This document shows positions 1 to 64,000 of a stretch of DNA of 64,000 nucleotides, piece after piece. The number at the start of each line of letters is the position of its first letter. The stretch's first letter is position 1. Source of the stretch: Steroidobacteraceae bacterium (lineage in GTDB: Bacteria > Pseudomonadota > Gammaproteobacteria > Steroidobacterales > Steroidobacteraceae). The DNA is taken from assembly GCA_035995425.1 (NCBI GenBank), contig DASYKM010000173.1, positions 101,875-165,874 on the forward strand. The letters run 5' to 3'. The notes under the pieces were generated by a model. The model ran no database searches. It saw only the letters and a program-made list of their open reading frames with translations, and was not told the origin of the DNA. The position numbers and the translations under genes were made by a program.

Positions 1-2
1 CC

Positions 3-716
3 ATGAAAAAGATCCGCATGCTTGCATTGATTGCCTGTGGAATCGCGGCTTCCGCGTCCATCGCCTCGACGGGTACCTCGGAATCGAAACCGCAGAGCTG
101 GGATGCGTTCTGGCGCGCGCACAACGTGAATCCGCCGCCGCCGCGCAACTTCATGGGCAGTCTGCCGGCAAACCTGAAGGTGCTGAACATGACGAACGGC
201 GCCATCGACGACGCGGCCGCGCGACGCTGGGCCGAGGCAGCCTTGCGTCGAGGCCAGGCCGACAGATGGGCCGAGTGCAACCTGCGGCTCGACCTCGTGA
301 ATTCTGGAGTCCTGGGTCCGCCGGGCCTCAATGGGACCGGCCAGTTCGTCGAGAACGAGCTCGCCAACGGCACGAAATCGCTGAGCTGCAATCCAAGCGC
401 TGACGTCGAGAAGATCGCCGTGATCCATGTGACCGAGGACATGAGGCGCAAACATCCCGACGCGCACCTGACGCCCTATGTCATCGTCTTCATGTCGCGC
501 GTCAATGGCAGCGTCGGCACCCGCACGCGGTCTGATGGCAGCCAGGAAAGCCTGCCGACGCGCCTGAAGAAGGGCGAGATGGCCTGGCAGCTCGACATCG
601 GGCAGATCCGCGACAATCCGGCGATCGGTCAGCTCTGGTATCAGGCCAACGGCTTTGGCTGCAGAGCGGATGGGTCCACGCCGCTCGACGACATCTGCGC
701 TCTCGTGAAGCCGTAG
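3..716 (+). CDS. secreted hypothetical protein
   Basis: ATG at 3. N-terminal signal-peptide-like MKKIRMLALIACGIAASASIAS. No family motif recognised. Confidence 0.55.
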   Translation: MKKIRMLALIACGIAASASIASTGTSESKPQSWDAFWRAHNVNPPPPRNFMGSLPANLKVLNMTNGAIDDAAARRWAEAALRRGQADRWAECNLRLDLVNSGVLGPPGLNGTGQFVENELANGTKSLSCNPSADVEKIAVIHVTEDMRRKHPDAHLTPYVIVFMSRVNGSVGTRTRSDGSQESLPTRLKKGEMAWQLDIGQIRDNPAIGQLWYQANGFGCRADGSTPLDDICALVKP

Positions 717-1472
717 TTAGACGCCGGCTGGATGCCGGCCGGCGCGCTGCGGCAGGATGAAGATGAGTGCCAGCATGACGACGCCCAGCGCCAGCGACGC
801 GACCGGGCGGCTCAAGTTCAGCCCGCCATGGTCAATCGGCTTGTCGAGATAGTCGCCCAGCGTTGCGCCCAGCGGCCGCGTGAGAATGAACGCGGCCCAG
901 AAGAGCGTCACGCGCGAGATCGACGTCCAGAAATAGGCGGCGGCGACGAGCGCGAGGGCCGCCCCGAACACCAGCGCCGCGCCGGTGTAACCGAGCCCCG
1001 TGTCATCGGCCATCCAGTCGCCGAGAGCCGTGCCCAGCGTCTGGGAGAATGTGATCGTCGCCCAATAGAACGCTTCGACTTTCGGCGTGTTGACCGTGTC
1101 GACTGATACCGATCCTTGCGACCGATACCAGATTGCGAGGATCGCGAGCACGCAGATGAGCAGCACCGTCGATCCACCGGCATAGCCGATGCCCAGCGAG
1201 CGGTCGGCGAAATCGGCCATGGTGGTGCCGGCCGTCGTCGAGGCGACGATCGTGGCCCAATAGAGCAGCGGGTGAAATTTCGCGGCGCGTATCTGCACGA
1301 CGACCAGCACCAGCAGCGCGCTCAGGAAGATGAAGGTGCCGGTCAGGTAACCCAGGTTCATGGTCATCGTGACCGTGTCGCCGCCGGTTTCGCCGAGCGT
1401 GGTGGCGAGGATCTTGATGATCCAGAAGCCCAGCGTGACGGCGGGGATCTTGGAGACAGTGTCGTTGTTCAT
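717..1472 (-). CDS. integral membrane protein (COG4705-like repeated TM module)
   Basis: Hydrophobic throughout. An internal duplication is visible: 'LGETGGDTVT...' and 'LGTALGDWMAD', 'LGATLGDYLDK'. Confidence 0.6.
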   Translation of the reverse strand: MNNDTVSKIPAVTLGFWIIKILATTLGETGGDTVTMTMNLGYLTGTFIFLSALLVLVVVQIRAAKFHPLLYWATIVASTTAGTTMADFADRSLGIGYAGGSTVLLICVLAILAIWYRSQGSVSVDTVNTPKVEAFYWATITFSQTLGTALGDWMADDTGLGYTGAALVFGAALALVAAAYFWTSISRVTLFWAAFILTRPLGATLGDYLDKPIDHGGLNLSRPVASLALGVVMLALIFILPQRAGRHPAGV

Positions 1473-1538
1473 TCGCTGCGATCTTAGACGTCACGCGCAG
1501 TCGTGTCCCGTCGCCCGACAGTGCGCTCACGGCTGGCT

Positions 1539-2282
1539 TCAGGTTTTGGCGTATTCGTCATGCCGCTTCCACCACGGTCCCGTCTCGTTGCGCCCCATCG
1601 GCGCGCGGTCCAACCACTGGTACGCGCCCCACAGGCCGTCCAGCCCGCGCGCGTAGGTGGAATAGGTGTGATGGATCACGCCGTCCTTCAGCGCAAACGC
1701 GCTCATGCCCGGCCGGTCGCGCGTGTAGGTAGGGGCGTCGGTTCCGCAGTTCGCGGCGAACTGCACCACTGGTTCGGCGTGGCCACCGCGCTCGTAGTTG
1801 TACTCGATGGTTCCCGCACGTTGTTCTTCGGCTGTAAACGCGATGTTGAAGTCGAAGTTGAAGTCCGAACCGTTCGAGGACGCCCACGGGAACGTCCACC
1901 CCATGCGCCGCTTGTATGCCTGCAGCTTGGGCAGGGGCGCGCGCGACACGGCAGCCAGCGCGACATCGTGGTTTGCCAGGTGCACCGCGAAGCCCTCGAA
2001 GCCATCGGCGATCATCGAGCACGACGGGCAGCCGGCCTTGTAGTCGGGCCCGAACATGAAGTGATAGACCAGGAGCTGCGAGCGCCCGCGGAAGAGGTCC
2101 TTGAGCGTCGCGGTGCCGGCATCCGTCTCGAATCGGTACTCCTTATCTATACGCACCCAGGGCAGCGCCTGACGCAGCCGCGCCAGTTCGTCGCTGCGGC
2201 GTGTGAGCTCTTTTTCCGCCTCGAGCAGCTCGAGCCGCTTCGCCAGCCATTCCTTTCGCGTGCCTACGGGGTGTCGAGTCAT
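1539..2282 (-). CDS. DUF899 thioredoxin-like family protein
   Basis: N-terminal 'REWLAKRLELLEAEKELTR..DELA..RQALPW' and 'LVYHFMFGPDYKAGCPSCS' are typical of DUF899. The start overlaps the stop of the upstream SRPBCC gene by 4 nt. Confidence 0.75.
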   Translation of the reverse strand: MTRHPVGTRKEWLAKRLELLEAEKELTRRSDELARLRQALPWVRIDKEYRFETDAGTATLKDLFRGRSQLLVYHFMFGPDYKAGCPSCSMIADGFEGFAVHLANHDVALAAVSRAPLPKLQAYKRRMGWTFPWASSNGSDFNFDFNIAFTAEEQRAGTIEYNYERGGHAEPVVQFAANCGTDAPTYTRDRPGMSAFALKDGVIHHTYSTYARGLDGLWGAYQWLDRAPMGRNETGPWWKRHDEYAKT

Positions 2283-2707
2283 TTCGAGTCTCCTTCGATC
2301 AGGCTGCGCAAATCATCCTTGATGAGCGAGCTCCATGCGTCCGAGCAAGCTTCGAAACATTCATGGTCGGGAAGCAGGCCGACATGCGTGAAGCGCACTT
2401 CGGTCTTGGCATTTTTCTTCGCAATTTCGAAAGTGATCTTCGTGCCGTTCCACTCGCTCTTGTTTTCGACAAAATTCAAGGCGCCGTCGAGCACCAGCCA
2501 GACAACCTTCTTGCCGGGCACGAGCTCCGTGACGCGCTGTTTGCTCCAATGGAGGTCCTTGTAGCGATACGTAAACTCATCGCCGACTTTCTCGGCGCTC
2601 CCTTCGATTTTCCCCGTCCACCATGCGCGCACGTCCTTGATGGCCTCGAAGACTCGTGCCGGCGTCTGCTCGACGAGCATGGTCGTGTTGAAATTTCGCT
2701 TGCTCAT
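2279..2707 (-). CDS. SRPBCC / AHSA1-like domain protein
   Basis: 142 aa. 'PARVFEAIKDVRAWWTGKIEG' matches Activator-of-Hsp90-ATPase-like SRPBCC proteins. Confidence 0.7.
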   Translation of the reverse strand: MSKRNFNTTMLVEQTPARVFEAIKDVRAWWTGKIEGSAEKVGDEFTYRYKDLHWSKQRVTELVPGKKVVWLVLDGALNFVENKSEWNGTKITFEIAKKNAKTEVRFTHVGLLPDHECFEACSDAWSSLIKDDLRSLIEGDSK

Positions 2708-2790
2708 GAATCGCTCCTCTCATTTCACATTGGGGGTATCTTTGACGAGAGGCGGCCGAGCATGGGAGTGACAAGTTTGGCGGGATTCGC

Positions 2791-4008
2791 TTGGATTCTT
2801 TGATCACTGCTGCCGGGCGAGCCCTCGCCGCGGGAAACCCGCTGGGTGCGCTCAAGCTCGTCGCGCTGCGCGACGACGCACCGGCGCTGGCGCTGCGCGG
2901 CATTGCCATGGCGCAGCTCGGTGATTTCGCCAAGGCAAAAACGCTCTTGCGAAATGCCGCACGAAAATTTGGCGTGAAGGAGCCGGTGTCGCGCGCGCGT
3001 TGCGTCGTCGCCGAAGCCGAAGTCGCGCTGGCCTCGCGAGATCTGGCCTGGGACGCGAAGGGCTTGAAGGCGGCGCGTGTCACGCTCGATGAGCACGGCG
3101 ATCGGGCCAATGCCGCACACGCGCACTATCTGGAGGTGCGGCGGCTTCTGCTCATCGGGCGTCTCGACGAAGCCGAACGGCTGCTCGACGACCTCGACGC
3201 CGCGGATTGTTCACCGGCGTTGCGTACCGTTCATGAGCTGGTGATCGCGGGCATTGCCATCCGGCGCATCCGTACGAAAGACGCTCGCGCGGCATTGGTC
3301 CGGGCCGAGCACGCCGTGCGCGTGGCGGATATTCCGGCGCTGTGGGCCGAGGTCGATTCGGCACTGCGAATATTGAACGTGCCCGCCGCGCGGCTCATTA
3401 CGAATGGCGAAGACGAGCCACTGCGGCTCGAAGAAGTGGAAGCGCTGCTCGCGTCGCGCGTCTTCGTCGTCGACGCCTGCCGACTCACGGTTCGCCAGGG
3501 CAACACAGTTGTTGCGCTCAACAAGCGGCCGGTGCTGTTCGCGCTCGCGAGGGCATTGGCGGAAGCCTGGCCTGGCGATGTTTCGCGGGACTCGTTGGTC
3601 GCACGCGCCTTTCGCCTGAAGCGCGCCGACGAATCGCTGCGTGCGCGATTGCGCGTGGAGATCGGCCGCCTGCGTCGCGTATTGCGACCGCTGGCGGATC
3701 TCGTCGCCACACCGCAGGGCTTCGCATTGAAGCCACGCCGCGCGCGCGAAGTCGCGGTGCTCGCGCTGCCCGTGGAAGAGCAATACGCCACCGTGCTCGC
3801 GCTGCTGTCGGACGGCGAATCGTGGTCGAGCTCGGCATTGGGGCTGGCGCTCGGAACCAGTCAGCGCACCGTGCAGCGCGCTCTGGACGATCTCGCGGCC
3901 GCCGGCAAAGTGCAGTCCTACGGTCACGGGCGCGCGCGACGCTGGCTGACGCCGTTGCCGGGATTCACGACGGCCTTGTTACTCCCCACCTCGCTGCCAG
4001 TTGATTAG
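2791..4008 (+). CDS. hypothetical regulator-like protein with C-terminal winged-HTH
   Basis: C-terminal 'SQRTVQRALDDLAAAGKVQSYGHGRARRW' looks like a wHTH. The track start is TTG, so the true start is uncertain. Confidence 0.4.
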   Translation: MDSLITAAGRALAAGNPLGALKLVALRDDAPALALRGIAMAQLGDFAKAKTLLRNAARKFGVKEPVSRARCVVAEAEVALASRDLAWDAKGLKAARVTLDEHGDRANAAHAHYLEVRRLLLIGRLDEAERLLDDLDAADCSPALRTVHELVIAGIAIRRIRTKDARAALVRAEHAVRVADIPALWAEVDSALRILNVPAARLITNGEDEPLRLEEVEALLASRVFVVDACRLTVRQGNTVVALNKRPVLFALARALAEAWPGDVSRDSLVARAFRLKRADESLRARLRVEIGRLRRVLRPLADLVATPQGFALKPRRAREVAVLALPVEEQYATVLALLSDGESWSSSALGLALGTSQRTVQRALDDLAAAGKVQSYGHGRARRWLTPLPGFTTALLLPTSLPVD

Positions 4009-4018
4009 GATTCCTCGC

Positions 4019-4666
4019 ATGAACAATTCAAAAGCAGATGTGATTCGCGAATACGGGCCCTTCGAAGGCGTCGAGAGCGTGGCGGGAGTCACCTACGACG
4101 GCGAAAACGTGTGGTTCGCCTCGGGCAACAAACTCAATGCGTTCGATCCCGCGAGCGGCAAGACCGTGCGCGCCATCGACGTCGCCGCGCATGCGGGCAC
4201 GGCCTTCGACGGCAAGCACCTGTTCCAGATCTCCGAAAGCCGCATCCAGAAGATAGACGCGAAAACCGGCCGCGTGCTCGGTACGATTCCCGCGCCCGGC
4301 AACGGCGGTGATTCAGGCATGGCGTGGGCGGAAGGGTCGCTGTGGGTCGGCGAGTATCGCGCCCGCAAGATTCATCAGATAGATCCGGAGACCGGCAAGA
4401 TTCTGCGCACCATCGAATCCAATCGCTTCGTCACCGGCGTGACCTGGGTCGATGGCGAGATGTGGCACGGCACCTGGGAGAACGAGCAAAGCGAGTTGCG
4501 CCACGTCGATGCGCAGAGCGGCAAAGTGCTGGAGAGCGTCGAGCTGCCGGCCGGCGTGTTCGTCTCCGGGCTCGAGTCAGACGGGAAGGATCAATTCTTC
4601 TGCGGCGGTGGCAAGAGCGGGAAGGTGCGGGCCGTGCGCCGTCCACGGAAAGCGAAGGCCGCGTAG
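4019..4666 (+). CDS. glutamine cyclotransferase-like beta-propeller protein
   Basis: ATG at 4019 preceded by 'agga' 8 nt upstream; the track start at 4001 is TTG. Repeated blade-like segments (GVTYDGENVWF, GTAFDGKHLF, GMAWAEGSLWV, GVTWVDGEMW). Confidence 0.55.
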   Translation: MNNSKADVIREYGPFEGVESVAGVTYDGENVWFASGNKLNAFDPASGKTVRAIDVAAHAGTAFDGKHLFQISESRIQKIDAKTGRVLGTIPAPGNGGDSGMAWAEGSLWVGEYRARKIHQIDPETGKILRTIESNRFVTGVTWVDGEMWHGTWENEQSELRHVDAQSGKVLESVELPAGVFVSGLESDGKDQFFCGGGKSGKVRAVRRPRKAKAA

Positions 4667-4671
4667 TTGCA

Positions 4672-5715
4672 TTACTTCCGATGGGGCCGCAGCGCATCCG
4701 CGAGCAGTGAAGTAGGCAAGGCTGGCGGCGATGCAAATATCTTCGCTTGCCAGTCCGGCACCCACGCATCGAGAAGCAGGAACAACGCGAGGCCTTCCTC
4801 CTGGGACCAGGCCTTTCGATTGTCTCGTATGAAATCGACGGTCGCTGCGTCGCTCGCGGTGGGATCCGCGTGCGCCTTGGCGTACCGGTACGCAGCCCAC
4901 TGGGCCGCGCCCTCCATGCTGAGAAACAGCTCCTCGAATTCCGCGTACATTTGGTCCACACCTTTGAAGTATCGCGCCCGGCGCTGACGGATCATCGACA
5001 GGCCTCGCGCCGTCAATGCATGGCGCTTGCTCAGGTCGGCTTCGGAGGCGGCCTGGAAGAGCACGTCGCGCTCGGCCTCGAAAGCCTTCGTGAAGCCAGG
5101 AACACTTTCGAATCGATGCTGGATGATGTCGTCGTCAAGGTGCAGGTCGGGCAGATTGTTGCGATCGGCCACCTTCTGCATCTGCTCGACAAGCGCGGGC
5201 AGCTGCTGCGTATGGACCATCTCGTGTATCAGCACTCCCAACATGTATCGCACGAGCGTGGGGTCGCGCGCGTACTGGGGATCGAGCAACCACACCTCGG
5301 GCAAGGCCATCACGAAGAACGTCGCCGAGCCCTCGCCATACATCGACGCGTAGGCGATCGGATCGGCGGGAATGTCATCACCGCGCGGCAAACGAATCGT
5401 GCCGCCGTGTGGCTTTGCCCGAACCGGAATGGCGGCTCCGGCGAACGACAGTGAGGTCGCGATCGGCACCGTTTCAACCGGCACGCCGTCGCCAGGCATG
5501 AGATGCCAGACGCACGAGTTATCGAACAAGACCATCCATGGCAGCGGAGCGTTCTCCAGGTGCAACGACTCGCTCATCTCGTGCCAACCGTCGAGCGCCT
5601 TCTGGATCCATTGCGACTCCACTTCGGCGAGAGAGCAGACCGGTGCCGACCGAGCCGCTGGGTGCACGAACAACAGTGCTGCGAAGACGCTGAACAAAGC
5701 CCGAGGGTGTCTCAT
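4672..5715 (-). CDS. secreted HExxH metallopeptidase-like protein
   Basis: Internal ATG at 5715 gives MRHPRALFSVFAALLFVHPAARSAP, a signal peptide. 'LIHEMVHTQQ' is an HExxH motif. The 69-aa upstream extension in the track is Arg/Ala-rich junk. Confidence 0.55.
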   Translation of the reverse strand: MRHPRALFSVFAALLFVHPAARSAPVCSLAEVESQWIQKALDGWHEMSESLHLENAPLPWMVLFDNSCVWHLMPGDGVPVETVPIATSLSFAGAAIPVRAKPHGGTIRLPRGDDIPADPIAYASMYGEGSATFFVMALPEVWLLDPQYARDPTLVRYMLGVLIHEMVHTQQLPALVEQMQKVADRNNLPDLHLDDDIIQHRFESVPGFTKAFEAERDVLFQAASEADLSKRHALTARGLSMIRQRRARYFKGVDQMYAEFEELFLSMEGAAQWAAYRYAKAHADPTASDAATVDFIRDNRKAWSQEEGLALFLLLDAWVPDWQAKIFASPPALPTSLLADALRPHRK

Positions 5716-5783
5716 CGAAAGATTGTAAGCGGTTCCGCCGCGCCCTACAGTGGTGGAAGGTAGTTGGAGGGCGGGATTGCTCG

Positions 5784-6860
5784 ATGCGGCGCGTGCTAAA
5801 GACACTCGGTGTCCTTCTTGGAATCGCCGTTGTGGGCGTGCTCGTCCTGCTGTGCTGGCCATTCGTGAACCGGTCAGCGCCCGCGAGCCGACCGGTGCCG
5901 ATGCCGGAACTCCCGATGACAAATCCGCGGCCTCTCGTCGCGTTCATCGAAACCCGGGCGGAGGGTATCGACGCGTTCGTCGTTCACAAGAACGGCGCGG
6001 TCATCTTCAGCTACGGCCAGGCGGATGTGCCGATGAACTTGGCCTCGGCTCGCAAGAGTGTGCTCAGCCTTCTGTACGGAATTGCTTGGGACCGCGGACT
6101 CATCAAGCTATCGAAGGCACTCGGTGAGCTGGGCATCGATGAAAGCGCCACGCCCCTGACTCAGATCGAACGGCAGGCGACCATCGAACAACTTCTGCAG
6201 GCGCGATCGGGTGTCTATCTTCCCGCGGATGCGGAGACGCCGGAGATGAAGGCCGCTCGCCCGAAGCGCGGGCAGTATGCGCCGGGCGAGCACTTCTATT
6301 ACAACAACTGGGACTTCAATGTTCTGGGCGCGATATTCGAGAAAGAAACGGGGATGCGCATCGGCGACGCCTTGGATCAGTGGCTCGCACAGCCGCTCGG
6401 CATGGAGGATTTCAGTCCCTCGCATGTCTACTTCGGTCGCAGAGAGGGAACGACGGACTTCCCGGCGTACCGCATGAACATGAGCGCCCGGGATCTTGCG
6501 CGCCTGGGCACGCTGGTTCTTCAAAAAGGTGAATGGAAAGGAACAAGGATCGTCTCCGAAGCTTGGTTGAACAGGAGCTTTGCGGCCTCTTCGACTTTCG
6601 CGACGATGCAATGGGGGTTCTCCAACAACGCGTATGGCTACTCGTGGTGGCTCAACACGGACAACGGCGCGGTCGTGGCCGATGGATGGGGTGGCCAATA
6701 CCTGTATGTCGATCGTGCCAACAACATGGTGGTGGTCGCGCGGCGCGATATGGGCAATTCGAGTTTGGGATTTCTATGGTTCAGTCAGTTCAAGAAACCC
6801 GGCAACCAGGTTGACGTGATGACTCTGCGGGAACTGGCGCTGCAGCAGCCGACTCAGTAA
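5784..6860 (+). CDS. serine hydrolase, beta-lactamase (class C / PBP4*-like) family
   Basis: N-terminal TM helix, S-x-x-K ('SARKS') and Y-x-N ('YYNNW'). Confidence 0.75.
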   Translation: MRRVLKTLGVLLGIAVVGVLVLLCWPFVNRSAPASRPVPMPELPMTNPRPLVAFIETRAEGIDAFVVHKNGAVIFSYGQADVPMNLASARKSVLSLLYGIAWDRGLIKLSKALGELGIDESATPLTQIERQATIEQLLQARSGVYLPADAETPEMKAARPKRGQYAPGEHFYYNNWDFNVLGAIFEKETGMRIGDALDQWLAQPLGMEDFSPSHVYFGRREGTTDFPAYRMNMSARDLARLGTLVLQKGEWKGTRIVSEAWLNRSFAASSTFATMQWGFSNNAYGYSWWLNTDNGAVVADGWGGQYLYVDRANNMVVVARRDMGNSSLGFLWFSQFKKPGNQVDVMTLRELALQQPTQ

Positions 6861-6885
6861 GGGCGAAACCTTTTCGCCAGCCACC

Positions 6886-6912
6886 TGTCACAGCCGCACC
6901 TGACGAGTCGTC
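6886..6912 (+). promoter_or_regulatory. ECF41-type promoter motif TGTCACA-N16-CGTC upstream of the sigma gene
   Basis: TGTCACA at 6886-6892, exactly 16 nt, then CGTC at 6909-6912. The sigma ATG at 6921 is only 8 nt downstream. Confidence 0.55.
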
Positions 6913-6920
6913 TTACTTCC

Positions 6921-7808
6921 ATGCAGGCCGAAATCGAAAATCGTCACAGCGCCGCGTTCGCGGAGAACCGCGGACGCCTGTGGAGCATCGCCTATCGCAT
7001 GCTCGGCTCGCGCGCCGATGCCGACGATGCGGTGCAGGACGCCTATCTTCGCTGGCATGGCGCGCACCTCGAAGAAATCCGTTCGCCGCAGGCGTGGCTA
7101 GTCACCACCATCACGCGGCTGTGCCTCGACCGGCTGAAGCAACTGCGCGCCGAGCGCGAGCACTACACCGGGCCATGGCTGCCCGAGCCCATCGTCGAGG
7201 AGCCACACGCCCCCGACAAGACCGCTGAGCTCGCGTCGGAACTGTCCGTCGCGCTGCTGACCGTGCTCGAGCGGCTCGCGCCCGAGGAGCGCGCCGCATT
7301 CCTGCTGCACGAGATGTTCGACAGCGGCTACGACGACATCGCGCAGATCCTCGGCAAGAGCGAGGCCGCGTGTCGCCAGATCGTGAGCCGCGCGGTGAAG
7401 CGCGTGCGCGCGGAGCGGCCGCGCGTGCACGTCAGCGCGGAGGCCAAGCAACGCCTGCTCGACGGGCTCGTACAGGCGCTGCAAACGCACGACAAGGATG
7501 CGCTGCTGAAAATCCTGGCCAAGGATTCCGCCTGGATTTCCGACGGCGGCGGCAAGGCGCGCGCCGCACTCAAAGTGATTCGCGGCGCCGAGAGCGTGGC
7601 GCGGTTCGGCACCGGCGTGTACCGCAAGATACGTCAGTACGTCACGTTCCAACGCGTCGTCGTCAATGGCGAGCCCGGCTATGCCGGGTTCTACAACGGC
7701 CGGCTGTTTTCGGTCATCACCATCCGCACCGACGGTGAACGCATCCTGAATATCTTCACCATCCTGAACCCCGACAAGCTGCGCGCCGTCGAGGTCACGA
7801 AACACTGA
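6921..7808 (+). CDS. ECF sigma factor with fused C-terminal SnoaL-like regulatory domain (ECF41 / SigJ-like)
   Basis: 295 aa. Region 2 'RLWSIAYRMLGSRADADDAVQDAYLRW', region 4 'ERAAFLLHEMFDSGYDDIAQILGKSEAACRQIVSRA', plus an extra C-terminal extension of about 100 aa. Confidence 0.85.
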   Translation: MQAEIENRHSAAFAENRGRLWSIAYRMLGSRADADDAVQDAYLRWHGAHLEEIRSPQAWLVTTITRLCLDRLKQLRAEREHYTGPWLPEPIVEEPHAPDKTAELASELSVALLTVLERLAPEERAAFLLHEMFDSGYDDIAQILGKSEAACRQIVSRAVKRVRAERPRVHVSAEAKQRLLDGLVQALQTHDKDALLKILAKDSAWISDGGGKARAALKVIRGAESVARFGTGVYRKIRQYVTFQRVVVNGEPGYAGFYNGRLFSVITIRTDGERILNIFTILNPDKLRAVEVTKH

Positions 7809-7810
7809 CC

Positions 7811-7837
7811 TGTCACAACCGCAAGGCTTGACTCGTC
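7811..7837 (+). promoter_or_regulatory. ECF41-type promoter motif TGTCACA-N16-CGTC upstream of the CMD gene
   Basis: TGTCACA at 7811-7817, 16 nt, then CGTC at 7834-7837, 39 nt upstream of the ATG at 7876. A 7-bp hairpin (ggtttcg/cgaaacc) lies at 7840-7860. Confidence 0.65.
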
Positions 7838-7875
7838 TAGGTTTCGTAAACATCGAAACCGAAGGAGTGAAAGCC

Positions 7876-8367
7876 ATGAAACCCCGAATCGATTTTCTGC
7901 GTGTGTCACCGAAGGCCATGCAGGCCATGCTGGGCCTGCAAAACTACGTGAATGCCTCCGGCCTCGAGCACTCGCTGATGGAGCTCGTGAAGATGCGCGC
8001 TTCGCAGATCAACCACTGCGCCTACTGCCTCGACATGCACAGCAAGGACATGCGCGCCGCCGGCGAGACCGAGCAGCGCATCTATCTTCTCAATGCCTGG
8101 CGCGAGGCGCCGTTCTATAGCGACCGCGAGCGCGCCGCGCTCGAGTGGACCGAGACACTGACGCTGGTGAGTGAGACCGAGGCGCCGGACAGCGCGTTCG
8201 CCATCGTGCGGCAGCATTTCTCCGAAGAGGAGATCGTAAACCTCTCGCTCGCCATCGTCGCGATCAATGGGTGGAACCGCTTGTGTGTCGGGCTGCGGGC
8301 GGAGGCGGGGACGTATCAGCCGCGCGCCGCGGTGTCCGAGGCCGCCGCGAAACGGGCGCTTCCCTAA
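7876..8367 (+). CDS. carboxymuconolactone decarboxylase (AhpD-like) family protein
   Basis: 'NHCAYCLDMHSKD' is the CxxC AhpD/CMD motif. ATG at 7876 has 'gaaggag' upstream. The track start at 7828 would lie inside the promoter motif. Confidence 0.85.
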   Translation: MKPRIDFLRVSPKAMQAMLGLQNYVNASGLEHSLMELVKMRASQINHCAYCLDMHSKDMRAAGETEQRIYLLNAWREAPFYSDRERAALEWTETLTLVSETEAPDSAFAIVRQHFSEEEIVNLSLAIVAINGWNRLCVGLRAEAGTYQPRAAVSEAAAKRALP

Positions 8368-8430
8368 CGTCGCGAGGCGTGCTTTCATCCGCGCCGGGCA
8401 CGGATGCCAATGGGACGCGAGCGCAGCGCG

Positions 8431-9261
8431 ATGAAAAAGGAATTGGTGATCACCAGCGACGATCTCGGTATGACCCTCAGTGTCAACCAGGGCGTCGACA
8501 AGGCGCGCGAGCTGGGCGCGCTCACCAGCACCAACGTCATGGTGCCTTGTCCCTGGTTCGAGCACGCCGCGGTGCTCTTCCGCGATTCGGCCATCGACGT
8601 GGGCGTTCATTTCACGCTGACCTGCGAATGGACCCACTACAAGTGGCGGCCGCTCACGCGCGCGCCTTCCCTGCTCGATCGGGCCGGAGTCATGTATCGC
8701 ACCGTGTTCGATCTGATGACCCATGCGAATGCCGAAGACATTCGCGGTGAATGCCGCGCGCAGATCGAAACCGCGCTGCGGCGCGGGCTGCCGATAGGCT
8801 ATGCCGACGTGCACATGTGCATCCCGGTGGTGGAAGAATCCGCGGGCGCCTCGCGCATTGCGAACCCGGACTACGAGCTCGCACTCATGAATATCGTCGG
8901 CGGTGTCGCCCGTGAGTTCGGGTTGCCCTATCCCTATGCGCTCAAGGGCGAACGTCTCGAGCACTTCCGCTCCGCCTTGTCCATTTCCGGCAAGGGGCGT
9001 GATGCGATAGAGCGATACATCGGCTCGCTCGAGCCGGGCATTCACCATCTGAGCTGCCATTGCGCCATCGATTCGGAGGAGCAGAGCAATCTATCGGACG
9101 CTTCCGCCGCGGAATATCCGTGGTCTCTGCAGTATCGAGCTGATGACCTGCAATGCATCACGTCGCCGTGGTTCCGGAATTTGCTGGCCGTGCACGAGGT
9201 GCGCCTGGTGCGCATGCCATTTGGCGGGCGGCCCGCCGTTTCGAGTGTCACCGCGTCGTGA
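8431..9261 (+). CDS. YdjC / ChbG / HpnK-family carbohydrate deacetylase
   Basis: 'MKKELVITSDDLGMT' is the characteristic YdjC N-terminus. Upstream ATGs at 8404 and 8410 are also possible starts. Confidence 0.75.
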   Translation: MKKELVITSDDLGMTLSVNQGVDKARELGALTSTNVMVPCPWFEHAAVLFRDSAIDVGVHFTLTCEWTHYKWRPLTRAPSLLDRAGVMYRTVFDLMTHANAEDIRGECRAQIETALRRGLPIGYADVHMCIPVVEESAGASRIANPDYELALMNIVGGVAREFGLPYPYALKGERLEHFRSALSISGKGRDAIERYIGSLEPGIHHLSCHCAIDSEEQSNLSDASAAEYPWSLQYRADDLQCITSPWFRNLLAVHEVRLVRMPFGGRPAVSSVTAS

Positions 9262-10610
9262 GGCCGCGCGTGGACCTCGCGGTCGTCGGCGCGGGCCTCT
9301 CGGGAGCGCGCGCTGTCATCGAGCTGGTGCACGTACTTGACGCGCATCGTCACCCGCTGTCGCGTCCGCTGCGCGTCGCGCTCATCGATCCGGCCCCTGA
9401 TCACGGTCGCGGCGTGCCGTACGGCAACCGTTCGGATCGGCGGGCGTTGCTCATCGAGACGCTCGCGCAGACGCGCTGCCCGGAATTCTCGCGCTGGATT
9501 GGCGAGCATCGGGTCCTGCTCGCGGAAATGCAGCACTCGCAGGACACGGACGACCGCGCCTGGCATCGCCGCAATGCGGCGGCCGTCGCCGCCGGCGATT
9601 TGGCGGATCTCTATCTACCACGCCACGTGTTCGGGGCTTTCTCGGAAAGCTCGCTCGAGGATGCCCTGGCACTCGGCCGCCGCAACGGCCTGCTGACGGT
9701 GACCTCACATTGCGCCGAGGTGGTGGAGATCGAGCCGTCCGCCGGCGGATCCTACGGGCTGCGTTGCAGCGACGGGACCTCGATGGAGTGTGGCGCCGTG
9801 CTGATCGCCGTCGGATCCATCCCGCGTGGCGATGGGTTTCTTCCCACGCTCGGGCAACCCTTGGCGCACCGCTACATCACCGACCAGGCGTACTGCGGCA
9901 GCTTTCAGCTGCGCGATGCTTTCGACCTCTATCAAAGCCGCGAGTCCGCGGGGCCGGTGCGGCTCGCGATCATCGGCGCGGCGGCGTCCGCCATCGAAAG
10001 CCTGTACTGCGTCGTCAACCATCCACCGTTGTCGCAACGCATCGAGAGCATCACGACGATTTCGCGCAGCGGCATGTTGCCGGGAGGGATCACCGGCAAT
10101 CGGAGCGTGATCGCGTCCGACTATGCGATCAGGCGCACCTCCGCGGACGTCTATGTGCAGACGGCGCGCGAACTACTCGCACGCGGACATCTCGACATCG
10201 TACCTGCGCGCGTCGGGTCGATCGAAGCGGTGCCGGGCGCGTTGCGGCTGGAGCTGATCGACACGCTCGATGGCCAGCGCACCCAGACCGAGTTCGACCT
10301 CATCATCAATTGTTCGGGCGCCGGCGACGTGCAGACGAGCCGGTCACGTCTGCTGAATTTCCTGGGTCAACGGCTCGAAGTTCGCCGGCAGGGACGCGGG
10401 TTTCGAACCAACGGCGATCACTCGCTCGCTCAATGGCCGCGCGTATTTCTGGCCGGCCCACTGCTCAACGGTGGCGATGCCGGCAGCGACGTCGAGAGCA
10501 TCAGCGCGGTTTTCAAGGTCGGACGAGAGCTGGGTCAGGCCCTGGCCGCGTCGCTGACCGGCTCCGGCGCCGGAATGGCCACGGCGCCGCGCTCCGCGCA
10601 GGGCACCTGA
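9258..10610 (+). CDS. FAD/NAD(P)-binding oxidoreductase of unknown specificity
   Basis: GTG start overlaps the YdjC TGA (GTGA). Dinucleotide fold 'DLAVVGAGLSGARA' and a second 'RLAIIGAAASAIE'. Confidence 0.65.
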   Translation: MRPRVDLAVVGAGLSGARAVIELVHVLDAHRHPLSRPLRVALIDPAPDHGRGVPYGNRSDRRALLIETLAQTRCPEFSRWIGEHRVLLAEMQHSQDTDDRAWHRRNAAAVAAGDLADLYLPRHVFGAFSESSLEDALALGRRNGLLTVTSHCAEVVEIEPSAGGSYGLRCSDGTSMECGAVLIAVGSIPRGDGFLPTLGQPLAHRYITDQAYCGSFQLRDAFDLYQSRESAGPVRLAIIGAAASAIESLYCVVNHPPLSQRIESITTISRSGMLPGGITGNRSVIASDYAIRRTSADVYVQTARELLARGHLDIVPARVGSIEAVPGALRLELIDTLDGQRTQTEFDLIINCSGAGDVQTSRSRLLNFLGQRLEVRRQGRGFRTNGDHSLAQWPRVFLAGPLLNGGDAGSDVESISAVFKVGRELGQALAASLTGSGAGMATAPRSAQGT

Positions 10611-12079
10611 GGCAGCGTGATGGACGCCGGTTCCACGGCATTCGCGGCGATGACCTCGCGATACCAAAGCGCGCTGTCCTTGAAGCGACGCTCCTGCGTG
10701 TCGTAGTCCACCCAGACGATGCCGAAACGCTGCGTGTAGCCGCGCTCCCATTCGAAATTGTCGAGCAGCGACCACACGAAATAACCGGCGAGCGGAACGC
10801 CGGCGTCGATCGCGCGATGCGCTGCCAGAAAGTGGTCGCGAAGATATTCGGTGCGCCGTGTATCGCGGATGCGTCCTTCGGAATCGGGGCTGTCCGGGAA
10901 GCTGGCGCCGTTTTCAGTTATGAAAATGCTTGCCGGGGAATACTCGCGGTGCAATCGCAGCAGCGTCTCGTACAGGCCGGCGGGGTAGACCTCCCAGCCC
11001 ATGTCGGTCCACTGCGATTCGGGCGCGGCGTGCCGGGTGCGCGGAGCATTGTCATGCTCGGGCACGCGTGTGCTGCGAACGATCGCGCGGTAGTAGTAGT
11101 TCACGCCGAGGAAGTCGAGTGGCTTCGCGATGTCGGCGAGATCGCCGCGCGCGACGATCGTCTCCCAGTCGTCGGGCAATCGACCGTCGGCTGCGTAGTC
11201 GCGCAGCATGTCGGCTGGATACCCCCGACCAAACAGCGGATCGAGAAACCAGCGATTGAAATTGCCATCGAAATGTCTCGCCGCATCCGCATCAGCCGCG
11301 CTCGCCGAGGCGGGATGAGCGGGGCAGAGATTCAACGCGATGCCGACCTGCACTTGTTTGGAGCAATCACGTATGGCTTCGACCGCCCGGCCATGAGAGA
11401 GCAACAGGTGATGGCTCGCCGCGAGCGCCGCGGGCCAACTAGTGAGGCCCGGTGCGTGCTTGCCGATCTGGTAGCCGAGCATGCTGGTACACCAAGGTTC
11501 GTTGTGGGTGATCCAGCGGTGCACGCGGTCGCCGAGCCGGCGCGCCACGACATGCGCGTACTGGCCGAAGGCCTCCGCGGTTTCGCGTCGGGCCCAGCCG
11601 CCAGTTTCCTGCAGCGGTTGCGGGAGGTCCCAGTGGAAAAGCGTCGCAAATGGCTGAATTCCAGCGGTTTGCAGCATGTCTACTAGACGATCGTAGAAGT
11701 CGAGGCCAGCTTCGTTGATCGCGCCGCGTCCGTGCGGAACGATGCGCGGCCAGGCGATCGAGAACCGATAGGTGGACACCCCGAGCTCGCGCATGAGCGC
11801 CACGTCTTCGGCGAAGCGCCGGTAGTGATCGCAAGCCACGTCGCCGTTAGCGCCGTGCGCGATCTTGCCTGGCGTGCGGCAGAAGCGATCCCAGATCGAT
11901 TCACCGCGGCCATCGAGCTGCGCGGCGCCTTCGATCTGATAGGCGGAAGTGGCTACACCCCACAGGAAATCTGTAGGAAAAGTTACCTTGCTCAACTGGA
12001 TGGAGTTCTTTTGCAGACGCGATTTACCACCGGCTCCACGCGTTTGTCCCGCGCTGTCCGCATCGGGGACGCGGGACAA
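10535..12079 (-). CDS. GH1 beta-glucosidase
   Basis: 'FPTDFLWGVATSAYQIEGA', acid/base 'ITHNEPW', nucleophile 'ITENGA'. The N-terminal stretch of about 30 aa is probably over-extended. The 3' end overlaps the convergent FAD gene by 76 nt. Confidence 0.85.
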   Translation of the reverse strand: MSRVPDADSAGQTRGAGGKSRLQKNSIQLSKVTFPTDFLWGVATSAYQIEGAAQLDGRGESIWDRFCRTPGKIAHGANGDVACDHYRRFAEDVALMRELGVSTYRFSIAWPRIVPHGRGAINEAGLDFYDRLVDMLQTAGIQPFATLFHWDLPQPLQETGGWARRETAEAFGQYAHVVARRLGDRVHRWITHNEPWCTSMLGYQIGKHAPGLTSWPAALAASHHLLLSHGRAVEAIRDCSKQVQVGIALNLCPAHPASASAADADAARHFDGNFNRWFLDPLFGRGYPADMLRDYAADGRLPDDWETIVARGDLADIAKPLDFLGVNYYYRAIVRSTRVPEHDNAPRTRHAAPESQWTDMGWEVYPAGLYETLLRLHREYSPASIFITENGASFPDSPDSEGRIRDTRRTEYLRDHFLAAHRAIDAGVPLAGYFVWSLLDNFEWERGYTQRFGIVWVDYDTQERRFKDSALWYREVIAANAVEPASITLPQVPCAERGAVAIPAPEPVSDAARA

Positions 12080-12281
12080 TACTAAAAGTGATTTGCATTA
12101 ATCAAGCGGCACGGGCAGAATTTTCATTACTTCGCCGTCACGCACGCCTGGTGACGCACCGAAAACAAGGATAGTTAGGGGTCCCTGCATTGCCGTCGTT
12201 GCCGCGCCAGGATGGCGCGCGACCGGAACGCTGCACGCGCCCCCGCGCCGAGATTACAAGGAAGGACCGGGGGAATTCACG

Positions 12282-12770
12282 ATGAAGGCGAATCTGCACC
12301 GCATGGGCAAGGTCGATCATGTTGCGATCGCCGTGCGCGATCTGGACGCGGCGGTCGAGATGTATCAGTCGATTTTCGGCTTTGCACTGCTGAAAAGGCG
12401 CGAAGTGCAGGGCAAATTCTCCGGGATGCGCTCCGCCGAGATGGACGGCGGCAAGTTCACCATCGTGCTCATCGAAGGCACAGACCCCGCCTCGCAAGTC
12501 TGCCGCTATGTGGACCGTTACGGCCCCGGCGTGCAGCACATCGCCATCGTCGTCGACAACCTCGAAGCGACCGCGCGGCAGCTAGCCGACTCAGGGGCGC
12601 AGTTCGCCACCGAGATAATCCGCGGCGACGGGCTGCTGCAGCTGTTCACGAAGCGCGAAGACAACAGCGGAATGATGTTCGAATTCATCGAGCGCACCGA
12701 AGTCACTGGCTTCCAGGCGCAGAACATCCAGAAGCTCTTCGATCAACTGGAGAGTACCGCGGCTTACTGA
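12282..12770 (+). CDS. stand-alone HPPD / hydroxymandelate-synthase-like catalytic (C-terminal) barrel, VOC superfamily
   Basis: 162 aa. 'VDHVAIAV', 'SGMRSAEM', 'ASQVCRYVDRYGPGVQHIAI', 'LLQLFT', 'FEFIERTEVTGF..NIQKLFDQLE' track the Fe-binding C-terminal half of 4-hydroxyphenylpyruvate dioxygenases. 'ggggg' lies upstream of the ATG. Confidence 0.7.
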   Translation: MKANLHRMGKVDHVAIAVRDLDAAVEMYQSIFGFALLKRREVQGKFSGMRSAEMDGGKFTIVLIEGTDPASQVCRYVDRYGPGVQHIAIVVDNLEATARQLADSGAQFATEIIRGDGLLQLFTKREDNSGMMFEFIERTEVTGFQAQNIQKLFDQLESTAAY

Positions 12771-12805
12771 ACACATCTCGCGCGCGGCAAGGACAGGAGA
12801 AGGGG

Positions 12806-15793
12806 ATGACAGGTTCAGGGACGAGCGCGTCGGTGCGTTCGCGCGGAATGGCTTTCGATCCATCGCTTTGCATTCATGGGCTGGTTGAGCGGCAGGCGCA
12901 GCTCAGCCCGCGAAGCGTGGCGGTGAGCGACATGCGTGGCTCGTGCAGCTACGAGGAACTGGAGCGCGCGTCCGCGATTCTGGCGCGCCGGCTGCTTCGA
13001 TGCGGCGTGAAGCCGGACACCCTGGTCGGGCTCAGCGTACCGCGCGGCATCGACCTCATCGTCGGCGCGCTCGGCATCCTCAAGGCCGGCGGCGCCTACG
13101 TTGCACTCGACCCGTCCTATCCACCGCGACGGCTCGGCGAGATGGTCGAGGATGCAGCGCTGCGCGTGGTGGTGTGTACCCGCGCCACGCAAGCCGTCGC
13201 CGGTTCGGCGCATGCACTGCTGCTCGACGAAGATGACATCGCGGCCTCGGCACCGGAGGGCGTGCTCAACGCGCCGCGCAATCCGCAGGCAAGAAACCTC
13301 GCCTACGCGGTGTATACCTCCGGTTCCACCGGCCGGCCCAAGGCGTCGCTGCTCGAGCACCGCGGCCTGGTGAATCTCGCGCACGAGCAGTCGTTGCTGT
13401 TCGACGTTTCCACCCGCAGTCGCGTGTTGCAGTTCGCGTCCTTCTCATTCGATGCCGCGACATTCGAGTGGATCATGGCTCTCGCGAACGGTGCGCAGCT
13501 TTGTTTGCCCGACGAGCAGACGGTGAAGTCGCCGGCCGCGTTGTCGCGTTTCATCGCCGAACGTCAGATCACTCACGCCACCTTGCCTCCGGTGATGTTG
13601 GCCACGCTCGACCCGCAAGCGTGGCGTTCAGTCACGACGCTCATCGTCGCCGGCGAAGCCTGCAGTCGCGAACTCGCGGAGCGCTGGTGCGCAGGGCGCA
13701 GGTTCTTCAACGCGTATGGACCATCGGAGGTGACTGTGTGGTCGACCACCGGTGAATTCCGGCCCGGACAGCAGACAATCCACATTGGCCGGCCCATCGG
13801 CAATACGCATTGCCTGGTACTCGATGAAGCGCGCGCGCCGGTCGCGTCCGGCGAGGCGGGAGAGCTATATATCGCCGGCGTGGGAATTTCGCGCGGCTAT
13901 CTCCGGCGGCCGCAGCTCACCGCCGAGAGGTTCGTGCGAAATCCCTTTTCGCCCGCGCTCTCACCGCTCATGTTTCGCAGCGGTGATCGCGTGCGCGAGC
14001 TGCCCGACGGCAACTTCGAATTTCTCGGGCGTGTAGACCGCCAGGTCAAGGTGCGCGGCTTTCGCGTCGAGCCGGAAGAAATCGAAAGGTCCCTCGCCGA
14101 GCATCCGGCAGTCACGGCCGTCGCCGTCGAGCCGCAGCCGTGGCAAGGCACGAGCCGGCTGGTGGCTTACGTGGCGGTCGATGCCGGTTCGCTGTCCGGC
14201 GCCGACGCCGCGGCGGCCACCATGGCCCAGTGGGAAATTGCGTTCGATCGCACCTATCGCTCACGCAAACCAGCCTTCGCCGATTTCACCGGTTGGAACA
14301 GCAGCTATACGCGGGCCGCGATTCCGGAGCCGGCGATGCTCGGCTGGCGCGACGCCACCGTCGCGCGCATTCGGGCGTTCGCGCCGCGGCGATTGCTCGA
14401 GGTCGGTTGCGGTGCCGGGTTGCTGCTCGCGCCGCTGGTTGCGCACTGCGAGCACTACACGGCCACCGACATCTCCAGGGAGATAGTCGCCCGGCTCGCG
14501 CGCGACCTGCATCTGCTCGGCGAGAACGCGCGCAAGGTCGTGTGCCTCGCCGGCGCGGCGCACGAGCTCGAAGCGCTGGAAGGACAGCGCTTCGACACCA
14601 TCGTCATCAATTCCGTCATTCACTACTTCCCGAACGATCGCTTTCTGTGCGACACGCTCGCGCGTCTCATCGGCATGCTGAGCGAGGGAGGGCGCTTGTT
14701 CGTCGGCGACGTCCGCAACCTCAACTGGAATGAACAATTCCACGCTTCGGTGCTGCGCTTCCAGGGGCCATCGGATGCCGGGTTCTTCGAGCAGCGCCTG
14801 CGCGAGCGCTTGCGCACCGACCGCGAGCTGGTCGTTGCGCCCGAATTTTTCCTGAGCGCCGTGCGCGCCCTGCCGGGCGTGGAGTTCGTGGAAGTGCTGC
14901 CCAAGCTCGCGCGCGAAACCAATGAAATGAACGTCTTTCGTTACGACGCGATCATTCATCGCGCGGCGCCGGGCGCGCGGGCGGCCGTCAAGCCCGCGAC
15001 TCTGGAATGGGCATCGTCGCGGCGGGATTGGTCGGTGCAGCTGCACGAGCGATTCGCCGCGCAGGGCGCGCTCGTCATCCGGAATATTCCCAACGCGAGG
15101 CTCAGGAACGATGAGGATGCCGTCGATCCAGTCGAGTGGCTGGATCTCGCGCAGCGCCACGGCTGTGAAGTGGAGTTCGCCCTGGGCACGGGCTCGAACC
15201 ATGATCGCTTTCACGTGTTGCTGCGCCGTGGCGATCGCAACCCGGGCCTCACCGCGGCGATGTACGACGAGCCCATCGACACCACGCGCGAGCTCTGCAA
15301 CGACCCGCAGCGCAACCGCGTCGAACGCAGCCTCGAACCCGCGCTTCGCGAGCATCTGCGCGATCGGCTGCCGGCGTACATGGAACCGGCGGTCTTCGTG
15401 CTGTTGCCGGCGCTGCCGATGACGCTGAACGGAAAAATAGACCGACGGGCTCTTCCGATCCCCGATGCGAAGCCAACGGTCGAAGACGATTTGTCGCTCA
15501 CCGCCACCCAGCGGTTGCTGCGCGCCATCTGGCAACGACTGCTCGGCGCGCGGGAGTTCGGCATCAACGACAGCTTCCTCAGCGTCGGCGGCGATTCGTT
15601 GAGCGTCGTCAGCCTGGCGGCGGAGATCCACCAGCATTTCGACACCGACCTCGACTGGGCCGAGCTGCAGGGATCCACGCTGGCAACGCTCGCCGAACGC
15701 ATCGAGCTGCGGATCGCGGAGCGCACATCGCTCGCGGCGCAGCTGCAGATCGATCCACGGACCCAGGCTTCGCGCGAGGTATTGCGACTATGA
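12806..15793 (+). CDS. NRPS initiation module: A domain interrupted by a methyltransferase, then T (A(MT)-T)
   Basis: ATG at 12806 with 'ggagaagggg' upstream. A3 'LAYAVYTSGSTGRPKA', A5 'NAYGPSE', A7 'GELYIAGVGISRGYL', A8 'GRVDRQVKVRGFRVEPEEIE'. Then SAM motif 'LLEVGCGAGLL', A9 'LPAYMEP', A10 'NGKIDRRAL' and PCP 'GGDSL' (Ser codon 15596-15598). No C domain. Confidence 0.9.
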   Translation: MTGSGTSASVRSRGMAFDPSLCIHGLVERQAQLSPRSVAVSDMRGSCSYEELERASAILARRLLRCGVKPDTLVGLSVPRGIDLIVGALGILKAGGAYVALDPSYPPRRLGEMVEDAALRVVVCTRATQAVAGSAHALLLDEDDIAASAPEGVLNAPRNPQARNLAYAVYTSGSTGRPKASLLEHRGLVNLAHEQSLLFDVSTRSRVLQFASFSFDAATFEWIMALANGAQLCLPDEQTVKSPAALSRFIAERQITHATLPPVMLATLDPQAWRSVTTLIVAGEACSRELAERWCAGRRFFNAYGPSEVTVWSTTGEFRPGQQTIHIGRPIGNTHCLVLDEARAPVASGEAGELYIAGVGISRGYLRRPQLTAERFVRNPFSPALSPLMFRSGDRVRELPDGNFEFLGRVDRQVKVRGFRVEPEEIERSLAEHPAVTAVAVEPQPWQGTSRLVAYVAVDAGSLSGADAAAATMAQWEIAFDRTYRSRKPAFADFTGWNSSYTRAAIPEPAMLGWRDATVARIRAFAPRRLLEVGCGAGLLLAPLVAHCEHYTATDISREIVARLARDLHLLGENARKVVCLAGAAHELEALEGQRFDTIVINSVIHYFPNDRFLCDTLARLIGMLSEGGRLFVGDVRNLNWNEQFHASVLRFQGPSDAGFFEQRLRERLRTDRELVVAPEFFLSAVRALPGVEFVEVLPKLARETNEMNVFRYDAIIHRAAPGARAAVKPATLEWASSRRDWSVQLHERFAAQGALVIRNIPNARLRNDEDAVDPVEWLDLAQRHGCEVEFALGTGSNHDRFHVLLRRGDRNPGLTAAMYDEPIDTTRELCNDPQRNRVERSLEPALREHLRDRLPAYMEPAVFVLLPALPMTLNGKIDRRALPIPDAKPTVEDDLSLTATQRLLRAIWQRLLGAREFGINDSFLSVGGDSLSVVSLAAEIHQHFDTDLDWAELQGSTLATLAERIELRIAERTSLAAQLQIDPRTQASREVLRL
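14198..15340 (+). other. methyltransferase domain inserted between A8 and A9 of the loading A domain (approximate bounds)
   Basis: SAM-binding motif I 'LEVGCGAGL' at 14390-14416. 'TIVINSVIHYF' and 'GGRLFVGDV' follow. An insertion of about 380 aa lies between 'LVAYVAV' and 'LPAYMEP'. Confidence 0.75.
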
Positions 15794-15957
15794 ATGCGAC
15801 GTCGGTCCTGACGGTGCTCTTCAACAAGGGCGTACACGTCTCGACGCAGGACGACGAGCTCGTCATCGATGCGCCGAAAGGCGCGCTGCAGGCCGAGGAC
15901 GTCATGTTGATACGCGAGCATCGCGACGACATCGTCGACCTGCTGCGCCAGATCAAG
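15790..15957 (+). other. TubC_N-like NRPS docking domain
   Basis: 'VLTVLFNKGVHVSTQDDELVIDAPKGALQAEDVMLIREHRDDIVDLL' fits the pattern L..L...Gv.l..eGd.L.v.aP.gaL...l...l..hk..l..lL. Confidence 0.6.
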
Positions 15958-18900
15958 ATGCAGCGCGAGGCCGCCACCCCCGTGATCAGCGTGCAGCACG
16001 ACGGCCACGCGGCGTTGTCGGACATCCAGCAGAACGTGCTGCTCATGGAGGGCATGGCGCCGTCGATACCCTACGGGAACATCCCGCTGGCCTTCATGAT
16101 CGAGGGCGCGCTCGATCGAGCGGCGCTCGGCAAATCGCTGGACGCAGTCATTTCGATGCACGAAATCCTGCGCACCACGTATGTGGTCCGAGGCGATCGC
16201 ACCGTGCAGCAGATCGCGCCGGCGTCGTCGTTGCCGCTCGCTTTCACGGACTTTGCGCTCGAGCCCGACACAGAGGCCAGGATCGAAGCCGCGTTGCGCC
16301 AGCACGAGGCGCGACACTTCGACCTCGCCAGGGAATTGCCGGTGCGTGCCATGCTGTTGCGGCTCGCGCCTGGGCGTTACGTGCTCAGCCTGGTGTTTCA
16401 CCAGGTGGCGATGGATGGCCACAGCTGCCAGTTGTTCGTGCGCTACCTGTCCGAGACCTACGCGCGGATAGCGGCCGGTTCTGGCGAATCGCCGGCGGCG
16501 TTCGCCGGGCATCAATACGTGGACTTCGCCGATTGGCAGCGGCGCAGCGAGAAATCGCCTAACTATCGCCAGGCAGTGGCGTTCTGGAAAGACTCACTGG
16601 CCGGCGCTCCGGCGCTGCACGGCATACCCGGCGATTTCCTGCGGCCCGCGATCCAGACGTTCGCCGGCAGGACGCTCGCGACGGAGCTGGCGGCGCAGGA
16701 CCTTGCCCGCATCGAGCAGTTCGCGCGCGATCATGAAACCAGCGTATTCACCGTGCTGCAGGCGGCGTTCGCGCTGCTGGTGGCGCGCTACAGCGACTGT
16801 CACGATGTCGTGATCGGTACGGCCGTGGCGAATCGCACGCGCCGCGAATTCTTCGGCACGCTCGGCAACCTCGTGAACACGCTCGCGTTCCGCTTCGATC
16901 TCGAAGCGCCGCGGACTTTTGCCGGCCTGGTCGAGCACGCGAAACAGGTCATCGACCGCGCGATGCAGAACCAGCAGGTGCCGTTCAACGTGATCGTGGA
17001 CCAGGTGCGCCCCGCGCGCAGCTTCTCGCACAACCCGCTGGTGCAGCTCATGCTGGTCATCCAGGAAGAAGAGCAGACGCAGCTCTGCCTCGCCGGTACC
17101 ACCGTGACGCCGATGTTTCGCGATCCCGGCGTCGCCAAATTCGACCTGACACTGCACGTGTACAAACAAAGTGGCGGCGCGGCGCTGCGCTGGGAATTCA
17201 ACACCGCGCTGTTCCGCGACAACACGGTGACGAGGTTCGCGCGCCATTTCCAGGAACTGCTGCTGCGATGTATCGCCAGTCCGGAATACGACCTTGCGCA
17301 GTTGCCGCTGCGGGTGGACCGGGCGACGGGCCACGGTGCGCCCGAGGCCAGCGATTTCCCCGCGCCGGTGTGCATACACGATCTCATCGCGCGGCAGGTG
17401 CGCGAGACGCCGCTGAATATCGCGATCGCTGATGCGCACGGGCATCTCACCTACGCGGAGCTGGAAGCACAGGCCGAGAGAGTGGCATCGCACCTTCGCG
17501 CCCATCGTCCACGTGACCAGGAGTTCCGTGTCGCGATTTTCTGCGAACGTTCCGCACGGCTCGTCGTGGCTCTCTACGCGACGCTCAAGGCGGGCGGCGT
17601 CTACGTGCCGCTCGATCCGGCGTATCCGGAGGCGCGCATCGGATTCATGCTCGAGGATTCCGGCGCATCGCTGGTTCTCGGCGACGGCAGCGCACCGCAG
17701 ACCACATTGCCGGTGCTCGATCTGGCGGCGCTGTTGGCGGCCGAGGTGTCGACGCCGGCCGTTCAAACCACCGCCGCCGATTCCGCGTACGTCATCTACA
17801 CCTCGGGCTCTACCGGCAAACCCAAGGGCGTACTCGTATCGCATCGCAGTCTTTTCCACTCGCTGTCAGCCAACAAGGCGCTGATGCGGTTTGACGCATC
17901 GGATGAGATTCCCTGTCTCGGCTCTCAGGCTTTTGGCATTTCGCTGCTGGAGATCCTGCTGCCGCTCGTGAGCGGCGCCTGCGTGCGCATGCTCGCCCGC
18001 GATGCGATCCGCGATCTCGATCTGCTGATCTCGTCCACGCAGGACGCGACCATCCTGCACGCGGTGCCGAGCCTCATGTCGCGATGGCTGGAGCGGGTCG
18101 TGGAGCAGGGTGGCGGCGGCTATGAAAAGCTGCGCCTGCTGCTGGTCGGTGGCGAATCGGTCGCCGACGATCTGTTGCGCGCGATTCGCGCCTGGCGCCC
18201 GGACGTGGAGCTGATCGAGCTCTATGGCATGACCGAATCGGCCGTGGTCTGCGCCAGCTATCGCCCGGGCGCGAATTACTCCGCGCACTATTGCATCGGC
18301 AAGCCGCATCCCACGGCGAGCTTCTACGTCCTCAATCGTCATCTGCAGCAGCAGCCACCCGGCGTGCCCGGCGAGCTGCACATCGGCGGATTGAGTCTCG
18401 CGTCGGGATATCTCAATCAGCCGGAGCTCACCGCGCAGAAATTCATCCCCCATCCGTTCGCGACCGGCGAGCGCCTCTACAAGACGGGCGATCGCGTACG
18501 GCTGCTGCACGACGGACAGTTCGAGTTCCTCGGGCGCGTCGACCACCAGGTGAGTCTGCGCGGCGTGCGCATCGAGCCCGGCGAGATCGAAGCGCTGCTG
18601 GCGGCGCACGGCGACGTCAAGAAGGCCGTGGCGCACGTGGTCAAACTACCCAACGGCGAAGCGACGCTGGTCGCCTACTACACCACCGGCGAGCCGCCGG
18701 CCGACATCGCCACCCTCAACGAATCGTTGCGCGGGCACCTGTCGCGCTATCTGCCCGACTACATGCGGCCCACGTTGTACCAGCACCTGTCGGCGCTGCC
18801 GCTCAATCCCAACGGCAAGGTGGATCGCAACGCGTTGCCGATGCCGGTGGCCCATGTACGCGACGCGCCCCCCGAAACGCCGGCGGAGCGGCAGCTCGGC

Positions 18901-19170
18901 CATCTGTGGTGTTCGCTGCTCGGAATCGAAGTCGCGGGCGTCGAGGACAACTTCTTCGAGCTGGGCGGCAATTCGCTGCTGGGTACCCAGCTCATCGTCC
19001 AGGCGGAGAAACTTTTCGGCATCGAGCTGCCGGTGACTGCGCTGTTCGAGTCGCCCACGGTGCGCCAGCTGGCGAAGGTCGTCGATCAGAAGCTGCAACT
19101 TCGCGCCGTGTCGATGCTGATGTACGAAGCCCCCGGGCAGGCGGTGGCGACGAACGAGATGTTGATATGA
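15790..19170 (+). CDS. NRPS elongation module: N-terminal docking domain-C-A-T
   Basis: ATG overlaps the upstream TGA (ATGA). C3 motif reads 'FHQVAMDGHS' (16399-16419). A3 'SAYVIYTSGSTGKPKG', A5 'ELYGMTE', A7 'GELHIGGLSLASGYL', 'YKTGDRV', A10 'NGKVDRNAL', PCP 'LGGNSL' (Ser codon 18973-18975). Confidence 0.9.
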   Translation: MNATSVLTVLFNKGVHVSTQDDELVIDAPKGALQAEDVMLIREHRDDIVDLLRQIKMQREAATPVISVQHDGHAALSDIQQNVLLMEGMAPSIPYGNIPLAFMIEGALDRAALGKSLDAVISMHEILRTTYVVRGDRTVQQIAPASSLPLAFTDFALEPDTEARIEAALRQHEARHFDLARELPVRAMLLRLAPGRYVLSLVFHQVAMDGHSCQLFVRYLSETYARIAAGSGESPAAFAGHQYVDFADWQRRSEKSPNYRQAVAFWKDSLAGAPALHGIPGDFLRPAIQTFAGRTLATELAAQDLARIEQFARDHETSVFTVLQAAFALLVARYSDCHDVVIGTAVANRTRREFFGTLGNLVNTLAFRFDLEAPRTFAGLVEHAKQVIDRAMQNQQVPFNVIVDQVRPARSFSHNPLVQLMLVIQEEEQTQLCLAGTTVTPMFRDPGVAKFDLTLHVYKQSGGAALRWEFNTALFRDNTVTRFARHFQELLLRCIASPEYDLAQLPLRVDRATGHGAPEASDFPAPVCIHDLIARQVRETPLNIAIADAHGHLTYAELEAQAERVASHLRAHRPRDQEFRVAIFCERSARLVVALYATLKAGGVYVPLDPAYPEARIGFMLEDSGASLVLGDGSAPQTTLPVLDLAALLAAEVSTPAVQTTAADSAYVIYTSGSTGKPKGVLVSHRSLFHSLSANKALMRFDASDEIPCLGSQAFGISLLEILLPLVSGACVRMLARDAIRDLDLLISSTQDATILHAVPSLMSRWLERVVEQGGGGYEKLRLLLVGGESVADDLLRAIRAWRPDVELIELYGMTESAVVCASYRPGANYSAHYCIGKPHPTASFYVLNRHLQQQPPGVPGELHIGGLSLASGYLNQPELTAQKFIPHPFATGERLYKTGDRVRLLHDGQFEFLGRVDHQVSLRGVRIEPGEIEALLAAHGDVKKAVAHVVKLPNGEATLVAYYTTGEPPADIATLNESLRGHLSRYLPDYMRPTLYQHLSALPLNPNGKVDRNALPMPVAHVRDAPPETPAERQLGHLWCSLLGIEVAGVEDNFFELGGNSLLGTQLIVQAEKLFGIELPVTALFESPTVRQLAKVVDQKLQLRAVSMLMYEAPGQAVATNEMLI

Positions 19171-20906
19171 ACGACAGCCATGTGAAAACCGGGCGCCTCA
19201 CGCTCACGCGCCTGATCCTGCAGAGCTCGCCCAAGCTGCTGTGGTCTTCACTGACGCTCAGTCTCGTCGCCGGTATCTGCTACAGCCTGATCATCCCGTT
19301 CCTCATGCACGGCATCGGACCGGGCGGCATGCTCGATCCGGCGGCGCGCGCACAGGGGTGGCTCGCGGAAAATTTCGCCGTCCTGTTCTTCACGCTGTGC
19401 CTGGTCACCTTCGGCGCCAAGGCGATGTCGCTGATCCTCGTCACGTACCTGGTCAAGGATCTCGCCGCGGACATGCGCATCCGCCTGTGCCGCAAGATCA
19501 ATCGCGCCAGCGTGCAGGACATCGATACCTTCGGCATGGCCCGCCTCACGAACATCCTCGTCGAGGACATCGGGCGCGTGAGCTTTGCGGCGGTTTGCCT
19601 GCCCATGGTCGCGGTGCAGGTGACCACGGTCACCGGGATGCTCGTCTATCTCGCGTGGCTCGACTGGCGCGTGTTCCTGTGCGCCGTGGCGGTGATCGTC
19701 GGCGGGTTGTTCCTCAATCGCATTCCGCTGCGCATTTCGCTCGGCTACATGGAACAGTCGCGCCGCATTCGCGACCAGGTGCAGGGCGGCGTCAAGGGCA
19801 TCGTGTTCGGCGCGTACGAGCTCAAGCTCGCACGCGAGAAGTCCGAACAGTTCCTCGAGCAGGAGGTCGTCGGCCCGGAGCTGAAGGCCGCGCGCATCGA
19901 CAAGATCGCCGATACCTACCTGCACGTCGCCGGCAGCTTCGTGGAGCTGATCTCGTTCTTCGTCATCGGCCTCGTGGCATTCGTGCTGCCGCGCTACTTC
20001 AGCTTCCAGCTCACCGACATCTACGCCATCGTCATGGCGCTGCTGTACGTCATGTTGCCGATCATGATGGCCTACATGTTGCTGCCCAATATCCAGCGCG
20101 GCTCGGTGGCGCTGGCGCAGATCGAAGAGCTCGAGGCGCTCATCGAAGAACCGGTGGCGGGCGAGCCCATCGGTGCGTGGTCCACCTTCGAAGTGCGCAA
20201 CCTGCAGTATCGATATCACAATGCCGCGGAGCCCGGTGAGGGCTTCCGCCTGCAGCCCATCACGCTGCGCTTTCGCCGGGGCGAGGTGGTATTCGTGGTC
20301 GGCGGCAATGGCTCGGGCAAATCGACGCTGAGCAAGCTCATCTCGCTGCACTACGCGGCCGAGTCCGGTGAGATCCGCTTCGATGACACGCGCGTCGGTC
20401 CGCACAACCTCGGCGCGGCGCGCGAGCAGATCGCGGTGATCTATTCGAACTACTATCTGTTCGAACGCGTGTATGGTCCGCTGGATTCCGCGCGCGAGGC
20501 CGCGATGCAGAAGTATCTGCAATTGTTCGGGTTGCAGGACAAGGTGCGGTTCGAAGCGGGCAGATTCTCCACCACCAAGCTCTCCGACGGCCAGCGGCGG
20601 CGCCTGGCGCTCGTGGTTGCGCTGCTCGACGATCGCCAGATCTATCTGCTCGACGAATGGGCGGCGGACCAGGATCCGGAGTTCCGCGAGATCTTCTACA
20701 CGCAAGTGCTGCAGCAGATGCGCGCCGACGGCAAGCTGGTCATCGTGATCACGCACGACGACCGCTACTTCCATCACGCCGATCGCGTGGTGGTCATGGA
20801 ATTCGGCGGCGTGCGCCAGGAAACGCAGCGGCAGCACGGCCCGGCGCCGCTGCCGCGCAGCTTCGGCACTTCGCAGGCCCATGGGCCGGTCGCGTTGCAG
20901 TCATGA
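19167..20906 (+). CDS. cyclic-peptide / siderophore-type ABC exporter (SyrD / PvdE / YojI family, fused TMD-NBD)
   Basis: ATG overlaps the NRPS2 TGA. Six-helix TMD, Walker A 'GGNGSGKST', signature 'LSDGQRRRL', family-typical 'LLDEWAADQDPEFR'. Confidence 0.85.
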   Translation: MNDSHVKTGRLTLTRLILQSSPKLLWSSLTLSLVAGICYSLIIPFLMHGIGPGGMLDPAARAQGWLAENFAVLFFTLCLVTFGAKAMSLILVTYLVKDLAADMRIRLCRKINRASVQDIDTFGMARLTNILVEDIGRVSFAAVCLPMVAVQVTTVTGMLVYLAWLDWRVFLCAVAVIVGGLFLNRIPLRISLGYMEQSRRIRDQVQGGVKGIVFGAYELKLAREKSEQFLEQEVVGPELKAARIDKIADTYLHVAGSFVELISFFVIGLVAFVLPRYFSFQLTDIYAIVMALLYVMLPIMMAYMLLPNIQRGSVALAQIEELEALIEEPVAGEPIGAWSTFEVRNLQYRYHNAAEPGEGFRLQPITLRFRRGEVVFVVGGNGSGKSTLSKLISLHYAAESGEIRFDDTRVGPHNLGAAREQIAVIYSNYYLFERVYGPLDSAREAAMQKYLQLFGLQDKVRFEAGRFSTTKLSDGQRRRLALVVALLDDRQIYLLDEWAADQDPEFREIFYTQVLQQMRADGKLVIVITHDDRYFHHADRVVVMEFGGVRQETQRQHGPAPLPRSFGTSQAHGPVALQS

Positions 20907-21082
20907 ACGCCGAAGCAGCCGGACGCGCTGACGTTGCCGACGTGATCGCGCAGTGCGCGCGCTCCGGCGTGCGCATGTCGGTCGACGGCGAGCAGTTGCG
21001 CCTGCAACTGCCGCAGGGTGGCATAGCACCCGCGCTGGTCTCGCTGATCCGGGAGAACAAGTCCGGTCTGATCCGGGCGCTC
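20903..21082 (+). other. TubC_N-like NRPS docking domain
   Basis: 'VADVIAQCARSGVRMSVDGEQLRLQLPQGGIAPALVSLIRENKSGLIRAL' has the same pattern as the NRPS2 N-terminus. Confidence 0.6.
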
Positions 21083-24000
21083 ACCGCCGTCAATGCCAGC
21101 GTCGCGAGACTCGCTCCGCCGCCGATGAAACGCGCGGCGCACGCGGGACGCCTGCCACTCGCCTACGGCCAGGAGAATCTGTGGCTGGGCGAGGAGCTGG
21201 CCGAGGTGGGCGACATGTCGCACCTCACCGTGGTCGTGAAGCTCCAGGGCACGGTGGATGTCGGTGCGCTGAAATCGGCGATTGCTTTCATCATCGAGCG
21301 ACACGCGCCGCTGCGAACCCGGTACCCGGAAGCGGCGGACGGAAGACCGTATCAGGAAGTGCTTTCCGCGGACGATACGCCCTTCGAATCGCTCGATCGG
21401 TCGGGCGCGGCGCCGCAGGTCATCGAGACCCTGTTAGGCGAGCTGCACCGGCGGCGTTTCTGGCTCAAAGACGGATTTCCTTGCCGCAGCACGCTCATCC
21501 GGCTCGCGAACGAGCAGCACATCTTCGTTTTCACGACGCATCACATCTGCTCCGATGGATGGTCGATCGGCGTGCTGCTGCGGGAGATCGGCGAGTGCTA
21601 CAACGCCGTCGCCCGGGGCCGCGCGCCGTCATGCCCGCCGCTCGAGATCGAATATTCCGATTACGCACTGTGGCAGAAGGACGCGGAAGAGTCGGCGTGG
21701 TTCGGCGCGGGACTGCGGTACTGGAAGGAGCGGCTCAAGGATCCGCCGGCGCTGCATGGCCTGCCTCTCGACCGGCCGCGACCGACGGTTCAGTCGTATG
21801 CGACGGCTCGCGTGAGCCACGACATCGATGTCGCCACCCTGCGGCGGCTCGAGACCTTCGCGCGCGCGCAAGGCACGACCTTGTTCGTCGTGCTGATGAG
21901 TGCCTTCGGAATGCTGGTGCATCGCTACAGTGGTGACGAAGACATGATCGTCGGCACGCCGATCGCCAACCGGCTGCGCGACGAGATGTCCCCGCTCGTC
22001 GGACTCTTCATGAACGTGCTGGCGATGCGGCTGCGCATCCAGGCCGCCGACACGGGTGCGGACTTCATCGCGCGCACGCATGCGCACTATCTGCGCGACA
22101 TCGAGCACCAGGGCATCCCCATCGAGCGCGTGGCGGTCGAGGTGGCGCGCGAGTCGAAGGCCTCGAGCCATGCACCACTCGCGCAATTGTCGTTCGTGCT
22201 GCACAACAACGTCGTCGCCGAAGTATCCATGCAGGGTCTCCAGTGCCGCACGGAGTTCACGCTGCCGGGCGCGTCGGTCTATGAGCTCAACGTGTCCGCG
22301 CACGAGACGGCACAGGGACTGCATTTCGACTGGCAGTACAACACCGGCATTTTCGACCCGGACCGCATCGGCCGCATGGCCGCGCACTTCGCCTCTCTGC
22401 TGCGCGATCTGCTGAAGTCGCCGCGCAAGCGCGTCGGCCAGCTGCGGATGATCTCCGACGAAGAGCAGGCGGCGTTGCTCACGCTCGGCAACGACAGTGC
22501 GACGCCGTACGCGCCCGAAGTGGCGTTCCACGAATTGTTCGAAGCGCGTGCCGCGAGCGACCCGCGCAAGATCGCGGTGATCTGCGGCGAGCAGCGCCTC
22601 GACTACGATGCGCTGAACCGGCGCGCGAACCAGCTCGCGCACTGGCTGCGCGCGAGCGGCCGCGCGCAGGCGGATCTGCCCATCGGCGTGAGCCTCGAGC
22701 GCTCGGCGGACATGCTGGTGGCGCTGCTCGCGGTGGTGAAGGCCGGAGCCGCCTATCTACCGCTCGATCCGGCGTATCCCGCGGCACGGCTGGCCCACAT
22801 GGCCGGCCACGCCGGGGTGCGCACCGTGATTGCCTCGCGTGCCACCGCGGCGGGGGTCGGCGATCCGGCGGCGGCGGTACTGCTCGACGACGGCAGCTTC
22901 CGCGCGGTGCTCGAAGCGCAGCCGGACACCAATCCCTCGGCCACGACGGGCTGGCAGGGCGGCAACCGCCTCGCCTACGTGATCTACACCTCGGGATCCA
23001 CGGGTCAGCCGAAAGGCGTGATGATCGAGCATCGCAGCCTCACCAATTTCCTGCGTTCGATGCAGAAGGAACCGGGAATTCACACGGACGACGTGATGCT
23101 CGCTGTGACCACGCCGTCGTTCGACATCCACACCCTCGAGCTCTTCGCGCCGCTCGTGAGCGGTGCCACGGTGGTGATCGCCGGGCCCGGCGAATATGCC
23201 GATCCCGCCGAGCTCGCACGCCTCATCGACACGCACGCGGTATCCGTGGTCCAGGCCACGCCCACGACCTGGCTCGGGCTCATGGATTACGGCTGGTCGC
23301 CGCAGCGGGATCTCAAGGCCTTGTGTGGCGGGGAGGCGCTGCCCGAAGCGCTCCGGGACAAACTACTCGCGCGGCCACTGCTCGCGCTGTGGAACATGTA
23401 CGGACCCACCGAGACCTGCGTATGGTCGGCGGTCAAGCGCATCGAGAAAGACGTGGTGATCGGCCGGCCGATCGCCAACACCCGCTTCTACGTGCTCGAC
23501 CGCGAGCTGGCGCCGGTACCCATCGGCGTCGACGGCGATCTCTATATCGCGGGCGACGGCCTGGCACGCGGCTATCTGCATCAGCCCGAGCTCACGGCCG
23601 GGGCATTTCCGACGACGCTGCCGGCGTCGCTGCCGGAACAGCGCCTCTACAAGACTGGCGATCGGGTGTGCCGGCGCGCCGATGGCGACCTGGTCTTTCG
23701 CGGGCGGCAGGACCACCAGGTCAAGGTCAACGGCTTCCGCATCGAAACGGCGGAGGTGGCGGCCGCGCTCGAGACGCTGCCCGGCGTCAAACAAGCTGCC
23801 GTGGTTGTCAGGCAGCGCGCCAACGGCGCGTCATTTCTGGCGGCGTTCGTGGTGACTGATGGCGACGCGTGGTCGGCACGGGTGCTCGGCGCGCAACTGC
23901 AGATGCTGCTGCCACGCTACATGATTCCCGCGGTCATCGAGCGCCTGGAGCGCCTGCCACACACCGCGAACGGCAAGCTGGATTTGAAACAACTGGGCGC

Positions 24001-25663
24001 GCGTCCGCTGCAGACGCCGGAATTCGCCGCGGCGCAGTCCGTGGAGCTGCCGCAAACATCCGTCGAGCGTGCGATCGCCTCGGCGTGGACCGATCTGCTC
24101 GGCGTGCAAAGCCTCACGCTCGATGACGATGTGTTCGCGCACGGCGCCGACTCCATCCGCGTGCTCATGTTCATCGGGCGCATGCGCAAGCAAGGCCTGA
24201 AACTGCGGGTCGGCGACATCTATCGCCTGCCGACCGTGCGCGCGCTGGCCGGCATCGCCGAGCAGGTCGGCGATGACAGCGGTCGGTCGCTGTATTCCGG
24301 CCCGGCGCCGCTGCTCGCCGACCAGCTCGCGGCGCTCGGCAATGAGTTCGTGTGGCGCAAGTTCTTCATCAACTTCATGTTCGACCTGCCGCGGCCATTG
24401 GACCTCGCGATCCTGCAGCGTGCGTTCGAGCGGCTCGCCGGTACGCACGACGCCTTGCGCGCGCGACTCACGCGGACCGATGGCCGGTGGCGACAGCACA
24501 TTGCAGCGGAATGCGACCAGCCGGCGGTGTTTGCCGAGACCCTGGGCTGCGGTTGGCTCGAGGCGCAGGCGCCCGATGAGATCCGTGCCGCCACCGATCG
24601 TGTGCACGCGCGTCTGTCTATCGAGCAAGGGCCGCTGTCCTGCGCGGCCGAGATCGTCGACTCGCAGGGCGTGCGCAAGCTGCTGTTCTGCGTGAGCCAC
24701 CTCGTGGCGGACGGATTTTCCACCGTGGTGCTGCTCGAAGACCTCATCGAGGCCTACGCGGCGTTGCGAGCCGGTGCGCAGCCAGCGTCAGCCAACACCC
24801 TATCTATCGGCAAGTGGGCGCCGCTCTATCGTGAGTACGTGAGCTCCGCGGCGTTCTGCGCGCAGATTGCCTACTGGGAAGCGCTGCCGTGGAGCAGGTG
24901 CGCACCGTTGCCGCTCGATTATCCGCAGAACGATACGCCGCAGATCAACGTGGCGCATTCCTCCCAGCACACCGGACTGCAACTCGACGCCGCCTCGAGC
25001 CAGGCGGTACATCTCGATGTGCCGCGACAGCTCGGGATCACGGCGCGGAACTTCATCGCCATCGCGCTCGCGCGCGTGCTCATGCGCTGGAACGGAGCCG
25101 ATGCGGTGGCGCTCGACATCCACGACGCGGGGCGCCAGCACGTTCAGGACGCGCTCGGAATCGATCTGTCGCGGACCGTCGGCGCGTTCTCGATTCGCAA
25201 CCGCGTGCTGCTCGAGCGCGTGCCGGCCGCCGATGCACAGCGCGAGCTCCTGGAAATGCACCAGCAACTCGAGCTCATTCCGCAGGGCGGGGCGGGCCTG
25301 CTGCCGCTGCAGGTGGCCTGCGAACGTGAAGAGGTGGCCGAGCGGGCGCGCCGGATTCCGAAGGCCGAGGTGTGGTTCAACTATCTCGGGACTGTCAACG
25401 ACACGCTGTCGGCGCACGAGCGCGCCGATGCCGATATTCCCACGCGCATGTCCGAGGCCGTCCGCCACATCCAGGGCGTTACGCACGACCCGCGGACGCC
25501 GCGCGAGCGGACGCTGAGTCTCCTCGGCTTCGTCAGGAATGGCGTGCTCGAGCTCAGTTTCGAATACAGCGCGCAATTGCATCGCGAGGAAACCATCCGC
25601 GAGCTGGCGCAGCAGCTGCGCGTCGAGATGATGAACACACTGCGTGCCGTCGGCGCGATTTAG
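20903..25663 (+). CDS. NRPS termination module: docking-C-A(Gly-like)-T-terminal C domain
   Basis: ATG overlaps the exporter TGA. C3 'THHICSDGWS'. A3 'LAYVIYTSGSTGQPKG', A5 'NMYGPTE', A7 'GDLYIAGDGLARGYL', A10 'NGKLD'. PCP 'HGADSI' (Ser codon 24152-24154). Second C-like domain with 'SHLVADGFS'. No TE or R domain. Confidence 0.9.
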   Translation: MNAEAAGRADVADVIAQCARSGVRMSVDGEQLRLQLPQGGIAPALVSLIRENKSGLIRALTAVNASVARLAPPPMKRAAHAGRLPLAYGQENLWLGEELAEVGDMSHLTVVVKLQGTVDVGALKSAIAFIIERHAPLRTRYPEAADGRPYQEVLSADDTPFESLDRSGAAPQVIETLLGELHRRRFWLKDGFPCRSTLIRLANEQHIFVFTTHHICSDGWSIGVLLREIGECYNAVARGRAPSCPPLEIEYSDYALWQKDAEESAWFGAGLRYWKERLKDPPALHGLPLDRPRPTVQSYATARVSHDIDVATLRRLETFARAQGTTLFVVLMSAFGMLVHRYSGDEDMIVGTPIANRLRDEMSPLVGLFMNVLAMRLRIQAADTGADFIARTHAHYLRDIEHQGIPIERVAVEVARESKASSHAPLAQLSFVLHNNVVAEVSMQGLQCRTEFTLPGASVYELNVSAHETAQGLHFDWQYNTGIFDPDRIGRMAAHFASLLRDLLKSPRKRVGQLRMISDEEQAALLTLGNDSATPYAPEVAFHELFEARAASDPRKIAVICGEQRLDYDALNRRANQLAHWLRASGRAQADLPIGVSLERSADMLVALLAVVKAGAAYLPLDPAYPAARLAHMAGHAGVRTVIASRATAAGVGDPAAAVLLDDGSFRAVLEAQPDTNPSATTGWQGGNRLAYVIYTSGSTGQPKGVMIEHRSLTNFLRSMQKEPGIHTDDVMLAVTTPSFDIHTLELFAPLVSGATVVIAGPGEYADPAELARLIDTHAVSVVQATPTTWLGLMDYGWSPQRDLKALCGGEALPEALRDKLLARPLLALWNMYGPTETCVWSAVKRIEKDVVIGRPIANTRFYVLDRELAPVPIGVDGDLYIAGDGLARGYLHQPELTAGAFPTTLPASLPEQRLYKTGDRVCRRADGDLVFRGRQDHQVKVNGFRIETAEVAAALETLPGVKQAAVVVRQRANGASFLAAFVVTDGDAWSARVLGAQLQMLLPRYMIPAVIERLERLPHTANGKLDLKQLGARPLQTPEFAAAQSVELPQTSVERAIASAWTDLLGVQSLTLDDDVFAHGADSIRVLMFIGRMRKQGLKLRVGDIYRLPTVRALAGIAEQVGDDSGRSLYSGPAPLLADQLAALGNEFVWRKFFINFMFDLPRPLDLAILQRAFERLAGTHDALRARLTRTDGRWRQHIAAECDQPAVFAETLGCGWLEAQAPDEIRAATDRVHARLSIEQGPLSCAAEIVDSQGVRKLLFCVSHLVADGFSTVVLLEDLIEAYAALRAGAQPASANTLSIGKWAPLYREYVSSAAFCAQIAYWEALPWSRCAPLPLDYPQNDTPQINVAHSSQHTGLQLDAASSQAVHLDVPRQLGITARNFIAIALARVLMRWNGADAVALDIHDAGRQHVQDALGIDLSRTVGAFSIRNRVLLERVPAADAQRELLEMHQQLELIPQGGAGLLPLQVACEREEVAERARRIPKAEVWFNYLGTVNDTLSAHERADADIPTRMSEAVRHIQGVTHDPRTPRERTLSLLGFVRNGVLELSFEYSAQLHREETIRELAQQLRVEMMNTLRAVGAI
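24305..25660 (+). other. terminal condensation-like (CT-type) domain, approximate bounds
   Basis: About 450 aa after the last PCP. The active-site motif is SHxxxDG ('VSHLVADGFS', 24695-24715) rather than HHxxxDG. Confidence 0.7.
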
Positions 25664-25671
25664 GGGAACGC

Positions 25672-27702
25672 ATGGCGACCGGGCAACCTCTCGAATACGA
25701 ACGTCTGATCGTGCCGCGCGCGCGCCGGAAAGCCTCCGGGCCCGCGCGTGCCACGATTCTCAAGACTGCGCTCACGCGCCTCGACTATCACGGCCTCAGG
25801 AAGGTGGATGTCGACACCGGCACCGGCAGTCCGCGCTTCGAGCCGCAGAGCGCGCCCGACCTGCTGACCGTGTGCCTCACGGCCTATAACGAAGAGGTCT
25901 CCGCCTATCACACCTCGCTGAGCGCGCTGGCGCGCGGCGCGGACTATTTCGTCGGCGCGGGCGAGCCGCGCATCGGCCAGGAGTTCACCATCTGCATCCT
26001 GGTCGATGGCATCGAGCGCATGTCGGCGGGCTTTGCGGCCTATGCCCAGCGGCTGGGCATCTATCAACCGGCGCTGCTCGATCCGCGCGCCGACTATCAC
26101 CTGTTCGAGTCGTCCATCGACCGTCACCTGCTGCAGTTCGCGCCGCAGGACCTGCCGGCGCAGGGCGATCACGAAGCCGCGCTGCGCCGCGAGGCCGGCA
26201 ATCTCACCAATCTCACGCCGGAGGCGAATCGCCAGCGCATCGTGCTGTTCATCAAGCGCGATAACCGCGGCAAGCTCGATTCGCACCGCTGTTTTTTCGA
26301 GATCGCCTGCCGGGAAACGCGGCCGGCGTACTTCCTGCAGGTCGACGTGGGTACCAGCCCCGACGCGAGCGCGGTGCACGAGATGTGGCGCAGCATCGCG
26401 CACTCGGCCAACGTCGCCGCCGTCTCGGCGCGTTCGCACATGCCGTTGCCGCAGGGCGCCACCGACTTGTTAGGGTCGTGGCAATACGGTGACATCGCCA
26501 TCGAGCGCATCCTGCTCTGGCCCACCGAGATGCTCATGGGCTACATGAGCGTGCTGTCGGGACAGTTGTGCCTCACACGCAGCGATGCGGTGTGGCGCAA
26601 GCAGCCGGTTGCACCGGCGGCGAACGACGAGTTCGCCGCGCCACCGCCCGCCAACGGGCGCGTCATGCAGAGCTATCTACGCGGGCTGGAGCAGCTCGGA
26701 CCGTTCGAATCGAACATGTTCCTGGCCGAGGACCGCATCCTCGGGCTCGAGATCGTGTTTCAGCCGGACAGCCGTTGGGAGCTCGGTTACGTTCCGCAGG
26801 CGAACGCGGCCATCGACAAGTGCGAAAGCTGGAACGAGTTGCTGTGCCAGCGCCGCCGCTGGAAATGCAGCAGCGTTGCCTGCCGCCTGTGGATGTTCAC
26901 GCGCGTGCTCGACTACGCGCGAAGCGCCAACCGCACGCTGCCGCAGAAGCTGCGCATTCTTTCGGCCACCAGCTTTCACGCCGCGTATTTCCTCATCGAG
27001 TGGCTGATGCCGGCGTTCGCGGTGCTCATCTTCTCGTCGTTGCATCACTTCGCCGCCCTGGCCGTCGGCGCGGGCGGCCCATGGCGCGCGCTGGTAGATG
27101 CGAGCTTCTTCGGGCTGCTGGCGCTGCTTGGCACGCAGCTGGCGGTGTCGGCGTCGGGGCGGATCACGGCGGCCACCAATCGCTTCTATGGATTCTCGAT
27201 CGCCTGCCAGACGCTCTACACCTTGTGCATGACGGCGCTGGTGATCGGTGGCAACCTGCATGTAGCGGCGATCGTGAAGCCCCTGACATTGCTGGCCGTG
27301 ATGTTAGTCGCGGTCCTGGTTCTCGCGCATGGTTACGCGCGCGAGGTGTTTCGCGGCCTGCTGCGCTGCCTGGTCACGTACTGGACGTCGCGCCCCGCGG
27401 TGTCTTTCCTGATCATGACTTATGCGGCGCTCAACTCGCACAACACCAGCTGGGGGACCAAGGGACTGACGCGTCCGCACTACCTCGACGAGGCCGTGCG
27501 GGCGGGGTTCGAACACTTCCGTCTCAAGACCGTGTTGCTGATGGTCGCCGCCAACGCGGGTTTCTATACGCTCGCCGTACGCGGCGGGTGGACCACGTCG
27601 TTCGCGGGGCTCGAGAGCGTGTTGTGGCTGCTGCTCGCACAGATCGGCGTGGCGTTCATCGGGCGCTTCGTCATCGCGTTGCGGAATCACAGGGCGTCCT
27701 GA
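25672..27702 (+). CDS. chitin synthase homologue (GT2, eukaryotic division-1 Chitin_synth_1-like)
   Basis: ATG lies 9 nt after the NRPS3 stop. 'CLTAYNEE', 'ICILVDGIE', 'KRDNRGKLDSHRCFF', 'LQVDVGT', 'SVLSGQLCLTR', 'NMFLAEDRILGLEIV' (EDR 26728-26736), 'QRRRW' (26848-26862). Multi-helix C-terminal region with 'NTSWGTKG' (27448-27465). Confidence 0.8.
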   Translation: MATGQPLEYERLIVPRARRKASGPARATILKTALTRLDYHGLRKVDVDTGTGSPRFEPQSAPDLLTVCLTAYNEEVSAYHTSLSALARGADYFVGAGEPRIGQEFTICILVDGIERMSAGFAAYAQRLGIYQPALLDPRADYHLFESSIDRHLLQFAPQDLPAQGDHEAALRREAGNLTNLTPEANRQRIVLFIKRDNRGKLDSHRCFFEIACRETRPAYFLQVDVGTSPDASAVHEMWRSIAHSANVAAVSARSHMPLPQGATDLLGSWQYGDIAIERILLWPTEMLMGYMSVLSGQLCLTRSDAVWRKQPVAPAANDEFAAPPPANGRVMQSYLRGLEQLGPFESNMFLAEDRILGLEIVFQPDSRWELGYVPQANAAIDKCESWNELLCQRRRWKCSSVACRLWMFTRVLDYARSANRTLPQKLRILSATSFHAAYFLIEWLMPAFAVLIFSSLHHFAALAVGAGGPWRALVDASFFGLLALLGTQLAVSASGRITAATNRFYGFSIACQTLYTLCMTALVIGGNLHVAAIVKPLTLLAVMLVAVLVLAHGYAREVFRGLLRCLVTYWTSRPAVSFLIMTYAALNSHNTSWGTKGLTRPHYLDEAVRAGFEHFRLKTVLLMVAANAGFYTLAVRGGWTTSFAGLESVLWLLLAQIGVAFIGRFVIALRNHRAS

Positions 27703-27706
27703 GCGC

Positions 27707-28207
27707 ATGCAAGCGAACGCCATGACCGACATGCTCGTGCGGCTCTACGACCTGCCGCCCGTGGAGCCGATGCTGGCCGACTTCGCCGCACACGGCATCA
27801 CGGTCCGGCGGCCGCGCGCCTATGAGAAGAGCCTCGTGGTCGAGTGGGTCGCCAAGACCTTCAGCGCCGGCTGGGCGAGCGAATGCGACGTCTGCTTCGC
27901 GCGGGTTCCGGTGTCCGCCCACATCGCCACGCGCGACGGCGAGATCATCGGCTTTGCCTGCCACGAGAGCACGTACCGCAACTTCTTCGGTCCGGTCGGA
28001 GTGCTCGAGGAGTACCGCGCCGACGGGCTCGGCAAGTGCCTGCTGCTCGCGAGCCTGCACGCCATGCGCGACCTTGGCTATGCCTACGCCATCATCGGCG
28101 GACCCACGGATGCCGTGGGCTTCTACGTCCAGGCGGTCGGCGCGTCGCGCATCGACGGATCGAGCCCGGGCATCTACGTGGACCGTTTGCGCGGCTCGGA
28201 TAGCTAG
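27707..28207 (+). CDS. GNAT-family N-acetyltransferase
   Basis: Starts 5 nt after the CHS stop; ATG at 27722 is an alternative. GNAT core 'GPVGVLEEYRADGLGKCLLLASLHAMRDLGYAYAII'. Confidence 0.7.
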   Translation: MQANAMTDMLVRLYDLPPVEPMLADFAAHGITVRRPRAYEKSLVVEWVAKTFSAGWASECDVCFARVPVSAHIATRDGEIIGFACHESTYRNFFGPVGVLEEYRADGLGKCLLLASLHAMRDLGYAYAIIGGPTDAVGFYVQAVGASRIDGSSPGIYVDRLRGSDS

Positions 28208-28219
28208 CCAGGAAGACCC

Positions 28220-29224
28220 ATGCCCTCAACACCCCAGGCCGTCGACGTGCTCGACCGCATCGATCGCTGCACCTATCTCGAGCAGTACCGGTTTCGCAAG
28301 CCGTTCCTGCTGCGCGGCGGCGCGACGCACCTGCCCGCGTATCGCAAGTGGACGCTGGAATATCTCGAGAGCCAGATCGCCGACGTCATCATCCAGCCGC
28401 TGATCTATGAAGAAGACAAGCGCGACTATTCGCGGGCGAAATTCCTCGAGATGACGTTCCGTGATTTCGCGCGCGAGATCCGCTCCAGTAACTCGCGCAT
28501 GCTCTATTGGTTCGAGGGCCCCGCGTCGGCGAATTTCTGGGGCGGTGCGGGCAAGCAGGCGCGCGTGAACACCGAGCTCGCCATGCTCGCTGCCGATTTC
28601 GCGCCGCCGACGTTCCTGCACGAATCCGAGCTCATCTACGCGCAGATGATCCTCGGCACCGGCAAGAACGGCACCGTGGTCCACCACGACTACGGCGGCG
28701 AAGCGAAATGCCTGATGCAGCTCATTGGCGAGAAGCACGTGCTCCTCATCCCGCCGCAGCACGGGCGGGCGCTCAAGCTGCATCCGATCACCGGGCAGAA
28801 GAACTTCACCATCAGTACCCTCGACCTGCGCGGCGGCGACTTCAGGGCCATTGCCGACGATGCGCCGCTGTTCGAGGCGCGCATCCGCCCCGGTGATGTG
28901 CTGTATTGGCCGTCATTCTGGCTGCACGACGTCGCCAACGAAGGCGCGATCAACTTCGCGATCACCGTGCCGGTCGACGAGATGCCCGTGAACGCGCTCA
29001 TGTTGCGGCACCTGCTGGCCGAGAATCTGTCGCGACTTCGGCAGCTCGATCCGCAGCTGCGCATCTCGAGCGACGCGATTGCGCAGCTCGAGCAGGAGCT
29101 GCTCGATCACACCAGCGTCAACACGCTGTGGGATCTGCATACCGCCTCGATTGCCTATCGCGGCAAGCACTGGCGGCCGCGCCAGGAGCCGGAGATGACC
29201 GCGATCGCGGAACCCGCCGGTTGA
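28220..29224 (+). CDS. JmjC / cupin_8-type Fe(II)/2-oxoglutarate oxygenase-like protein
   Basis: 'FRKPFLLRGGATHLPAYRKWTLEYL'. HxD in 'TVVHHDYGG', 'LIGEKHVLLIPP', distal His in 'GDVLYWPSFWLHDV'. Confidence 0.7.
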   Translation: MPSTPQAVDVLDRIDRCTYLEQYRFRKPFLLRGGATHLPAYRKWTLEYLESQIADVIIQPLIYEEDKRDYSRAKFLEMTFRDFAREIRSSNSRMLYWFEGPASANFWGGAGKQARVNTELAMLAADFAPPTFLHESELIYAQMILGTGKNGTVVHHDYGGEAKCLMQLIGEKHVLLIPPQHGRALKLHPITGQKNFTISTLDLRGGDFRAIADDAPLFEARIRPGDVLYWPSFWLHDVANEGAINFAITVPVDEMPVNALMLRHLLAENLSRLRQLDPQLRISSDAIAQLEQELLDHTSVNTLWDLHTASIAYRGKHWRPRQEPEMTAIAEPAG

Positions 29225-29228
29225 CGTT

Positions 29229-30428
29229 TTACGGGCTCGCCGCCACGCGACGACGCATCACTTCATCGAAGATGTCGATCGCCGTGCTGGCGCGGTGCTG
29301 CGCCGCGTTCGCCGTGACGAACAATCCCACGTTGTTCGCCGGCGAGAACCAGGCCTTGGCGTACCACAGCTCGTTGGTGCCGGCGTGGTAGTAAACGACG
29401 CCGGGTAGCGGACCGAACTGCTGCTGCCACCAGCCGAGGGCGTAGTTTGCCGCTACCACCTGATGCAGGGTGTGGAACGACTCGACGCTGAGCAGGCCCG
29501 GAACGCCGCGCTCGCCTTCGATGTGCGCCATGAGGTAGCGCGCGTAGTCTGCGAGCGTGGTGTGGACGCCGGCCGCCGGCGCCACCGCCTTGGGAAAGTC
29601 CGCACCCGGGCCGACCGGTATCGGTTTGAATCCCGAATTCGTGTCGTTGTGCCCCAGTGGCTCATCGAGCGCGCCCGGCGTGCCGGGCGGACCGAAGCCA
29701 CTGTGCGTCATGCCGAGCGGCGCGTACACGCGGGTAGATAGCAGCGTTTCCCACGGCGTGCCGGTGCGTGCTTCGAGCATCGCGCCGGCCACCACGTAGC
29801 CCATGTTCGAATAGTTCCAGGTGCCGACCGGGAAGTCGGGCTTGCTCGACAGCAATTGCTCGGCCCATCGGCGGCGCTTCTCCATCAAGGTGCCGGAGGC
29901 CGCGTCCTTGACGAAATCCGGTTCGCCGCTGAAGGGCAGGCCTGCCGTGTGCGAGAGCAGCTGGCTCAGGGTCACGCCGCGAAGGTCCGCGTGCATGCTC
30001 GCGCTCCATTCCGGCCACACCTCGCTCGTGGTGGTGTCCCAGCCGATGGCGCCATCTTCCACCAGCACCGCGGCCAGCGTCGCCGTCATTGCCTTCGTGA
30101 CCGAGCCGACGATCCACTGATCCGAGGTCGTCACCAGCACCGCGGCATCGGCCGAGCGTTTGCCCACCGCGGTGAGCTCGGCCACCTGCCCGTTGCGCAC
30201 CAGCACCGCGCTCATGCCGGGAATCTCCTGCGAGGCGCGCGCCCATTCGAGCAACTCGGCCATTCGTCCGTCGCCGACGATTCCCGCGGGCGGCGCGGTG
30301 GACACCGGCAGAGGAGTGCGTCCTTCGCCGTCGATGGAGTTGTGATCGTTACCGCCACCGCCGCCGCAGGCGGCGAGTGTGAGGGCGGCTGCGATGGCAG
30401 GAAGTCGGAGCGGGCGCTTGGTGTGCAT
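29229..30428 (-). CDS. serine hydrolase, beta-lactamase-family lipoprotein
   Basis: Start taken at MHTKRPLRLPAIAAALTLAACGG (lipobox). S-x-x-K 'GSVTKAMT'. Convergent with the JmjC gene, 4 nt apart. Confidence 0.75.
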   Translation of the reverse strand: MHTKRPLRLPAIAAALTLAACGGGGGNDHNSIDGEGRTPLPVSTAPPAGIVGDGRMAELLEWARASQEIPGMSAVLVRNGQVAELTAVGKRSADAAVLVTTSDQWIVGSVTKAMTATLAAVLVEDGAIGWDTTTSEVWPEWSASMHADLRGVTLSQLLSHTAGLPFSGEPDFVKDAASGTLMEKRRRWAEQLLSSKPDFPVGTWNYSNMGYVVAGAMLEARTGTPWETLLSTRVYAPLGMTHSGFGPPGTPGALDEPLGHNDTNSGFKPIPVGPGADFPKAVAPAAGVHTTLADYARYLMAHIEGERGVPGLLSVESFHTLHQVVAANYALGWWQQQFGPLPGVVYYHAGTNELWYAKAWFSPANNVGLFVTANAAQHRASTAIDIFDEVMRRRVAASP

Positions 30429-30534
30429 CGATCCCCCGGAGTGCGTCACTGTTAGTGGTCTCTGGGTCGGAAAATCCTTCGCGATGAATCCTCACACTGG
30501 CGGCACCGATCGCTAGAATCGCGGCTCACCGCCC

Positions 30535-32406
30535 ATGGAGGCTCAGCCAGTGCCAATGAATTCTTCCTTCAAGGCTTCCGGAGCTGCGCTGCTGGCGTGT
30601 CTTTGGGTTACCGGCGCATTCGGCGCGGAATCGCTGGTCATCCAGAATGTGCTGGCGCGGCCTGGCATGACGCTCTCGGGCAAGTGGCACGTCATCGTCG
30701 ATCCCTACGAAAACGGGTACTACGACTATCGTCGCGAGCCATACGATGCCGTCGACCCGCCGCGCGGCGGCTACTTTCTCGATCGCAAGCCGGCCGACAA
30801 GTCCGACCTGGTCGAGTACGACTTCGATGCCAGCCCGACGCTCATGGTGCCTGGTGACTGGAACTCGCAGGAAGACCGGCTCTTCTATTACGAAGGCACG
30901 GTCTGGTATCGGCGCAAATTCGACTACACGCCGTCTTTGCCCGACAAACGGGTATTCATCCATTTCGGCGCGGCGAACTACCAAGCCGACGTCTATCTCA
31001 ACGGCCGCAAGCTTGGCCGCCATGTCGGCGGCTTTACGCCATTTGCCTTTGAAGTCACGGGTCTTTTGAAACCCGCCGGCAATTCACTGGTCGTGAAAGT
31101 GGACAACACTCGGCATGCCGAGGCGGTACCGACGGTGAACACCGATTGGTGGAACTACGGTGGACTCACGCGCGACGTGAGCGTCGTCGAGACCCCGTCC
31201 GCGTTCATCCGCGACTATCAAGTGCAGCTCGAGCCAGGTTCGCTGCGGCGAATTGCCGTGCGCGTGCAGATCGACGGTGCGAAAGCGCCGGTTCAAGTGA
31301 CGCTGTCGATACCCGAGGCAAAGCTCACGGCCAGTGCGAAGAGCGATGCCGCGGGTGTCGCGACCTTTTCGCTGGACGCGCGCAATCTCAAGTTGTGGTC
31401 GCCCGAGAACCCGAAGCGGTACCAGGTGTCGCTCGCCACCGGCGATGAGCGTGTCGAAGACCGCATCGGCTTTCGCAGCATTGCGGTTCGCGGCACGGAC
31501 ATCCTGCTGAACGGACACTCGGTCTTCCTGCGCGGCATTTCCCTGCACGAAGAGAATCCGCTGCGCGGTGGCCGTGCGTACTCGGTCGAAGACGCCAGGC
31601 TGCTGTTGGGATGGGCCAAGGAACTCGGCTGCAACTTCGTGCGGCTCGCGCACTATCCGCACAACGAATACATGGCGCGCGTCGCCGATGAGCTGGGCCT
31701 CATGCTGTGGGAAGAGGTGCCGGTCTACTGGACTATCCAGTGGGAGAATCCGCAGACGCTCGCGAACGCCAGGAATCAGCTCACCGAGCTGATCACGCGG
31801 GATCGCAATCGCGCGAGCGTGATCGTCTGGTCGGTGGCCAACGAAACCCCGGTGAGCGAGCCTCGCACGCGCTTTCTCAAAGAGTTGATCGACACCGCGC
31901 GCACGCTCGATGCCACGCGACTCGTCTCGGCAGCCATGGAAGTGCATGCGGATCCGAAGGATTCGAATCACCGCATCGTCGATGATCCGTTGGGCAACTA
32001 CACGGATCTTCTCAGCTTCAACCAATACGTTGGCTGGTATGACGGCCTGCCCGACAAGCTACCGCTGATTCACTGGTCGTTCGGCTATCAGAAGCCGGTG
32101 ATGATCAGCGAGTTCGGAGCGGATGCGCTGCAAGGATTTCATGCCGATCGCCTCACGCGTTTCAGCGAGGAATATCAGGAGGACCTGTATCGCCAGACCC
32201 TCGCGATGCTCGAACGCATTCCGCAGTGGCGCGGAACCACGCCGTGGATACTCACCGACTTCCGCTCGCCCCGCCGTCCGCTCCCGCACGTGCAGGATGG
32301 ATGGAACCGGAAAGGACTCATCGGTGAAAATGGCACCAAGAAGAAAGCTTTCTTCGTGCTCAAGGATTTCTACGAGCGTGTGAAAGCGTCGCCAGAGCGC
32401 CGATGA
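30535..32406 (+). CDS. GH2 glycoside hydrolase (beta-glucuronidase / beta-galactosidase-like), secreted
   Basis: Signal peptide. 'NFVRLAHYPHNE', acid/base 'WSVANE', nucleophile 'ISEFGAD'. An alternative ATG is at 30556. Confidence 0.8.
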   Translation: MEAQPVPMNSSFKASGAALLACLWVTGAFGAESLVIQNVLARPGMTLSGKWHVIVDPYENGYYDYRREPYDAVDPPRGGYFLDRKPADKSDLVEYDFDASPTLMVPGDWNSQEDRLFYYEGTVWYRRKFDYTPSLPDKRVFIHFGAANYQADVYLNGRKLGRHVGGFTPFAFEVTGLLKPAGNSLVVKVDNTRHAEAVPTVNTDWWNYGGLTRDVSVVETPSAFIRDYQVQLEPGSLRRIAVRVQIDGAKAPVQVTLSIPEAKLTASAKSDAAGVATFSLDARNLKLWSPENPKRYQVSLATGDERVEDRIGFRSIAVRGTDILLNGHSVFLRGISLHEENPLRGGRAYSVEDARLLLGWAKELGCNFVRLAHYPHNEYMARVADELGLMLWEEVPVYWTIQWENPQTLANARNQLTELITRDRNRASVIVWSVANETPVSEPRTRFLKELIDTARTLDATRLVSAAMEVHADPKDSNHRIVDDPLGNYTDLLSFNQYVGWYDGLPDKLPLIHWSFGYQKPVMISEFGADALQGFHADRLTRFSEEYQEDLYRQTLAMLERIPQWRGTTPWILTDFRSPRRPLPHVQDGWNRKGLIGENGTKKKAFFVLKDFYERVKASPERR

Positions 32407-32408
32407 CG

Positions 32409-33395
32409 CTACTTCACCAATGCGAGCCGGAAGCCGCGGTACGCACTGGCTTCCGCCGGCGGGTTGTCAGCCCGGCTCGCTGAACGTTCATCGCCCGCGC
32501 CGCTGCCGAAGCTGCCGCCACGATTCACACGTGCGGTGCCAGTGGCGGGGCCGGTGGGATCGGTGACTTCGCCACCGGGATAGAGCGCGTACCGGTCGCG
32601 ACACCACTGCCAGACGTTGCCGGCCATGTCGTACAGGCCGAAGTTGTTAGGGCGCTTGGTTGCAACGGCGCGCGGCCCGCCATTCGCGCCGGCCGCGACC
32701 TTGAAGCCCTTGCCTCGATAGCCGTCGGCGCTGTTCGCGTCGTACCAGGCGATGGCGTCGAGGGGTTCGGCATAGGTGGCGCCGGTGGTGCCGGCGCGCG
32801 CCGCATATTCCCACTGCGCCTCGGTCGGCAGGTTGTACTCATATCCGGCCGGCAGGCGACCCGCGGCGCGTTCAAGCACATTCAATCGCCGGCAGAATTC
32901 CATCGCGTCATCCCAGCTCACGAAGTACATCGGCAGGTCGGCGGATTCGTTGGCGAGATAGTCCGAAGCCTTCTCGCGCGAAAAGTTCATGTAGGCACGT
33001 TTCGTCTGCCGCTTGCCGCCGAGGTCGTATAGCGCGTTGTCGTCGATCACATGCATGAGCTGCGCGCGCACGTCGCGGCCCATGACCGCCTTCCACTGGC
33101 CGATCGTCACGTGGGTTCGTCCCAGCCAGAAGCCCTTGATCAGAGTGACCTTGGTCTGCGGCGCTTCGTCGGCGTGGCGCAAGGATTCGGAAGCCGGGCT
33201 GCCCATGGTGAAGCTGCCCGCTGGAATCCACGCCAGATCTAGTGTGACTTTGCCGGGCAACTCTAAGTTGTGAGGCTCGCCGACTGCGGGTGCGGCGCCA
33301 AATCCCAGCGCGGCGGTGCAGGCGAGCATCACACCGCAGATGCGCGCCACGAATGCCGGGTTCGAGATTTTCGCCATGCGGTGATTACACACCAT
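32409..33395 (-). CDS. formylglycine-generating-enzyme (SUMF1 / FGE-sulfatase) domain protein, exported
   Basis: 'GSFTMGSP', 'LPTEAQWEYAARAG', 'GLYDMAGNVWQWCRD', 'RVNRGGSF', 'YRGFRLA'. Confidence 0.8.
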   Translation of the reverse strand: MVCNHRMAKISNPAFVARICGVMLACTAALGFGAAPAVGEPHNLELPGKVTLDLAWIPAGSFTMGSPASESLRHADEAPQTKVTLIKGFWLGRTHVTIGQWKAVMGRDVRAQLMHVIDDNALYDLGGKRQTKRAYMNFSREKASDYLANESADLPMYFVSWDDAMEFCRRLNVLERAAGRLPAGYEYNLPTEAQWEYAARAGTTGATYAEPLDAIAWYDANSADGYRGKGFKVAAGANGGPRAVATKRPNNFGLYDMAGNVWQWCRDRYALYPGGEVTDPTGPATGTARVNRGGSFGSGAGDERSASRADNPPAEASAYRGFRLALVK

Positions 33396-33464
33396 CCACG
33401 CCCGAAAATCTCATAGTTGACGGAGTCAACTATCTTGGTTTAGCTTTCTCCCAGGGAGCCAACC

Positions 33465-34394
33465 ATGACCGACCACGTCGAAACCATTCGCGCCTTCAAC
33501 CGTTTCTACACGCGGCAGATCGGCCTGCTCGAAGAAAGCCTGCTCGACAGCGGATTCACGCTGACCGAGTGCCGTGTGCTCTATGAGCTCGCGCATCGCA
33601 CGGCGCCCACGGCCGCGCAGATCGGCAATGCGCTTGGCCTCGATGCGGGTTACCTGAGCCGCATCCTGGCGAAGTTCGAACAACGCAAGCTCGTGCGCCG
33701 CACGGACTCCAAACAAGACGTACGCGCCGCGCACGTCGGCCTGACCGCCGCGGGTCGAAAAGCATTTGCGCCCATCAATGCGGCTGCCCGCGAACACATC
33801 GACGGACTGTTGAAGCCGCTCGGCGCGGGTGACGTCGGTGCGCTCACCGATGCGATGGGCGTGGTGCGCCGCGTGCTGGGTGATTCGCGCGCGGAACCCA
33901 ACGCCTATCAACTGCGCGATCTAGAGGTCGGGGACGTCGGCTGGATCGTGCACCGCCAGGCGATGCTGTACACACGGGAGTACGGCTGGGACACGACCTA
34001 CGAAGCGTTGGTCGCCGACATCCTGAGCGGCTTCATCAAGAGTTTCGATGCGCAGCGCGAGCGCAGTTGGATAGCGGAACGCGACGGGCAGATCATCGGC
34101 AGCGTATTCGTGATGCGCGAGAGCGATGACGTGGCGAAGCTGCGCCTGCTCTACGTGGAGCCATCGGCTCGGGGCCTGGGAGTGGGGCGCCATCTCGTCG
34201 ATGAATGCATCCGCTTTGCTCGAGCGAAGGGATACAAGAAGCTGACGCTGTGGACCAACGATTGCCTGACAGCCGCTCGCAAGATCTATCTCGCGGCGGG
34301 GTTCAAGCTCGTCAAAGAGAAGAAGCACCACTCATTCGGCAAGGACCTGGTGGGGCAGACCTGGGATCTCGATCTTCGGTCGCCGGCCTCGTGA
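33465..34394 (+). CDS. MarR-family HTH fused to GNAT acetyltransferase
   Basis: N-terminal 'FTLTECRVLYELAHRTAPTAAQIGNALGLDAGYLSRILAKFEQRKLVRR'. C-terminal GNAT 'LRLLYVEPSARGLGVGRHLVDECIRFARAKGYKKLTLWT'. Confidence 0.8.
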   Translation: MTDHVETIRAFNRFYTRQIGLLEESLLDSGFTLTECRVLYELAHRTAPTAAQIGNALGLDAGYLSRILAKFEQRKLVRRTDSKQDVRAAHVGLTAAGRKAFAPINAAAREHIDGLLKPLGAGDVGALTDAMGVVRRVLGDSRAEPNAYQLRDLEVGDVGWIVHRQAMLYTREYGWDTTYEALVADILSGFIKSFDAQRERSWIAERDGQIIGSVFVMRESDDVAKLRLLYVEPSARGLGVGRHLVDECIRFARAKGYKKLTLWTNDCLTAARKIYLAAGFKLVKEKKHHSFGKDLVGQTWDLDLRSPAS

Positions 34395-34419
34395 CAGCGT
34401 CATCGAGGCCGGCGCTCCG

Positions 34420-34671
34420 TTAGTTCGCCGCCTTCGAATCGGCCATGCACTTCTTGACGAAAGACTTGCGCGCGGCGCCGGCGAGCTTCTTGGCGTTCGC
34501 GTCATCGCGGCAGTGATGATCGGGGTGGGCGGCGGTGGACGTCGGCTTCGCGGCGGGCGCGGTGGCATCGGCGGCGAAAGCCGAGCCGGCGGCCAGCAGA
34601 GAGGTGAGAGCGAGCGTTGCAATCAGTTTCACGGTGGAGTCCTCGAAAGTTGCTGCTGTTGCACAACGCAT
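34420..34671 (-). CDS. PsiF-repeat small periplasmic protein
   Basis: 'CRDDANAKKLAGAARKSFVKKCMAD' plus the signal peptide 'KLIATLALTSLLAAGSAFA'. The true start is probably the GTG near 34633, which has 'gaggac' upstream. Confidence 0.6.
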   Translation of the reverse strand: MRCATAATFEDSTVKLIATLALTSLLAAGSAFAADATAPAAKPTSTAAHPDHHCRDDANAKKLAGAARKSFVKKCMADSKAAN

Positions 34672-34729
34672 ATGCAGCTACGCGCCACGATAGTTGGGGC
34701 GCGATGGCCGAGGCCTTTCGGGAAGATTA

Positions 34730-35242
34730 TTAATTGTTAATGGAGCCGCTCGTCCCGCAAGCCCAGGCGTGAAATGCGGCGGGCATCGTGCCTGGCCTGA
34801 TCGGCAGCGGATCGACCGGCTCGGAGTGCGTGCCTATCTTGCCCTGCAGGTCGCGCTTCGAGTAACCCGTCGACGACAGCAGCTTCATGGTGTTCTTCGC
34901 GCAATCGAACTCCGCCACCGCCACGCTGCTTTGCGGCACCTGCGTCTTCTGGAATTCGACGCGCAGCGAAACTGTCGCGATCGCGCCTACCCGCTTCGCG
35001 CTTTTTCGGGCGCCATACGTCGCGAGCTCGCCGTCTCCTTCCAGGGAAATGAGCTCCCATCCTTCGGGCCCCGGAATCGTGAGCGACTTGACCCACGCGA
35101 ATGCGTCCGATGCTGGAGCCTTGGCAGCCGGCGGTTCCGCCGCGCTTGCCGTACCACAGGCCGCGGCACAGAAAGTCGCGGCGGCCACCGCGACGATCAG
35201 AATTCTTGCGACGCGCGCGTTCAATGCTTGTACCCGCGCCAT
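34730..35242 (-). CDS. small lipoprotein or secreted hypothetical protein
   Basis: Internal ATG at 35242 gives MARVQALNARVARILIVAVAAATFCAAACG (lipobox-like). The upstream 129-aa extension in the track overlaps the esterase gene out of frame. Confidence 0.45.
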   Translation of the reverse strand: MARVQALNARVARILIVAVAAATFCAAACGTASAAEPPAAKAPASDAFAWVKSLTIPGPEGWELISLEGDGELATYGARKSAKRVGAIATVSLRVEFQKTQVPQSSVAVAEFDCAKNTMKLLSSTGYSKRDLQGKIGTHSEPVDPLPIRPGTMPAAFHAWACGTSGSINN

Positions 35243-36399
35243 ACCCACTCGAGCGCCTGCGGCAGAGTCTGCCCGCGAACGCGCCCATCGCAGTGGCCCG
35301 AGTCGAGCGCGAACGTGTACTGGTACTCGTAGCCTTTCTCTTTCAGCACCTTTGCCATGCGGTGGTTGGCGATGACCCAGTCGTGCATGTCGTCGCGCAT
35401 GAGGTTCGGGTTGTAGAGGTCGCGGTCGCCCACGTGCATCCAGATACGAATCGGTTTGTGCTCCGCGTTCGCGATGATCGACTCGTGATAGCCCCAGGCG
35501 CCGCCCGGCGTCTCCGCGTTGAACGGCCACTGCTGGTTCACGTACGTGCCCGAGTAGCTGATGACGCGGTGGTACCACTCCGGGTGATACCAGGCCATCG
35601 ATAGCGCCGCCGCCGCGCCCGAGCTGCAACCCATCACCGCGCGCGCGCCGGGTTTGCGCGAAAGCTTCAGCTCATAGCGCTTCTCCACCGCCGGCAGCAC
35701 CTCCGCCTCGATGAACTCCGCGAACTTGCCCGACATCGTGTCGTACTCGAGGCCGCGCTCGCTGCCTTGCGCGTCGCCGCCGCCGTTCTGGATCATGATG
35801 GCGATCATCGACGGCACGCGCTTCTGCGCGATGAGATTGTCGAGGATGTGCGGCAACGTCCGGTCAGGCTCGCCGAACTTCGGCCCGTCGTGCGTGACGA
35901 TGAACGGCGACTTCCCCACGTGTTGGTACTGCGCCGGAATGTAGACCGTGATCGTGCGCAGGTAGGGCGCCGGATGCGTCGCGACGATCAGTGTCTTCGG
36001 GTTGTTTGGGTCGACCGTGCCGAACACGTCGCGGCCGATGCCGGGGTAGAACTTGCTGTCCTTCGAGTCGAGCTGGAACTGCTGCACCGTGCCCGACTTG
36101 ACGCCATCGACCATCATGATTTCGCGCGCCGGGACGTAGGTCGGTCCGATGACGAAGTCGCCATTCTTATCTATAGGGGCGCTGGCACCCTTGCCCTCGA
36201 TTTTCGTGAACGCCGGGGCTTCCGGCCCGTCGGCGGCGCGGGTGGGGGGAGTGGGGCGCGCGACGGGCGGGAAAGCGGGAGCGGGGGGTGGCGGAGTGAC
36301 GGCAGGTTCGGGCGCTGGCGTGGTTTGCGCGCCGGCGAAGGATTGCGCCAACAGGCAGCCGGTGAGAACCGCAAGTCGATGTGTTCGCGTTATTCGCAT
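35221..36399 (-). CDS. secreted esterase-family alpha/beta hydrolase (enterochelin-esterase-like fold)
   Basis: Signal peptide, Pro-rich linker, nucleophile elbow 'MGCSSGAAAALSMAW', 'IWMHVGDRD'. Confidence 0.75.
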   Translation of the reverse strand: MRITRTHRLAVLTGCLLAQSFAGAQTTPAPEPAVTPPPPAPAFPPVARPTPPTRAADGPEAPAFTKIEGKGASAPIDKNGDFVIGPTYVPAREIMMVDGVKSGTVQQFQLDSKDSKFYPGIGRDVFGTVDPNNPKTLIVATHPAPYLRTITVYIPAQYQHVGKSPFIVTHDGPKFGEPDRTLPHILDNLIAQKRVPSMIAIMIQNGGGDAQGSERGLEYDTMSGKFAEFIEAEVLPAVEKRYELKLSRKPGARAVMGCSSGAAAALSMAWYHPEWYHRVISYSGTYVNQQWPFNAETPGGAWGYHESIIANAEHKPIRIWMHVGDRDLYNPNLMRDDMHDWVIANHRMAKVLKEKGYEYQYTFALDSGHCDGRVRGQTLPQALEWVWRGYKH

Positions 36400-36498
36400 G
36401 ACGAGACCCCCAGAACTTCGGCCGATCCTAGCGTGGCCTCGCGGATGTTGCGAGTGAACGGGTAGGCAGCCCGTTCGCCGGGGCTCACAATCCCCTCC

Positions 36499-37428
36499 AT
36501 GTGCTATTCAGCTCAAATCCAGGCCGCGTACATGAAGTACCTCCGCGAGACCGGCGCGGAGATGGACATCGACCAGTTCGAGGAGATCTTCGGCGCGCGA
36601 GTGTCGGATTCGAGCATCCGCATTCCGCGGGCCGTGGAGCGGTGGTTCGATGAGCCCAAGACCGATGGCGAGCGGCGCATCAAGACGTCGATCGATCAGT
36701 ATCGCGAGGCCGAGATCACCAAGCTCGAGCGTGAAGTGTTCATTCAGCACAAGCGGCTCGTCGATGCCGAGCGCTCGCTGGCAGCGGCGCCGACCAAAGC
36801 CGCGACCGAGAGCAAGCGCATCGCCGGCAACAAGATTGAGCAGGCGATGACGCGCCTCGAGCGGCTCAAAGCCACCAAGCCGCATGTGGCCGAGGCGCGC
36901 TTCTTCCCGATGCACCACGCGCCGATTGTTCTGCAGGACGGCAACCGGCGAGTCATGAGGTTAGGCCGCTATCACTGCCGTAAGCCGGGCGAGCCCGAGA
37001 GCATCGATCGAAAACTCCCCGGCCTCTACAGTGCGCGGCGAGATAGTTTGGGCAAGTACTGGCAAGGGTTGTTTGGCGTGTCGCACGCCGTGATGGCGAT
37101 CGAGTCGCTCTTCGAGAACGTCGAGCGCGATGGCAAGAACCAGGTGCTGCATTTCGTGCCACGGCCGGCGGAGACGATGCTGGTCGCGTGCCTGTGCGCG
37201 ACGTGGCAGGACCCGAGTGGCGGGCGGCCGCTGTTGTCGTTTGCGGCTATTACGGATGAGCCGCCGCCGGAGGTCGCGGCGGCTGGACATGATCGGATGA
37301 TCATCAATCTGAAGCCGGAGCACTTGGATGCGTGGCTTCAGCCTGCGGGAAGGTCGTTAGATGAGTTGGAGCGGATATTGAGTGACCGGCAGATACCTTA
37401 CTACGAGCATGAGGTGATGGCGGCGTAA
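36499..37428 (+). CDS. SRAP (SOS-response-associated peptidase / YedK)-like protein with a large insertion
   Basis: Cys2 ('MCYSAQ'), 'LYSARRDSL', 'HAVMAIESLFE', 'HDRMIINLKPEHLDAWL' parallel the SRAP motifs MCGR, NARAE, RCLIPADGFYEW and HDRMPVIL. About 120 aa of charged, coiled-coil-like sequence follow Cys2. Confidence 0.6.
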   Translation: MCYSAQIQAAYMKYLRETGAEMDIDQFEEIFGARVSDSSIRIPRAVERWFDEPKTDGERRIKTSIDQYREAEITKLEREVFIQHKRLVDAERSLAAAPTKAATESKRIAGNKIEQAMTRLERLKATKPHVAEARFFPMHHAPIVLQDGNRRVMRLGRYHCRKPGEPESIDRKLPGLYSARRDSLGKYWQGLFGVSHAVMAIESLFENVERDGKNQVLHFVPRPAETMLVACLCATWQDPSGGRPLLSFAAITDEPPPEVAAAGHDRMIINLKPEHLDAWLQPAGRSLDELERILSDRQIPYYEHEVMAA

Positions 37429-37702
37429 AGTAGAGAGTCGAGTCTACTCAGACAGGTCAATTCGCATCTTGCTCGCAACGGAAGGACTGATTCAGCGTTG
37501 CTCAAAACCTGTGCACCGCCAGTGCCTCGCGACCACGGCTACATCGATGGCAGTAGACTTTCGCGAAAGGGGGCACGCACGTTGCGTTCGCCCGCAAAGT
37601 ACCGCCATGCACCGTCTAAATGACTGAGCGAACGTCGGGCTGCTCTCCCTGCCGAAGCAAGTCTTTGATATATCAGCGGTATGATCATCGCCAACAAATC
37701 TG

Positions 37703-38986
37703 TTGACACAGATTCGAGATGATGAGAAAACGCCAGCAGAATTGTTGGCGACGGGCGACGCTGTGAAATTGAAACAAGGGCTTGGCAATTGGGTCGACGG
37801 CGATCGCTTCTTCAATCGCGAGAAGGAGATGGCCGTTTTTCGTACTTATCTTCTCGATGGCGTGAGCCTTCTGCTTGTTGCGCCACGGAGAATCGGAAAG
37901 ACAAGCTTCATGCGTGAAGCAGGTCGCCAACTAGAAACAGAAATCGTTGCTCTGCATGTTGATCTGCAGAAGGCGAATTCCGCCGAGGAAGCGATTGTCG
38001 AGCTGGGACTCGCATGTCGCCTTCTTGAGCCAATGTGGAAGCGCGCGTTAGGGGCATTCGGGCAGCTGTTCGGCAGAATTGAATCGCTCAAGCTGAGTGA
38101 GCTTTCGGTAACCCTCCGGGGCCTACTCAATTCTACAAACTGGCGCCAGAAGGGAGACGAGCTCATTGGTGTACTTTCGGAGTATTCGAAAGAAGTTAGA
38201 AAGCCCGTCGTAGTCTTTTTTGACGAAGTTCCAATTCTCGTAAACCGCTTGCTTCACGATGAAGCCGCGGGTTCTAAGGCTGAGCGTCGTGCTCGGGCAG
38301 ATGAGCTCATGTCTTGGATGCGAGACAATCTTATTAGGCATAAGAGTCGCGTAGTGTTTGTCGTGACCGGCTCGATTGGCCTTGAGCCAGTTCTACGTTC
38401 GGCCGGTCTTAGTGGGACTCTTAACGCCTTCCACTCTTTCGACCTGCGCCCATGGAAAGACGAAACCGCTGCTGCATGCCTCCTGGCTTTGGCACTTGAG
38501 AAGGAGTTCCCACTTCCCACGGCCGTGGCTGCCCATATGGTCAAACTACTCGGCAGCGCTATTCCGCATCATGTGCAGCTCTACTTCGACCACGTGTTTT
38601 CAAGCTACGTCCTTGACGAAGCAGCCGGCGAGGTGACGGTTGCGTACGTTGACGAGGTCTACTCGACAAGGATGATTGGTCTGCGAGGCCATGCCGATCT
38701 GATGCATATGGAGGAACGCCTGCGCCTCGTGTTAACAGAATCAAGATTCTGCCTTGCGCTTACTCTTCTTACGGAGGCAGCGGCGGTTGGATTGCTCACT
38801 GTTAGCGCCAGCAAATCAATCGTGTCGAGTCATCGTGCGACCAATGATGACTTGCTTGAGACCTTGGCAATACTCGAACACGATGGATACTTGTGTAAGC
38901 AAGCAGATCGGTTTGTTTTTGTCTCCAACCTAGTTAGAGACTGGTGGCGGAATCGCTTCGGGTTTGGCTACTGTCCAGCTCAGTGA
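37703..38986 (+). CDS. P-loop NTPase, Arch_ATPase / Orc-Cdc6-like with C-terminal wHTH
   Basis: 'FFNREKEMAVFRTYL', Walker A 'APRRIGKTS' (37880-37906), Walker B 'VVVFFDEV', C-terminal 'LETLAILEHDGYL...FVSNLVRDWW'. The track start is TTG and is uncertain. Low-GC codon usage. Confidence 0.7.
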   Translation: MTQIRDDEKTPAELLATGDAVKLKQGLGNWVDGDRFFNREKEMAVFRTYLLDGVSLLLVAPRRIGKTSFMREAGRQLETEIVALHVDLQKANSAEEAIVELGLACRLLEPMWKRALGAFGQLFGRIESLKLSELSVTLRGLLNSTNWRQKGDELIGVLSEYSKEVRKPVVVFFDEVPILVNRLLHDEAAGSKAERRARADELMSWMRDNLIRHKSRVVFVVTGSIGLEPVLRSAGLSGTLNAFHSFDLRPWKDETAAACLLALALEKEFPLPTAVAAHMVKLLGSAIPHHVQLYFDHVFSSYVLDEAAGEVTVAYVDEVYSTRMIGLRGHADLMHMEERLRLVLTESRFCLALTLLTEAAAVGLLTVSASKSIVSSHRATNDDLLETLAILEHDGYLCKQADRFVFVSNLVRDWWRNRFGFGYCPAQ

Positions 38987-38994
38987 GCGTTTAT

Positions 38995-41900
38995 ATGAAT
39001 TACAAGTACAATCCCGGCTTCTTGAGCGACGAAGAAATAATTCGCAAGTTCGTAGTTCGCCAGAAGGACTTTCGGATCCTTCGAGAGATTCTTCGTGAAA
39101 ATACTCATGCGTCTTCAAATCGACATGTCCTAGTAATTGGGCCTCGCGGTTCAGGAAAATCGACGCTCGCGCGGCGCTTAGTCGCGGAAGTCAGGCAGGA
39201 TGAAATACTGCGCTCAGATTGGTACCCGATTGTTCTGGCGGAAGAAAGCTATGGTGTGACTTCTCCGGGTGAATTCTGGCTGGAATGTGTTTTCCAGCTT
39301 TCCGAACATTCCGGCCGACTAGACGTAGCAACGCGATACCGCGAGCTAAAGATTGAGCAGGATGAAGCGCGGCTAAGGGAACTCGCTCTCGGCGCTTTGA
39401 TTTCGTTCGCCGCAAGAATGCAATGCCGTTTTCTCTTGGTCGTCGAAAACCTTAATCAGATCCTCGACGAGCAGATGGATGCGCAGCAGGGTTGGGAGAT
39501 CCGCCACGCATTGCAAAACGTTCCGGAAATCATGTTGCTTGCGACGGCGACGAAGAGATTCGACAGTATAGAAAATGCCAAGGACGCTCTATTTGAGCAG
39601 TTCAAAGTGCATGAACTGCGGCCGCTGACTCTCAGCGATGTATCTGCATTGTGGGGCGGATTGACCGATGAACGCCTCCGACGCTCAAAGTCGCGTCCGA
39701 TTCAAATTCTCACAGGCGGAAGCCCGCGATTGGTGGTGATTCTTGCGGAATTCGCAGTCAGCCATTCGTTTGCCAATTTGATGTCGCAATTGAATTCACT
39801 TGTCGACCAATACACCGACTACTTCAAATCGCAGCTTGATGCATTGGCGTCTGCTGAGCGCAAGGTGTTCGTAACGGTTTTGGAAAAGTGGGATCCTGCA
39901 ACTACACGTGAAGTTGCGGAGAGCGCGCGTGTTTCGGTAAATACGACGAGCGCTCAACTTAGCAGACTTCGTTCGCGAGGTGCCGTTCACCGCCGAATCT
40001 CGAATGGGAGCCAATACTGGGAGGCGTCAGAAAGGCTTTTTAATCTTTACTACCTAATGAGGCGACGCGGCGCTCCTTCAAGTCGCGTCAACGCGTTGGT
40101 CAGGTTCATGACCGTATATTACGGCCGTGAGCAGCTGTATGAGCGAGCAACAGACCTCGCCAGAGAGTGCGGCGCGCTCGATCCAAAGCTGCGGCAGGAC
40201 CACTACTTTGCTTTGGAGCAGATTATTCCGAAGCTAGATGAGGAGAGGCGCGCGGCTTTGCTCTCGCAGTCGCCTCCGGAGTTTGCAAAACGGTTTGAGA
40301 TTGCTGTGGCGGGGCAGCATAGGAAAGAGAATGCGACACCTAAGGGCGATCGCCTTTCGGTAAGAAAACGAATACTGGAGCTTGTTCAAGAAGGCGATGC
40401 GGAGACGGCGACTAAGCTTCTCGAAGAATGCGAAGGGTTAAGCAAGGAAGATTCAGCACTTTTGGCGCTGGTAGGTTTCTCGAACGGGCTGAATTCTGGA
40501 GATTTTGGAAAGGCTCACGAGCTAGTTGGCAAAGCGCTTGAACTAGACAGTAGCGTCGGTGTGATTTGGTATTTTCGTGGACTCTTGCTGAGAGCGCAGG
40601 ATCTTCATCGTGAAGCCATTGGAGCGCTGAAGAATGCAATTGAGCGTGGCAACGACGACGCAGATGCATGGCTCGCGCTCGGAGATTCGCACGCTGAAAT
40701 GGCGGAAAAATCAGAAGCAGAAGCATCCTATCGTTTTGCAATCGCCAAGGATCGTGACCACGCGCATTCTTGGCTTGCTCTCGGCTGCCTTTTGGCCACT
40801 CAAATAGAGAGGCTCGATGAGGCAGAGGAAGCGCTGCGCACCGCGGTGAAGCTTAAGCCCGATGAAGAGGAATTCCTCGGCGCCCTTGGCAAGTTTCTGC
40901 TTGAGAAGCGGGGCGATGCGTCAAGTGCGCAAAACTTATTTCGATCAATTGTGCTTCGTGACTCAACGGGATGGCGGGGGTGGATGTACTTAATTCGCGC
41001 CCTTTCAGAAGGAAAGCGCTCGTCCGAAGAAATCGCGGTGCAGTTTAGGACTGCGATGGAAACGCCTGGCCTTATGAAGCGCTGGAAGGTGAGTTACGCA
41101 TATGCGGAGCATCTAAGCAGCGTCCGTGAAGACAAGCGGGCCGAGCGGGTCTTGCAGGAAGCTACGAGCTCCGACCCAGAGAGCGGGGAAGCGTGGTTTC
41201 AATACGCTCGCCTCTTGTCCCTAGATCTCGATAATCACAAGCTTTCGATGCAGGCGTATAAGCGCGCATTGGATTTAGAACCGAATGAAGGCTATTTCTG
41301 GAGCACTTTTGGAAACTACCTAACAAAGCAAGGAGAGCACCTTGCTGAAGCCGAAGAAGCCTATAGAAAAGCGACTAAAGTCAGTCCGAACGAATGTGGC
41401 GCGTGGCGAACACTGGGTGATCATCTCGTAGAACGAGAACGACATGAAGAAGCGCGTCAGTATTTTGAGAAGGCGCTTTCAGTCAATCCACGCTGCGGTT
41501 GCGCAGTTGCTGGCTATTCTTCAATCCTAGCAAGAGGGGAGAAAGGCTTTGACGAGGTAGATGAGATGATTCGTGAGTTTATTGCGCGGGTTCCGGAAAT
41601 TCCTGGGCCTCACGTTGCTCTTGCAAAATACATGTTTTCGTTGCGGCAAGATCGGCAGGGAGCAATTAAAGAATACCTAAAGGCTCTCAAGAAGGGTGCA
41701 ACTCCGAGTGCCTTGGTCGAATCTTTCATCGATGTGTTAGACCTAAGCGAGTTCTCCCATGCCGTCGAGTCTTTGGCTTCCTTCTTGGAAGCTTCGCGCG
41801 AGGGCGATGAAGAAGACATTGGGAACTTGATTGCGTGGACTCTCTACCTAAAACAGGCAAAGGGAGAATTGCTCGAATACGCGCTATCGCTTGCCCAAGA

Positions 41901-42303
41901 AAGTGTGAATCGTCTGCCCGGTCAGTGGGAAAGGCGACACACTTTGGCTAGCTTGCAGTTTGTTGCGGGGCGAAATGAAGAGTCGTTTGCTCAGATTCGT
42001 TGGTTGGCTGATCAGATTCTCGGTGGGTCATTGGAGGCTTTCATTGACCTATGCATCGCAGTCGCTCGCGGCGGCGAAGGAGATATTTTGTTAGGTGTTT
42101 TGTCGAACTCTCGCTCTAGAGAGACATTCGAGCCAATGATCGTGGCTTTGCAATTTGATCAGTCTAAGGAAGAGCCCCGAGTCGCGCGAGAGGTGCTTGA
42201 GGTCGCGCGCGATATCCATCGACAAATTGTCGAAGACAAAAATGCAACTACTCATCAACTCGATTCCGTTACAACGAGTCTCGGCGTCACGGGGAGAATT
42301 TAA
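38995..42303 (+). CDS. STAND-like P-loop NTPase-wHTH-TPR array protein (1102 aa)
   Basis: ATG lies 8 nt after the upstream stop. 'FVVRQKDFRILREIL', Walker A 'GPRGSGKST' (39139-39165), Walker B 'FLLVVENLN', wHTH 'ATTREVAESARVSVNTTSAQLSRLRSRGAV'. At least 10 TPR-like repeats lie at about 40400-41700 (e.g. 'AWLALGDSHAEMAEKSEAEASYRFAIAKDRDHAHSW'). Confidence 0.75.
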   Translation: MNYKYNPGFLSDEEIIRKFVVRQKDFRILREILRENTHASSNRHVLVIGPRGSGKSTLARRLVAEVRQDEILRSDWYPIVLAEESYGVTSPGEFWLECVFQLSEHSGRLDVATRYRELKIEQDEARLRELALGALISFAARMQCRFLLVVENLNQILDEQMDAQQGWEIRHALQNVPEIMLLATATKRFDSIENAKDALFEQFKVHELRPLTLSDVSALWGGLTDERLRRSKSRPIQILTGGSPRLVVILAEFAVSHSFANLMSQLNSLVDQYTDYFKSQLDALASAERKVFVTVLEKWDPATTREVAESARVSVNTTSAQLSRLRSRGAVHRRISNGSQYWEASERLFNLYYLMRRRGAPSSRVNALVRFMTVYYGREQLYERATDLARECGALDPKLRQDHYFALEQIIPKLDEERRAALLSQSPPEFAKRFEIAVAGQHRKENATPKGDRLSVRKRILELVQEGDAETATKLLEECEGLSKEDSALLALVGFSNGLNSGDFGKAHELVGKALELDSSVGVIWYFRGLLLRAQDLHREAIGALKNAIERGNDDADAWLALGDSHAEMAEKSEAEASYRFAIAKDRDHAHSWLALGCLLATQIERLDEAEEALRTAVKLKPDEEEFLGALGKFLLEKRGDASSAQNLFRSIVLRDSTGWRGWMYLIRALSEGKRSSEEIAVQFRTAMETPGLMKRWKVSYAYAEHLSSVREDKRAERVLQEATSSDPESGEAWFQYARLLSLDLDNHKLSMQAYKRALDLEPNEGYFWSTFGNYLTKQGEHLAEAEEAYRKATKVSPNECGAWRTLGDHLVERERHEEARQYFEKALSVNPRCGCAVAGYSSILARGEKGFDEVDEMIREFIARVPEIPGPHVALAKYMFSLRQDRQGAIKEYLKALKKGATPSALVESFIDVLDLSEFSHAVESLASFLEASREGDEEDIGNLIAWTLYLKQAKGELLEYALSLAQESVNRLPGQWERRHTLASLQFVAGRNEESFAQIRWLADQILGGSLEAFIDLCIAVARGGEGDILLGVLSNSRSRETFEPMIVALQFDQSKEEPRVAREVLEVARDIHRQIVEDKNATTHQLDSVTTSLGVTGRI

Positions 42304-42310
42304 GCTAGGT

Positions 42311-42350
42311 GGCGGGCCCGTCAGTTACAGCTGCCGGGCCCGCCTTGTTC
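42311..42350 (+). terminator. rho-independent-type hairpin after the NTPase-TPR gene
   Basis: Perfect 10-bp stem ggcgggcccg (42311-42320) / cgggcccgcc (42335-42344), 14-nt loop, then 'ttgttc'. Confidence 0.5.
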
Positions 42351-42523
42351 CAACGAAAAGCGAAGCAAACCGGGCATTGCCCGCACTTGCCACTACTTTA
42401 GGTTAGACGCCCACCGCAGTTTAGTGCGGTCCTACTGGTATTGCCAAGTTCTGCGCCCGGTCCCCACTCACGCGGGGGCAAAGCCGCGGGCTGCAAGAAC
42501 ACATCACCAGTTAGGAAACTCAA

Positions 42524-42829
42524 ATGAACGAATTTCAAGTTACATGTATTACAAAGCCAAATCGGGCAAGCCAACATGAACACATCACACATATCGGCAA
42601 TATCGCAGGTTCCTGGAAGTTGACACGTGAAGAGGCAATTCGGCGCATCGACGCGAACATCGAGGGTTACTACACAATTGAGAAGACCACAGGAAAGAGA
42701 GCCGTAGTTGGCGTAGTTCGCGGGGACGGTAACAAAGCGCCGTACTTACGAACGCACGCCGACGGAAAATGGAATGACAATCTTCTCGCTCAGGACGAGT
42801 GCACGGCGAGTTGTGACCTGAAAGGTTGA
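42524..42829 (+). CDS. DUF3892-like small protein
   Basis: 101 aa. 'HEHITHIG...WKLTREEAIRRIDAN..YYT....GKRAVVGVV' resembles DUF3892. 'aggaaactcaa' lies upstream of the ATG. Confidence 0.6.
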   Translation: MNEFQVTCITKPNRASQHEHITHIGNIAGSWKLTREEAIRRIDANIEGYYTIEKTTGKRAVVGVVRGDGNKAPYLRTHADGKWNDNLLAQDECTASCDLKG

Positions 42830-42836
42830 TAGGGGT

Positions 42837-42868
42837 GGCCGGTCGCTGTTCCGACCGGCCGTTCTTTG
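42837..42868 (+). terminator. rho-independent terminator after the DUF3892 gene
   Basis: Perfect 9-bp stem ggccggtcg (42837-42845) / cgaccggcc (42852-42860), 6-nt loop, then 'gttctttg'. Confidence 0.6.
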
Positions 42869-43134
42869 CGTGAATTGTCTATGCAATCGGACGATCAAGA
42901 CTGGTCAAATTAACACTTGTAGAGCATCAACTACGTGCGCGCAGTCCGATGTGCTTTTATTTTTGGGACGTAAAACATGTTGGAATCGTTAGAGGCGCAA
43001 GTGAATTGTCTGCCCAAATCGAACACAGAAAGCCAAAGTCAACCCCCGTTCACGGGTTCTTGATCAATCAAGTCCTCGACTAAGTTCACCCAGCAAGGAA
43101 TGGGGAAGAACTCTAACAACGTCGAGGTGCTTTC

Positions 43135-44865
43135 ATGGATTGCCGTCGCTTTCAAGTCGCCGCGCTCACGCTGGCCGGCTTGCTCTTCAACATTTCTTCA
43201 CTGCAAGCTGGTCCTTCCGCTTCCGGCCCCAACACAGTTCTCGAGGTGACGGGCGATGGCCTCGCGCGCCTCGATGTATCCCTCACCGCCAAAGGATTGA
43301 AAGAACCGCTCCGGCTCTCGTTCAAGGGAGACGGTGGCTTGATCGTCGGCAGCTTCGCGCTCTCAACCGAAGTCAGCACGAACTACGAGATCACGGCCTT
43401 CAACACCGACGGTAAAGCCACGCACTACGGCAAGGGATCGCTGCCGCGCTTTGTGAACGCGGATCGGCCGCTGGTTCTGCCACTGGCAGCGACGGGCGAG
43501 GGCAGCGGACTCGTGGTCTCGCTGGCGCACGAACGCCTGGCGATCGACGTGAAGCCGGCGGAGAAGGGCGAGTACACGGCGCACTTCAGCGCCTTCGACG
43601 CACTCGGCAATCCAAAGGAACTGGATCCGAAAGACATCCGTTGGGGTCTGTCGGATTCGCGCTATCTCGACATTCAGCAATTCGACAAGTACGACGTCAA
43701 ACTACCGCCGAAAGATCCGCTGCAGGTCTTCGAGCTCTGCTCGCTGACGCCGGAGGTCACCGCCTGCATCCCGAACGGCCACTGCCGCCAGGTCAAGGTC
43801 TGCTCTGATCCGTGGAAGATGATCAGCGCGGGCGGCAACCATACCTGCGGCATCAAGGAGAGCGGTGTCGCGTTCTGCTGGGGCCGGAACCAGGAAGGCG
43901 AGCTGGGCGTGACGACCAACGTCTCCTGCAGCGCCAACACGGCGATCAACGCGCCTTGCTCCCGGCGTCCGCTGCCGGTGGTGTGCCAGCCCGGCGCGCC
44001 GTGCCGCTTCACGCAGATTTCTTCGGGCCAGACGTTTACGGCGGCCATCGACACCAACGGCGACGCCTGGTGGTGGGGCCGCGGCACCGTGGATCATCAC
44101 CGGGTAAACGCGGTGCTCAACGGCGTTCAGGTGAAGTTCTCCTCGGTCGCGGCGGGCTTCGGCCATGCCTGTGCGATCTCGCAGCTGCGCAGCGAAATCT
44201 GGTGCTGGGGTACGAATGCCTTCGGTGAGTCCGGGTTACCGGCGTCTCCGCAAGAAGTCCACTACCTGGCGCCCGCTCGCGTTCTCGTGCCGTTCAAGTT
44301 CAAGAAGGTCGTGGCGGGCGGTGAACACACCTGCGCCATCGGCGACACGGGCGTGGACATCGTGTGCTGGGGACGCGACGACAACAATCAGACCAGCGGC
44401 CCGAGCTCGACCAAGCTCGGTCAGTTCTTCTTCCAGCAGTTCGGCGGACTGATCCAGATCAACGATGTGGCCGCCTCGCAGACGAGCACTTGCGTCACGC
44501 TCGCGGGTACCAACGGCGTGCGCTGCTGGGGCGAACGCGCAACGACGAGCGTGGCTGGATTCGGCGCACCGGATCATCTGACGGTGGGCATCGCGCAGGT
44601 GTGCGCGACCACCGGGCAGGTGGCCAACTGCGTCGGCACTAACAACTGGGCCGAGCTCGGCAACGGTTCGCTCTTGCAGCAGATGGTTCCGGGTCCGGTG
44701 AAAGCACCGCCGCCGCTATACATGGGCATCTCGGCGGGCGACACGCACACCTGCGGCGTCACGCCGACGGGCGAAGCCTATTGCTGGGGCGGCGATCAGT
44801 CGGGCCAGGTCGGCAACGGCACGTCCGGCAACAGCGTGCGCGAGCCAGCGCTGGCGACGCCCTAA
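43135..44865 (+). CDS. secreted RCC1 / BLIP-II-repeat beta-propeller protein
   Basis: Signal peptide. Six to seven repeats carry 'CWG': 'HTCGIKESGVAFCWGRNQEGELG', 'IWCWGTNAFGESG', 'IVCWGRDDNNQTSG', 'VRCWGERA', 'HTCGVTPTGEAYCWGGDQSGQVGNG'. Confidence 0.8.
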   Translation: MDCRRFQVAALTLAGLLFNISSLQAGPSASGPNTVLEVTGDGLARLDVSLTAKGLKEPLRLSFKGDGGLIVGSFALSTEVSTNYEITAFNTDGKATHYGKGSLPRFVNADRPLVLPLAATGEGSGLVVSLAHERLAIDVKPAEKGEYTAHFSAFDALGNPKELDPKDIRWGLSDSRYLDIQQFDKYDVKLPPKDPLQVFELCSLTPEVTACIPNGHCRQVKVCSDPWKMISAGGNHTCGIKESGVAFCWGRNQEGELGVTTNVSCSANTAINAPCSRRPLPVVCQPGAPCRFTQISSGQTFTAAIDTNGDAWWWGRGTVDHHRVNAVLNGVQVKFSSVAAGFGHACAISQLRSEIWCWGTNAFGESGLPASPQEVHYLAPARVLVPFKFKKVVAGGEHTCAIGDTGVDIVCWGRDDNNQTSGPSSTKLGQFFFQQFGGLIQINDVAASQTSTCVTLAGTNGVRCWGERATTSVAGFGAPDHLTVGIAQVCATTGQVANCVGTNNWAELGNGSLLQQMVPGPVKAPPPLYMGISAGDTHTCGVTPTGEAYCWGGDQSGQVGNGTSGNSVREPALATP

Positions 44866-45776
44866 CTGCCCGCGCGCGCGGAAAAGCGAATCGGTATGAG
44901 CTGGGACCCGATTCCGCTGGCGACGAAAACCGCGCGCCGGTTCGAGGTGAGTTTTGCCAGCCAGTCGAAGGTCCCGCCGTCCGCCAGCGCCAGCTCGGCG
45001 CTGTCGGACGCGGTGACCCATAGTTTGTAGCGCAGCCCGGCGGAGTAGTAAGCGTGTTCGAGCGTGGACCGTGAGGCGATGCGCCCGAGCTCCTCCGCCA
45101 CGCGATCGCCGAGCTCCTCGCGCTCGGGCGTCGCGAGCACTTCGACCCGACGCGCGCCGAAGGCGTAACCGAGCTGCTCGAGTCTATCCAGCGCCGCGAG
45201 CATGGTGCGCACCTGCCGCACCAGCGATTCGACAGTGAAGCCGTGGTCTTCGGTCTCGATGCCGCCGCTCGCCAGTGCAAAGAGCCGGAAGTGTTGCGAG
45301 AAACCGGGCGCGGGCCGCGCGGCTTGGACGCGAACCACGCGCTGGCTCGCGGCGAGATCCACCGGTTCGTTTCGATTCGCGCGCAACCGAACCGCGCATT
45401 CGAGCGCGAGCACGTTGGTCGGATCGGCCGCGACCTCGGTCGAGCGCAACGCGGAGAGCACGCGGTTCTGGTCGGTGAGCGCAACAGCCGAGCAGGCGCC
45501 GAGCGGCGCGACGGGCGATAGTTCGATGGCCTCGAAGCCGTCAGCGGCCGCGAATAGCTCGGTATCGACGGCGAGGGCGGCGCGAGGGTCGGCCACCGCC
45601 GGCCGGCAGAACGCGTCGCGCTCGTACTGCGCCAGCACTTCAGCGGGCGAGCGCGCGCCGGCGCGCGTGTGCATGACTTCGAGCAGCAGCGACTGAACCT
45701 CGGAAGGTTTGAGCTTCTGCGACAACAGATCGAACGCTTCAGCGCCGATGAGCTCGGCGATCCAGTCTCGGTTCAT
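44862..45776 (-). CDS. hypothetical protein
   Basis: Coherent 304-aa ORF with ATG and protein-like composition. No motif recognised. Its stop overlaps the RCC1 stop (convergent). Confidence 0.5.
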   Translation of the reverse strand: MNRDWIAELIGAEAFDLLSQKLKPSEVQSLLLEVMHTRAGARSPAEVLAQYERDAFCRPAVADPRAALAVDTELFAAADGFEAIELSPVAPLGACSAVALTDQNRVLSALRSTEVAADPTNVLALECAVRLRANRNEPVDLAASQRVVRVQAARPAPGFSQHFRLFALASGGIETEDHGFTVESLVRQVRTMLAALDRLEQLGYAFGARRVEVLATPEREELGDRVAEELGRIASRSTLEHAYYSAGLRYKLWVTASDSAELALADGGTFDWLAKLTSNRRAVFVASGIGSQLIPIRFSARAGS

Positions 45777-45800
45777 GATGACCGGGACTCTACATTCTTC

Positions 45801-46622
45801 TCACCCATTCAGGAATTTCAGCACATCGTCGGTGACGCGCTTCTTGTCCGTCGCCAGCAGCCCATGCGGCGACCCTTCATATTCAATGAGCTTCGCGTTG
45901 CGGATTCCCTGGTGCGCGGCTCGCGCGGACGCATCGATGGGCACGGTCTTGTCCGCCGTGCCATGAATGATGAGTGTCGGTACCTTGAATGATGCGAGGT
46001 CGGGCCGGAAGTCGGTGCCGGCGAACGACTCCGCGCAGGCGAGCGTGGGCCTCAAGCCCGCTTGCATGGCGACATTCCACGACGCCTGCCGCACTTCGTC
46101 GCTGACCGGACGCGCCATCGTGCCGACGCCGTAGAAGCTCTTGAAGAATTCCGCGAAAAACTTGGCACGGTCTTCCTGCATGGCGGCGCCGAAGCCGTCG
46201 AACATTGTTTGTTCGGTGCCGTTCGGGTTGTCAGGTGTCTTGAGCATGTACGGCACGATGGAGGCGATGAGCCCCGCCTGCGCGATCCCGGCGCCGCTGT
46301 ACTTGCTCATGTAGCGCGCCACCTCGCCGCCGCCCATCGAAAAGCCGATGAGCGAGGCCTCGGACACCTTGCAGGCCTTGAGAACTTCGGCGAGATCATC
46401 GGTGAGCGTGTCGTAGTCGTATCCATTCCAGGGTTGCGCGGACCGGCCGAACCCGCGGCGATCGTAGGCAATGACGCGGTAGCCGGCGTTCGCGAACGCG
46501 AAGGCATGGTCGTCCCATGAGTCGGCGCTCAACGGCCATCCATGCAGCAGGATCACGGGCCGGCCTTTGCCCCAATCCTTGTAATAGAGCTGCGTTTTGT
46601 CGTGCGTCGTCACGTATGGCAT
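45801..46622 (-). CDS. alpha/beta hydrolase (non-haem haloperoxidase / arylesterase-like)
   Basis: Start at MPYVTTHDKTQLYYKDWGKGRPVILLHGWPLS with 'gaggag' upstream. Nucleophile 'GFSMGGG'. 'LIIHGTADKTVP'. Confidence 0.8.
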   Translation of the reverse strand: MPYVTTHDKTQLYYKDWGKGRPVILLHGWPLSADSWDDHAFAFANAGYRVIAYDRRGFGRSAQPWNGYDYDTLTDDLAEVLKACKVSEASLIGFSMGGGEVARYMSKYSGAGIAQAGLIASIVPYMLKTPDNPNGTEQTMFDGFGAAMQEDRAKFFAEFFKSFYGVGTMARPVSDEVRQASWNVAMQAGLRPTLACAESFAGTDFRPDLASFKVPTLIIHGTADKTVPIDASARAAHQGIRNAKLIEYEGSPHGLLATDKKRVTDDVLKFLNG

Positions 46623-46747
46623 GGGCACTCCTCGCTTCACCGAAGTATTCGACGTGCGCGCGTGCCGCCTATACCTGACAACGGCGGTTTCGGGTGTGGG
46701 ATGGCATGAACTTCCGCCCTCTGGCATCGTCTGTCTGGGAGCGGCCG

Positions 46748-47899
46748 ATGAAAAGAAAGCGACTCATATTGCGGATCACGCTGGGCGTCATCGCCCTGGG
46801 CGCCATTGGCTTTGGCGGCTGGATAGTTTCATTGCCCGACGAAAAGGTCGCCGCGGATCTGCCGCGCGTGCCGCCGGAGGAATCCGACACGACGCTCGCG
46901 GCCCTCAAACCACCGAAGCGGCAGCGGCCGATCATCGCGATCATTGGTGCCAACGAAGGCACGGAGACCGTGGACTATCTGATGCCCTTCGGCATCCTGA
47001 AGCGCGCGGACGTGGCGGACGTATTTGCGCTTGCCACCAAGGCCGGGCCCGTAACTCTGTACCCGGTGTTCAAAGTGCAGCCGCAAGCGACGGTCGCGGA
47101 CTTCGACGCGCAGCACCCGGATGGCGCGGATTACGTGATCGTGCCGGCGCTGCAGAATCCCGACGATGCGGCGGTGCTGCAGTGGATCAAGGCGCAGCGC
47201 GAGAAGGGCGCCACGATCATCAGCGTGTGCGCGGGTGCGCTCGTGATCGCGAACGCGGGGTTGCTCGACGGCCACCGCGCGACGACGCACTGGTACTACC
47301 TGAAGGGCCTGCTCAAACAACATCCGTCCATTCAGTACGTACCGAACCGGCGTTTCGTGGTAGATAGGGGCGTGGCGACGACCACGGGCATCACGGCGTC
47401 GATGCCGATGTCGCTCACGTTGATCGAAGCGATCGCCGGCCGCGAGAAAGCGGTCGCGGTGGCCGAGCAGTTAGGCGTGCGTCGCTGGGGCGCGCGCCAC
47501 AACAGCGCGGTGTTCAAGTTCACGCGGCCGTTTGCGTTGACCGCCATGACCAATCGACTGGCGTTCTGGAATCACGAGGAGCTGGGGCTCGAGCTGAAGC
47601 CAGGCGTGGACGAAGTCACGCTCGCGCTCGTCGCCGATGCCTGGTCGCGCACCTATCGCTCGAGCGCCGTGTCGTTCGCCGCGACGACGGCACCCATCGA
47701 AACGCGAAACGGCCTGCGCGTCTTCCCCGCGAGGGCTGCGACGGACTGGCCCGGGACGCGATTGCTGGCGCCGATCGGAACGCTGCCGCCGGCGGACGCG
47801 CTCGACGAAACGCTGCGTCAGATAACACTACGCTATGGCATCGGCACGGCGCGCTTCGTCGCCATGCAGCTGGAATATACGAAGCAAGCCGCGCTGTAA
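46748..47899 (+). CDS. membrane-anchored DJ-1/PfpI-family protein with C-terminal extension
   Basis: Start at MKRKRLILRITLGVIALGAIGFGGWIV (TM anchor). 'DYVIVPAL', nucleophile-elbow-like 'ISVCAGALVIANAGLLDGHRATTHW'. Paralogous to 56726-57850. Confidence 0.7.
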   Translation: MKRKRLILRITLGVIALGAIGFGGWIVSLPDEKVAADLPRVPPEESDTTLAALKPPKRQRPIIAIIGANEGTETVDYLMPFGILKRADVADVFALATKAGPVTLYPVFKVQPQATVADFDAQHPDGADYVIVPALQNPDDAAVLQWIKAQREKGATIISVCAGALVIANAGLLDGHRATTHWYYLKGLLKQHPSIQYVPNRRFVVDRGVATTTGITASMPMSLTLIEAIAGREKAVAVAEQLGVRRWGARHNSAVFKFTRPFALTAMTNRLAFWNHEELGLELKPGVDEVTLALVADAWSRTYRSSAVSFAATTAPIETRNGLRVFPARAATDWPGTRLLAPIGTLPPADALDETLRQITLRYGIGTARFVAMQLEYTKQAAL

Positions 47900-47957
47900 G
47901 GCATCGCTGCCCGATTTTTACAAGACGCCGAATTCCGCCACGGACATACTTGCCGCG

Positions 47958-48452
47958 ATGGAGAGCGCATCCGCGAAAACGCCACGGCTCGTGATCCCCT
48001 GGATAGGGGCCTACTTCATTGCCTCACTCGTCGGCTACACGCTCGCCGTAGCCTCCATCACCGCGCATAACCTTGTGAGGCTCATGCAGGTCGGCGCCCA
48101 CATCAGCGCTGCCGATGCCTTGAGCACGTTTGCATCCGATTTCAAAGGTTTGTCGCCCACCTTCGGCACGATCACCAAGTACGGCAGCATTCTTTTCCTG
48201 GGCTTCGCCATCGCCTTTGCGACGGCCCACGTGCTGTATTTCTTTCTTGCGCCGCGCCTTCGCTCAGCGAGGCTGGCGAGGGGGCTGTTCCCTCTGGCGG
48301 GTGCGACCGGCATGGCGGTGGGCCTTGCGATCCTCAACGCTCAATATGATGTGTCGATGATCGCGGGAACGCGCGGCATCACGGGCCTCGGCATGCAGTA
48401 TGTGGCGGGCGCGATCGCCGGCTGGGTCTTCGTGCGCGGAATCAAGCCATGA
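47958..48452 (+). CDS. small integral membrane protein
   Basis: ATG at 47958. Four or five hydrophobic helices. Its stop overlaps the next ATG (ATGA). Confidence 0.45.
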   Translation: MESASAKTPRLVIPWIGAYFIASLVGYTLAVASITAHNLVRLMQVGAHISAADALSTFASDFKGLSPTFGTITKYGSILFLGFAIAFATAHVLYFFLAPRLRSARLARGLFPLAGATGMAVGLAILNAQYDVSMIAGTRGITGLGMQYVAGAIAGWVFVRGIKP

Positions 48453-49564
48453 TGCGGCCGCTGCGGTGGTTGGCGTGCCTGTGGCTGACCCTCACGCCGG
48501 CGCTCACTCTGGCGCAGAACGTCAAGGTCGACGTACTCACTGACAAGCTCGACGCGCCCTGGGGTCTCGCGCAACTGCCGGATGGCGAAATGTTGCTGAG
48601 CGAACGCAGTGGGGCGTTGTGGCGGCTCGACGCGCGCGGCGTGCGCCTCGCGAAGATCGAGAACGTGCCGGCTGCCTACGTGGAGTCACAGGGTGGCCTC
48701 TTCGACATCGCGCTGCATCCGCAATTCGCGACGAACGCCACGCTCTATCTATCATTTGCCGCGGGCAATCTCGGTCACAACACGCTGCGCGTCGTCAGGG
48801 CGGTGTTGAGGGGCAACCGCCTGACCGATGTGCGCACGGTGTTCGACTCCACGCCGAAGTCGACGGCCGTGCATTACGGCGGTCGCCTGGGCTTCATGAA
48901 AGATGGCACGTTGCTGGTCACCATCGGCGACGGCTATGACGAGCGGTACAACGCGCAACGCCTGGGTGCGCTGCTCGGCAAGGTGGCGCGCATCAACGAT
49001 GACGGCACGGCCCCGCCTGACAACCCTTTCGTGAGGCGCGAAGGCGCGGCGCCCGCGGTCTGGTCGTACGGCCACCGCAATCCTCAAGGGCTGGCGGTCG
49101 ATCCTTTGACCGGCGTCGTCTATCTCAGCGAGCACGGCCCTCAGGGCGGCGATGAGATCAATGTAATCGAGCCGGGCGTGAACTATGGATGGCCGGTCGC
49201 GACTCACGGCATCGACTACACCGGTGGGCGCATCTCGCCGTTCGCAACCTATGAGGGTATGCGCGAGCCGCTGGTGTTCTGGGATCCATCGATTGCACCG
49301 GCTGGCATTGCTGTCTATCGCGGGAACGAATTTCCTGAGTGGAATGGCGATCTCCTCGTCGCGGTCCTCAAGTTCACGCAACTGCGGCGCGTCGACCTGG
49401 AGGGCGGGCGCGTCGTCGGCGAGCATTTCCTGCTGGCAGATCGATCGGCGCGATTCCGCCACGTGCTGATTGCGGCGGACGGCGCGATTCTCGCGCTCGT
49501 TGAATCGGTGGAAGGGAAGGAACGCTCCGGCCAGCTCCTGCGCCTCTCGCGGGCGGCGCCATGA
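48449..49564 (+). CDS. PQQ-dependent soluble sugar (glucose/sorbosone) dehydrogenase, YliI-like
   Basis: Signal peptide. 'GGLFDIALHPQF', 'HYGGRLGF', 'WSYGHRNPQGLA', 'EHGPQGGDEIN', 'NYGWP'. Confidence 0.8.
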   Translation: MMRPLRWLACLWLTLTPALTLAQNVKVDVLTDKLDAPWGLAQLPDGEMLLSERSGALWRLDARGVRLAKIENVPAAYVESQGGLFDIALHPQFATNATLYLSFAAGNLGHNTLRVVRAVLRGNRLTDVRTVFDSTPKSTAVHYGGRLGFMKDGTLLVTIGDGYDERYNAQRLGALLGKVARINDDGTAPPDNPFVRREGAAPAVWSYGHRNPQGLAVDPLTGVVYLSEHGPQGGDEINVIEPGVNYGWPVATHGIDYTGGRISPFATYEGMREPLVFWDPSIAPAGIAVYRGNEFPEWNGDLLVAVLKFTQLRRVDLEGGRVVGEHFLLADRSARFRHVLIAADGAILALVESVEGKERSGQLLRLSRAAP

Positions 49565-50478
49565 GCTGGATCACGCGCTTCGACACTGCGGCGCCTTCAA
49601 ACCTGGATTTCAGAGTGATGGCGCCGTGCGCGCGCCTGCGTCCGTTCGTGCGCTACTACTGGACGCTGAAGAGCCATGGCGATCCACGCGCAACCGACGA
49701 GTACCTCGCGCCGGATGGTTTCGAAGAACTGATCTTCAGCTTCGTGGGACGCTTTCGCCGCACGGAACATGCCGGCGACGTCGAGCGTACGCAGTTTCTC
49801 GATCGCAGCTACGTCGTCGGCTGCAAGACCACGGGCGTCAGTTGCCTGCGGCTCTCCAACCAGGCCATGGTGGGCGTAAAGCTGCGGCCGAATTCACTGT
49901 TCTCACTGCTCGGGTTGTCGTTGAAGGAGCTGCACGGCAGTCCGGTCACCATGGATCAACTGCGGGTTCCGAGGTTGCGCGAGATCGAGGATCGGCTCTT
50001 CGAGGCGCGCAGCGACACGCAGATCAAGCAGGTGCTCGATGAGCTGTTGACTCCCGATGACCTGGGCCGTCGCTCGAGCGCGGTCGTGGGCCTTGCCGTG
50101 GACCGCATCTTCCACGAGCGCGGCGCGGTCGGGGTCGGTGAGATGCTTCGCGACATCGACTGCCACTACCGCACGGCGGCGCGCACCTTCGAGGAGCGCG
50201 TCGGCATTTCGCCGAAGCAGCTCGCCCGGGTGATTCGCTTCAAGCATGCGTTTGCCGCTCTCAAGGCTGCGCGGACCGCTCGCTTCCTGAGCCCCGTGGA
50301 CTTCGGATACTTCGACGCTTCGCATTTCGCCAAGGAATTCCGCCTCTTCACGGGCAAGTCGTCCACGGCGTTCTTTCGCGAACCCGATGCGCTGTCCACG
50401 CGGATCTTCGGGTTCTGTCACGACGTGGACATTCATCGGCTGGACGCGGAGCGCCGGACGCCGATGTTCGCGTTGTGA
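49561..50478 (+). CDS. AraC-family transcriptional regulator
   Basis: ATGA overlap with the dehydrogenase gene. C-terminal HTH_18 'ISPKQLARVIRFKHAF....FGYFDASHFAKEFRLFTG'. Confidence 0.75.
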   Translation: MSWITRFDTAAPSNLDFRVMAPCARLRPFVRYYWTLKSHGDPRATDEYLAPDGFEELIFSFVGRFRRTEHAGDVERTQFLDRSYVVGCKTTGVSCLRLSNQAMVGVKLRPNSLFSLLGLSLKELHGSPVTMDQLRVPRLREIEDRLFEARSDTQIKQVLDELLTPDDLGRRSSAVVGLAVDRIFHERGAVGVGEMLRDIDCHYRTAARTFEERVGISPKQLARVIRFKHAFAALKAARTARFLSPVDFGYFDASHFAKEFRLFTGKSSTAFFREPDALSTRIFGFCHDVDIHRLDAERRTPMFAL

Positions 50479-51377
50479 ACCCGCGCTTCGCACTGCTTTT
50501 CCTTGCGGGCATCGCCAGCGCCGCTCCCGGCATCGATATCGAGGGCGACGACATCTACCCGGAAAGCATCACCTCGACGGCCGATGGCACGGTGATCGTC
50601 GGCAGCGCGAAGCGGACCATCTACCGCGCGCTGGCGGGCGCGACCGTGGCCGTGCCTTGGATCGAACTAGAGGCGGCGAGCCCGCGAAGCGTGTTCGGCG
50701 TGTTTGCCGATGAGCGGGCAGGTGTGCTGTGGGGCTGCACCGCGACGTACGGGCCGTCGGAAACGATCCCGCCACGCTCGGCGCTCTATGGCTTCGATCT
50801 TGCGACCGGAGCGCAGAAGCATCGCTATCCACTGCCGACCGAGGGCGCGCTGTGCAATGACATCGCCGTGGGCCGCGATGGCAGCGTCTATGCGACGGAC
50901 ACTGACAACATGGAAATCGTGCGCCTGGCTCCCGGGAGTGAACGGCTCGAGACCTGGGTGGGCGGCGGCGCTTTCGGTCCAAAGGGGGACGTGCTCGACG
51001 GCATCGCCGTATTGGGCGATCGCGTGATCGTGAACACCCTCGCCACCGGCAAGCTGTTCGCGGTGCGCATCGGCAAGAGTGGCAGCGCCCAACGGGTCAG
51101 GCCAATTCTCCTCGCCCGGCCGATCGAGAAGCCCGACGGCATGCGCGCGATCGGCAGGTCGACGCTGTTGCTGGCGGAAAACGTCGCCCGTGGTCGTGTG
51201 ACTCGTGTGCGAATCCGCGGCGATCGTGCGCGACTCAGTGCGGTTGCAGAGAACCTGCCGCGCGGAGCGGTGGCCGTGACAGCGTCCGGCAACAAGATTT
51301 GGGTCCTGGAGCGTCAACCGACTGAGACGAATGGGAGGCAGCGTCGAGTCCGCGCGGAGCCGATGCTCCTCGAGTGA
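50475..51377 (+). CDS. secreted beta-propeller (SMP-30/gluconolactonase-like) hypothetical protein
   Basis: GTG start overlaps the AraC TGA. Signal peptide. Blade-like 'CNDIAVGRDGSVYATD', 'LDGIAVLGDRVIV'. Confidence 0.5.
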   Translation: MNPRFALLFLAGIASAAPGIDIEGDDIYPESITSTADGTVIVGSAKRTIYRALAGATVAVPWIELEAASPRSVFGVFADERAGVLWGCTATYGPSETIPPRSALYGFDLATGAQKHRYPLPTEGALCNDIAVGRDGSVYATDTDNMEIVRLAPGSERLETWVGGGAFGPKGDVLDGIAVLGDRVIVNTLATGKLFAVRIGKSGSAQRVRPILLARPIEKPDGMRAIGRSTLLLAENVARGRVTRVRIRGDRARLSAVAENLPRGAVAVTASGNKIWVLERQPTETNGRQRRVRAEPMLLE

Positions 51378-51470
51378 TGCAATTGGTCAGGCCAGTTGCG
51401 GCGACTTTGTTGTTATCGGTACCATCCGTCCCTTCCGAAGCACAAATCGGCCTAATCGAGGGGGACTCAC

Positions 51471-54400
51471 ATGGGCAAGCGCAAAGCTTTTCAGGCTTTC
51501 GGCTATTCAATTCTCGGATGTGGTGTGGCGGGTTTCATCACGCCCGCCGTGATGGCGCAGGATTCAGCGCCCGCAGGTTCGTCGAACGGCGAGGAAATCG
51601 AAGAGGTGGTCGTCACCGGCTTCCGCCGCAGTCTGGCGGACGCAACGGCGGCGAAGAAGGCATCGATCGGGTTCGTGGATTCGGTGTTCGCCGAAGACAT
51701 CGGCAAGTTTCCCGATACGAACCTGGCGGAATCGTTCAATCGCATTCCGGGCATCAACATCTCGCGCGAAATCACCGGAGAAGGCCTGAACGTCGCCATT
51801 CGCGGCCTCAACACGAACTTCACGCGCGTTCTGCTCAACAACGCGCCCGTGGCCCTGGCCGCGGCCGGTCAGGACGCGCAGAACCAGAATCGCGAAGTCG
51901 ACCTGGACATGCTTCCTTCGGAGCTTTTTTCGCAGTTGACCGTCTCCAAGACGGCGGCGGCGGATCTCATCGAAGGCGGCGCTGCCGGCACCGTGAATAT
52001 GCGCATGGCGCGTCCGTTCGATCGTGAAGGCGGGCGGCTCGCGTATTCGTTGCAGGGCCTGGACAACAGCAAGGCCGACGATCTGGGCCTGCGCGGCTCG
52101 CTCGTTGCCAGCAACACCTGGGGCGAGAAGTTTGGCGTGCTGGTGGGATTCGCCGGCGTGCAGAGCAAGATTGCCACCACGGGTTTCGAAACCGTCGGCT
52201 GGACCAGCCTGAACCTGACGCAGGCGCAGTGCGGCTTCGGCCCCGCTCCCGGAAATGCTCCGCTGCCGTGTAACGCCACCGGCGGTGCCGGCGCGGGTCC
52301 GGGCCAGCTAACTACGGTTCCGAACAACCCCAGCACCATAGGCGCCGGTCTCACGCCGGGCGCGACCATCGACCAGGCGTTCCTGCTCGCGCAGAACCCG
52401 GGCCGGACCATTCAGCAGATCGACAATGCGATCTTCCCGCGTCTCGGCCGTCCGATGGCGGACACGGGCACGAAAGACCGCTACAGCGGCGTTGTCAGCC
52501 TGGAATACCGCCCGACTGAAACCCTGCAGTTCCACCTCGACTCCATGTACGGCAAGCGCAAGACCGAGCTCGAGCGCGTCGACATGATGTGGGCAGTGCG
52601 CCGCACGAGCCAGGGCGGATTGGTCATACCTCAGAACATGGAAGTGGACCGCGAGAATTGCACCACCGGTTGCGTGGTCACCAGCGCCACCTTCTCCAAT
52701 TCGATGTTCCTGCTCGAATACCGTCCGTACACCGAAGACCTGGACTTCTGGGGCACGAACCCCGGCATGCACTGGGAGATCAGCGACAAGTGGAAGATGG
52801 ACGTCGAGGCCAACTACACCAACAGCACGTTCTATCGCGAAGACCCGACCGTGCTCGTGATCACCGGCCCGTCGACCGTCAATTACACCAACGACGGCGG
52901 AATTCCGCAGATGAACTCGGCCGTGGACGTGAACAACCCGGCCTCGTTCCAGTGGATGGTCACCAACCGCGGCGGCGGCAACGAAGTCGGCCGAACCGAC
53001 CTCGTCGACGAATCGCGTGAGACTGAAACGACGGGTGGCCGTTTGGCCATGACCTGGGGTGGCGACAAGCTCAACCTCAAGTTCGGCGGCGCCTGGGATG
53101 AAACCTCCCGCGACATCCGGCCGCTCGCCAACTCGCAGCAGCTGCAGAACGCGGTCTGCGGCGGCAATCCGAACGTCTTCCTGCCGGCACCGAACAGCAA
53201 CCCGGCTTGCCGTGGTGAAGCGGTCGGGGCCATCGCTCCCGGAGTGAACGGCTACCCGGCATACCCCGGCCTCGGCACGGGGTTCTCGAGCGGGCAGGGA
53301 CCGCTGACCTACGGCGGCTCGCTCATTCCGAACGGCAGCGTGGCGGGCTTGCTCGAACCGAGCGAGTTCGGCTTCGTGTTCGTCGATTGGGACGCGTTCC
53401 GCGCGGCATCTAACTACGACGCCATCCATGCCCAGATCGGTGAAGCGGGCGCGACGCCCACGACGGCCAACTGGGGCTCGATCGATGAGAAGGTGACGGC
53501 GGCGTTCGCAATGCTGTCCGGTGACACCGAGATCGGCGACAACCGCCTGCGGTACAACCTCGGCCTGCGCTACGTGGAGACGGACCAGGCGGTCACTTCG
53601 CGCATCACGGTGCCCGATTCCCGCAACCTGGTCGCCGGCGTGCAGACTGCCGATGGCTCGCGTTATCCGGACGTCGCAAGCGCGGTGGAGCTGGATCGCG
53701 AATACCGCAACGTGCTGCCGTCCGGCAACATGGCGTGGAACGTCACCGACGACCTCGTGGTACGCGGCGGCATTTCCCGCACGTTGACGCGCGCCAATCC
53801 GTCGTCCATGTTGCTCGGCTTGAGCATTCCGAACGCCGACGTGTCATCAGTGAACCTCGGCAATCCGGATCTCGAGCCGTACCTCTCGGACAACTTCGAC
53901 GTGGGCTTCGAGTACTACACGGGTGACGAGGGGTACTTCGGTATCGCCGCGTTCCGCAAGGTGCTCGAAGGCTTCACGACGCGCCAGGTGAGCACGGTCA
54001 CCTTCGGTGACCTGGCGCAGTTCGGCGTGACGCTCGATTCACTGGGTGCCAGCCAGCGCGATGCCGTCAACAACCGTGGCGGCAACGCCGCGCTCGTGCA
54101 GTTGAACCAGACCGTCAATGCCAGTGGCAAGCTGCGCATCAACGGCCTGGAGTTCAACTGGGTGCAGCCGCTCGACTTCCTCCTCGGCAAGGTCGGCATC
54201 AACGGCCTGGGCTTCACGGCGAACTTCACCATCATCGACCAGACAGGTGAGGGTGCGGCGCCGGCGATCGCCATCGGCGTGCCGCCGCAGACGGTCAACG
54301 CCACGCTGTACTACGAGAACCATGGCGTGAGCGCGCGCGTGTCGATGAACAAGCAGCTTGGCTCGCAGGGCTCGGGCCCGAACAGCAACCAGCAGCAGGT

Positions 54401-54626
54401 CACGGGCGCCGAGCTGTATGGAGTGGACTACAAGCAGATCGACTTCTCGGCAAGCTTCGACTTGTCGAAGATGTTTGGCTGGTCGGAGTTCACGCCGCAG
54501 CTGACGATCGACGGCATCAATCTCACGGAAGAGAAGCGTCGGACGAACTTCCAGTTCACCAACGCGATGTTCAGCGAGTTCGACTCGGGCCGCACCATCA
54601 TGGTCGGCCTGCGCGGCTCGTTCTAG
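51471..54626 (+). CDS. TonB-dependent receptor
   Basis: Signal peptide, plug 'EEVVVTGFRRSL...IGKFPDTNLAESFNRIPGI', long beta-barrel, C-terminal '...MVGLRGSF'. Confidence 0.85.
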   Translation: MGKRKAFQAFGYSILGCGVAGFITPAVMAQDSAPAGSSNGEEIEEVVVTGFRRSLADATAAKKASIGFVDSVFAEDIGKFPDTNLAESFNRIPGINISREITGEGLNVAIRGLNTNFTRVLLNNAPVALAAAGQDAQNQNREVDLDMLPSELFSQLTVSKTAAADLIEGGAAGTVNMRMARPFDREGGRLAYSLQGLDNSKADDLGLRGSLVASNTWGEKFGVLVGFAGVQSKIATTGFETVGWTSLNLTQAQCGFGPAPGNAPLPCNATGGAGAGPGQLTTVPNNPSTIGAGLTPGATIDQAFLLAQNPGRTIQQIDNAIFPRLGRPMADTGTKDRYSGVVSLEYRPTETLQFHLDSMYGKRKTELERVDMMWAVRRTSQGGLVIPQNMEVDRENCTTGCVVTSATFSNSMFLLEYRPYTEDLDFWGTNPGMHWEISDKWKMDVEANYTNSTFYREDPTVLVITGPSTVNYTNDGGIPQMNSAVDVNNPASFQWMVTNRGGGNEVGRTDLVDESRETETTGGRLAMTWGGDKLNLKFGGAWDETSRDIRPLANSQQLQNAVCGGNPNVFLPAPNSNPACRGEAVGAIAPGVNGYPAYPGLGTGFSSGQGPLTYGGSLIPNGSVAGLLEPSEFGFVFVDWDAFRAASNYDAIHAQIGEAGATPTTANWGSIDEKVTAAFAMLSGDTEIGDNRLRYNLGLRYVETDQAVTSRITVPDSRNLVAGVQTADGSRYPDVASAVELDREYRNVLPSGNMAWNVTDDLVVRGGISRTLTRANPSSMLLGLSIPNADVSSVNLGNPDLEPYLSDNFDVGFEYYTGDEGYFGIAAFRKVLEGFTTRQVSTVTFGDLAQFGVTLDSLGASQRDAVNNRGGNAALVQLNQTVNASGKLRINGLEFNWVQPLDFLLGKVGINGLGFTANFTIIDQTGEGAAPAIAIGVPPQTVNATLYYENHGVSARVSMNKQLGSQGSGPNSNQQQVTGAELYGVDYKQIDFSASFDLSKMFGWSEFTPQLTIDGINLTEEKRRTNFQFTNAMFSEFDSGRTIMVGLRGSF

Positions 54627-54646
54627 TAAGCAGCTGAGCAAGGAAC

Positions 54647-54672
54647 GGCGCGCACTCTTCGGGGTGCGCGCC
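54647..54672 (+). terminator. GC-rich hairpin after the TonB-dependent receptor gene (no U-tract)
   Basis: Stem ggcgcgcac (54647-54655) / gtgcgcgcc (54664-54672), 8-nt loop. Confidence 0.4.
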
Positions 54673-54719
54673 GGTCACGATCTGGCTCTATCGCAAACGC
54701 TGAGCAGTTCATATCAACC

Positions 54720-55220
54720 ATGCACACCATCCGTCGCTGCCGCCCCGATGAAAGCACCGCAATACTTCACATCGTGAATGCGGCGGCCGAGGCTTATCGC
54801 GGAGTGATCCCGCCCGATCGCTTTCACGATCCCTACATGTCGCAGGCCCACCTCGACGAGGAGATTGCCGCCGGCGTGGAGTTCTGGGGTTATGAGCTCG
54901 TGGGCGACTTGCTTGGAGTGATGGGTATGCAGCGCGTGCGCGACGTCGATCTGATTCGCCACGCGTATGTGAAGCCCGGTAGTCAGGGTTTGGGCATCGG
55001 CGGTGCGCTGATCGCGCACATCCGGCGCTTGAACGAACGGCCCATGCTCGTCGGCACCTGGGCCGATGCGACATGGGCGATTCGATTTTACGAGCGGCAT
55101 GGCTTCGAGCTCGTGCCGGCGCCGCGCGCCGCCGAGCTGCTCAAGACTTACTGGAATATTCCCGATCGGCAGATTGAGACATCGGTGGTGCTGGAGCAGT
55201 CCGACCAGCCACACGTGTAA
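54720..55220 (+). CDS. GNAT-family N-acetyltransferase
   Basis: 'IRHAYVKPGSQGLGIGGALIAHIRRL....FYERHGFELV'. Confidence 0.75.
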   Translation: MHTIRRCRPDESTAILHIVNAAAEAYRGVIPPDRFHDPYMSQAHLDEEIAAGVEFWGYELVGDLLGVMGMQRVRDVDLIRHAYVKPGSQGLGIGGALIAHIRRLNERPMLVGTWADATWAIRFYERHGFELVPAPRAAELLKTYWNIPDRQIETSVVLEQSDQPHV

Positions 55221-55279
55221 GACGACTCCGAAATCCGCAATGCCGCGTTTGTCGTCTTAGTTCGTGGGCAACCGCGGAA

Positions 55280-55588
55280 ATGAGGCTGATGAACGACGAG
55301 ACAATCCTGCGGGAAAAGGCCCGCAACGCTATCCAGGCTGGACAACTCCCGGATCGTGAGCCCAACCGCACCTGGGCTGGCAAAGGGGGTGGTGGCACCT
55401 GCTCCGTGTGCACCGATGAGGTACAGCCCCAGGAGATCGAGTTCGAGCTGGAGTTCCAGTCCGGCAAAGGACAGCCTGGTGGGCTGGCGAACTACCGGTT
55501 TCACATGCGATGCTTCGCGGCATGGGAGTTCGAGCGGCAAAGCCGTTCCAGCAACGGGCGGCACGTTGATGGAAGGGAGCCAGCATGA
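55280..55588 (+). CDS. small hypothetical CxxC protein
   Basis: 102 aa. 'GGTCSVCTDEV' and 'FHMRCFAAWEFE'. The 3' end overlaps the sigma-factor start by 20 nt. Confidence 0.4.
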   Translation: MRLMNDETILREKARNAIQAGQLPDREPNRTWAGKGGGGTCSVCTDEVQPQEIEFELEFQSGKGQPGGLANYRFHMRCFAAWEFERQSRSSNGRHVDGREPA

Positions 55589-56192
55589 AAGTGCAGCCGG
55601 AACACTGGGCGCGCTGCTTTATGCAGACAAATCCAGGGTCCGCGCGCCCGAAGAAGAATGGGTTTCTTTGGTCCACGCGATGGCCAGTGGCGATCAGCGT
55701 GCGCTGCATACTCTCTATGAACGGACGCATCGCCTCGTCTTCACCCTGATCATGCGCATCTGCAGAAACCGCGAAGCGGCGGATGAATTGACCGTGGACG
55801 TCTTCCACGGGGTGTGGCGGCGCGCGTCCGCATACGATCCGACGGGTGGTTCGGTGGTGGGATGGATCATGAATCAGGCGCGCTCGCGCGCGCTCGATCG
55901 GTTGCGTTTCGAGGGCCGCAAGAAGCGCGTGAACCCATACACCGCCGAGTCGCCGGCCATGTCTGCCGTTGAGGACTCTGCCGAGCAAATGACCCTGGAT
56001 GAGCGGGGCGCGCTCTTGCGAAAAGCGCTGCTCGTTCTTTCGCCGGAGGAGCGCCGGGCGATCGAGTCGGCCTTTTTTTTGGACCTCACTTACGCCGAAG
56101 TGGCGACGCGGCACGACCAGCCGGTCGGGACCGTCAAGACGCGCATCCGTTCCGGTCTGAACAAGCTGCGGCAGGAGCTGGAAATTGGATAA
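55569..56192 (+). CDS. ECF sigma factor (RpoE/ChrR-partner type)
   Basis: Start taken at MEGSQ. Region 2 'LHTLYERTHRLVFTLIMRICRNREAADELTVDVF', region 4 'ERRAIESAFFLDLTYAEVATRHDQPVGTVKTRIRSGL'. Confidence 0.8.
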   Translation: MEGSQHESAAGTLGALLYADKSRVRAPEEEWVSLVHAMASGDQRALHTLYERTHRLVFTLIMRICRNREAADELTVDVFHGVWRRASAYDPTGGSVVGWIMNQARSRALDRLRFEGRKKRVNPYTAESPAMSAVEDSAEQMTLDERGALLRKALLVLSPEERRAIESAFFLDLTYAEVATRHDQPVGTVKTRIRSGLNKLRQELEIG

Positions 56193-56754
56193 CAAGCTCT
56201 GCGCACAGATCGAGCGCGTCGCGGTCTTCTCGCTGCGTGCGCTTCCCGAACATGAAGTGCCCGCCATCGAAGCGCACATCGCCGAGTGTGAGCAGTGCCG
56301 CAAGGAACTGAACCGGCTGCGTCCGATCGTCGATTTCTTCGTCGACTGGCCTACGGACGTCTTGCGCCCGTCGGAATCGCTGCAGGAGCGCCTGGCGCGG
56401 CGCATCGCCGCCGAGACTGGCGGAGACATCGTGTTGCCGACGACGCGAGCCTGGACCGAACCGGAATGGGAGGAAGTCGCGCCGGGAATTTCCTGCAAGC
56501 TCCTGTCTTCGGACCCGGAACAGAATCGCGTGAGCATGCTGGTGCGGCTCGCGCCCGGAGTCGACTACCCGCCCCACACGCACGCGGGAGTCGAAGAATT
56601 GCACCTGCTCGATGGCGAGCTGTGGATCGATGACCGCAAACTCTATCCCGGAGATTTCAATCGCGCGGAGCCGGGCACCTCCGATCGGCGCGTGTGGAGC
56701 GAGACGGGTTGCACCTGCGTGTTGATCACCTCGCCGCGCGACGTGCTTCGTTGA
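56185..56754 (+). CDS. ChrR-like anti-sigma factor (zf-HC2 plus cupin)
   Basis: TTG start overlaps the sigma stop by 8 nt. 'HIAECEQCRKEL' is zf-HC2. Cupin 'HTHAGVEELHLLDGEL'. Confidence 0.75.
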   Translation: MDNKLCAQIERVAVFSLRALPEHEVPAIEAHIAECEQCRKELNRLRPIVDFFVDWPTDVLRPSESLQERLARRIAAETGGDIVLPTTRAWTEPEWEEVAPGISCKLLSSDPEQNRVSMLVRLAPGVDYPPHTHAGVEELHLLDGELWIDDRKLYPGDFNRAEPGTSDRRVWSETGCTCVLITSPRDVLR

Positions 56755-57850
56755 TTCCCCGCTGAGCAACCGGGAATCCGGGCCGCGGATATTCGAGCTG
56801 CAAGGCGACGAAGCTCGCGGTGGAGCTGCCATACATGCGCGTGATGTCGGCGAGCGTCTGGTCGAGCACCTCGCCGGGCAAAAATCCATCGAGCGTCATG
56901 ACAATGTCACGCGATGACTTCACGTCGGCTTCGGTGCGATCCGGCAACAGCATCAAGCCGCCTTTCGTGCGTACGGCGCCGGCCGTGCTTGCCAGTGTGA
57001 AGGCGCGGTTTCGAAATGTGCGCGAATACGCATCGGCGGCCAGTGCGAGCGAGATCTCGTCTTCGCCCGCGGAGACTTGAAGATCAATCGTCCGCTTTCG
57101 TGACAAGAGGTTCCGGATCGCCAGCGCGTAGGTCGAAGCGCGCATATGGAACTGCTGGCTGTCGTGCTCGCTGCTCCAGTCGCTGACGCCGAGCTCTCTG
57201 GCGACGCGCGCCGCGGAGTCGGTGCCGGCAAACGCTTCGACGAGGGCGAGCGAGAGCGGAATGGCGGCGGTAACGCCGGCACTGGAGATCACCTTGCCGT
57301 CGGCGACATAGCGCGTGTTCTCCAACCACTGCGTATCCGGGAATGCGTGCTCGCGTTTTGATTGCGTTGCCCAATGGCCGGTGGCGCGGTGGCCTTTGAA
57401 CAAGCCTGCCTGGGCGACCACCATCGCTCCGTCGCAGATGCTCACCACGGTGGCACCCTTGGCGGCTTGTGCGCGCAGCCAGTCCAGCACGATCGATTGC
57501 GCGGCACGACTCTCGAACATCATCGCCGGCACGATCACGTAGTCGGCACCGTCCGGAAATCGCTGATCGAAGGTGACGAGCGTGGCCTGCGGCTCGATGC
57601 GCAGCGCCGGACGCATCCGTATCGGGCCGGCGCCAGTGCCCACGGCCAGCACCTCCGCCGCGCCAGACTGCGCAAGGATTCCATACGGAATCACGAAATC
57701 GATGAGCTCCGTGGCGTAGTTCTCACCGAGCACCGCGACGACCGGACGCGTGCGTTCGAACCGCCCCTGGTACGGCGCGATCTGCGCCTGCGCGGGGAGA
57801 AGCGCGCTCACGAGGAGCGCGCTTGCCCAAACAATAGATTGGCGAATCAC
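56726..57850 (-). CDS. exported DJ-1/PfpI-family protein with C-terminal extension
   Basis: GTG start at 57850 gives (M)IRQSIVWASALLVSALLPAQAQ, a signal peptide. 'DYVIVPAM', 'SICDGAMVVAQAGLFKGHRATGHW'. The remainder of the 696-aa track ORF is artefactual. Confidence 0.7.
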   Translation of the reverse strand: MIRQSIVWASALLVSALLPAQAQIAPYQGRFERTRPVVAVLGENYATELIDFVIPYGILAQSGAAEVLAVGTGAGPIRMRPALRIEPQATLVTFDQRFPDGADYVIVPAMMFESRAAQSIVLDWLRAQAAKGATVVSICDGAMVVAQAGLFKGHRATGHWATQSKREHAFPDTQWLENTRYVADGKVISSAGVTAAIPLSLALVEAFAGTDSAARVARELGVSDWSSEHDSQQFHMRASTYALAIRNLLSRKRTIDLQVSAGEDEISLALAADAYSRTFRNRAFTLASTAGAVRTKGGLMLLPDRTEADVKSSRDIVMTLDGFLPGEVLDQTLADITRMYGSSTASFVALQLEYPRPGFPVAQRGINEARRAAR

Positions 57851-58011
57851 GCTTTGGCACTCGTGGTCTTGGCGCACTTGCAGGCCGAGCCGCAGGCGCA
57901 ACCGGGACCACAGCCGCAGGTCGCGGGCGCGGCAGCCTTCTGACAACCGCAGGTGCACGTGGATCCGGCGCAGTTCTGGCAGCCGCAAGGCTTCTTGTTC
58001 GCTTCGTTCAT
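57847..58011 (-). CDS. 54-aa Cys-rich metallothionein-like peptide (absent from the ORF track)
   Basis: Hand translation: MNEANKKPCGCQNCAGSTCTCGCQKAAAPATCGCGPGCACGSACKCAKTTSAKA*. It has 12 Cys in CxC/CxxC clusters. 'agaggaga' lies 5 nt upstream of the ATG. Its TGA overlaps the GTG of the DJ-1/PfpI gene (GTGA). Confidence 0.6.
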   Translation of the reverse strand: MNEANKKPCGCQNCAGSTCTCGCQKAAAPATCGCGPGCACGSACKCAKTTSAKA

Positions 58012-58086
58012 GATGTTCTCCTCTGGGTGGTTGATATCGCCAGTGCAATCTACCGGCGCCCGCCCACAGAGCCTTGAACGAAACGG

Positions 58087-58848
58087 CTATTCGGGCCGCA
58101 CGCTCGCCGGCGTGATGCCGAACATCTTCTTGAACGTGCGCGAGAAGTGCGCCGAGTCCGCAAAGCCGCCGGCGTGAGCGGCTTCCGTGAGCGACTTGCC
58201 ACGCACATACGCCGACAGCGCGGCCTCGAGCCGCAGCCACAGCAGATACGGCCGAAAGCCGACACCGGTCTCGTGCATGAACAGATGCCGAAAGCGATCC
58301 GGCGACAGGTGCACGGCCGCAGCGATGGATTTGAGCGGAATCGAGTCGCTCAATCGCTCGCGTATCAATTCCAGCGCGCGCGCAATGCGCGCGTCGGGCA
58401 ACTTGGCGGATGAAGCCGCGGCGCCAGCGAGCTTTGCGATCGCGGCGCGCGTGAGTGCAACGAGCTCGGCATCGGTCGCGCGTTTTTGGAAAGCGGTGGC
58501 GAACGCCGCCACTTCGGCCTTGAGCGCAGCGGCGGGCAGTGCGCAGATTCCCGCATCGCGATATCGAAGCTGAAGGATCCGACCTTCGCGCGACTCTGGC
58601 TCGACGAACACCTGCGCCATGAATTGCCCGCGCGCATCGAACGCATGCGGCTGCTGGGCGGCAACGATGGCGGCGGTATAGCTTTTCCAACTCTCGGACG
58701 GGCGCTGCAGCTTCACGCGTCCGGGTTGAAAGGGCAGCGTGATCTGTAACGCGTGATGGGAGTGGAGGCCGGCCGGTTCGCCGGCAAGCCCGATCCACAG
58801 GCTGCCGCTGCGCCACATGACGATTCTTCCGGAGGCGCTGGGTTTCAT
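58087..58848 (-). CDS. AraC-family transcriptional regulator
   Basis: Start at MKPSASG overlaps the MocR stop (ATGA). C-terminal 'LSPDRFRHLFMHETGVGFRPYLLWLRLEAA.......GFADSAHFSRTFKKMFGITP'. Confidence 0.75.
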   Translation of the reverse strand: MKPSASGRIVMWRSGSLWIGLAGEPAGLHSHHALQITLPFQPGRVKLQRPSESWKSYTAAIVAAQQPHAFDARGQFMAQVFVEPESREGRILQLRYRDAGICALPAAALKAEVAAFATAFQKRATDAELVALTRAAIAKLAGAAASSAKLPDARIARALELIRERLSDSIPLKSIAAAVHLSPDRFRHLFMHETGVGFRPYLLWLRLEAALSAYVRGKSLTEAAHAGGFADSAHFSRTFKKMFGITPASVRPE

Positions 58849-60278
58849 AGAACCTCGCCCAGTCGCCTGATGCCCTCGCGAATCTCCGCTTCCTTCATGC
58901 GCGAAAAACCGAGCATCCATCCGGCTCTCGCGGGCTTGGTCAGAAAGTAGCGCGAGATGCCATATATCCCGACGCCGCGGGCGGCGGCCTTGTCGACCAC
59001 CATGCTTTCCGCGACGCGCTTGCGCGGCCACAGAACGACGTGGGCGCCGGCGCCTTCACCGGTGATTTCGACCCGGTCGCCGAGATATCGGCCGACGGAG
59101 TCGCGCAGCACGTCGCGACGCGCGGTGTTTCTGCGTCGCACGCGGCGCAAATGCCGCTCATACACGCCGGTGTTGATGAACTCGGCGAGCGCCTCCTGCT
59201 CGAGCGTGGCCGTGTGGCGGTCGCAGAGCCACTTGGCCGATGTGAAGGTGGCAACCAGGCTTTGCGGCACGACCAGGTAGCCGATGCGCAGCGCCGAGAA
59301 GACCGTGCGCGAAAACGTCCCGACGTAGAGGACGCGCCCCTCGGTATCCAGGCCCTGCAGGGATTCGAGCGGCTGCGCGCCGTAGTGAAACTCGCCGTCG
59401 TAGTCGTCCTCGACGATCAATGCATCGTTGTGCCTGGCCCAGTCGAGCAACGCCATGCGCCGCGCCAGCGGCAGGACGACGCCGGTGGGAAACTGGTGTG
59501 ACGGCGTGACGAAGGCAACGCGGGCGTCGGCCGGCAGCCGCGCGGGATCGATGCCGTCGCGGTCGACCGGCACGGGCAGCAGGCGCGCGCCGGCGGCGCG
59601 CAGGACCTCGCGAGTGCCCTGATAGTTAGGGTTCTCGATGGCGACTCGATCGCCGCGGTCGATCAGCACGCGCGCAATCAGGTCGAGCGCCTGCTGCGAG
59701 CCGTTGACGACGATCACTTGCGACGGCTCGCAGACCACGGCACGAGACCGTCGCAGGTGCACGGAGATGGCGTGGCGCAGGGCGAGACTTCCGGCGGCCG
59801 GCCCATAGTCGAGCTCGCGTCCCGGCGTCTTGCGCGCGTGCCGCAGCAGCGTGCGGCGCCACGCTTCGAACGGAAACGTGGCGACGTCGCTGCGTCCGTA
59901 GGCGAAATCGTAACGCAGCGCCGCAGCTTGTTTGCCCGGGATATCGACGATTGTCGCGGCGGCCGCCGCGGCGGACCCGAAGCGCGACAACTTCACTTTG
60001 CGTGGACTGGCGCGGCCGCCCGGTTGGCGCGCGCGCAGCGCTTCGGCCACATAGGTTCCCGAACCGGCGCGACCCGCCACGAAACCTTCGGCGAGCAGGT
60101 GTTCGTAGGCCAGCACCACTGCGGTTCGCGAAACCTGCAGCTGTTCCGCCAGCTCGCGCGTCGACGGTAGACGTTCACGCGCGCGCAGCGTGCCGCGCAG
60201 GATTGCCTGGCGGAACCAGTGGTAGATCTGCCGCGACAGCGGCACGCCGTTCTTTGAAAGTGGTATGGCGGATGGCAC
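58845..60278 (-). CDS. MocR/PdxR-type GntR-family regulator with aminotransferase-like domain
   Basis: N-terminal GntR wHTH 'LPSTRELAEQLQVSRTAVVLAYEHLLAEGF'. Fold-type-I PLP domain 'YGPAAG...LRHAISVHL', 'TFSRTVFSALRIGYLVVP'. Confidence 0.85.
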   Translation of the reverse strand: MPSAIPLSKNGVPLSRQIYHWFRQAILRGTLRARERLPSTRELAEQLQVSRTAVVLAYEHLLAEGFVAGRAGSGTYVAEALRARQPGGRASPRKVKLSRFGSAAAAAATIVDIPGKQAAALRYDFAYGRSDVATFPFEAWRRTLLRHARKTPGRELDYGPAAGSLALRHAISVHLRRSRAVVCEPSQVIVVNGSQQALDLIARVLIDRGDRVAIENPNYQGTREVLRAAGARLLPVPVDRDGIDPARLPADARVAFVTPSHQFPTGVVLPLARRMALLDWARHNDALIVEDDYDGEFHYGAQPLESLQGLDTEGRVLYVGTFSRTVFSALRIGYLVVPQSLVATFTSAKWLCDRHTATLEQEALAEFINTGVYERHLRRVRRRNTARRDVLRDSVGRYLGDRVEITGEGAGAHVVLWPRKRVAESMVVDKAAARGVGIYGISRYFLTKPARAGWMLGFSRMKEAEIREGIRRLGEVL

Positions 60279-60325
60279 AAAAAGCGGACCTTTGAAAAAA
60301 CCAGTCTGTCAGGCACGCTCGAAAG

Positions 60326-60862
60326 ATGAAAGCGCAGCGACGTATTTGGATTTGTCTCCTGGCGTGCGGGCTGGCGCTGGGCATTCAGCCCGTGCAGGCC
60401 GCCGAGCGGGACTTCGACTTCCATGTCGGCACGTGGAAAACCCATCTGTCGCGCCTTCAGCATCCGTTGACTGGATCCAAGAGCTGGGTCGACTACGATG
60501 GAACGACGCGGGTCCGGAAGGTCTGGAACGGCAACGCCAACCTCGTGGAGCTCACGGCCGACGGACCCGCGGGTCACATCGAAGCGTTGAGCCTGCGCTT
60601 GTACAACCCCGAAGCGAGGCAGTGGAGCCTCAATTTTTCGAACATCAAGAGCGGCACGCTGAGTCCGCCCACCATCGGTGAATTCAAGAACGGGCGGGGC
60701 GAGTTCTTCTCAGCGGAAACATTGAATGGCCGGGCCATTCTCGTTCGCTTCGTGATCTTCGACATCACGGCGAATTCGGTCCGGTTCGAGCAATCGTTCT
60801 CGGACGATGGCGGCAAGACCTGGGAGCTGAACTGGGTCGCCGTCGATACCAGGGTGAACTGA
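60326..60862 (+). CDS. secreted hypothetical protein
   Basis: Signal peptide MKAQRRIWICLLACGLALGIQPVQA. No family motif recognised. Confidence 0.5.
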   Translation: MKAQRRIWICLLACGLALGIQPVQAAERDFDFHVGTWKTHLSRLQHPLTGSKSWVDYDGTTRVRKVWNGNANLVELTADGPAGHIEALSLRLYNPEARQWSLNFSNIKSGTLSPPTIGEFKNGRGEFFSAETLNGRAILVRFVIFDITANSVRFEQSFSDDGGKTWELNWVAVDTRVN

Positions 60863-60889
60863 CTCACCGCTGAGTGTACGCTGCCCGGC

Positions 60890-61429
60890 GTGTCTCCCAA
60901 GTATTCGGTTTCGATCGCGAGCGTCCGCGACGCGCGCGCACTGGTGGCGCTGCGCACCTCCGTCGCGCACGACATGACGCAACGGTTTGGCGCGGGCGAC
61001 TGGTCCGCAACCCCGGATGAGACCGATGTCGTAGGGCAGGTGAGCGCGTCGCGCGTGTTAGTGGCGCGCGGCGATGCCGGGATCATCGGCACGGTTCGCC
61101 TGGCGAAGGCCTTGCCCTGGGCCATCGACTCGAGCTCATTCACTCCCGTCGCGACCGCGCTCTATGTTCTGGGTCTGGCCGTTGCGCCGGATGCGCGGGG
61201 GCAGGGAGTCGGGCGGCTGCTCATGGACGCGGCGAAAGAGACCGCCCGTTCGGATGCCGCGGATGCGCTGTGGCTGGATGCGTTCGATCACGTCGCCGGG
61301 GCGGGGCCGTTCTATATAAAGAGTGGCTTTCGCGCCGTCGGGCGCACCAAGCACAAAGAAGTGACCCTGATCTATTACGAGTGGCTTCGTAGCGTCGTTG
61401 CGCGCTCTATTACAGATGTCATAGGATAA
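60890..61429 (+). CDS. GNAT-family N-acetyltransferase
   Basis: GTG start. 'LYVLGLAVAPDARGQGVGRLLMDAAKETAR....FYIKSGFRAVG'. Confidence 0.7.
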   Translation: MSPKYSVSIASVRDARALVALRTSVAHDMTQRFGAGDWSATPDETDVVGQVSASRVLVARGDAGIIGTVRLAKALPWAIDSSSFTPVATALYVLGLAVAPDARGQGVGRLLMDAAKETARSDAADALWLDAFDHVAGAGPFYIKSGFRAVGRTKHKEVTLIYYEWLRSVVARSITDVIG

Positions 61430-61468
61430 GCCACAGTTGTAGTCCGGATACCGGGGAGTGCATGCGGA

Positions 61469-62620
61469 ATGCTCAAGTGGTTCCCGCTCTTGTGGGCAAA
61501 TCTGACGCGCAAGAGACTCCGGACCGCATTGACGATCATCTTGGTGGTCGCGACATTCACGCTCTTCGGTTTGCTCGAGTCATTTCGACACGCCGTAACT
61601 ACCTATGCCGACGACTTCTCCAATGCGCTCGTAGTGCAAAGTCGAAATGTTCCCTTGCCTTACGCTCACGTGCAGAGGGTGCAGGCCATCGAGGGGATCA
61701 AGAGCGCCTGTGGCGTCATGCTCGTCTTCGGGCAGGTGGCAGCGCAACGGCCTGCCATGGTTCAAGCCGTATCGACTGCAGAACTCTTCGCTGTCTATCC
61801 CGGCATCAAACTCGACGACGCAGCGCGCCAGCGCTGGCATCGGGAGCGCACCGCGGCCCTGGTCGATCAGAAGGTAGCTGCCGCGAACGGTTGGAAAGTC
61901 GGTGACCGCGTCATGCTAGCGGGTTCGGCAGATGGCGTCGTTTTCCAGCGTCCGGACGGTCGTAACTCGCTGGAGATGGTCATCGCCGGCATCTATTCGA
62001 CTGCTAACAACCTCGCGGCGAAAGGCATCTTCGCCAGGTATGACTATGTCAGGGACGTGGTTGGGTCCGACCGGGCCGGCCTCGAGTACATCACCGTGCG
62101 CATTCGCGATGACCAGGATGTGGATGCCATGCGGAGCATCATCGATGCGAAGTTCCAGAACTCCGCCGCTCCGACCAAGACGTATTCCTTCCGCGCTCTG
62201 CTGCGTGCCTACTACGGAACGTTCAGAGACTTGTCAGCGCTGTCTTCCATCGTGCTCTCGATCACTTTCGTGACGCTGCTGCTCGTCGCAGGCAGCGTGC
62301 TCGCCCTGGCTCAGCAAGAGCGCATCCGCGAGGTGGCGGTGCTGGAGGTGCTCGGCTTTGCGCGACTGCGATTGCTTGGGCTCCTGGCGATGGAGGTACT
62401 CGCGCTAACAGGGCCTGCGGCGTTCGCGGGTCTGATCCTTGCCGGACTTCTGGGCAATCAGATCGATGTCGGTGTTGCGGTTGCGTCGAACGGCGTACTT
62501 CCGCAACACACGTTTGCCGCCGCATTGAGTTTGCTGGTCGTGTTGGCGGTGGCGGTTTTCATTGTCCCGGCGGTGCGCATGATCCGTACTCCGCTCGCGC
62601 TCAATCTGCGTGGCGAGTAG
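61469..62620 (+). CDS. ABC transporter permease, FtsX/MacB-type
   Basis: N-terminal TM 'LRTALTIILVVATFTLFG', large periplasmic domain, C-terminal FtsX helices 'REVAVLEVLGFARLRLLGLL'. Confidence 0.75.
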   Translation: MLKWFPLLWANLTRKRLRTALTIILVVATFTLFGLLESFRHAVTTYADDFSNALVVQSRNVPLPYAHVQRVQAIEGIKSACGVMLVFGQVAAQRPAMVQAVSTAELFAVYPGIKLDDAARQRWHRERTAALVDQKVAAANGWKVGDRVMLAGSADGVVFQRPDGRNSLEMVIAGIYSTANNLAAKGIFARYDYVRDVVGSDRAGLEYITVRIRDDQDVDAMRSIIDAKFQNSAAPTKTYSFRALLRAYYGTFRDLSALSSIVLSITFVTLLLVAGSVLALAQQERIREVAVLEVLGFARLRLLGLLAMEVLALTGPAAFAGLILAGLLGNQIDVGVAVASNGVLPQHTFAAALSLLVVLAVAVFIVPAVRMIRTPLALNLRGE

Positions 62621-62627
62621 CCGCATC

Positions 62628-63821
62628 ATGGCAACGTCTGTCTCGCAATTCTGCTCGCTGCTCGGCGTGTACCTGCGGGACTGGCCTGGTCGAATCGGCA
62701 CGCTGATGGTTGGAGTCGCCGGCGCGGCGGGTACCACATTCATATTTGTATCGGTGCTGGCCATCGCGAATGGTGTCGAGGATGCGGCCGAGCGCGCCGG
62801 TGACAATGATGTGGTGCTCGTCGTTCAGCGTGCCGCCGAAGTTGAAATGGCCAGCAGTCTTTCTGATGCTGATCTCGACGCGATAACCGCGCGGATGAAC
62901 GATGACGCTTTAAGCGCTATTGCCCGTACCAGCTTCGCGTCCGCGGAACTGGTCAAGATGGTGGATACGATCTCGCAAGGCGGTGAGTATGGGGCCCAAG
63001 TGCTTGCGCGCGGCGTCAGTGCTTCGGGGCTGGAAATGCGGAGGCATTTTCGAATCGTAACGGGTCGCGCCTTCACGCCGGGAAAGCTGGAAGTGATCGT
63101 TGGCAGACAGCTGGCGCGCGAAATTACCGGGTTGGGTATCGGGCAGACTGTCACCGGGACGGCGCAGGAGTGGAATATCGTCGGCGTCTTCGAAGACAAC
63201 GGAGGCCTCGGAGAATCCGAGGTATGGATGGATCTCGACACCGCGCGCATGGAATCCGGTGAGCGCAGCAACGTCAGCTCAGTGAGAGTCCGCATCGCGT
63301 CGGCGACAGACTTGTCGAAGATCCGTGCGCTAATCGAAGCGGATCCGCGGCATCAACTGCGGGTTTTCACGGAGCGCGAGTATCAGGCGCATCAATCGGA
63401 AGCACTGCTTCGGCGGGTGCGACTGCTCGCGGTGGTGCTGGCGCTATTACTAGGCATAGGCGCTGTGATCGCGACAATGAATGCGATGAACAGCGTGATT
63501 GCCAAGCGGCAACAGTCAGTGGCGACGCTGCGGGCTTTGGGTTTCGGTGCGGCTCCTGCCGCGGCTGCCGTGTTCGTAGAGGCGGCGTTATTAGGGCTGG
63601 TAGGTGGAGTGATTGGCGCCGCGCTTAGCGTCGCGCTGGCCGACGGGTTTGGATTGTCCTTGCTGAATGCGAACACTCATGCACCCATCGCGCTCGATGC
63701 CCATGTGACATTCAAGAGTGCGCTTCAGGGCGTGACGGCCGGCGCACTACTCGGAATATTGGCGGCGGTGCTTCCGAGCGTCACCGTTGCTCGGACGCCA
63801 ATCCTCTACGGATTACGATAG
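62628..63821 (+). CDS. ABC transporter permease, FtsX/MacB-type (second copy)
   Basis: ATG at 62628 lies just after the upstream stop; the track GTG at 62610 would overlap. 'QSVATLRALGFGAAPAAAAVFVEAALLGLVGG'. Confidence 0.75.
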   Translation: MATSVSQFCSLLGVYLRDWPGRIGTLMVGVAGAAGTTFIFVSVLAIANGVEDAAERAGDNDVVLVVQRAAEVEMASSLSDADLDAITARMNDDALSAIARTSFASAELVKMVDTISQGGEYGAQVLARGVSASGLEMRRHFRIVTGRAFTPGKLEVIVGRQLAREITGLGIGQTVTGTAQEWNIVGVFEDNGGLGESEVWMDLDTARMESGERSNVSSVRVRIASATDLSKIRALIEADPRHQLRVFTEREYQAHQSEALLRRVRLLAVVLALLLGIGAVIATMNAMNSVIAKRQQSVATLRALGFGAAPAAAAVFVEAALLGLVGGVIGAALSVALADGFGLSLLNANTHAPIALDAHVTFKSALQGVTAGALLGILAAVLPSVTVARTPILYGLR

Positions 63822-64000
63822 TTCGAATCAGTTGCTGCCACTGCCCGGAAGGCGCCGCCGAGATGCATGGCGAATGGCTTGCCGGCATCGATCCTCACCT
63901 CGGTCACGCGCGGGCTCTTGCGCCAGTTTGAATAGTCGAGCTCGAGCGGGATGTCGAGGAACGCAGGCTTGGGACACCTCGCGAAGCCGCACTCGCGTTT
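63806..64000 (-). CDS. possible 3' end of a CDS running off the window
   Basis: Hand translation of the minus strand from 64000: KRECGFARCPKPAFLDIPLELDYSNWRKSPRVTEVRIDAGKPFAMHLGGAFRAVAATDSNYRNP*. Open to the window edge and protein-like, but not in the track and with no family recognised. Confidence 0.3.
   Translation of the reverse strand, partial: KRECGFARCPKPAFLDIPLELDYSNWRKSPRVTEVRIDAGKPFAMHLGGAFRAVAATDSNYRNP

Follow-up and report, generated by a model that had tools for sequence, protein, structure and literature searches.

A horizontally mobile gene pair coupling an effector-less STAND NTPase with a variable TPR array to an ORC-like ATPase: a candidate sensor-helper conflict module

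In the 64,000-nucleotide stretch of Steroidobacteraceae DNA that was analysed (the window), two adjacent genes encode an ATPase_2/SSO1545-type NTPase (gene A) and a STAND-type NTPase with a winged helix, a TPR array and a helical C-terminal cap (gene B). This pair is carried by at least 492 species-representative genomes from more than ten phyla, with its gene order conserved in 85 of 86 sampled loci, and it has spread by horizontal transfer. We tentatively read it as a STAND (NLR-like) module of two genes, self-contained and horizontally mobile, in which B would be the sensor and A a helper NTPase, and whose most likely role, at a probability somewhat below even, is conflict with or defence against mobile elements. 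To our knowledge, nearly all characterised bacterial NLR-like switch proteins combine the switch with an enzymatic effector fused to it; in contrast, the pair strictly joins a degenerate, effector-less STAND sensor to a catalytically intact ORC-like ATPase, and does so in hundreds of species. Should the pair be defensive, it would show that a NOD module can deliver an output without an enzyme, and would provide a simple bacterial model of sensor-helper NLR logic; should it be a regulator, it would represent a new two-protein STAND signalling class, a large clade not to be scored as immune by context-based defence screens. The coordinates of all features are collected in Table 1.

Table 1. Features of the gene pair and its surroundings, in window coordinates.
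Feature	Position	Strand	Basis
Low-GC island, ~5.7 kb (gene A, gene B, DUF3892 gene)	37430..43130	.	GC
Gene A, 427 aa (alternatively 407-413 aa), ATPase_2/SSO1545-type AAA+/STAND ATPase with C-terminal winged helix	37703..38986	+	ORF, Pfam, model
A Walker A 'APRRIGKTS', aa 60-68	37880..37906	+	alignment of 62 sequences
A Walker B 'VVVFFDE', aa 169-175, canonical hhhhDE	38207..38227	+	alignment, model
A C-terminal winged helix and terminal 'RDWW..RF' helix, aa ~367-419	38801..38959	+	model secondary structure
Gene B, 1102 aa from ATG: STAND-type NTPase, winged helix, variable TPR array, conserved C-terminal helical cap	38995..42303	+	ORF, Pfam, model
B Walker A 'GPRGSGKS', aa 49-56	39139..39162	+	alignment
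B Walker B 'LLVVEN', aa 147-152: Glu in Asp position, Asn in catalytic Glu position	39433..39450	+	alignment, model
B 'TGGSPRL', aa 240-246, GxP motif of STAND helical domain	39712..39732	+	alignment
B winged helix, aa 286-345, and conserved 'NLYYLMRRRG' helix, aa 347-357	39850..40065	+	Pfam, model
B variable TPR/TPR-like array, putative sensor, aa ~455-900	40357..41694	+	Pfam TPR families, all-helical model
B C-terminal helical cap, aa 937-1096	41803..42282	+	model, conservation
GC-rich hairpin at end of pair	42311..42344	+	arms, folding energy
DUF3892 gene, 101 aa	42524..42829	+	Pfam PF13031, E = 9.5e-16

The pair lies in an island whose foreign composition, pointed out in an earlier note on this DNA, is borne out by a GC content of 0.47-0.57 from ~37430 to ~43130 versus 0.61-0.68 in the flanks; the island is bounded by a SRAP gene on one side and an RCC1-repeat gene on the other, both of host composition. 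Flanking direct repeats, tRNA genes and an integrase were looked for around the island and none was seen, no terminal repeats, iterons or tandem repeats were detected within it, and searches for structured RNA, tandem repeats and tRNA returned nothing. As to an empty site, the exact SRAP protein is present on the source contig only, and a degenerate pattern built on the DNA of the SRAP gene's 3' end gave 0 matches in a metagenome collection. The source contig's JGI and NCBI annotations concur with both ORFs. The 8-nt spacer between the genes and the strong hairpin closing the pair, both described earlier, were confirmed; the hairpin has 14-nt arms with 93% complementarity and a folding energy of -30.1 kcal/mol (z = -3.6; 0 of 200 shuffles equally stable), and is probably a terminator or a transcript-stabilising stem. 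Since the U-tract on its 3' side is weak (TTGTT), a terminator role is plausible, albeit non-canonical. The DUF3892 gene, formerly regarded as a possible partner, was rejected as a third component, given that across 83 loci it is not conserved beside the pair and no third gene recurs within 10 kb on either side.

The start of gene A is ambiguous, with TTG at 37703 (427 aa), TTG at 37745 (a 413-aa call) and GTG at 37763 as candidates; its homologues, at least 729 in number, align from approximately residue 20 only. Motifs and models confirm the P-loop, Walker B and winged helix previously assigned to both proteins. In the Walker A of A, residues R62, R63, G65, K66, T67 and S68 are invariant among 62 sequences; D174 and E175 of its Walker B, placed on strand 169-174 in the model, are also invariant, and distant plasmid homologues retain the canonical DE. 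The winged helix comprises helices 367-393 and strands 397-406 (model, pLDDT 90.6), with D394, Y396, W414 and W415 invariant at the C-terminus. An NCBIfam search gave no match for A, and its score against ATPase_2 (PF01637) is 20.8 bits, below the gathering cut-off of 33.2; many A orthologues carry precomputed PF01637 matches. When the model of A was compared with the PDB, the top two of 321 significant folds were 2qen (E = 3.9e-10, TM(target) 0.73) and 2fna (E = 3e-9, TM(target) 0.69), followed by the ORC/Cdc6 folds (2qby, 1w5s, 1w5t), with the plant NLR RPP1 also listed. As modelled, A is end-to-end identical in fold to these solved ATPase_2/SSO1545-like members. It resembles SSO1545/PAB2304 (PF01637; PDB 2fna, 2qen) in its whole predicted fold, 'RR.GKT' P-loop, DE Walker B, helical lid and C-terminal winged helix, but shares only 15-17% identity with these archaeal proteins, for which neither a function nor an obligate TPR-NTPase partner has been described.

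Regarding B, its NTPase begins at residue 19 and is preceded only by an 18-aa conserved 'KYNPGF' peptide, which leaves no room for the extra or adaptor domain formerly suspected in aa 1-45. Likewise, the 'F..R(E/Q)K(E/D)...L' element said to be common to both proteins is real, but constitutes the first helix of the AAA_16/ATPase_2 domain, where the Pfam alignments begin (profile position 1-2), rather than a separate adaptor. B matches AAA_16 with 37.9 bits, above the Pfam cut-off of 32.6, and scores ~20 bits against each of nSTAND1, nSTAND3 and NACHT, below cut-offs of ~27; B homologues carry weak or faint precomputed nSTAND_NTPase5 matches, and a PF24389 match in B is restricted to aa 6-69. 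A profile search of the PDB with the N-terminal 430 aa retrieved only ORC4 P-loop and MarR wHTH fragments, and the Foldseek comparison of full-length B with the PDB was dominated by TPR scaffolds (OGT, APC/C, SKI3, IFT-A), with no informative match for the NTPase.

B displays the features expected of a STAND protein, namely Walker A and B motifs on the expected strand and loop elements, a GxP helical domain followed by a winged helix, and C-terminal repeats, with the particularity of an E-N Walker B instead of DD/DE. In its Walker A, R51, G52, G54 and K55 are invariant; in its Walker B, on strand 145-150 of the model, E151 is (near-)invariant and N152 is invariant in 53 sequences, and the (E/D)N form is also found in the Clostridium and Moraxella relatives. 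Since the Walker B reads E-N, the catalytic Glu is missing, and B would bind ATP and probably hydrolyse it poorly. This asymmetry of catalytic motifs, DE in A versus E-N in B, is kept across the entire superfamily. Within the GxP region 'ILTGGSPRL', I238, L239, T240, G241, G242, R245 and L246 are (near-)invariant; the GxP motif is said to have been described as a STAND hallmark by Leipe et al. in 2004. TrmB, MarR and HTH_20 matches (Pfam, aa 286-338) and wing strands 331-336 and 339-344 (model) delineate the winged helix, and N350, Y352, L354 and R356 are invariant in the helix that follows. The possibility that A and B are recent paralogues was rejected, as their BLASTP match (E = 0.06) covers P-loop surroundings only and their NTPases belong to different families.

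Past residue 345 the model of B is helical throughout, and the TPR array and C-terminal helical region attributed to it earlier are upheld by this model and by Pfam TPR matches at ~aa 530-840 (E down to 9e-23); in the TPR region the model rests on a shallow MSA, and several TPR segments have pLDDT < 50. The array is the variable portion of the protein, with an identity to the closest orthologue of 35% versus 64% in the NTPase and 73% in the wHTH, and B length ranges from 440 to 1287 aa across loci. Conversely, the cap is well modelled (pLDDT mostly > 85), ends in a conserved '(L/F)EP(L/M)xV(G/A)L ... AxE(I/V)xEV(A/G)xD(V/I)..(R/Q)I' motif with E1046, P1047, E1066, E1069 and D1073 (near-)invariant, and is retained even by TPR-less members of ~480 aa. 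An exhaustive phmmer search of 1.84 billion proteins with the cap region yielded 110 matches, all of them extreme C-termini of B-type proteins or 5'-truncated fragments; a word-index homology search with the C-terminal region found no match, Pfam recognised no family in the last 262 aa, and a profile search of PDB sequences with the C-terminal region gave TPR matches only, all in its first half, the terminal motif being without a match. On these results and the all-helical model, a cryptic enzymatic domain in B was rejected; where an effector was once suspected, the C-terminus is an all-helical region without any Pfam family and with B-type-only homologues. Overall, no nuclease, protease, SIR2, TIR or other effector domain was found in Pfam, NCBIfam, PADLOC or the structure models, in agreement with the earlier reading.

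The linkage of both genes is strict. From the genomes carrying the pair, 86 loci were sampled, and in 85 of them A precedes B on the same strand, ~10-90 nt apart, the sole exception being at a contig end; in a look-up starting from B, an A-sized gene (407-428 aa) was found upstream in three of three cases. The tandem architecture proposed from the sequence, with wHTH and TPR on the second protein, is correct and is strengthened by this A-to-B linkage across phyla. Carriers include Acidobacteriota, Myxococcota, Desulfobacterota, Planctomycetota, Cyanobacteria, Chlorobi, Latescibacterota, Actinomycetota and CPR. The pair is rare on plasmids, where same-order versions with 20-25% identity occur in Clostridium and Moraxella, and a more divergent one, with a downstream ATPase of 298 aa, in Segatella; it is present in 0 of 50,697 phage genomes and essentially absent from IMG/VR, with one weak partial match. 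Its horizontal transfer is also seen at locus L001, where the pair lies within an integrative element that carries genes for a relaxase, an integrase and a toxin-antitoxin, and at locus L089, where IS elements flank it on both sides.

The support for a defence role is circumstantial and mixed, and we put this role forward as a hypothesis. Horizontal transfer, the rapid divergence of the sensor, the mobile or defence islands that house the closest orthologues and a single fusion to NACHT-FGE-sulfatase speak for it; the mostly housekeeping neighbourhood in 27 loci and the absence from phages speak against it. No specific family or system name is given to the pair by PADLOC 2.0, NCBIfam (June 2026) or Pfam, no Avs or NLR model of PADLOC matches it, and our literature search turned up neither a named system of this architecture nor experimental data on any family member. 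The single PADLOC match is a partial one to mad8 (E = 1.4e-7), confined to the ATPase core of B (aa 40-210); this match is not full-length and the island holds no other mad genes and no methyltransferase, which argues against a MADS assignment. The pair thus falls outside named systems and, by domain content, outside the MalT/LuxR type, the two assignments that the earlier note had set against its own proposal of a defence module. The genomic context points both ways. Defence-type neighbours are confined to the closest orthologues, with SLFN_AlbA_2, DUF6119 and a weak OLD-TOPRIM match at one locus (L002) and HEPN_AbiU2 at another (L006), and to the distant plasmid versions, accompanied by QatD and a PRTase-like gene in Moraxella, WYL and DUF262 in Segatella, and DUF3800, GIY-YIG and an integrase in Clostridium. 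In contrast, defence-island enrichment is weak or negative in 27 core-clade loci, where 148 neighbouring proteins within 5 kb match 162 Pfam families. No family is matched more than three times, and the great majority are housekeeping or metabolic; families of integrases and transposases do not recur there, PADLOC gave only generic kinase- and helicase-type matches, and several loci lie between core genes such as polA and pnp.

The main rival, possible though doubtful, is a pair of regulators of the MalT/IniR/AfsR kind, in which the TPR array of B would sense a small molecule or protein, ATP would drive oligomerisation, and the winged helices of A, B or both would bind host DNA for housekeeping or developmental transcription control in bacteria of complex lifestyle. 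The MarR/TrmB-like winged helices of both proteins, the absence of a toxic effector, the mostly housekeeping neighbours and the prevalence of Myxococcota, Cyanobacteria, Planctomycetota and Acidobacteriota among carriers all fit such a role, and non-immune STANDs combining an SSO1545-like ATPase with a helical-repeat sensor are known, e.g., IniR and MalT (PMC5760070; PMC13581612). B shares with MalT, IniR and AfsR the STAND NTPase and helical-repeat sensor of proteins that have a terminal output module and oligomerise upon binding ATP and ligand (PMC5760070). However, those are single proteins with a dedicated LuxR/OmpR-type DNA-binding domain encoded beside their targets, whereas here a second NTPase gene is present, the winged helix belongs to the NOD module as its integral WHD rather than being an added output domain, Pfam and NCBIfam find no LuxR/GerE or OmpR/SARP-type domain in A or B, and neither conserved target genes nor synteny accompany the pair. 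Clear horizontal transfer, on integrative elements, in IS-flanked units and in plasmid defence regions, the much faster divergence of the B sensor relative to the core, and a NACHT-FGE-sulfatase fusion described below also argue against regulation.

A platform function, with B as a TPR scaffold and A as its AAA+ partner in the chaperone-like assembly of host cytoplasmic complexes, outside conflict or transcription, is very improbable: TPR arrays are generic protein-interaction platforms, as the top structural matches of B recall, and the neighbours are housekeeping genes, but the distribution is patchy and horizontally acquired, conserved client genes are absent nearby, the NTPases are switches of the STAND/ORC type, with models devoid of pore-loop or hexameric ClpX/Cdc48-like features expected of an unfoldase, and the Walker B of B is degenerate. 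About as improbable is the maintenance of the island itself, with the pair serving as an ORC/Cdc6-like initiator or as TnsC/TniB/IstB-like ATPases to replicate, target or partition it. The ORC/Cdc6-like structure of A, the ability of archaeal Orc1/Cdc6 heterodimers to bind origins (2qby), to which A and B compare as two AAA+ winged-helix proteins that could co-bind DNA, weak ORC-CDC6-like, AAA_22 and ORC4 matches in B, and the foreign island would suit it. Conversely, transposase, integrase, replicase or partition genes do not consistently adjoin the pair, the island lacks iterons and tandem or terminal repeats, the pair is all but missing from plasmids and phages, in which such functions ought to be most frequent, B scores 18 bits against TIGR02928 (orc1/cdc6; cut-off 181), and an origin context is missing from a pair whose long variable TPR array is atypical of initiators and whose distribution is that of a bacterial accessory trait.

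If the pair is a conflict module, B would combine sensor and switch, with its nucleotide-binding, STAND helical and winged-helix domains, and its fast-evolving TPR array would bind the trigger; the cap may act as an autoinhibitory or partner-docking element. A, devoid of a sensor of its own, would be an obligate partner co-produced with B through the 8-nt spacing. Ligand binding on the repeats could release the cap and allow an ATP-dependent A-B hetero-oligomer to form, in which A, as the sole hydrolysis-competent subunit, would deliver the output. As no effector domain is present, we infer this last step entirely, and direct binding or recruitment appears the likeliest form of it: either the surfaces of NTPase and winged helix would bind or distort nucleic acid in an ORC/Cdc6-like way, or a host factor would be recruited. 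Such an enzyme-free output has a precedent in the NB-ARC domain of plant Rx1, which binds and distorts DNA in a P-loop-dependent manner (PMC4599002). A bolder and unlikely extension is that the family represents a widespread effector-less immune module, the prokaryotic counterpart of sensor-helper NLR pairs, in which hydrolysis-impaired B detects an invader molecule and nucleates A, and the ATP-driven oligomer would itself be the effector, for instance by clamping or distorting nucleic acid of the invader or the host, without nuclease, protease or NADase.

Among known systems, B is similar to the bacterial and archaeal Avs/AVAST and bNACHT proteins in its central STAND NTPase, GxP helical domain, winged helix and long variable TPR-like C-terminal sensor, and, as in Avs, its gene moves horizontally; some Avs tolerate degenerate Walker motifs, KpAvs8 being a working one (PMC13581612). 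It differs from Avs in lacking an N- or C-terminal effector, in the obligate second NTPase gene upstream, in its family-specific cap, and in the absence of sequence relationship to any solved Avs structure. As a functional analogy only, the animal and plant sensor-helper pairs NAIP-NLRC4, sensor NLR with helper NRC, and RGA5-RGA4 also comprise two NOD-type NTPases, one bearing ligand-binding repeats and the other a sensor-less partner nucleated by it, and in paired plant NLRs the genes are adjacent as well; A, however, lacks any CARD or CC-type death domain and belongs to the ATPase_2/ORC-like rather than the NB-ARC/NACHT type, and a shared descent of the pairing is not implied.

Lee et al. 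(2026) delineated 589 STAND clades, and architectures with NACHT and FGE-sulfatase are typical for STANDs associated with conflict (PMC13581612). A fusion of this kind is present in one Poribacteria genome, where a single ORF joins a TPR-less B to a NACHT NTPase and an FGE-sulfatase sensor domain. Clear boundaries and diagnostic motifs now define the family, and candidate source organisms for experimental work are Gloeobacter violaceus (gll1119 with the A-type gene upstream of it), Moraxella osloensis (plasmid pNP7-2) and Clostridium estertheticum (plasmid pCF003-70).

The two adjacent genes A and B constitute a very widespread, sharply bounded and unnamed two-gene module of unusual, effector-less design, for which the rival explanation is an ordinary one. 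Both open reading frames match the gene calls published for the source contig, which belongs to a Steroidobacteraceae MAG; the NCBI product names there are 'hypothetical protein' (A) and 'tetratricopeptide repeat protein' (B). The genes had been described as lying 8 nt apart and closed by a strong hairpin, and this was confirmed: the spacer measures 8 nt, and none of 200 shuffled sequences was as stable as the hairpin (see table), its U-tract being weak.

Features of the gene pair, its surroundings and homologous loci
Feature	Location	Strand	Remarks
FGE-sulfatase gene, stand-alone	window 32409-33395	minus	upstream of island
SRAP (YedK-like) gene	window 36499-37428		host GC content; borders island
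Gene A	window 37703-38986	same as B	427 aa from TTG, ORF
Gene B	window 38995-42303	same as A	1102 aa from ATG, ORF
Hairpin 3' of B	window 42311-42344		-30.1 kcal/mol, z = -3.6
DUF3892 gene	window 42524-42829		101 aa; 220 nt downstream of B, past hairpin
RCC1-repeat protein gene	window 43135-44865		576 aa; signal-peptide-like N-terminus; island's other border
B, N-terminal peptide			KYNPGF, conserved
B, Walker A			GPRGSGK(S/T), conserved
B, Walker B	E151-N152		hhhhE151-N152, conserved; model strand 145-150 precedes
B, GxP motif			ILTGGSPRL, conserved
B, winged helix	aa 286-345		
B, basic helix			NLYYLMRRRG, conserved
L082 possible fusion ORF (Candidatus Poribacteria MAG)	L082:2308-6042 (JACRIR010000268.1)		1244 aa; directly downstream of A gene
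L089 short-form pair (14.6-Mb metagenome contig)	L089:4770-7506 (ERZ24894577 ctg522475l)		409 + 501 aa
L094 distant A-B pair (Moraxella osloensis plasmid pNP7-2)	within NZ_CP024445.1 69946-83124		397 + 699 aa

Relatives of A were identified in at least 492 genomes (one genome per GTDB species), the best 80 of which belong to more than ten phyla. Family sizes obtained by the word-index search are lower bounds, since known B proteins went unreturned: with residues 1-502 of B the best match was 54%, while orthologues of 64-67% identity were missed, as was the window's own B, the exact protein being present in the searched collection. In 85 of 86 fetched loci a B homologue begins 10-90 nt past A on the same strand, and in the single remaining locus the contig ends there; likewise, B-side look-ups, which took in a TPR-less B of 497 aa and Gll1119 (WP_011141119.1) of Gloeobacter violaceus, revealed an upstream gene of 407-428 aa in 3/3 cases. 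No recurrent third gene was obtained by all-against-all clustering of 985 flanking ORFs from 83 loci, where the largest cluster, resembling a generic sensor kinase, was present in 13. Further, a tblastn search of 72,556 plasmids retrieved four distant A-like genes (23-25% identity), followed by a confirmed B-like gene in the Clostridium and Moraxella plasmids (E = 1e-25 and 6e-34, respectively) and by a shorter, more divergent ATPase in the Segatella plasmid; the two-gene architecture thus predates the core clade and extends beyond it.

Protein A displayed weak matches to Pfam AAA, ATPase_2 and AAA_16, beginning at the 'F.NRE.E' helix, and a 62-sequence alignment revealed an invariant P-loop ('RR.GKTS'), Walker B (D174-E175), 'TGSIG' strand end, 'IPHHVQ' lid motif and C-terminal 'RDWW..RF' helix. 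Its AlphaFold model is confident (pLDDT 90.6, pTM 0.88), and the top two PDB matches over the whole chain were the archaeal ATPase_2 proteins PAB2304 (2qen) and SSO1545 (2fna), followed by ORC/Cdc6 subunits and then by other AAA+ proteins and one plant NLR. From these motifs, the model and the whole-chain matches, A is assigned to the SSO1545-type AAA+/STAND ATPases; it ends in a winged helix and is devoid of sensor or effector, and by its modelled fold it belongs structurally to the SSO1545/ATPase_2 group.

Protein B matched AAA_16 above the Pfam threshold, with an ORC-CDC6-like match confined to the first 60 residues, sub-threshold NACHT, nSTAND1 and nSTAND3 matches, and weak nSTAND5 matches in homologues. 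Past residue 345 its model is wholly helical, comprising a TPR array, a variable middle modelled with low confidence and, modelled with high confidence, a C-terminal bundle (aa 937-1096), here called the cap. The cap ends in '(L/F)EP(L/M)xV(G/A)L ... AxE(I/V)xEV(A/G)xD(V/I)..(R/Q)I', a motif kept even in TPR-less members of ~480 aa and, in an exhaustive HMMER search of 1.84 billion proteins, confined to the very C-terminal end of B-type proteins or of truncated pieces of these; Pfam and PDB-sequence searches returned neither a family nor a sequence relative for it. The length of B ranges from 440 to 1287 aa across loci, and identity to the closest orthologue among the matches listed is 64% in the NTPase, 73% in the winged helix (wHTH), 35% in the TPR array and 40% in the cap. 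In the Walker B of B, Asn stands in place of the catalytic Glu. Such a Glu-to-Asn-type change is an experimental trap for ATP-bound AAA+ proteins, and because of this replacement we infer that B binds ATP but would hydrolyse it poorly. The (E/D)N form is also found in the Clostridium and Moraxella relatives of B (20-25% identity), whereas DE is retained in all A-type partners. No enzyme-like region was detected in B by family, model or cap searches. The earlier note's reading of a tandem NTPase pair, with wHTH and TPR in B and no recognisable effector, agrees with the ORFs, motifs, models and Pfam, NCBIfam and PADLOC results; the N-terminal element it considered shared by A and B is indeed present, but is the helix with which the NTPase domain opens, apart from which the two proteins display no detectable similarity.

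A match to an already named system, raised as a possible objection, was also sought: PADLOC 2.0, NCBIfam 20 and Pfam hold no specific model for A or B, and literature searches found no paper on this two-gene architecture. In design the pair resembles an NLR/STAND system; however, it differs from Avs in having neither effector nor Avs model match, falls far below the family cut-off of Orc1/Cdc6 and has no origin context, and matches MADS only partially, in the ATPase. Its building blocks are familiar and, as far as the searched resources extend, three features are new: the obligate pairing, the asymmetry between DE in A and (E/D)N in B, and the B-specific cap. The 2026 STAND census probably includes these clades (Lee et al., PMC13581612).

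Considering the tight translational arrangement and the absolute co-occurrence, we propose that A and B form a hetero-complex. B would follow STAND receptor logic, with a switch, a variable repeat sensor and a conserved terminal module in that order, and A would be its sensor-less partner and the sole subunit with an intact catalytic site. A ligand on the TPR array would relieve inhibition by the cap, ATP-dependent assembly of B with A would follow, and the assembly itself would be the output, probably on nucleic acid through the ORC-like NTPase and winged-helix surfaces. Precedents for parts of this scheme are ORC/Cdc6 heterodimers on DNA (2qby, among the PDB matches of A), the P-loop-dependent DNA distortion described for the plant Rx1 NB-ARC (PMC4599002), and the inactive NTPase subunits of ORC (PMC8195603) and of some STANDs such as KpAvs8 (PMC13581612). 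By analogy, A and B may be conceived as paired helper and sensor NLRs. The chief competing explanation is a MalT/IniR-like regulator (PMC5760070), which we disfavour: neither A nor B carries a LuxR-type domain or any dedicated DNA-binding output domain, no conserved target genes lie near the pair, and the cassette is mobile.

The defence role suggested earlier is a plausible hypothesis, and in its favour count the horizontal arrival of the pair in the window and the settings of several relatives. One of the two closest orthologues among the matches listed lies on an integrative element that carries a relaxase and an integrase as well as toxin-antitoxin genes, and the other has SLFN_AlbA_2 and DUF6119 for neighbours, together with weak matches to OLD-TOPRIM and an integrase; HEPN_AbiU2 plus an IS was found near the pair at another locus. 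The short-form pair L089 has IS genes on both sides (rve, DDE_Tnp_1, HTH_Tnp_1), an arrangement suggestive of a composite unit that has been mobilised. The Moraxella pair L094, with both genes annotated 'hypothetical protein', lies in a defence-rich stretch, preceded by 7-cyano-7-deazaguanine synthase, QatD, protein kinase and transposase genes and followed by genes for a dUTPase, for a PRTase-like product (PADLOC PRTase_III-A, E = 6e-19) and for a full-length ORC-CDC6-like protein of family PF24389 (E = 1e-136), and the Segatella version adjoins WYL and DUF262 genes. In the L082 ORF, a TPR-less B-type part (NTPase, wHTH and cap; ~500 aa) runs on, with no intervening stop codon, into a NACHT NTPase domain (42.9 bits, above the Pfam cut-off) and, at the C-terminus, an FGE-sulfatase domain (E = 1e-46), a sensor type reported for defence-associated STANDs (Lee et al., PMC13581612); this ORF may reflect a genuine fusion, or else an artefact of assembly or of a frameshift. 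Against such a role, the neighbours at 27 core-clade loci are almost all metabolic or housekeeping, their 148 ORFs within 5 kb matching 162 different Pfam families of at most three members each, with integrases and transposases not recurrent and PADLOC returning generic kinase- and helicase-type models only; some pairs sit between core genes, e.g., polA and pnp. None of 50,697 phage genomes contains the pair, and IMG/VR is essentially devoid of it. The lack of a specific model and of a paper on the architecture, noted above, also weighs on this side. Of the co-occurrence and defence-island enrichment that the earlier note proposed to check, the A-B linkage was observed; the enrichment was weak or negative at the 27 core-clade loci, with positive cases among the closest orthologues and the plasmid relatives, and the genomic context leans only weakly toward defence.

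The foreign composition proposed for the island was corroborated, with a GC content of 0.47-0.57 within about 37430-43130 against 0.61-0.68 outside; the pair reached the window by horizontal transfer. The low-GC stretch runs exactly from the end of the SRAP gene to the start of the RCC1-repeat gene and contains only A, B and the DUF3892 gene; tRNA, integrase, flanking direct repeats, tandem repeats and Rfam matches were sought in it and none was found. The DUF3892 gene is not beside the pair in other genomes and therefore probably travelled with it as separate cargo in a single transfer. The SRAP protein begins with the catalytic 'MC' and its Pfam match is limited to aa 125-296, so the ~120 residues after the N-terminus represent an unmatched insertion. 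The start of A is uncertain, as one public call begins at TTG 37745 (413 aa) and homologues are alignable only from about residue 20. An 18-nt inverted repeat (37688-37751; 89% complementary, 28-nt spacer) straddles three candidate starts, TTG 37703, TTG 37745 and GTG 37763, and may serve as an operator or fold in the mRNA in a way that influences initiation.

Follow-up and report, generated by a model that had tools for sequence, protein, structure and literature searches.

The locus and the reality of its small gene

The window, by which we mean the whole analysed stretch of 64,000 nucleotides, carries on its minus strand a gene for a very small cysteine-rich peptide that lies between the genes of an AraC-family regulator and a DJ-1/PfpI-family protein. 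The features of this locus are as follows.

56726..57850, minus strand: DJ-1/PfpI-family protein, 374 aa; its GTG start overlaps the TGA of the peptide gene
57785..57850, minus strand: predicted Sec signal peptide of the DJ-1/PfpI protein, MIRQSIVWASALLVSALLPAQA/QIAPY (cleavage at /), assigned by eye
57847..58011, minus strand: CDS of a 54-aa, 12-Cys metallothionein-like peptide; ATG at 58011-58009, TGA at 57849-57847
58017..58024, minus strand: Shine-Dalgarno-like sequence AGAGGAGA, 5 nt 5′ of the peptide ATG
58047..58052, minus strand: -10-like hexamer TAGATT of a putative promoter, 20 nt 3′ of the conserved box
58073..58089, minus strand: conserved box TAGCCGTTTCGTTCAAG, presumed operator of the AraC-family regulator, overlapping the -35 region
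58087..58848, minus strand: AraC-family transcriptional regulator, 253 aa, ATG at 58848, with a C-terminal HTH_18/HTH_AraC domain
58845..60278, minus strand: MocR-like GntR/aminotransferase regulator gene; its TGA overlaps the AraC ATG (ATGA at 58848-58845)

The MocR-like gene is context and lies outside the conserved module, and an ECF sigma factor and a ChrR-like anti-sigma factor also neighbour the module in the window.

The translation of the small ORF is MNEANKKPCGCQNCAGSTCTCGCQKAAAPATCGCGPGCACGSACKCAKTTSAKA, which is devoid of Arg, His and aromatic residues and is laid out as an N-block CGCQNCAGSTCTCGCQ, a linker KAAAPAT and a C-block CGCGPGCACGSACKC. A re-check of the sequence agreed with every sequence statement of a preliminary description of this DNA, among them the 54-aa frame from ATG to TGA with 12 Cys and without aromatics, the strong ribosome binding site 5 nt before the ATG (AGAGGAGA, found at 58024-58017) and the overlap of the TGA with the GTG of the DJ-1/PfpI gene (GTGA at 57850-57847). 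On the public contig of the window, the peptide ORF carries no gene call.

The ORF at 57847-58011 is a genuine gene for a small peptide. We take the frame as non-chance because of its Cys and Arg composition, its GC3, its synonymous drift and its conservation. Among the 543 window ORFs of at least 40 aa, it is the highest Cys outlier (22% compared with 14% for the runner-up), and it contains 0% Arg, whereas the off-frame ORFs of the 63% GC window DNA are Arg-rich. Its GC3 of 0.78 equals or closely approaches that of the flanking genes (0.78 and 0.77). The N-terminal block differs from that of the nearest relative, L001, at 11 codons; 6 of these changes are synonymous, all of them on conserved Cys or Gly codons. 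The preliminary description had regarded the frame as real and had named its loss in relatives that keep the neighbouring genes as an outcome that would speak against it; instead, the frame is kept in more than 200 other sequences. A chance ORF was thus ruled out by composition and conservation.

A family of peptides with two six-cysteine blocks

A word-indexed homologue search with the single peptide as query returned one relative, and it was an exhaustive HMMER scan together with a DNA pattern search that revealed the family. The scan covered 1.84 billion representative proteins and yielded 18 peptides of 45-70 aa that share the Cys register, and 98 clusters were recovered by profile search. 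The exact DNA pattern of the N-block matched at least 120 metagenome contigs; all 120 listed contigs contain an intact small ORF followed by the conserved C-block, although the C-block was absent from the query pattern. In total, there are at least 220 distinct homologues of 41-86 aa, with a median length of 54 aa and a median of 12 Cys. Across 220 unique family sequences, Cys accounts for 22% of the residues, aromatic residues (F+Y+W) for 0.3% and His for 0.5%; no hydrophobic run is present, in agreement with the earlier view that the peptide has no signal peptide.

The family signature consists of two six-Cys blocks, CxCxxCxGxxCxCGCQ and CxCGPxCxCGxxCxC, which are separated by a linker of about 8 residues. 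In an alignment of 94 sequences, each Cys column is either invariant or conserved to at least 90%, and the non-Cys positions Gly16, Gly22, Gln24, Gly35, Pro36 and Gly41 are conserved as well. Conservation is even along the whole peptide, with no split into leader and core. The frame, the ATG and the Cys spacing are preserved in every related locus examined, and a GGAG/AGGA-type ribosome binding site lies 4-18 nt before the ATG in 111 of the 127 family loci.

Known family models do not describe these peptides. The window peptide has no Pfam match at E ≤ 1 and no NCBIfam match, and 24 family members searched against Pfam at E ≤ 10 gave none except a weak hit to PF12749 (E = 0.33). A PDB profile search with the peptide returned only chance fragments of CCCH zinc fingers (E ≥ 0.07). 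All homologues are named 'hypothetical protein' in the databases, and literature searches on AraC-linked bacterial metallothioneins, DUF2938 and new bacterial metallothionein families brought up no account of the family. Its members come from metagenomes of soil and rhizosphere and from the isolates Cupriavidus sp. P-10 (a 63-aa homologue at 232081-232272 of NZ_AP025172.1), Caballeronia arationis (AWB81_05323) and Noviluteimonas dokdonensis. A search for RNA runs with the locus found none; its carriers were soil-metagenome DNA runs only. Judged by these searches, the peptide family is large, widespread, previously unannotated and found mainly in soil Proteobacteria.

The regulator, its presumed operator and the downstream genes

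The gene upstream of the peptide belongs to the AraC/XylS family, as it possesses the C-terminal double helix-turn-helix of that family with Pfam matches to PF12833 (71.8 bits, cut-off 33.6) and PF00165 (49.5 bits, cut-off 26.6) and PDB profile matches to the DNA-binding domains of AraC, MarA and Rob. Its N-terminal domain has no Pfam or PDB match and conserves H29, H31, Q35 and H68 (His-x-His-x3-Gln...His), an arrangement that we compared with the HxH...E/Q...H motif of cupin beta-barrels; the single-sequence structure model of the regulator is unreliable, with a pLDDT of 45 overall and of about 32 in the N-domain. In 64 of the 93 loci with more than 1 kb of upstream sequence, an AraC orthologue adjoins the peptide gene, and using the regulator as a search query recovered loci in Cupriavidus, Gemmatirosa, Polaromonas and Spirosoma; tblastn with the peptide itself gave no plasmid match, probably an effect of low-complexity filtering. 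No known metalloregulator family was found adjoining the peptide gene. AraC-type metal sensors are unusual.

The box TAGCCGTTTCGTTCAAG is located approximately 60-80 nt 5′ of the peptide ATG, includes the TAG stop of the regulator (58089-58087) and occurs once within the window. Its consensus across loci is (A/T)(T/C)AGCC(G)nT(T)C(G)TTCAA(G). Of the 124 loci, 93 carry the box, which forms two direct repeats in 24 loci; it tracks the regulator, being found in 63 of 64 loci with and 8 of 28 loci without the AraC gene (p = 7e-13). In total, 160 boxes were counted where chance would give about 22, and 122 of the 160 are in front of a peptide gene. At the same offset as TAGATT in the window, relatives carry TAGATT, TACATT, AGAATG or ACAATG, and a -10-like hexamer follows 20 nt past the box in 31 loci. 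No sigma-70 consensus promoter was found before the peptide gene, which is what one would expect if the promoter depends on an activator. We infer that the regulator binds to the box. The pair of regulator and operator box is a family-wide partner of the peptide that the preliminary description had missed. A subgroup of the family has neither regulator nor box and is neighboured instead by DUF2938 and a LytS/LytTR two-component system.

This arrangement resembles the marbox of MarA, SoxS and Rob, which are also AraC/XylS-type proteins: both boxes are asymmetric and about 17 bp long, with two conserved half-elements (AGCC...TTCAA in the present box) approximately one helical turn apart, and lie at or over the -35 region of a promoter without a consensus -35 element; at some loci, two direct repeats are 21 bp apart. 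In contrast to the marbox system, the box sequence is different and the regulator has a putative ligand domain of about 150 aa with conserved His residues that is absent from MarA and SoxS.

The product of the gene downstream of the peptide in the window belongs to the DJ-1/PfpI superfamily, with a match to PF01965 of 75.1 bits (cut-off 26.6) and a nucleophile-elbow Cys139 (SICDG) that is invariant in 33 orthologues. It also has an uncharacterised extension of about 170 aa at its C-terminus and scores under the cut-off for every named NCBIfam equivalog. Its orthologues have equivalent hydrophobic N-termini that end in AxA. The proposed coupling of the peptide gene to that of an exported DJ-1/PfpI protein held for the loci that carry both: the peptide stop overlaps the DJ-1 start in 6 of the 7 peptide-DJ-1 loci, in the form GTGA in the window, L001, L002, L118 and L181 and ATGA in L004, and only L049 has a separate start. 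This conservation points, at the sequence level, to translational coupling. The proposal does not extend to the whole family, because DJ-1 accompanies the peptide in approximately 8 of 134 loci; by this distribution, the coupling is a lineage-specific add-on and not a constant partner.

When neighbouring ORFs were grouped by de novo clustering, the downstream cargo proved variable, comprising exported DJ-1, small membrane proteins, YtkA/CtaK-like lipoproteins, di-haem peroxidases and one CusA/CzcA efflux operon. Many loci consist of the regulator and the peptide only, and most have no co-oriented gene 3′ of the peptide or a different downstream gene. Lipoproteins with a YtkA domain were seen in 16 loci, and YtkA/CtaK serves as a copper chaperone during CuA assembly (PMC13344008). 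CusF is found near the peptide locus in L213-215, and Spirosoma has a copper P-type ATPase in the vicinity of the AraC/box module. The order of genes on pMTS1 of Cupriavidus sp. P-10 is AraC, peptide, His-rich secreted protein, outer-membrane factor, adaptor and CusA/CzcA-family RND pump, the last matching TIGR00914 with 759 bits (cut-off 701); HME-RND genes were sought in the other loci and none was found, so that Cupriavidus sp. P-10 is a single case. MauG/CCP-type di-haem peroxidases neighbour the peptide in 12 loci, and further redox- or sulfur-related neighbours are a glyoxalase and YeeE/YedE, rhodanese and sulfite-oxidase-like genes. Neighbours with a link to metals make up a minority and are of mixed kinds.

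Possible function of the peptide

Metallothioneins are recognised by a mass below about 10 kDa, a Cys content of about 15-30% arranged in CxC and CxxC arrays, few aromatic residues and no stable metal-free fold. The peptide has a mass of about 5 kDa with 54 aa in the window, and the family combines 22% Cys with 0.3% F+Y+W and a predicted lack of fold. An AlphaFold2 model of the peptide built on the 94-sequence alignment reached a pLDDT of 52 and contains one 4-residue helix and otherwise essentially no secondary structure. Because the model is of low confidence and nearly structureless, it fits an apo-metallothionein and not a zinc ribbon. We therefore favour, with somewhat better than even confidence, the reading that the peptide is an inducible cytoplasmic thiolate peptide of the metallothionein type under AraC control, which would bind metal. 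Copper(I) is perhaps the leading candidate, Zn and Cd being also possible, and the signal that induces the regulator may be a metal as well. The copper-related neighbours and the RND operon of Cupriavidus sp. P-10 speak for a metal role, whereas the absence of matches to curated metallothionein models, the minority share and mixed nature of such neighbours, the recurrent redox- or sulfur-related genes, the AraC type of the adjacent regulator and the subgroup without regulator and box weigh against it.

According to this metallothionein reading, the peptide would be unfolded alone, and its thiolates would wrap soft metal ions, buffering or sequestering them in the cytoplasm. The AraC regulator encoded upstream probably switches the peptide gene on: its DNA-binding domain would recognise the box TAGCCGTTTCGTTCAAG over the -35 region, as MarA/SoxS-type activators do, and the His-x-His-x3-Gln...His residues of its N-domain could bind the inducing metal or signal. 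In the lineage of the window, a ribosome finishing the peptide would reinitiate at once at the overlapping GTG (GTGA), and the Sec-exported DJ-1/PfpI protein made along with the peptide would provide one cytoplasmic and one periplasmic output in response to the same signal.

As of 2020, SmtA (zinc) and MymT (copper) were the only bacterial metallothioneins whose biological function had been studied (PMC7387436). The SmtA/BmtA family (PF02069, including Pseudomonas PmtA/PsdMT) is similar to the present peptides in length (about 55 aa), cytoplasmic location, richness in Cys, a dedicated adjacent regulator and presumed metal buffering. SmtA has His ligands and aromatic residues, a zinc-finger-like fold and control by an ArsR/SmtB repressor. 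The peptides described here contain hardly any His (0.5%) or aromatics, are encoded next to an AraC-type regulator, lack sequence similarity to SmtA/BmtA and fall outside PF02069 (Metallothio_Pro). MymT belongs to another phylum, has another Cys/His pattern and is not known to be linked to an AraC-type regulator (compared by description only). It is also an inducible bacterial Cys-rich peptide of about 5 kDa that is linked to copper detoxification (PMC7387436).

The preliminary description had likened the peptide to fungal family-8 Cu-thioneins, represented by Neurospora crassa CuMT (MGDCGCSGASSCNCGSGCSCSNCGSK), which has CxC pairs, short Gly/Ser-rich spacers and neither His nor aromatics in common with it. 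In an hhalign comparison, the C-block motif CxCGxxCxC aligned with CuMT over 10 columns only, with a probability of 57%. The CuMT pattern CxCx5CxCx3CxCx2C is not fully reproduced, and the present peptides are twice as long and possess a distinct, more conserved N-block, CxCxxCxGxxCxCGCQ. The likeness thus stood at the level of a motif, and the alignment reads as probable convergence more than as homology.

The strongest competitor, which we nevertheless consider unlikely, is that the peptide acts as a sacrificial thiol buffer or sensor whose 12 Cys absorb oxidants, electrophiles or reactive sulfur (HOCl, H2O2, quinones, glyoxals, polysulfides), with the AraC regulator sensing stress as RclR does reactive chlorine and the exported DJ-1 and peroxidases acting in detoxification. 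The di-haem peroxidases of 12 loci, DJ-1/PfpI and the glyoxalase, YeeE/YedE, rhodanese and sulfite-oxidase-like neighbours would suit such a role, as would the ECF sigma and ChrR-like anti-sigma factors in the window and a weak match of the window AraC to RclR (E = 9e-5, far under the cut-off). However, the strict Cys spacing and the conserved Gly, Pro and Gln positions argue for a defined cluster geometry over a mere count of thiols, the conserved residues of the regulator N-domain are His and Gln and not Cys, and copper-handling neighbours and an HME-RND operon do occur. Because known metallothioneins scavenge oxidants too, the thiol-buffer explanation overlaps with the metallothionein reading.

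More doubtful is a role as a structural Zn or Fe-S protein of small size, which would target the regulator, as a co-regulator or anti-activator, or the cargo, as an assembly factor, instead of buffering metal in bulk. That the AraC regulator is the only near-universal partner and that the cargo consists mostly of envelope proteins would agree with it. Even with a deep alignment, AlphaFold2 gave no fold for the peptide, although confident models are the rule for zinc ribbons and ferredoxin-like motifs; moreover, a CxC-rich pattern with 22% Cys does not resemble the signatures of Fe-S proteins or Cys4 zinc fingers, and the peptide gene, as the foremost and strongest target of the box, looks more like that of an effector than of a regulator.

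The remaining two readings were rejected on gene context. A RiPP precursor with cross-linked or modified cysteines, which the preliminary description had offered as an alternative, is highly improbable: a small Cys-rich peptide does lie beside a DJ-1/PfpI-family gene in the window, and members of that family are peptidase/amidase-like, so that the neighbour might serve as peptidase or modifying enzyme, but it is present in only the few loci counted above, where it is exported and the peptide lacks a signal peptide. The RiPP alternative is unsupported because no modifying enzyme recurs among the neighbours: the clustering covered 133 loci, and radical-SAM, YcaO, lanthionine synthetase and transporter genes were none of them recurrent. 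Nor do the loci of regulator and peptide alone or the absence of a leader/core split in conservation agree with it. Least credible of all is a regulatory upstream frame, perhaps Cys-tRNA-sensitive, that controls DJ-1 through the stop/start overlap, which makes DJ-1 translation hinge on that of the ORF, while the peptide itself is functionless, since most loci lack a co-oriented follower or carry a different one, the six non-Cys positions from Gly16 to Gly41 are kept while codons drift synonymously, and no attenuator or terminator structure was found at the locus.

Returning to the metallothionein reading, we tentatively extend it, as a possibility that falls somewhat short of probable, to the proposal that the AraC regulator with its His-rich N-domain may be a new sensor of metal, conceivably of copper, and its main output, the peptide, a third, sequence-unrelated class of bacterial metallothionein that is widespread in soil Proteobacteria, with divergent versions in Gemmatimonadota. 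The same box would then recruit exported DJ-1, YtkA/CtaK-like chaperones, MauG-like peroxidases, DUF3703, DUF2938 and HME-RND genes into an unrecognised metal-stress regulon.

Bacterial metallothioneins are few, and the present family abounds in metagenomes from soil and rhizosphere, extends to isolates that can be cultured, and brings its own regulator and a recognisable operator, while gene callers and annotation libraries have overlooked it or left it unnamed. If metal binding holds true, the peptides would be a major unrecognised component of metal buffering in soil Proteobacteria and would offer biosensing or bioremediation a compact 12-Cys scaffold with an AraC-type metal switch. The locus also illustrates how genes for fewer than 60 aa escape annotation and distort adjacent gene calls. 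The start of the DJ-1 gene is mis-set, being 13 codons short on the public contig of the window and too long in the relative L001.

The peptide gene and its family

The preliminary description, made from the sequence alone, had proposed a 54-aa, 12-Cys frame with an RBS and a stop codon overlapping the start of an exported DJ-1/PfpI gene. Minus-strand reading and the ORF list bore out this arrangement, which consists of the following features.

57847..58011, minus strand: peptide CDS, ATG to TGA (strand reading and ORF listing)
58024-58017, minus strand: RBS AGAGGAGA, 5 nt ahead of the peptide ATG
57849-57847 (peptide TGA) and 57850-57848 (DJ-1 GTG), minus strand: stop/start overlap (sequence)

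The translation, MNEANKKPCGCQNCAGSTCTCGCQKAAAPATCGCGPGCACGSACKCAKTTSAKA, contains 12 Cys among its 54 residues and zero His, Arg or aromatic residues. Its Cys fraction of 22% is the highest among the 543 window ORFs of at least 40 aa (runner-up 14%), its lack of Arg sets it apart from the Arg-rich shadow ORFs of the surrounding 63% GC DNA, and in GC3 (0.78) it matches the flanking genes. Composition, GC3 and conservation in relatives thus confirmed the earlier claim that the frame is a real gene, which we regard as virtually certain. The ORF is uncalled in the public record of the contig, and the sequencing runs holding the locus comprise soil-metagenome DNA only.

A word-indexed search with the peptide returned a single relative, the 45-aa protein P0001, whose contig has the same order of AraC regulator, peptide and DJ-1 genes and an identical GTGA overlap. 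Of the 11 codon differences between the two N-terminal blocks, six are synonymous, and each of these six affects a codon for a conserved Cys or Gly. When 1.84 billion representative proteins were scanned exhaustively with HMMER, 18 peptides of 45-70 aa with an identical Cys register emerged, and a profile search yielded 98 clusters at 90% identity. At the DNA level, an exact degenerate pattern for the N-block matched at least 120 metagenome contigs; among the matches listed, the small ORF is intact on every contig, starts at an ATG (in most cases behind an RBS) and keeps the C-terminal Cys block, though this block is absent from the search pattern.

In total, at least 220 unique family sequences were obtained, with lengths of 41-86 aa (median 54), a median of 12 Cys (22% of residues), 0.3% aromatic residues and 0.5% His, and with no hydrophobic run of 8 or more residues in any of them. 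The consensus is M-N-x(5-6)-CxCxxCxGxxCxCGCQ - x(6-12) - CxCGPxCxCGxxCxC, in which the C-block varies by subtype (for example, CxCGCQQGxPCxC in a Lysobacter-like group). Carriers include soil and rhizosphere metagenomes, metagenome-assembled genomes of Burkholderiales (Caldimonas, Inhella) and unclassified Gammaproteobacteria, Allosphingosinicella, and at least three isolates (Caballeronia arationis, Noviluteimonas (Lysobacter) dokdonensis and Cupriavidus sp. P-10); the source-given name is 'hypothetical protein' in every case. A single 5.7-kb contig (L124, 2303-5667) holds two regulator/peptide pairs, with peptides beginning MSISATSCSCPSC... and MSTTSASCSCSSC..., a sign that the entire module was duplicated locally.

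The AraC-family regulator and its candidate operator

We oriented 134 loci on the peptide gene and clustered the neighbouring ORFs de novo. The commonest neighbour encodes an AraC-family regulator of about 255-270 aa, which adjoins upstream in 64 of the 93 loci having more than 1 kb of upstream sequence (co-directional in 45 loci, divergent in 18). The window contains the following elements.

58087..58848, minus strand: AraC-family regulator, ATG at 58848
58089-58073, minus strand: conserved box TAGCCGTTTCGTTCAAG, its first three bases being the regulator stop codon
58052-47, minus strand: -10-like TAGATT downstream of the box

The C-terminal half of the regulator is a standard AraC double HTH, and the N-terminal half matched nothing in Pfam or PDB. 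Conserved residues in the latter are W12, G15, H29, H31, Q35, W54, H68, F81, P84 and G89, of which the pattern H-x-H-x3-Q...H is reminiscent of a possible cupin-type metal site; a single-sequence structure model of the regulator was unreliable. In the window, the AraC ATG shares bases with the TGA of another gene (58845..60278), which encodes a MocR-like GntR/aminotransferase regulator (overlap ATGA, 58845-58848, minus strand). Co-transcription and translational coupling of the two genes are probable; none of the other loci showed such a pair.

Within 120 nt upstream of their starts, the peptide genes have in common a box, (A/T)(T/C)AGCC(G)nT(T)C(G)TTCAA(G), which is present in 93 of 124 loci about 60-80 nt from the ATG and doubled in 24 loci as direct repeats 21 bp apart. 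A -10-like hexamer follows at about 20 nt, and a short leader separates it from a strong RBS. The box occurs once in the window, and no sigma-70 consensus promoter was found. A mar-box over the -35 is the established layout of the activator-dependent promoters served by MarA, SoxS and Rob, and by analogy the arrangement described here corresponds to that layout, with a mar-box-like site covering the -35.

Over all loci, we counted 160 boxes versus about 22 expected by chance, of which 122 precede a peptide gene and 7 precede YtkA-like genes. The box was found in 63 of 64 loci with the regulator versus 8 of 28 without it (Fisher p = 7 × 10−13). From this co-variation we infer that the regulator binds the box, and it is probable that the peptide is regulated through it.

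Related modules occur on three plasmids. Gemmatirosa kalamazoonensis plasmid 2 (L219, 4001-5210) has an AraC orthologue (38% identity), then a box (4775), a divergent Cys-rich peptide (MTSSTTSCACTSCHATTCACG...CPPNCGCAV, end at 5055) and tandem boxes (5101, 5122) ahead of the next gene, so that the module extends to Gemmatimonadota and would control more than one promoter. Polaromonas naphthalenivorans CJ2 pPNAP03 (L218, 3908-6910) has the regulator and box with no peptide, the box preceding a DUF3703-cytochrome c peroxidase operon. The peptide is likewise missing from Spirosoma linguale pSLIN02 (L220, 3860-8642), where the TAG that ends the regulator gene again forms part of the box. The gene behind this box is named 'fatty acid hydroxylase' (a membrane hydroxylase), and a copper P-type ATPase is encoded 2.4 kb away.

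A distinct peptide subgroup is without regulator and box and has downstream a DUF2938 membrane protein, then a LytS-type kinase and a LytTR regulator (L082, L083, L087, L102, L149 and others). These loci have a conserved inverted repeat, CATCGAAGAC-N5-GTCGTCGATG, directly ahead of the RBS, and may control the peptide through a second circuit that is independent of the first. Loci of the 'MTTQSNVC' subtype (L108, L110, L130, L143, L144, L153-L155 and others) carry a perfect inverted repeat, GTTGAC-ATGAC-GTCAAC, some 25-45 nt ahead of the ATG, after the -10 region and before the RBS. The repeat could be a second operator or a 5′-UTR hairpin; in other subtypes its place is taken by short palindromes of different sequence.

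The DJ-1 overlap and downstream genes

The GTG that overlaps the peptide stop opens an ORF of 374 aa that matches DJ-1/PfpI (PF01965, 75 bits, cut-off 26.6) and whose N-terminus, MIRQSIVWASALLVSALLPAQA followed by QIAPY, is Sec signal peptide-like by inspection. The DJ-1 start overlaps the peptide stop in six of the seven loci of the DJ-1 subgroup (GTGA in five, ATGA in one). The proposed coupling was thus upheld as a conserved overlap, but it is a lineage-specific addition, DJ-1 being found in about 8 loci.

Because the small ORF is uncalled, the public DJ-1 calls are wrong in the window (56726-58011), where the annotated protein (P0002, 361 aa) starts 13 codons late and so lacks the signal peptide, and in the related locus L001 (6001-7208), where it is called too long, extending 73 nt into the peptide ORF. 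In the interval 55280-56754 (plus strand), genes for an ECF sigma factor (Sigma70_r2/r4, its start probably near 55569) and for an anti-sigma factor of ChrR-like type (56185..56754; zf-HC2 and Cupin_7) converge on DJ-1 with a 3′-end overlap of about 29 nt. A 102-aa ORF ahead of the sigma factor (55280..55588, plus strand) has CxxC and HxxC motifs and no Pfam match.

Downstream genes vary between loci. Besides the exported DJ-1/PfpI (window included), they encode two small-membrane-protein families (12 and 10 loci), YtkA-domain lipoproteins with a DGGMPxHGHGLP motif (16 loci), MauG/CCP-type di-haem peroxidases (12 loci), DUF3703 and membrane-anchored alpha/beta-hydrolases. On plasmid pMTS1 of Cupriavidus sp. 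P-10, the genes that follow those of the regulator and the peptide encode a secreted, His-rich protein, an outer-membrane factor, an adaptor and an RND pump of the CusA/CzcA family (TIGR00914, 759 bits, cut-off 701; AIGxxxDDAxxxVEN in TM4).

Metal binding and thiol redox as candidate functions

The peptide has the composition of a metallothionein. Searches of Pfam, NCBIfam and PDB gave zero matches for the peptide or 24 family members, which places it outside the SmtA/BmtA family. The suggested likeness to Neurospora Cu-thionein amounts to a local motif match (CxCGxxCxC, 10 columns, hhalign probability 57%) and is unsupported as ancestry; a relation to fungal metallothioneins or to MymT is not demonstrated. 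AlphaFold2 with 94 aligned sequences gave a pLDDT of 52 and nearly no secondary structure (one 4-residue helix), a prediction that argues against a zinc ribbon or Fe-S module and is consistent with bound metal dictating the fold. Because a description of the family is absent from curated libraries and the searchable literature, and very few bacterial metallothioneins have been functionally studied (PMC7387436), it appears to be a new metallothionein-like sequence family, with an unusual putative AraC-type control system and modular regulon.

The genomic contexts are divided. The pMTS1 RND pump, the YtkA domain (that of CtaK and YcnJ, Bacillus copper-handling proteins for CuA assembly; PMC13344008), CusF near the peptide locus in L213-215 and the Spirosoma copper ATPase point to metals, especially copper. 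However, metal-linked contexts are a minority of loci and the RND operon is unique to pMTS1 among the loci examined, and a role in thiol redox fits the neighbouring peroxidases, DJ-1, glyoxalase and sulfur-handling cluster equally well. The sulfur-handling cluster is that of L216 (188-8312), where the gene order is peptide, AraC, DUF3703, alpha/beta-hydrolase and the divergent neighbours encode two YeeE/YedE (Sulf_transp) proteins, a rhodanese and a molybdoenzyme resembling sulfite oxidase; this context is at odds with a simple metal-based explanation. Overall, we lean modestly towards metal binding.

The conserved gene, the adjacent AraC regulator, the co-varying box and the conserved DJ-1 overlap are direct observations. 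In a metal-binding mechanism, the regulator's His-rich domain would sense metal or a related stress, and the regulator would then bind the box and activate the promoter. The peptide would sequester soft metal ions as thiolate clusters in the cytoplasm, and ribosomes ending at the TGA would reinitiate at the overlapping GTG, so that the periplasmic DJ-1 protein would be made in step with the peptide.

In the pMTS1 locus (L208, 6168-8416), a GAHGP(N/G)GEHLDAP motif is common to a 190-aa protein and the RND adaptor N-terminus, and the 117-aa secreted protein, whose gene separates the peptide gene from that of the outer-membrane factor, has a His-rich stretch (HIPHHHDDD). All of these segments are likely to bind metal in the periplasm.
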